Assembly (NCBI GenBank): GCA_038046625.1
Contig: JBBSVV010000005.1
Span: 55,693 to 72,122 of the forward strand
Direction: 5' to 3'
Length of the DNA: 16,430 bases
Source of the DNA: an archaeon
GTDB lineage: Archaea > Iainarchaeota > Iainarchaeia > Iainarchaeales > Iainarchaeaceae
The position numbers were made by a program, and so were the translations under genes. The notes beneath the pieces were generated by a model that worked only from the letters and a program-made list of their open reading frames with translations, did no database searches and was not told the origin of the DNA. Shown here one piece after another: positions 1-16,430 of the stretch (its first letter is position 1; every line of letters starts with the position of its first letter).

Positions 1-23
1 AGAAAGAGCGCCGGCAATACGAT

Positions 24-242
24 TTATTTGCCGAACTGCTTGAGCGCAAGCTTAATGTCTGCTGCAACAACCGTTTTCCGGTTAGCATGTTTCGCAAACT
101 CGTTCGCCTGCTGGCTGATTTTTATTCCTTCTATCTCCAGAGCCTCGCTTAGCGCCATCGCGGCATCCTCGCTAACCCTATTCGCTCCGGCTTTCCTTAC
201 AATCCTGTCAACAGCCGCTAAAGGCAAAATATGGTCTGACAC
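24..242 (-). CDS. Archaeal histone (HMfA/HMfB family)
   Basis: 72 aa; [22 protein letters not shown]...[14 protein letters not shown] histone-fold signature; GTG start preceded by SD AGGTGAT (complement at 248-254). Confidence 0.96.
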
Positions 243-247
243 GAATA

Positions 248-287
248 ATCACCTATAAAAAAGGTTTCAAACACAAGTTTATTTAAA
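248..287 (-). promoter_or_regulatory. Histone gene promoter: TATA box TTTAAATA (280-287) and SD AGGTGAT (248-254)
   Basis: Archaeal TATA consensus at plausible spacing from the transcript start; strong SD 5 nt before GTG. Confidence 0.65.
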
Positions 288-292
288 ATAAG

Positions 293-344
293 GGGCTTTT
301 TTGGGCAAAAAACCCCCAAAAAAGCCCTGTTTTTGCCCCAAAAA
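293..344. repeat. Overlapping inverted repeats with phased A/T tracts
   Basis: GGGCTTTTTTGGG (293-305) / CCCAAAAAAGCCC (315-327) is a perfect 13-bp IR; alternative pairing GGGCAAAAA (303-311) / TTTTTGCCC (330-338). Confidence 0.75.
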
Positions 345-423
345 TCCTTTCACGCCTTTTGCGTTTGCCGCAAAGGACCTTATTTGTTTCATTATTTATG
401 TCCTTTCATATTACTAATTGCTC

Positions 424-2706
424 ATGCACTTTGTGGCGCACCCATTTATCAAGCCGGAAACGGTTGAATCAAAACTCTACCAGGAAGTGATTGCCGCGCG
501 CGTGCTGGAAAAAGGCAGCACGCTTGTTGTCGCGCCCACAGCCCTGGGAAAAACCATTATTGCCATCATGGTTTCGGCCGAAGTTCTGAGGAAAGGGAAA
601 AAAGTGCTCTTCGTTGCGCCAACAAAGCCGCTTGCGGTGCAGCACGAAAAGAGCTTCAAAAAATTCCTGAACATCCCCGAAAATGAAATTACTGTACTTA
701 CGGGCGCGCTTTCCCCCGAAAAAAGGAGGAAAATCTTTGAATCCGCAAAACTCATTTCGGCCACTCCCCAGAGCATCCAGAACGACATGGTTTCAGGGGA
801 CATAAAGCTCGGGGATTTTGGCTTGGTTGTTTTTGACGAGTGCCACCGCGCAACAGGAAATTACAGTTACGTTTTCATTGCGGAACAGTACATGAAACAG
901 TGCAAGGAACCATTGATTCTCGCGCTAACCGCGTCTCCCGGAGGCGAAGAGGAAAAAATCCAGAGCGTATGCAGGAATCTGTTCATCAGGAACGTGGAAA
1001 TACGCACCCACGAGGATGACGACGTGAAAGAATACATCAACCCCATAAAAGTCGAGTGGGTTCGCGTCGAGCTTCCGCCGAAATTCATGGAAATAAAGAT
1101 TCTCCTTGAGCGATTCCAGAAAAGCCAGGTTGATTCGCTCAAAAAAATCGGAATAGGCATTGGAAAAAAATATTTTTCCCGCAAGGACATTCTCCGGATG
1201 CAGGCAATTGTGCGCAAGGACCTCATCACAAAGGCAAGGACAAACCCTTCGCTTTACGCAGCAGTGTCAAAGCTTGCGGCCCTGCTCAAGGTTTCGCACG
1301 CATTGGAGCTCCTTGAAACCCAGGGCAGCCACGCGCTCAATGATTACCTGGGCAGAATCGCTTCAGAAAGCTCCCTTGGCGGCGCCTCAAAAGCGCTACG
1401 CTCCGTGGCTTCGGATGAAAACATAATGAAGGCTGCCGAACTCACAAAAGAACTCATCAGGCAAAAGCACATGCACCCGAAACTCGAAGCATTGAAGCAC
1501 ATTCTCGTTGACCAGTTCTCCTCAAAGCAGGAAAGCAAAGTAATTGTTTTCAACCATTACCGCGACAACATACGCGCAATCGACAATTACCTTTCAACAA
1601 TCCCGCTGATCAGGGCAAAGAGGTTTGTCGGGCAGGCCACAAAAGGCGAGGACAAGGGCCTGACCCAGAAGGAACAGGTGCAGATTATTCAGGAACTCAA
1701 GGAAGGAAAATACAATTGCCTCATTGCCTCAAGTGTTGCCGAGGAAGGCCTCGACATTCCGGAAGTGGATTTGGTTGTTTTCTACGAGCCCGTTCCCTCG
1801 GAGATAAGGATGATCCAGAGGCGCGGGCGGACCGGAAGGAAAAGCGAGGGAAAGGCCATTGTTCTGATGACCCGGGACACAAGAGATGAGGCCTTTTACT
1901 ATGCTTCGCGCGCAAAGGAAAGGAAAATGCATTCCACCCTCAAACAACTGCAGTCGCCGCACGCAATACCCGAAAAAAAACTTGATTCGCAAACTACTCT
2001 CGCAAAGTACTCCGAGGGCTATGCCGAGCGCATAATCATTTATGCCGACACCCGCGAACAGGCCTCAAGCGTGGTTTTGCGCCTCAAAGAAATGGACGCC
2101 ACAATTAACGTGAAGCAGCTTGAGGTCGGGGATTTTATTCTGAGCGATGAAGTGGTTGTTGAACGCAAAACGGTTGCTGATTTTTTGAGCTCGATAATTG
2201 ATGGCAGGTTGTTCAACCAGCTCACAATGATGAGCTCGAATTATGCGGCGCCCTTGATAATGCTAGAGGGCAATCCAGAGGAGCTTTACACTACGCGCAA
2301 CATTCACGAGAACGCAATCCGCGGAATCCTCGCGTCAATAGCATTGAATTACCGTGTCCCGATCCTTTATACGCGCGACGAGGAAGAAACCGCGCGCTTT
2401 TTGTACCAGATTGCGAGGCGCGAACAGCTTGGAAAGGAAAATGAAATCAGGCTCCGCGTTGGCAGGAAAGGTCTCACGACAAAAGAGCAGCAGCAGTTCA
2501 TGGTTGAAGGCTTTCCATTGGTGGGGCCGAACCTCGCGAAAGCTTTGCTGAAAAAGTTCGGAACAATCCGCGCAATAGTGAACGCAACCTTGAAGGAGCT
2601 GCAGGAAGTGGACAAAATGGGCCCGATAAAGGCGAAGAAAATCCACGAAGTGCTGAATGCATATTACGGCAAGGATGAGGAAAAACCAAAGCAGGAAGGA
2701 GATTGA
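424..2706 (+). CDS. hef: Hef helicase-nuclease (SF2 DEAH helicase + ERCC4/XPF nuclease + HhH; FANCM-like)
   Basis: APTALGKT, DECH, TAS and QRRGRTGR helicase motifs; DTRE, GDF and VERKT..D ERCC4 motifs; C-terminal (HhH)2; ATG at 424 (TTG at 418 alternative). Confidence 0.96.
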   Translation: MHFVAHPFIKPETVESKLYQEVIAARVLEKGSTLVVAPTALGKTIIAIMVSAEVLRKGKKVLFVAPTKPLAVQHEKSFKKFLNIPENEITVLTGALSPEKRRKIFESAKLISATPQSIQNDMVSGDIKLGDFGLVVFDECHRATGNYSYVFIAEQYMKQCKEPLILALTASPGGEEEKIQSVCRNLFIRNVEIRTHEDDDVKEYINPIKVEWVRVELPPKFMEIKILLERFQKSQVDSLKKIGIGIGKKYFSRKDILRMQAIVRKDLITKARTNPSLYAAVSKLAALLKVSHALELLETQGSHALNDYLGRIASESSLGGASKALRSVASDENIMKAAELTKELIRQKHMHPKLEALKHILVDQFSSKQESKVIVFNHYRDNIRAIDNYLSTIPLIRAKRFVGQATKGEDKGLTQKEQVQIIQELKEGKYNCLIASSVAEEGLDIPEVDLVVFYEPVPSEIRMIQRRGRTGRKSEGKAIVLMTRDTRDEAFYYASRAKERKMHSTLKQLQSPHAIPEKKLDSQTTLAKYSEGYAERIIIYADTREQASSVVLRLKEMDATINVKQLEVGDFILSDEVVVERKTVADFLSSIIDGRLFNQLTMMSSNYAAPLIMLEGNPEELYTTRNIHENAIRGILASIALNYRVPILYTRDEEETARFLYQIARREQLGKENEIRLRVGRKGLTTKEQQQFMVEGFPLVGPNLAKALLKKFGTIRAIVNATLKELQEVDKMGPIKAKKIHEVLNAYYGKDEEKPKQEGD

Positions 2707-2707
2707 A

Positions 2708-3316
2708 ATGCCTCTGAAGCCACTTCCAAAAGAACTTGTTGCAAGATTAAGAAATATTGCAGGAAAACTTGAACGCGATTACAGGCATGATAATATTTAC
2801 CGTTTTTTAGGGCGCATGAAAAATGTTGACCCGAGACAACATCGTAATCGCGCCGGCCCCAATAGTACTGTGGATTGGGGGCGGCGAATAAGGGAACTTG
2901 ATGTCGGTAAAAATTTTCCCAATAAAAAGGTCGTTATTAAGCGAGTTCACGGGTATTCTGCGGAAAGTCTTTTACAAACAATATCAAACCGGGTGTCATA
3001 CCACAACAAAAAATTTCCGGCTAAAAGAAATTATACTCTCCTGATGCCAAAAGCATATGCCATAGGAGGGCAGCTCATAGCTATGTCCAAAATAAGCTGC
3101 CCTCCAATTGATGACATCAGATTAAATGCTTTTGAAAACCCTGATTCTGAAGCGTTTTTTAGAAAACTAAAGGAAAAACACAAATTTTCTGATAACGATG
3201 TTGTCAGTGCATTTCAGGAGCTGGCCAGAAGAATTCCTGTTACTGAAGATCACATTGTTCTGGCGGGTTACAAAAATGGAAAATTCCTTTTTCTTCCGCT
3301 TTTAGACATAGGCTGA
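2708..3316 (+). CDS. Hypothetical basic protein, AT-rich, possible degenerate protein-kinase-like fold
   Basis: 202 aa from ATG at 2708, 1 nt after the hef stop; fills the gap to convergent cgi121; lower GC than flanking genes. Confidence 0.75.
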   Translation: MPLKPLPKELVARLRNIAGKLERDYRHDNIYRFLGRMKNVDPRQHRNRAGPNSTVDWGRRIRELDVGKNFPNKKVVIKRVHGYSAESLLQTISNRVSYHNKKFPAKRNYTLLMPKAYAIGGQLIAMSKISCPPIDDIRLNAFENPDSEAFFRKLKEKHKFSDNDVVSAFQELARRIPVTEDHIVLAGYKNGKFLFLPLLDIG

Positions 3317-3323
3317 TGGTGAC

Positions 3324-3833
3324 TCACTTTTCCAGCGCAACAAGCGCGCACTTTTCAATCACGAGCTCTTCCAGAGCACTCTTCGAATCCTTCATTGCTT
3401 CGAGCTCACGCTTCGAAATTCCGAAAATTTTCATCAACTCTGCCTTGTTTTTGCCGATTTCGAATTTTTTTTCCACAAAACCTATTCCGCGCGCGATTTT
3501 TTTTATTTCCCCTGATTTTGCAACCAAAAGAAGCGGCTCTTTCCCGAACTCCGCAATCTCCAAAGCGCGGTTCAACTGCTTTTCGGCGCAAAGCCTTATT
3601 ATGAATTCGAGTTCCGGCTTTCTCGCGAATGCGCTTCCCAACTCAAACGCGGATAATGCGTGCTCCAAGGCCGTGAAAACATGGTTAAAACCCGCAACAA
3701 TGCGCAGCGGAACCAGTTGGGCAAAGGAATTTTCGGAGGCAATAGTAAGATTTTTAATGGTCGCGTCGTAAGAATCATTAGAGATTCCCGTTAATGCGGA
3801 GAAATCTCCGAATTCGAGTCTTTTTGAAGGCAT
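3324..3833 (-). CDS. cgi121: KEOPS complex subunit Cgi121
   Basis: 169 aa; Q...HVFTALEHA..AF....FARKPELEFIIRLCAEKQLNRALE and LEELVIEKCAL match the Cgi121 pattern. Confidence 0.88.
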   Translation of the reverse strand: MPSKRLEFGDFSALTGISNDSYDATIKNLTIASENSFAQLVPLRIVAGFNHVFTALEHALSAFELGSAFARKPELEFIIRLCAEKQLNRALEIAEFGKEPLLLVAKSGEIKKIARGIGFVEKKFEIGKNKAELMKIFGISKRELEAMKDSKSALEELVIEKCALVALEK

Positions 3834-3873
3834 TATAATAACAATAAATGCTTGTTTTTAAAAACGTGATAAA
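3833..3873. promoter_or_regulatory. Compact divergent promoter region cgi121/rps8e
   Basis: 40-bp gap; TTATAATA (3833-3840, + strand) and perfect palindrome GTTTTTAAAAAC (3854-3865), a plausible TATA for a leaderless cgi121. Confidence 0.5.
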
Positions 3874-4377
3874 ATGACGCAATGGCACCACAAGGGCAAA
3901 AGAACCAAAACCGGCGCAATGCGCACCTCGTTGAGGCGAAGCGACAAGAGATTGGCGTGGAAAGGCGGCGACCCCGTGCACACGACTATTGCACAGGACG
4001 AAAAGGCAATTGAAAGGGAAAAGGAAAAGAAGATGGGCAACTCCCTGAAAGTCAGGCTGAAAAAGGACAAATTCATGTACGCAACGGATGCCCACGGAAA
4101 AACCAGGAAACTCGAAATTCTTGCTGTCGTTGAAAACGATGCGGACCGCCAATTCGCCAGGCGAAACGTAATAACCAAAGGCGCGGTTGTCAAGGCAAAG
4201 AGCGGAGACCACGAAGTTTTTGCCAGGGTAACGTCAAGGCCGGGGCAGCATGGCACCATTACCGGAAAAATCCTTGAAAAGTACGAGCCCAAGAAAGCAG
4301 GGGCTTCTTCCGAACATTCAGAAAAGCCCAAAAAGGCCGAAAAACGCAAGAAACAGGCGAAAAGGATCGAAGAGTGA
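3874..4377 (+). CDS. rps8e: 30S ribosomal protein S8e with Lys-rich C-terminal extension
   Basis: KRTKTG, GNSLKVRL, VVENDADRQFARRNVITKGAVV and ARVTSRPGQHG motifs. Confidence 0.95.
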   Translation: MTQWHHKGKRTKTGAMRTSLRRSDKRLAWKGGDPVHTTIAQDEKAIEREKEKKMGNSLKVRLKKDKFMYATDAHGKTRKLEILAVVENDADRQFARRNVITKGAVVKAKSGDHEVFARVTSRPGQHGTITGKILEKYEPKKAGASSEHSEKPKKAEKRKKQAKRIEE

Positions 4378-4382
4378 ATACC

Positions 4383-4452
4383 TTGATTCCTGATTCTGGT
4401 TCTGAATCCTGAACCGCAACATTTATAAATCATGACAGCAGCAGTTATATAA
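4383..4452 (+). promoter_or_regulatory. tfb upstream region: degenerate TGATTC-type repeats followed by two TATA boxes
   Basis: TGATTC/TGATTC/TGGTTC/TGAATC/TGAACC units (4384-4415); TTTATAAA 4422-4429; TTATATAA 4445-4452. Confidence 0.5.
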
Positions 4453-4528
4453 GTTCTCTCACTGGTTTTTGAGCTAATTAAAGAGTCTTTAAACCTAAAA
4501 TTGCTTGGTGGGTAGAATATCAAAGTCA

Positions 4529-5452
4529 ATGGGGAGTGGGAATTTGACTGATGCAAAATGCCCTGAATGTGGCGGCAAGAATATTGCCAGAGACGACGAA
4601 AAAGGCGAAATAATCTGCGGAAACTGCGGATTAGTGATTTCTGAAGACGAGGTTGATTTGGGAAAGGAATGGAGAAGCTTTGATTCAGACCAAATGGAGG
4701 AGCGCGCAAGAACCGGCTCCCCGATGAAGTACGTAAAGCTCAACAAGGGTTTAGTAACGATGATTGACAGGCGCGGAACCGATTTGAGGGGTAACAAGCT
4801 TTCCTCGAAGTCAAGGGCGCAGATGTACAGGCTCATTAAATGGCATAAGAGGGCCTCAATAAGCTCCTCGATGCAGAGAAACCTTTCAATAGCATTAACC
4901 GAATTGAGGAGGATTGCGAGCTATCTGAATACTCCGGAACAGCTTGTCGAAGCCGCGGCATTGCTCTACAGGAAAACCGTGAAGAAAGGCCTCATAAGAG
5001 GGCGCTTAATCGAAGCGGTTGTTGCCGCTGTTTTGTACACGGTGTGCAGGAACTACAATGTTCCGAGGACACTGAACGAAATGGCTGAAGCATCCGGCTT
5101 GACAAAGAAGGAAATCGGAAGGACCTACAGGTTCCTTGTCAGGGAGCTCAAGCTTGACATCCCGCTCACGAACCCGATTCATTATATCCCGAGGTTCGCA
5201 TCCGAACTCAACCTTTCCGGAGAAGTCCAGGAAGAGGGGCGCAAAATACTTGAAGAGGCAATCAAGAACGGCCTCATCTCCGGAAGAGGCCCAACCGGAG
5301 TCGCGGCTGCGGCCGTGTACATTGCTGGCCTTTTGAAGGGGGAGCGCAGGACACAGAAAGAGGTCGCAAGCGTTGCCGGAGTAACTGAAGTAACGATCAG
5401 GAACAGGTACCGCGAACTCAAAAAGAAATTGAATATTGAAGTCGTGGCGTAA
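4529..5452 (+). CDS. tfb: Transcription initiation factor IIB (TFB)
   Basis: Zn ribbon CPECG...CGNCG, B-reader EWRSF..RARTG, two cyclin repeats, GVTEVTIRNRY; start ATG 4529 or TTG 4544 (SD GGAGTG upstream). Confidence 0.98.
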   Translation: MGSGNLTDAKCPECGGKNIARDDEKGEIICGNCGLVISEDEVDLGKEWRSFDSDQMEERARTGSPMKYVKLNKGLVTMIDRRGTDLRGNKLSSKSRAQMYRLIKWHKRASISSSMQRNLSIALTELRRIASYLNTPEQLVEAAALLYRKTVKKGLIRGRLIEAVVAAVLYTVCRNYNVPRTLNEMAEASGLTKKEIGRTYRFLVRELKLDIPLTNPIHYIPRFASELNLSGEVQEEGRKILEEAIKNGLISGRGPTGVAAAAVYIAGLLKGERRTQKEVASVAGVTEVTIRNRYRELKKKLNIEVVA

Positions 5453-5466
5453 AAGCGTAAACTTTT

Positions 5467-5511
5467 GGAATCGCCGCTTAATTGCGGCGGTTTCCTTTTT
5501 CTATTTTTTTT
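5467..5511 (+). terminator. Hairpin plus oligo-T terminator after tfb
   Basis: GGAATCGCCGC-TTAATT-GCGGCGGTTTCC followed by several T tracts. Confidence 0.7.
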
Positions 5512-5608
5512 AATTTTGTTGTAACTTATTTTTTTGCGGAATAAATTATGCTTTTCTAAGCAAATGCCACTTCTTTTTAATTCTCGCTTCCTAATTGTAG
5601 CGGTTCGA

Positions 5609-6259
5609 ATGCTCATTGCGGGAATTGATGAGGCGGGAAGGGGCCCATGTTTGGGCCCGATGGTGATGGCCGTTGCTCTCATAAAAAAAGACGACGAGGA
5701 AAAGCTTGTCGGGCTCGGCGTGAATGATTCGAAACTTCTCAGCGCAAAGGAACGCGAGCGCCAATTCCCGGAAATAAAAAAAATCTTGCTTGAAAATGAA
5801 TGCATCCACATTTCGCCGAAAGAAATTGACGAGTACAGGCTGCACAAAAGCCTGAATGAGCTCGAGGCAATGCATGCCGCAAGGCTCCTGAATGCGCTGA
5901 AGCAAAAACCGGATGTTGTTTACGTGGATTCTCCGGACATTGTGATGGAGGAGTTTGCAAAAAGAATCCGGAAATACATTTCATTCAAAACAAAAATAAT
6001 TTCAGAGCACAAGGCGGACTTAAATTACCCGATTGTTTCAGCGGCTTCCATAATTGCAAAAGTGGAGCGTGACGGCGCAATTAAAAAACTTGCGCTTGAG
6101 TTCGGGGAAATCGGTTCTGGTTATCCGGGCGACGAAGTAACGATTAGGTTTTTAAAGAATTATTTGTTACAGCATAGTGTCATGCCAAAATTTGCCAGGC
6201 AATCTTGGCAGACAATAAGCGCAATGGAGAACGAGAGGCTCCAGAAAAAACTGTTTTGA
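5609..6259 (+). CDS. rnhB: Ribonuclease HII
   Basis: GIDEAGRGP, DSKLL, KAD..YPIVSAASIIAKVERD, GSGYP; C-terminal PIP box QKKLF; ATG at 5609. Confidence 0.97.
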   Translation: MLIAGIDEAGRGPCLGPMVMAVALIKKDDEEKLVGLGVNDSKLLSAKERERQFPEIKKILLENECIHISPKEIDEYRLHKSLNELEAMHAARLLNALKQKPDVVYVDSPDIVMEEFAKRIRKYISFKTKIISEHKADLNYPIVSAASIIAKVERDGAIKKLALEFGEIGSGYPGDEVTIRFLKNYLLQHSVMPKFARQSWQTISAMENERLQKKLF

Positions 6260-6271
6260 GAAAGTGGTTTG

Positions 6272-6766
6272 ATGGCTCACTGGAAAAAAAGAGGCTTTGA
6301 TGATGACACTCTTGATTTCGAGAGCCTTGAGGAGATGCTCGAGGAGCTTGTTTTTGAAAATTTCAGGGCAGAGGACCTTGATTTTACGAAGCCGCTTGAC
6401 ATCGGCTTCAACATCAGCATTGATGACAACGGGCATCTGCACATAAACGAGTTCGGGGTAATAAGGCCACAGTACGCAAAAGAAAAAAAGGCCGAGGAAA
6501 AGCCGCTCGTTGAAATGATTGACCTTGGAAGGGAAATACTTTTGGTAGTTGAAACCAACACTTTATCGGAAAAGGAGCTTGACATACGGGTTATGGACCA
6601 CGCGGTGCTGATTTCAAACCACAAAAACAGGAAACAGGTGGACAAAATAGTTTTTCCGGAAAAGGTTGTTGAGGAAAGCATCCGCAGCAGCTACAACAAC
6701 GGGATTCTTGAGCTGAGGTTCTCGAAGAAAGCCGGGAAAAAGAGCGTTGCGGAAGAAAAAAAGTGA
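6272..6766 (+). CDS. hsp20: Archaeal small heat-shock protein (Hsp20/alpha-crystallin)
   Basis: GFNISIDDNG..INEFG, PLVEMID..ILLVVE and SSYNNGILEL pattern of archaeal Hsp20. Confidence 0.85.
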   Translation: MAHWKKRGFDDDTLDFESLEEMLEELVFENFRAEDLDFTKPLDIGFNISIDDNGHLHINEFGVIRPQYAKEKKAEEKPLVEMIDLGREILLVVETNTLSEKELDIRVMDHAVLISNHKNRKQVDKIVFPEKVVEESIRSSYNNGILELRFSKKAGKKSVAEEKK

Positions 6767-6929
6767 AACAACCCAACCCCCTACGGGGGTTCCGTTGACG
6801 GTGAGTTTGCTTCGCAGCAACCCAAGACCCATAAAAGGAATTTCGTTGACGGAAAGCCCACCTTGCACCAAATGGCACGAGGTCTCGTCCCCGTAGGGGG
6901 CAAGACGCCTTTGGGCGCGGGTAATTCAC
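6767..6929 (+). mobile_element. Non-autonomous IS200/IS605-family remnant: right end / TnpB omegaRNA-like scaffold without ORF
   Basis: Removing a 43-bp insert and one AC copy restores AAGCCCACGCCTTTGGGCGCGGGTAATTCAC, a typical IS605-type right-end hairpin ending in TCAC; upstream stem 6790-6800/6844-6854; GTGAGTT (6801-6807) complementary to terminal AATTCAC. Confidence 0.72.
6862..6904. repeat. 43-bp palindromic mini-insertion with CTTGC/GCAAG terminal inverted repeats flanked by AC direct repeats
   Basis: AC[CTTGCACCAAATGGCACGAGGTCTCGTCCCCGTAGGGGGCAAG]AC interrupts the 5' arm of the right-end hairpin. Confidence 0.65.
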
Positions 6930-7495
6930 TGCAGATTTTTTTCAGGATTTCCGGCGCCTGCATTGGCCGTTGAATCATCGTCTTCCGGAAGGCCCTCAAT
7001 CTCCTTCTCGCTTTGCGCATTCACTGCGGATTTCTTTGCCGCACTTGCAAAGTACTCGCGGAATTTTGGGGTCGTGTTGATAATGTAAGTTATTCCCTTC
7101 TTATCTTTTTTTATGAATCCCTTTTCGCGCAGCACCCTGATGTGCTCGTACGCCTTGCTGTTCCTGAAGTTAATTACCTCTGACTGCTTAACCGGCTGCT
7201 TGTAGGCAATGTATGCAAGGGTTTTCATTATGCCCTTGTTCAGTTCCGGGGAAGCAGCCATGTGGCCGACGTTATCCTCATATTTCCTGCGCACCGTCAT
7301 GCGGATGCCGCCGGCTTCATCCCTGATTTCTATGGAACTGTCCCGGGATTCATATTCGTGCATCAGTTCGTTCACTAAAACACGGGTTTCCGCAACGTTG
7401 GAGTTTATGCTTTTGGCCAGGTCCCTGAGGGCAACCACTCCTGGCGACATGAATAATGCGGCCTCAAGCATCTTTTTTGATTCTTTTTTGTCCAT
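6926..7495 (-). CDS. scpB: SMC-Scp complex subunit ScpB
   Basis: LEAALF, KTLAYIAYKQPVKQSEV..RNS.AYEHI..L.EKGFI and TTPKFREYF motifs; unstructured acidic tail. Confidence 0.93.
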   Translation of the reverse strand: MDKKESKKMLEAALFMSPGVVALRDLAKSINSNVAETRVLVNELMHEYESRDSSIEIRDEAGGIRMTVRRKYEDNVGHMAASPELNKGIMKTLAYIAYKQPVKQSEVINFRNSKAYEHIRVLREKGFIKKDKKGITYIINTTPKFREYFASAAKKSAVNAQSEKEIEGLPEDDDSTANAGAGNPEKNLQ

Positions 7496-7547
7496 GCAAT
7501 CAGGAAATTGAAAGTAGGAATTAATTAATATTAGTTTCCTATTGGCT

Positions 7548-8243
7548 TTAACCGTAAACCTCTGCCTTGATGCACTCTTTCTGGACGCCGTTTGCCTGCA
7601 GTAGCCCCTTTGTCGCGTTCACCATTTCCGGCGGGCCGCAGATGAAATAGTTTGCACCCACATTTTTTGAAACAATTCCCTTCACAAATGCATCGTCAAT
7701 CCTGCCGTGCCTGAAACCTTTCTTTTCCTCGCGCGTCAAAGTCAGGATGAGTTCAAGGCCCTTTATTTTTTTCGCGAAATCCCTTATCTGGCCCTTGAAA
7801 ATTATGTCCCGTTCGGCCTTGTTGCTGTAAACGAAAGTGACTTTGGTCGGAAGCTTTTTGTCTATGATGTACTGGCAGAAGCACCTGAACGGCGCAATTC
7901 CGGAGCCCGCGGCAAGCAGCACGATTTCCTTCATCTGCTCCGGGTCAAAAACAAAGTTGCCATAAGGGCCGGTAACCGAAATTTCCTCGCCTATTTTCAT
8001 TCCATTGTTAACTATTTTCGAAATCCAGCCGTTTGGCATTTCCTTCACGGTTATTTCAAGGAAATCCTTTGTCGGGGAACTCGAGAGCGAGTATGCGCGC
8101 TTCGGGGTTTTTTCCTTTCCCTGAAGCTCAATCATAATGAACTGCCCGGGCCTGAAATCCATTTTTTGCCGGCCTTTCAGCGTGAGCGTTACCGTGTCAT
8201 GCGTTTCACGCGTAATTTTGTCAATCTTCATGAGCTGCTGCAT
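7548..8243 (-). CDS. FAD/NAD(P)H-dependent oxidoreductase (ferredoxin reductase-like, no Fe-S domain)
   Basis: FRPGQF, RAYSLSS, GWIS, GPYG, AGSGIAP and ICGPPEMV motifs, terminal EVY. Confidence 0.93.
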   Translation of the reverse strand: MQQLMKIDKITRETHDTVTLTLKGRQKMDFRPGQFIMIELQGKEKTPKRAYSLSSSPTKDFLEITVKEMPNGWISKIVNNGMKIGEEISVTGPYGNFVFDPEQMKEIVLLAAGSGIAPFRCFCQYIIDKKLPTKVTFVYSNKAERDIIFKGQIRDFAKKIKGLELILTLTREEKKGFRHGRIDDAFVKGIVSKNVGANYFICGPPEMVNATKGLLQANGVQKECIKAEVYG

Positions 8244-8344
8244 GGCCTTTCACTAGAAATTGTAACAAAGTAATGCTTTTAAATCATCGGGAGCGCAAAA
8301 ACAAAAAATTAACCACTCACAATAAACGTGCAATAAAGGCCTGT

Positions 8345-9160
8345 TCAAAGCCCTGCTTCGTAAACAATCTGCCTGAAAAGTTCAAACAATTTTTCATCCG
8401 CGAGAACAAAGGGCTTTCCTTCATCTGAAGCCTTCCTGATTTTCGCGTCAAGAGGAATGCTCCCGAGAAAACCCACTCCGAGTTCATCGGAAAGCTTTTC
8501 GCCGCGCGAACCAAAAATTTCTCCGGACATGTTCTCTGCCAGCCCGAGAACCTGCACATTAAGCTTTTTCGCCATGTCAACGGACTTTTTTGCGTCCGCA
8601 AACGCGAGCTCCTGCGGCTGCGTAACAATTATCAGGCCGTTGAGCGGCGCAACCTGCATTATGGTCAGTGGGTTGTCGCCTGTTCCGGGCGGCAAATCAA
8701 TAATCAAATAGTCGAGTTCGCCCCACTCGGCATTTGAAAGCATGTCATTGATGAGCTTGAACATTATCGGGCCGCGCATCACGTTCGCCTTTGCCTCGTC
8801 ATCAACCAGGTTGCCTACCGAAAGAACCTTCACCCCGAAAGCCTCTTTCGGAATCATTCTTCCCGCCTTGTCTGCGGCAACCCTTTCTTTCAGGCCGAAC
8901 AGCTTGTGGCACGAGGGGCAGTCAACGTCCGCATCCAAAACACCTGTTTTGAAGCCCATTTTTGCGAGGGTTGCGGCGAGGTTTGCGCAGAAAGTGCTTT
9001 TGCCAACGCCGCCCTTTCCCGAGTGTACTGCGACAACTCTTTTTACGCGCGAAAGGTTTTCTTCGGCGGAATTGCGCTGCTGCTGAAAAGGGTTCTGCGG
9101 AACTTTTTTTTGCGGTTCCTCGCGCTTGCGTTCGCTTACTTCCTCAAGAGTTATGGGCAT
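8345..9160 (-). CDS. mrp: Mrp/ApbC/NBP35-family Fe-S carrier ATPase, atypical cysteine pattern
   Basis: SGKGGVGKS, DAD, RGP, WGELDYLIIDLPPGTGD, ENMS; ATG at 9160. Confidence 0.93.
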   Translation of the reverse strand: MPITLEEVSERKREEPQKKVPQNPFQQQRNSAEENLSRVKRVVAVHSGKGGVGKSTFCANLAATLAKMGFKTGVLDADVDCPSCHKLFGLKERVAADKAGRMIPKEAFGVKVLSVGNLVDDEAKANVMRGPIMFKLINDMLSNAEWGELDYLIIDLPPGTGDNPLTIMQVAPLNGLIIVTQPQELAFADAKKSVDMAKKLNVQVLGLAENMSGEIFGSRGEKLSDELGVGFLGSIPLDAKIRKASDEGKPFVLADEKLFELFRQIVYEAGL

Positions 9161-9199
9161 AAGCAAAAACCGTTCGAAAAAAAGTTATGGCCAATTGCT

Positions 9200-9790
9200 T
9201 CAGTGAAATGATTTTCCGCATCCGCAAGAACCTTGCGCGTTGGGATTTGAAATCTTGAAGCCAGCGCCATTGAGGCCGTCATGGTAATCAATCTTTACCC
9301 CCTTGACCATTGGCAGCACTTCTTTTCCAACGAAAACCTTCAGGCCTTTTTCCTCAACCATGAGTTCTGTGGCTTCCGGCTTCTCGGCGAAATCCATTAC
9401 GTAAGAAAATCCTGAGCACCCGCCCGGCTCAACCGAGAACTTGAGCCCCCAGCCGTCCTTGTTTTCCTTGTGCATTAAATCCTTGAATTTCTGCACAGCA
9501 GAATCCGAAAGGTTAATGTCATTATCGCTTGAAGAGCCGCTTATGGCCTCGTTCATGTCCTTGACCAATTGCCGGATTGTTTGGGGGCTCATTCCGTGGC
9601 CCATTGCGCCGCCCTCAATGCTCTCGTAAGGGTTCACGTGGCACCCGATGCAGTGCAAACCATAACCCATCATTATCTCTGCGGTTTCAGGGTATTTTGC
9701 AACCACTTCGCCAATGGTCATGTCCTTTGTAACCGCCGCCCCTGCTTGGCTTTCCTGCTGTTCCTGCTTCTCTTTTGCCTGTGAAACCAT
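9200..9790 (-). CDS. DUF1858 domain fused to A-type Fe-S carrier (IscA/HesB/ErpA)
   Basis: N-terminal TKDMTIGEVVAKYPET..GLHCIGCH..ESIE.GA..HG; C-terminal GGCSGFSY and NPN...CGCGKSF; ATG at 9790. Confidence 0.93.
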   Translation of the reverse strand: MVSQAKEKQEQQESQAGAAVTKDMTIGEVVAKYPETAEIMMGYGLHCIGCHVNPYESIEGGAMGHGMSPQTIRQLVKDMNEAISGSSSDNDINLSDSAVQKFKDLMHKENKDGWGLKFSVEPGGCSGFSYVMDFAEKPEATELMVEEKGLKVFVGKEVLPMVKGVKIDYHDGLNGAGFKISNPNAQGSCGCGKSFH

Positions 9791-9801
9791 GCAAACCAAT
9801 T

Positions 9802-9827
9802 AATTAACGATTGTTAAACTTTTTAAA
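9802..9827 (-). promoter_or_regulatory. TATA box (TTTAAAAA, 9820-9827) plus palindromic operator TTTAACAATCGTTAATT (9802-9818)
   Basis: TTAAC-N4-GTTAA palindrome between TATA and start codon; 16/17 identical to the site upstream of sod. Confidence 0.72.
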
Positions 9828-9836
9828 GGTTTGGGT

Positions 9837-10412
9837 TCAATGCCCGCGCAGGGCATTCCTTATCTGGGCCCTCAGATGCTCAACAACAATGCTTTTTTCC
9901 CACGGCTTCAAAAGGCGGATTGCATTGTTGCTCCTGGCAGTATAATGCATATTGTCTAAATCCACATACCAGCCCCCTACTTTTGTTTCTTCCTGTTTCA
10001 CGGGAAAATGCAGCACGCACGGGATTTCCATTATTGTGAGGTTTGTAGTGTAATAAATTGTTGCGCCCGTGGATTTTTTTTCCTTTGCCCAATAAATTGA
10101 AATGGCCGGCTTGTTGCCGTGCCTCATAAATGGGATTCTCGCGATTTTCCTTTTCGGGGTAATTTTCGGCTTAAGCTTTACCCGCCCATATTCCCCTAGG
10201 TACGCCCAGTTTTCCGGTTTAAGGCCCCCTGGTTTCTTGAACTGCGGGTGGTTCGCCATGAAATTTGCCACCAGAAAGCGCATATACTTGGGATTGCGCG
10301 AGCCCTCTATGAATCTCGCAACTTCAGGGTCAATATAACCGGAATTTTTGTAAGTTTGATAAAGCTTGCCGAAATGCCTGCGGCTCACTTCAATTTTTCT
10401 TTTTGGCGGCAT
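9837..10412 (-). CDS. Hypothetical basic protein (paralog of the adjacent ORF)
   Basis: ATG 10412 (MPPKRK) or GTG 10421 overlapping the upstream TGA; shares motifs with 10418-11035. Confidence 0.8.
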   Translation of the reverse strand: MPPKRKIEVSRRHFGKLYQTYKNSGYIDPEVARFIEGSRNPKYMRFLVANFMANHPQFKKPGGLKPENWAYLGEYGRVKLKPKITPKRKIARIPFMRHGNKPAISIYWAKEKKSTGATIYYTTNLTIMEIPCVLHFPVKQEETKVGGWYVDLDNMHYTARSNNAIRLLKPWEKSIVVEHLRAQIRNALRGH

Positions 10413-10417
10413 AGGAT

Positions 10418-11035
10418 TCACGCTTTTTTCGGGGCTGCTTCGCGCATCTGCCTCATGATTTCCCTGGTTATTTCAATCCTGCGTTCCCCTTTAGGAATGG
10501 CATAATTCGTTTCACCGGCCCATCTGACAGAGATTGACAATGGGTCCAATTGGTGCCTTGGCCGAAGCTCATGCCCCTCTTGTTTCATAGAGCTCATGTT
10601 TATTTCAACATCGCCGTTTTTACCTGAAATCACCACAGGAATCCGGTAAATTCTTCGGTCAATCCCTCCCCAAACTTTTCCGGAAACCAATTTCCAGGGC
10701 TTCGGAATCAAAGGCTTGTGTGAACCCTGCATAAAAGGGACATTAACCAAAGAATTGCGGGAGTTTTTCCTTGCCGGCAAGCTTGAACTCACATGGCCGG
10801 CAACTGATTCCCCGACTATGTTTCTGATATTATCAGTGCTTATCGCAAGAGGTTTTCTGAGATCATGCCTTGTTTCAATCGCAGCAACCAGGGCACGTAT
10901 AATTGCGGCAGGATTTCCGGATGCCCTGATTAAATTGTGTGCCCCGGGCGTAATATATTTTTGAGCCAAAAATCTCGCATATCTTTTTCCTGCAGGCTTA
11001 TGTCCGGGCGGCATAAATAAAGATTGTCGCGGCAC
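10418..11035 (-). CDS. Hypothetical basic protein (paralog of the adjacent ORF)
   Basis: 205 aa, GTG start (ATG at 11014 alternative), 14 nt after the nth stop; shares motifs with 9837-10412. Confidence 0.8.
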   Translation of the reverse strand: MPRQSLFMPPGHKPAGKRYARFLAQKYITPGAHNLIRASGNPAAIIRALVAAIETRHDLRKPLAISTDNIRNIVGESVAGHVSSSLPARKNSRNSLVNVPFMQGSHKPLIPKPWKLVSGKVWGGIDRRIYRIPVVISGKNGDVEINMSSMKQEGHELRPRHQLDPLSISVRWAGETNYAIPKGERRIEITREIMRQMREAAPKKA

Positions 11036-11049
11036 AATAAAAACCTTTT

Positions 11050-11697
11050 CTACCCTCCCCTAAAGGCGCTCGGGCAGAGCTTATTCACGGCACAACCAGC
11101 ACAATTCGGCTTGCGCGCAAAGCACACCTTTCTCCCGTGCCAAATCAAAACATTCGAAATTTCACGCCACTGCGCACGCGGAACCAGCCCCATCAAATCG
11201 GTTTCAATCTTTTCAGGATTCTGGTTTTTCGTGAACCCAAGCCTGTTCGAAAGCCTTTTCACGTGCGTGTCAACAACGATGCCCTCAATTTTTCCAAAGC
11301 CCTCGCCAAGGATTACATTCGCGGTTTTGCGCCCCATGCCCGGCAATTTAATGAGTTCCTCAATTGAATCAGGCAATTTGCCATTATGCTCTTCCAAAAC
11401 TTTTTTCGTCATTGCCTTTATGTTGCGCGCTTTTGCACGGTAAAAGCCAGTGCTGAAAACCAGCTTCTCCAACTCCTTCTGCGGAATTTCCGCAAAATCC
11501 TTCGGGGTTCTGCACTTTTTGAAAAGTTCTTTCGTAACCTTGTTCACGCGCTCGTCCGTGCACTGCGCGGAAAGAATCACCGCAACCGCGAGCCGGAAAA
11601 CAGAACCGAATTTCAGGCCAGTTCCAATGTCGCCATATTCTTTTTCGAGCAATTCGAGAACCTTCAGAAGCCGCTTTGAATCGGGATCATTTGCCAT
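11050..11697 (-). CDS. nth: Endonuclease III
   Basis: LSAQCTD..VN, HhH LPGMGRKTANV, VDTHV, [4Fe-4S] motif C-x6-C-x2-C-x5-C. Confidence 0.98.
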   Translation of the reverse strand: MANDPDSKRLLKVLELLEKEYGDIGTGLKFGSVFRLAVAVILSAQCTDERVNKVTKELFKKCRTPKDFAEIPQKELEKLVFSTGFYRAKARNIKAMTKKVLEEHNGKLPDSIEELIKLPGMGRKTANVILGEGFGKIEGIVVDTHVKRLSNRLGFTKNQNPEKIETDLMGLVPRAQWREISNVLIWHGRKVCFARKPNCAGCAVNKLCPSAFRGG

Positions 11698-11753
11698 TCA
11701 AACCAACACAATGCAATAATGGGCCTCTGAAAAGAGTTTAAATGGTTGCAGAA

Positions 11754-12899
11754 TCAGCGCTCTACGAAATCCCCGAGAAAATCATACCTGTCCGGCTCGA
11801 GAAGGAATGAATCATGCCCCTTTCCGGAATAAATGAACTCATACATATAGTTCACATTGGCCTTGCGGAGTGCATTTACGAGCAGCTTCTGCTCGGAGGG
11901 GTAACAGCACACATCAGAGGTAATTGAACCAACAAGGTAGAAAGGGTGCGAGGCATTTTCCTGCGAAAAAATTGATTCCAGAGAGCCGGCACCGTACTTA
12001 TTTGCAACGTTGAAGTTCTGGATGGCCTTCAGGATGAGAAGATAAGTGTTCGCGTCGAAGCGCTTCACGAATTTTTGCCCCTGATGGAACATGTATGATT
12101 CGGTATGGTGCCTCAGCCTGTAATTGTAAAAGTAATCGCTGGGAAGCATGATTTCATTTTTCGCGCGCTGAGCAATCGTGTCCATATTTACATATCTCTT
12201 CGCGGCAATCATGCGCGCAAGCATCAGCCCATGCAGCGGGAATAGGCTTCCATAATAATCCCCGCCGCTGAAATGCGGGTCGTTCTCTATGGCAAAAATC
12301 TGCTCAAGCCCCTCAAGCTGGTTTATTGCTGAGGTTTGCGTTGCGCTTGCAATGAAAGCCGCCTTTTCAATATCCTTGCCGAACAGAACCGCGTATTCGA
12401 GCGCAATGAATCCTCCGAGCGATGAGCCGATTATGCACTTCAGTTTTTTTATGCCGAGCTTTTCAAGAACCAATTTTTGCAGCCGCACAATATCCTCAAT
12501 TTCAATGTCCGGAAACGAGGAGCCATAAGGCTTCCCGGTTTCAGGGTTTGTTGAAGAAGGGCCTGTCGTGCCGTAGCATCCGCCGAGGATGTTCTGGCAA
12601 ATCACAAAATTCTTTTCAGTGTCAATTATTTTTCCTTTTCCGACAAAATCATTCCACCAGCCGACGTGGTTTTCTTCTGTCCAGAACCTGCATTTCTTTG
12701 CGAAAGACTTGTTCAGGCCGGCAATATGCGCGCTCCCGGAAAGTGCATGGAATACAAGAACCACGTTATCCTTTGCCTTGTTCAGGGTTCCGTGGGTTTC
12801 ATAAACAACTTCAACATTTTTGAGTGCCTTGCCAGAGCAAAGAGCAAATTCACTGATTTTCACTGGGCGGATTTCGGTTTCTTCAACAGTCGCTTCCAT
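11754..12899 (-). CDS. metX: Homoserine O-acetyltransferase (MetX family alpha/beta hydrolase)
   Basis: HALSG, GWW, LGGCYGTTGPSS, nucleophile GSSLGG, RFDANTY, GHDSFL; ATG 12899 with GGGGGT SD-like site. Confidence 0.92.
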   Translation of the reverse strand: MEATVEETEIRPVKISEFALCSGKALKNVEVVYETHGTLNKAKDNVVLVFHALSGSAHIAGLNKSFAKKCRFWTEENHVGWWNDFVGKGKIIDTEKNFVICQNILGGCYGTTGPSSTNPETGKPYGSSFPDIEIEDIVRLQKLVLEKLGIKKLKCIIGSSLGGFIALEYAVLFGKDIEKAAFIASATQTSAINQLEGLEQIFAIENDPHFSGGDYYGSLFPLHGLMLARMIAAKRYVNMDTIAQRAKNEIMLPSDYFYNYRLRHHTESYMFHQGQKFVKRFDANTYLLILKAIQNFNVANKYGAGSLESIFSQENASHPFYLVGSITSDVCCYPSEQKLLVNALRKANVNYMYEFIYSGKGHDSFLLEPDRYDFLGDFVER

Positions 12900-12925
12900 A
12901 AACACAAGATAACCCCCAATTAAAT

Positions 12926-12947
12926 AATAATTCGTGAACAAATTATT
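12926..12947. promoter_or_regulatory. Imperfect 22-bp palindrome, candidate operator upstream of metX
   Basis: AATAATTCGT-GA-ACAAATTATT (9/10 arm match). Confidence 0.45.
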
Positions 12948-13034
12948 CCAAAAAGAATATAGCCATGCCCTTCGGTTTTTTGATTGCCCGCCAAAGAGTT
13001 TTTTAGCGGTTGCTGCTGATTTCATCCATGAAAA

Positions 13035-13262
13035 ATGAGGGTACATTTTGACAAAAAGGCAGACGCGCTCTGCATCCGCTTTAGTGAGGATAAGTATTTT
13101 GAAAGTGAAGAGTTCAGGGAAGGCTTTATAGCCGACTTTAATAAGAGCGGTAAAGTAATTGGTTTGGAAATACTTGGCGTTTCAAAGAACCTACCGAAAG
13201 AGGCTTTACGCAAGTTCAGCTTTGAAATGGATGAAAAAGAGTTTGCAACAGCCCAAGAATAA
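13035..13262 (+). CDS. DUF2283 domain protein
   Basis: MRVHFDKKADALCIRF...SEE...G..ADFNKSGKVIGLEIL, typical DUF2283 pattern. Confidence 0.88.
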   Translation: MRVHFDKKADALCIRFSEDKYFESEEFREGFIADFNKSGKVIGLEILGVSKNLPKEALRKFSFEMDEKEFATAQE

Positions 13263-13337
13263 CATCCACAAAAAAGAGAGAGAGCATTATTGCGGCTAAT
13301 AGCAAAATATTTCAATCAGAATGCAGTATTTCTCTGC

Positions 13338-13718
13338 ATGAAGTACGAATTCGATGCCTACTGGAGCGGAAAGGCTCACGAAATGGCCGCGAGCCTTGGT
13401 TACTCGCACGTTATTCCCGAGCGCTTAAGCGTTGTGCGGAGCCGCGGCTCAAAAACCAGGAGAACCATTGCGCGCATACACTGCATCGGCAAGGTAATGA
13501 TGCTGGGGATGCAGCAGCGCAAGAGCTTTTATGTGATTGAGCTCATTTCCGAAAAATTTGACAGGCAACCAGAATCCGAGAAGCTCGAAACAGTCATCCA
13601 CGAATTAATGCATATCCCGAAAACATTCGGCGGCGGCTTCCGGCACCACGACCATGTTTGCTCGCAAAATGTGAAGCTTGAGCTTGAAAGGTACATGAAC
13701 CAGAAAAAGATTTCCTGA
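13338..13718 (+). CDS. Small HExxH zinc metallopeptidase-like protein (archaeal predicted metallopeptidase family)
   Basis: RSRGSKTRRTIARIH, YVIELISEKFD, VIHELMHIP..F.GGFRHH; ATG at 13338. Confidence 0.85.
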   Translation: MKYEFDAYWSGKAHEMAASLGYSHVIPERLSVVRSRGSKTRRTIARIHCIGKVMMLGMQQRKSFYVIELISEKFDRQPESEKLETVIHELMHIPKTFGGGFRHHDHVCSQNVKLELERYMNQKKIS

Positions 13719-13750
13719 TTGTGCGAAAAATTAACGGCTTTTGGATTATC

Positions 13751-13802
13751 TTTATAAGCATTTAAGCCCAACTACCTTTAACAATAGTTAATTGCCGGAG
13801 GT
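13751..13802 (+). promoter_or_regulatory. sod promoter: TATA TTTATAAG (13751-13758), operator TTTAACAATAGTTAATT (13777-13793), SD GGAGGT (13797-13802)
   Basis: Consensus TATA and SD spacing; the palindrome overlaps the expected TSS and matches the iscA upstream site. Confidence 0.75.
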
Positions 13803-13808
13803 ATTGCC

Positions 13809-14423
13809 ATGGCTTTTGAAGTACCAAAACTAAAGTATGATTACAATGCGCTCGAACCGTACATAGATGAGCAGACAATGAGAATCCATCACGACAAGCA
13901 TCATCAGGCCTACGCGGATAAGCTCAACGCCGCAATAAAAGGGACAGAATGGGAAAAGAAATCAATCGAGGAAATAATTGTGAATTTGAACACGGTTCCT
14001 GAGAACATTCGCGGGCCCGTAAGAAACCATGGCGGGGGCCACTACAACCACTCGCTTTTCTGGGAGATGATGGCGCCGAAATCAGGCGGAATCCCGCAGG
14101 GCGAAATAGGAAAAGCAATCAATTTGACTTTCGGCTCTTTCGACAAGTTCAAGGAAGCATTTACCGCTGCCGCAACTGGCCAGTTCGGCTCGGGATGGGC
14201 ATGGCTGGTTGTGGGCAACGGAAAGCTCGAGGTTGTCTCGACGCCGAACCAGGATAATCCGTTGACGCAGGGAAAAAAGCCGGTTTTGGGAATTGACGTA
14301 TGGGAACATAGTTACTACATCAAATATCAGAATAGGCGACCAGAATACATCGCAGCATTCTATAATGTCATAAATTGGAAGAAGGTAGAAGAGCTCTATA
14401 AGGCAGCTATGAAGAAAGCTTGA
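13809..14423 (+). CDS. sod: Fe/Mn superoxide dismutase
   Basis: [54 protein letters not shown] pattern is Mn-like or cambialistic. Confidence 0.98.
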
Positions 14424-15066
14424 TTTTCAGCCAGTTTTCTGCATAGCCTATTTTTTCTTTTTTTAGTTTAGTAGTGTGAATGTTTTCAAAAAATTTCCTG
14501 ATGTATTCTTTTTTGTAGATTCTTAAATGGTAAATCTTTTTCCTATAAAAACCGTCTTTTCCCAAATGGGCCTCTTGAGAAGAATAATTGGCGGTTATTC
14601 CCAATTCAGAGTCCAGCATTCCCCTAATTATTTCCAAAAGACCATGGTTAGTGTTAGTTATATCAAGACAAATTTTTGGCGTCTTCCTCACTTTTTCTTT
14701 TATGATTTTTACACAACCTTCTGCATCAAAAAAACCTTCGACAAACAGCAAAGAAGTTACATGCTTGTCGCTTTTTTCTGCCAACACACCTATTTTTTCC
14801 AAATTATTTCTGATATCTCCAAATAAGTCGTATAATTTTATATTTGATATCTTGACAAACCAATAACCTCTTTTTCTGTTCGGGTAATTTTTTACAACTC
14901 GCCCTATGCAAAATGACAATTTATCGGCAAATTTTTTTGTGAATGCCTCATCGCCTACTAGCCATACTTGGTGCTCTTTCCCCCAATGATAAATGCAGCC
15001 GTCGCCAAGCAGAGCGCCCAAAACATAGAACAGCTCGTTGTTAAATTCAAGTTTTGCAATAGGCAT
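14407..15066 (-). CDS. Free-standing double-motif LAGLIDADG homing endonuclease
   Basis: [11 protein letters not shown] and [11 protein letters not shown] motifs; markedly AT-rich; ATG at 15066 (219 aa); no intein splice residues or host exteins. Confidence 0.88.
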
Positions 15067-15192
15067 TATGTTACGTTTCCAATTAGAGGTTATATTCTCA
15101 TTTAGACCACTTTGCCGGTGTGAATTTGTTTTCAATTTTTTTGAACCAGAAAGCCTTTTAACCAATTAACTTCTAATTCTAATGGTGCAAAA

Positions 15193-16011
15193 ATGAAGTT
15201 TTTCCTCGACTCGGCCATTTTAAGCGAAATTGAAGAGGTTTATGCGGCCGGAGTCTGTGACGGCATAACAATGAACCCGTCGCTTGTTAAAAAAGCCGCT
15301 GGCACGCTGAAGGAAAAAGGGGAAAAAATTTCACTCGAAAGCTACATCAAAAAAGCCCTGAAGATTGCTAAGGGGACTCCCGTTAGCCTCGAAGTCACGG
15401 AACTCGGCTACAAAGGCATGGTTGTGCAGGGGAAAAAAATCTTTAAAAAATTCAACCCCGTTGCTAAAAATGTTTATATCAAAATTCCAATGAACCCTTC
15501 ATTTGAAGGGGAAACCGGAAAGGAATTTGACGGAGTGAAAGCCATCAAGGAGCTACGCAAAGCAGGCATTCCTGTGAACTGTACGCTTATTTTCACTCCG
15601 GAGCAGGCTCTTGCAGCCGCAAAGGCCGGCGCAAATTTCGTGAGCCCGTTTGCGGGGCGCATTGACGACCTCTTGAGGAAAAACGCGGGGCTGAAGTTCG
15701 GCAAAGAGGATTATTTTCCCTCGGCGGGCATTGACCATGAAGGCGCCATACTGAACGACAATGGAATTATTTCAGGCGTTGATTTGGTTGCACAGACCAC
15801 GCACATATTCAGGCTGCATAAAGTGAAATGCGAAGTCCTTGCCGCATCACTCAGGAACTCAAGGCAGGTTCGTGAATGTGCATTGGCAGGCGCGGATATT
15901 GCCACAATGGGAATTGACACTTTCAAGGAACTCATGGGCCACAAGCTTACTCGCGAGGGAATGAAGAAATTCACGGAAGACGCGCCCGAAGAATACAAAA
16001 AAATAGTTTAA
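15193..16011 (+). CDS. tal: Transaldolase (TalC/FSA family, transaldolase type) with internal insertions
   Basis: FLDSA, TMNPSL, SLEV (Glu), Schiff-base YIKIP, NCTLIF, SPFAGR (Phe), AASLR. Confidence 0.92.
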   Translation: MKFFLDSAILSEIEEVYAAGVCDGITMNPSLVKKAAGTLKEKGEKISLESYIKKALKIAKGTPVSLEVTELGYKGMVVQGKKIFKKFNPVAKNVYIKIPMNPSFEGETGKEFDGVKAIKELRKAGIPVNCTLIFTPEQALAAAKAGANFVSPFAGRIDDLLRKNAGLKFGKEDYFPSAGIDHEGAILNDNGIISGVDLVAQTTHIFRLHKVKCEVLAASLRNSRQVRECALAGADIATMGIDTFKELMGHKLTREGMKKFTEDAPEEYKKIV

Positions 16012-16047
16012 CGCGAATCAAACTTTATTTGAGTGGAAGTGCAAAAA

Positions 16048-16430
16048 ATGAAAATCGGTTTCATCGGCCTCGGAAAAATGGGTGCAAGGATGGCTGAAAG
16101 GCTACTCGAAAAAAAGCATTCTGTCGTAATCTGGGCGAGGCACACGGACTCAATGAGGCCGCTTGCGCACAAAGGCGCAATTGCAACAAAAACAATTGAA
16201 GAATTCTCCGCAAAACTCGGAAAAAACAAGCGCATAATCTTGATGGTTACGCATGGAAAGCCAGTTGATGATGTAATTCAAAGCCTGAAGCCATTTATTT
16301 CAAAAGGCGACATCATTGTTGATGGCGGAAATTCATTCTACAGGGATTCAATGAGAAGAGCAAGCCAATTGAAGAAGAAAGGAATAAGTTTCCTCGATGC
16401 GGGGGTTTCAGGCGGCCTTGAAGGCGCAAG
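16048..16430 (+). CDS. gnd: 6-phosphogluconate dehydrogenase (decarboxylating), 5' part, truncated by the window edge
   Basis: Manual translation: MKIGFIGLGKMG...ILMVTHGKPVDDVI...GDIIVDGGNSFYRDSMRR...FLDAGVSGGLEGA; absent from the ORF track because it has no stop in the window. Confidence 0.93.
   Translation, partial: MKIGFIGLGKMGARMAERLLEKKHSVVIWARHTDSMRPLAHKGAIATKTIEEFSAKLGKNKRIILMVTHGKPVDDVIQSLKPFISKGDIIVDGGNSFYRDSMRRASQLKKKGISFLDAGVSGGLEGA

Follow-up and report, generated by a model that had tools for sequence, protein, structure and literature searches.

The PATEs of haloarchaea are derived from transposons of the IS200/IS605 type (Dyall-Smith et al. 2011, PMC3119063). As outlined in that account, a PATE carries no transposase, has near-terminal palindromes and a terminal oligonucleotide in common with IS605-type elements, and produces no target duplication; terminal-only mini-copies are known as well, and small repeats (SMR-A) insert beside the near-terminal palindrome. 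Here, we have analysed a structured spacer located in a window of 16,430 nt (G000:C5:55693-72122; the whole stretch of DNA under study) from a 0.99-Mb DPANN (Iainarchaeota-like) genome. A preliminary description of this spacer had favoured a stand-alone guide RNA and had named an inert PATE-like remnant as a fallback. Our evidence favours the latter. The spacer is a copy of a repeat that terminates in an IS200/IS605 right end, and we therefore regard a transposon remnant as most likely, rather than a guide RNA standing alone. More specifically, positions 6769-6929 of the window probably represent a gene-less, non-autonomous mosaic derivative of the IS200/IS605 family which is similar to PATEs and to REP/BIME elements.

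The assembly of this genome (G000) comprises 986,348 bases in 57 contigs at a GC content of 0.48 and is 84.6% complete; that of a second genome of the same genus (G001) is 87% complete. The genes of the window are archaeal, among them those for TFIIB, a Hef-type helicase/ERCC4 nuclease and RNase HII. Two genes, hsp20, which encodes an HSP20 domain, and scpB, are convergent, and the structured region occupies the entire 159-base spacer between them from stop codon to stop codon. The element itself has a length of 161 nt, leaving no room for a transposase gene (Table 1). A search of the window for tRNA and tmRNA returned none, and Rfam at its gathering thresholds gave no match on the window; below these thresholds there were only two chance C/D-box matches (E 4.5 and 10), both of which lie within hsp20. 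With regard to an omegaRNA the blank Rfam result is uninformative, since six loci of the order with TnpB or Y1 likewise gave no Rfam match apart from one tRNA.

Table 1. Features of the hsp20-scpB region; positions are those of the window, and R1 is the covariance model of the repeat unit.
Feature	Position	Strand	Evidence or remark
hsp20 (HSP20-domain gene)	6269-6766	+	PF00011, E 6e-5; stop TGA 6764-6766
Left flank GTGAAA	6763-6768	+	contains the hsp20 stop TGA (6764-6766); T(G/C)A 0-2 nt upstream is the family-wide flank motif
Repeat unit 1	6769-6801	+	R1, 54 bits, E 2.6e-14
Unit 1, CAACCCAA	6769-6776	+	
Unit 1, hairpin CCCCC-TAC-GGGGG	6777-6789	+	covarying
Unit 1, box TTCCGTTGACGG	6790-6801	+	
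Linker TGAGTTTGCTTCGCAG with hairpin TTGCT-TCGC-AGCAA	6802-6820	+	connects tandem units; overlaps the start of unit 2
Repeat unit 2: CAACCCAA, GACCCATAAAAGGAA, TTTCGTTGACGG; decayed hairpin	6818-6852	+	regular-expression match and R1 match
AAAGCCC box	6853-6859	+	consensus GAAGCCC, directly 5' of the right-end hairpin in intact right ends; pairs with GGGT..TTC
Module C, 45-nt double-hairpin insert	6860-6904	+	between AAAGCCC box and right-end hairpin
IS200/IS605 right end, hairpin ACGCC-TTTG-GGCGC	6905-6918	+	alignment with ends of Y1/TnpB elements
IS200/IS605 right end, tail GGGTAATTCAC	6919-6929	+	alignment with ends of Y1/TnpB elements; includes the scpB stop
scpB	6926-7495	-	PF04079, E 1.3e-31; stop TCA 6926-6928
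Sequence proposed earlier as a guide	6930-6949	+	antisense of the last scpB codons; T7 run 6936-6942

The element combines a pair of REP-like hairpin units with a linker hairpin, a double-hairpin module that has been inserted, and an IS200/IS605 right end. Two of the structures pointed out in the preliminary description, the hairpin AACCCCC-TAC-GGGGGTT (6775-6791) and an inner hairpin TTGCT-TCGC-AGCAA (6807-6820), are indeed present in the sequence. The second unit is matched by R1 at G000:C5:62502-62554 with an E value of 2.2e-6, and its insert folds weakly (-0.9 kcal/mol). An 11-bp stem between 6790-6800 and 6844-6854 with tandem U-G/G-U pairs had been interpreted as part of a guide-RNA scaffold. 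The pairing exists, but as a scaffold the stem does not stand, being a by-product of the two box copies: it results from pairing between two direct copies of the quasi-palindromic TTCCGTTGACGG and therefore cannot form in single-unit arrays, which are without a partner for it and account for 15 of the 21 arrays in the genome. Similarly, GTGAGTT (6801-6807) and AATTCAC (6923-6929) are complementary, as had been stated in support of a pseudoknot, but this interaction receives no support from other copies. Among the array and composite copies compared, its partner (the linker TGNGTT) is located between unit and right end only in the window, and in the copy C31 the linker comes after the right end.

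The 45-nt module C is missing from otherwise colinear composites of 64-75 nt (e.g. C31) and recurs in a second repeat family. Six other copies of the module were aligned, and the copies match neither tRNA nor any Rfam RNA. A perfect 12-nt inverted repeat (6777-6788/6889-6900) corresponds to unit 1 pairing with module C, and in the minimum-energy fold positions 6775-6791 are accordingly paired with the inverted copy at 6889-6900, the local hairpin being unused. The plus strand folds with -67.0 kcal/mol (z -2.80, none of 200 shuffles as good) and the minus strand with -70.7 kcal/mol (z -2.82, two of 200 shuffles as good); as both strands fold better than shuffled sequences, the fold energy gives no strand preference. 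The two ends of the element, GTGAA-ACAA-CCC and GGG-TAA-TTCAC, are able to pair over 5 + 3 bp, and this partial complementarity (GTGAA..CCC/GGG..TTCAC) is a counter-point to a PATE-like nature, as PATEs are by definition without it. Outside the element, the T7 run has a mirror A7 run at 6756-6762 within hsp20, with which it forms an inverted repeat. No flanking direct repeat of at least 10 nt is present at the window element. When contigs from four DNA runs were inspected at this locus, the element was found in place in X6 and X8, the assemblies breaking within the unit; no contig from the four runs joins hsp20 directly to scpB, and no empty site from the same species was found.

The spacer does not stand alone in the genome. 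Searching G000 with it returned 30 matches, which fall to separate sub-stretches. The core unit consists of CAACCCAA, a variable hairpin and TTCCGTTGACGG, with a total length of 31-37 nt. A regular expression identified 31 such units in 21 arrays of 1-4 units in G000, and the covariance model R1, built from 16 unit copies, identified 37 units at E <= 0.01, revealing a dispersed hairpin repeat. Its parts are strongly enriched: CCGTTGACGG occurs 23 times in the genome versus 1.9 expected occurrences, and the linker hairpin TTGCTTCGCAGCAA occurs five times versus 0.007. The linker is also located between units in C50, C49, C31 and C2. In addition to arrays, short copies exist in the form of the 64-75-nt composites and of terminal-only copies of 44 nt. 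The 33-mer of unit 1 has an identical copy in locus L090 of G001; L090 was considered as an orthologue of the window locus and rejected, as it is located at a non-orthologous place.

Among 61 genomes, the exact unit pattern is present in seven counting G000, i.e. in six of the 60 relatives, with 21 matches in G000, 16 in G001, five in G013, three in G003, two in G021 and one each in G010 and G027. A reversed-pattern control gave no match in any of the 61 genomes, and the unit pattern is likewise without a match in viral contigs. In a named species collection the pattern matches 40 stretches, 26 archaeal and 14 bacterial. The archaeal ones include many from Candidatus Iainarchaeum andersonii together with further Diapherotrites/Iainarchaeota-type MAGs. 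The inserts of the 14 bacterial matches do not form hairpins, with a mean of -0.46 kcal/mol versus -5.08 kcal/mol for 61 other distinct units, which do fold, and by our own estimate 14 is about the number of bacterial matches to be expected by chance.

Both the unit hairpin and the right-end hairpin exceed chance, since their stems covary across copies. Across 49 distinct copies of the unit hairpin, 32 cells are changed on both sides compared to 8.9 +/- 2.3 upon shuffling, a number reached by none of 500 shuffles, and the stem is paired to 94.9% (4-50% in slid controls). For 21 right ends the corresponding number is 26 compared to 8.2 +/- 2.3, again reached by none of 500 shuffles, and seven of the 12 pairs in this alignment change on both sides. 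Integron attC sites, K-turns, bulge-helix-bulge motifs and CRISPR-like arrays were considered as identities of the unit from the sequence alone and set aside: the units are 31-37 nt long, occur in tandem without ORFs between them and do not fit the core motifs of these structures. A literature search found no published description of the repeat family, which is weak evidence of absence.

The right end connects this family to known transposons. The preliminary description had noted that neither tnpB nor tnpA accompanies the spacer, and this holds for the G000 assembly at its given completeness, as searches with PF07282, PF01385 and PF01797 (Y1 transposase) identified neither gene. In G001, PF01797 has seven matches, several of which lie at contig ends. 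The tnpA of G001 encodes 148 residues (PF01797, 3e-28), and in all three copies with a 3' flank on the contig (L171, L173 and L174) it is followed by GAAGCCC-ACGCC TTTA GGCGT-GGGTAATTCAC; this IS is a tnpA-only element of the IS200 type. Compared with G000, the 602-nt G001 IS matches only with its last 26-40 nt, at eight places including the window. Among loci fetched from the order, the same right-end module, scored as a tail with at most two mismatches plus a folding hairpin, closes five of 20 TnpB loci and five of 20 Y1 loci, and it is present in four of eight close metagenome relatives of the G001 tnpA. One of the loci, L132, represents a complete IS605-type element, in which the tnpA is truncated and the TnpB of 392 aa (PF01385, PF07282, PF12323) is intact, and L142 and L183 are TnpB-bearing elements with this module from the same taxonomic family. 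The pairing of GAAGCCC with GGGT..TTC matches the arrangement of IS608-type ends as outlined in PMC6006769 and PMC3119063, in which a tetranucleotide on the 5' side of the hairpin foot serves as the guide for reading the site of cleavage. Judged by sequence comparison, the right-hand hairpin with GGGTAATTCAC is a genuine IS200/IS605 right end, as which it had already been recognised (6905-6929); it closes elements with a Y1 tnpA as well as elements with tnpB in relatives. The window element belongs to a family that is dispersed through the genome and its relatives and that has the right end of ISs with a Y1 transposase from the same genus.

For the left-hand unit no such connection was found. 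R1 gave no significant match on 46 TnpB or Y1 loci and none on 13 metagenome loci, and on eight further loci it gave one weak match; between this match and the Y1 gene lies another gene. Across these 46 + 8 + 13 loci the unit was hence not found to form an end, left or otherwise, of a Y1 or TnpB element, which is a counter-point to the reading as an IS200/IS605 derivative.

The convergent hsp20/scpB pair is conserved in 12 relatives, 11 from the same family and one from another family in the order, and the orthologous spacers measure 12, 33, 60, 20, 14, 0, 56, 35, 74, 4, 78 and 3 nt. None of these 12 spacers contains the unit or the right-end tail; they come from other genera, with ScpB identities of 52-72% in the 11 relatives of the same family and 50% in that of the other family. 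The hsp20-scpB region is absent from the G001 assembly. Elsewhere in G000 and G001, unit arrays come and go: a 186-nt array in L095 of G001 corresponds to an intact site just past a stop codon in G000:C42, a 142-nt array in L099 of G001 corresponds to uninterrupted sequence in G000:C17, and at the C50 site the two genomes have different elements. Two of the three polymorphic sites are without target duplication, and at the third TCA[A/T] is present on both sides. The flanking genes of G000 and G001 are 80-97% identical in DNA, which led us to reject the idea of a stronger conservation of the repeats than of genes between the two genomes. In 16 of 20 own and 15 of 25 other arrays, a TGA or TCA precedes the first unit at a distance of 0-2 nt, versus 10.6% of random positions. 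In only five of 21 arrays is this motif the stop of a frame of at least 80 codons, and in two of 21 it is the start of a long frame. As few arrays adjoin the stops or starts of long frames, the flank motif belongs to the element or the target and not only to neighbouring genes.

From these features we infer that copies of the family would spread as single-stranded DNA hairpins, which a Y1 (HUH) TnpA supplied in trans may cut and rejoin and which would land beside a motif containing T(G/C)A, so that many copies would come to adjoin stop or start codons. The window copy is probably immobile by now, because the assembly has no tnpA and because the 45-nt insert parts the right-end hairpin from its 5' box. 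As a counter-point, a tnpA is not detected in G000, whose assembly is incomplete and broken by repeats, and mobilisation within G000 is a proposal. Oligo-T ends archaeal transcription. Transcription of hsp20 or scpB is predicted to yield a strongly folded 3' untranslated region before the oligo-T runs.

An alternative is the reading put forward in the preliminary description, according to which the spacer is a gene for a free-standing omegaRNA: transcripts reading through from hsp20 would provide a scaffold ending in TTCAC and a guide matching the scpB 3' end, to be used in trans by a TnpB or a dead TnpB encoded at another place. This proposal is consistent with the right-end hairpin and tail being the module also located at the terminus of TnpB-bearing IS605 elements of the order (L132, L142/L183), with a 5' end of the element, GTGAAACAACCC, that is complementary to the 3' tail, and with the statement in PMC10055086 that PATEs 'often encode omegaRNAs' which are used in trans. 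L132 has, in addition, GGAACAACCC at a distance of about 75 nt from its right end and, likewise upstream of this end, ...TTGACCAC-GAAGCCC..., a likeness to the short composites that the R1 unit model does not pick up. However, a TnpB was not found in G000 (best E for PF07282 0.11; no match for PF01385), and PF07282 has no match in G001 either, TnpB being common in the order (42 of 151 genomes). In G001, the sister genome, the identical right end is part of a tnpA-only element, and tnpA-only elements of the IS200 type have no omegaRNA. When compared with the last 300 nt of five TnpB elements, the window shows no similarity outside the right end (best E 0.25), and nothing upstream of the right-end hairpin resembles a tnpB 3' end. 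The rest of the supposed scaffold consists of units which are also found alone and in tandem, mostly without a right end, whose tail lies within 110 nt in only four of 20 arrays. Module C furthermore interrupts the right end and parts the hairpin from its 5' box, the T7 run would stop a transcript 7-13 nt beyond TTCAC, and the supposed guide, an antisense of scpB, itself includes this run. With no TnpB match, and with independent repeat modules instead of a tnpB 3' end upstream, a stand-alone guide RNA is unsupported and, in our view, highly improbable.

The exact filling of the spacer of a convergent gene pair, from stop to stop, might also suggest that the host keeps the element as a REP-type structure, whatever its transposon origin, the hairpins protecting or terminating the convergent hsp20 and scpB transcripts or binding a chromosomal protein. 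The strong fold on both strands and the maintenance of the stems by compensatory change would fit such a role, as would the location of bacterial REPs, which according to PMC3733652 mostly lie 3' of genes and are considered to act at the RNA level. Yet all 12 relatives manage without an element in the orthologous spacer, closely related genomes differ in the presence of arrays, and compensatory change is also expected in hairpins that are required for transposition; we therefore consider maintenance by the host unlikely. The least probable of the explanations is an ordinary inverted-repeat MITE, the ends of which, GTGAA(A)CAACCC and GGGTAATTCAC, would be recognised by a DDE transposase. The reverse complement of the left end (GGGTTGTTCAC) differs by at most two mismatches from the tail, and the polymorphic site with TCA[A/T] on both sides could be taken as a target duplication, but there is none at two of the three polymorphic sites and none at the window, and the right end is common to Y1 and TnpB elements, which use no inverted repeats. 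A DDE transposase flanked by such ends was not encountered in an analysis whose transposase searches used the Y1 and TnpB families. A broader scheme, unlikely as well, would regard the units as the archaeal counterpart of REP/BIME, self-spreading by an IS200-type Y1 instead of a RAYT and docking on T(G/C)A at gene ends; it might be speculated that copies with a captured IS200/IS605 right end could then be read as guide RNAs by a TnpB in those strains or relatives that carry one.

Interpreted as a gene-less IS200/IS605 derivative, the apparent orphan guide RNA becomes a documented example of IS200/IS605-derived repeats without genes in a tiny DPANN genome. The shared right end ties the repeat family to a known transposon family and explains the origin of at least a part of it. 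A TnpA of 148 residues, a right-end module and mini-elements of 64-75 nt and 44 nt provide substrates for studying the part that Y1 transposases play in shaping archaeal genomes of very small size. For annotation it follows that any structured spacer located at a gene end in these genomes should first be compared with the repeat family before an RNA gene is called.

The BOX elements of Streptococcus pneumoniae have the composition boxA-(boxB)n-boxC. The window element resembles BOX in its modular build, with one module on the left, internal units that are repeated in tandem to a variable extent, and a module on the right which is able to pair with that on the left; there is, however, no sequence relation, and BOX is not known to be linked to IS200/IS605. 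With the TnpB omegaRNA (reRNA) of IS200/IS605 elements, including PATE-borne omegaRNAs (PMC10055086), the element has in common the 3' hairpin and tail of right ends that follow tnpB in some relatives, and a guide would come from the flanking DNA. Unlike in that system, no tnpB was found in G000 or G001, there is no 5' scaffold derived from tnpB, and the right end is interrupted here.

The likeness to bacterial REP, BIME and REPIN elements, as far as these are characterised in PMC3333891, PMC2817692, PMC3337134 and PMC6006769, extends to short, imperfect palindromes that are conserved in their flanks and variable in their stems, to many intergenic copies that are often clustered in mosaics and often located just 3' of genes, and to a structural resemblance to IS200/IS605 ends. 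The reverse strand of the unit begins with CCGTC, which recalls the CGTC-tagged REPs by their description in PMC3733652. In contrast to these elements, the host is an archaeon, and a single-copy RAYT flanked by units was not found: G000 has no detected Y1 gene, and the Y1 genes of G001 and of relatives are without flanking units. The Y1 genes found in the genus also differ from RAYT/TnpA-REP in being of the multi-copy IS200 type, with the motifs DHVH, WS and YVRAQ (for the motif classes of Y1, see Table 1 of PMC6006769).

Similar to PATEs as described in PMC3119063, the element is too short for a transposase and shows no target duplication at the window copy, and it possesses at its right end a near-terminal palindrome and a terminal oligonucleotide of the IS605 type. 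Very short terminal-only versions, the 44-nt copies, occur here too, and another small repeat has inserted next to the near-terminal palindrome in the way of SMR-A. Unlike in PATEs, the left end is formed by a REP-like unit, which is at the left end of no IS examined, the units form tandem arrays with linkers, and the two ends are partly complementary. On this comparison, the PATEs of haloarchaea are the closest described kind of element, while the tandem modular left part is more like the REP/BIME mosaics of bacteria.

The double hairpin at window positions 6860-6904 (module C) is also the core of a second repeat family in the same genome (G000), whose copies are approximately 170 nt long and have ends like TATAGCAAACC...GGTTTGCTATA. 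At the site on contig C50, G000 carries a copy of this family, and the same-genus genome G001 has there a 66-nt composite of a unit and the right end. Some unit copies are longer, at ~80 nt versus ~52 nt, and they appear to contain a longer insert in place of the variable hairpin. A second type of right-end tail, GGGAGGATGTCA(C/T), closes other elements with the Y1 transposase and also occurs 3' of unit arrays in G000; at locus L188 both tail types are present in tandem.

Features of the window and related loci (C, contigs of G000; L, loci)
Feature	Location	Strand	Remark
252-aa ORF	window 14407-15165	-	LAGLIDADG_3 domain, E 1.3e-12
142-aa ORF	window 13290-13718	+	PF18894 (putative phage metallopeptidase) match, E 1.5e-13
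A7 run	window 6756-6762		just inside hsp20 3' end
T7 run	window 6936-6942		just inside scpB 3' end
Second-family copies, G000	C50:18917-19083, C41:~34253-34419, C15:~13807-13909, C2:~14380-14524		L015, L009, L012, L004
GGGAGGATGTCA(C/T) tail	L187, L189, L191; L161; G000 C22 ~4240-4270, C41 ~27280-27310		metagenome Y1 loci (L187, L189, L191); G001 (L161)
Composite-like stretch	L132:1740-1828		IS605-type element of genome G058
Long unit copies, G000	C4:1316-1395, C11:3330-3410, C32:1449-1531, C16:7792-7874, C46:153-231
44-nt mini-elements	G000 C3:28963-29006, C3:67372-67415, C29:5716-5759, C36:7767-7810; L066:349

The element between hsp20 and scpB is flanked by mirror runs of A7 and T7, and since these lie inside both genes, each convergent transcript would reach oligo-T only past the element, within the opposite gene. 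Elsewhere in the window, which holds no tRNA gene, the LAGLIDADG_3 ORF has the superoxide dismutase gene on one side and the transaldolase gene on the other.

In the IS605-type element L132, 103 nt separate the tnpB stop codon from the right end. Within them, a hairpin lies between GGAACAACCC and TTGACCAC-GAAGCCC, an arrangement similar to that of the 64-75-nt composites, although the unit model gives the stretch no score. The 44-nt mini-elements, in the order (TG)AACAACCCAAAACAATCC, hairpin, GGGTAATTCAC, consist of the right end fused to the left terminus, lack the TTCCGTTGACGG box, and recall the terminal-only PATEs of 52 bp.
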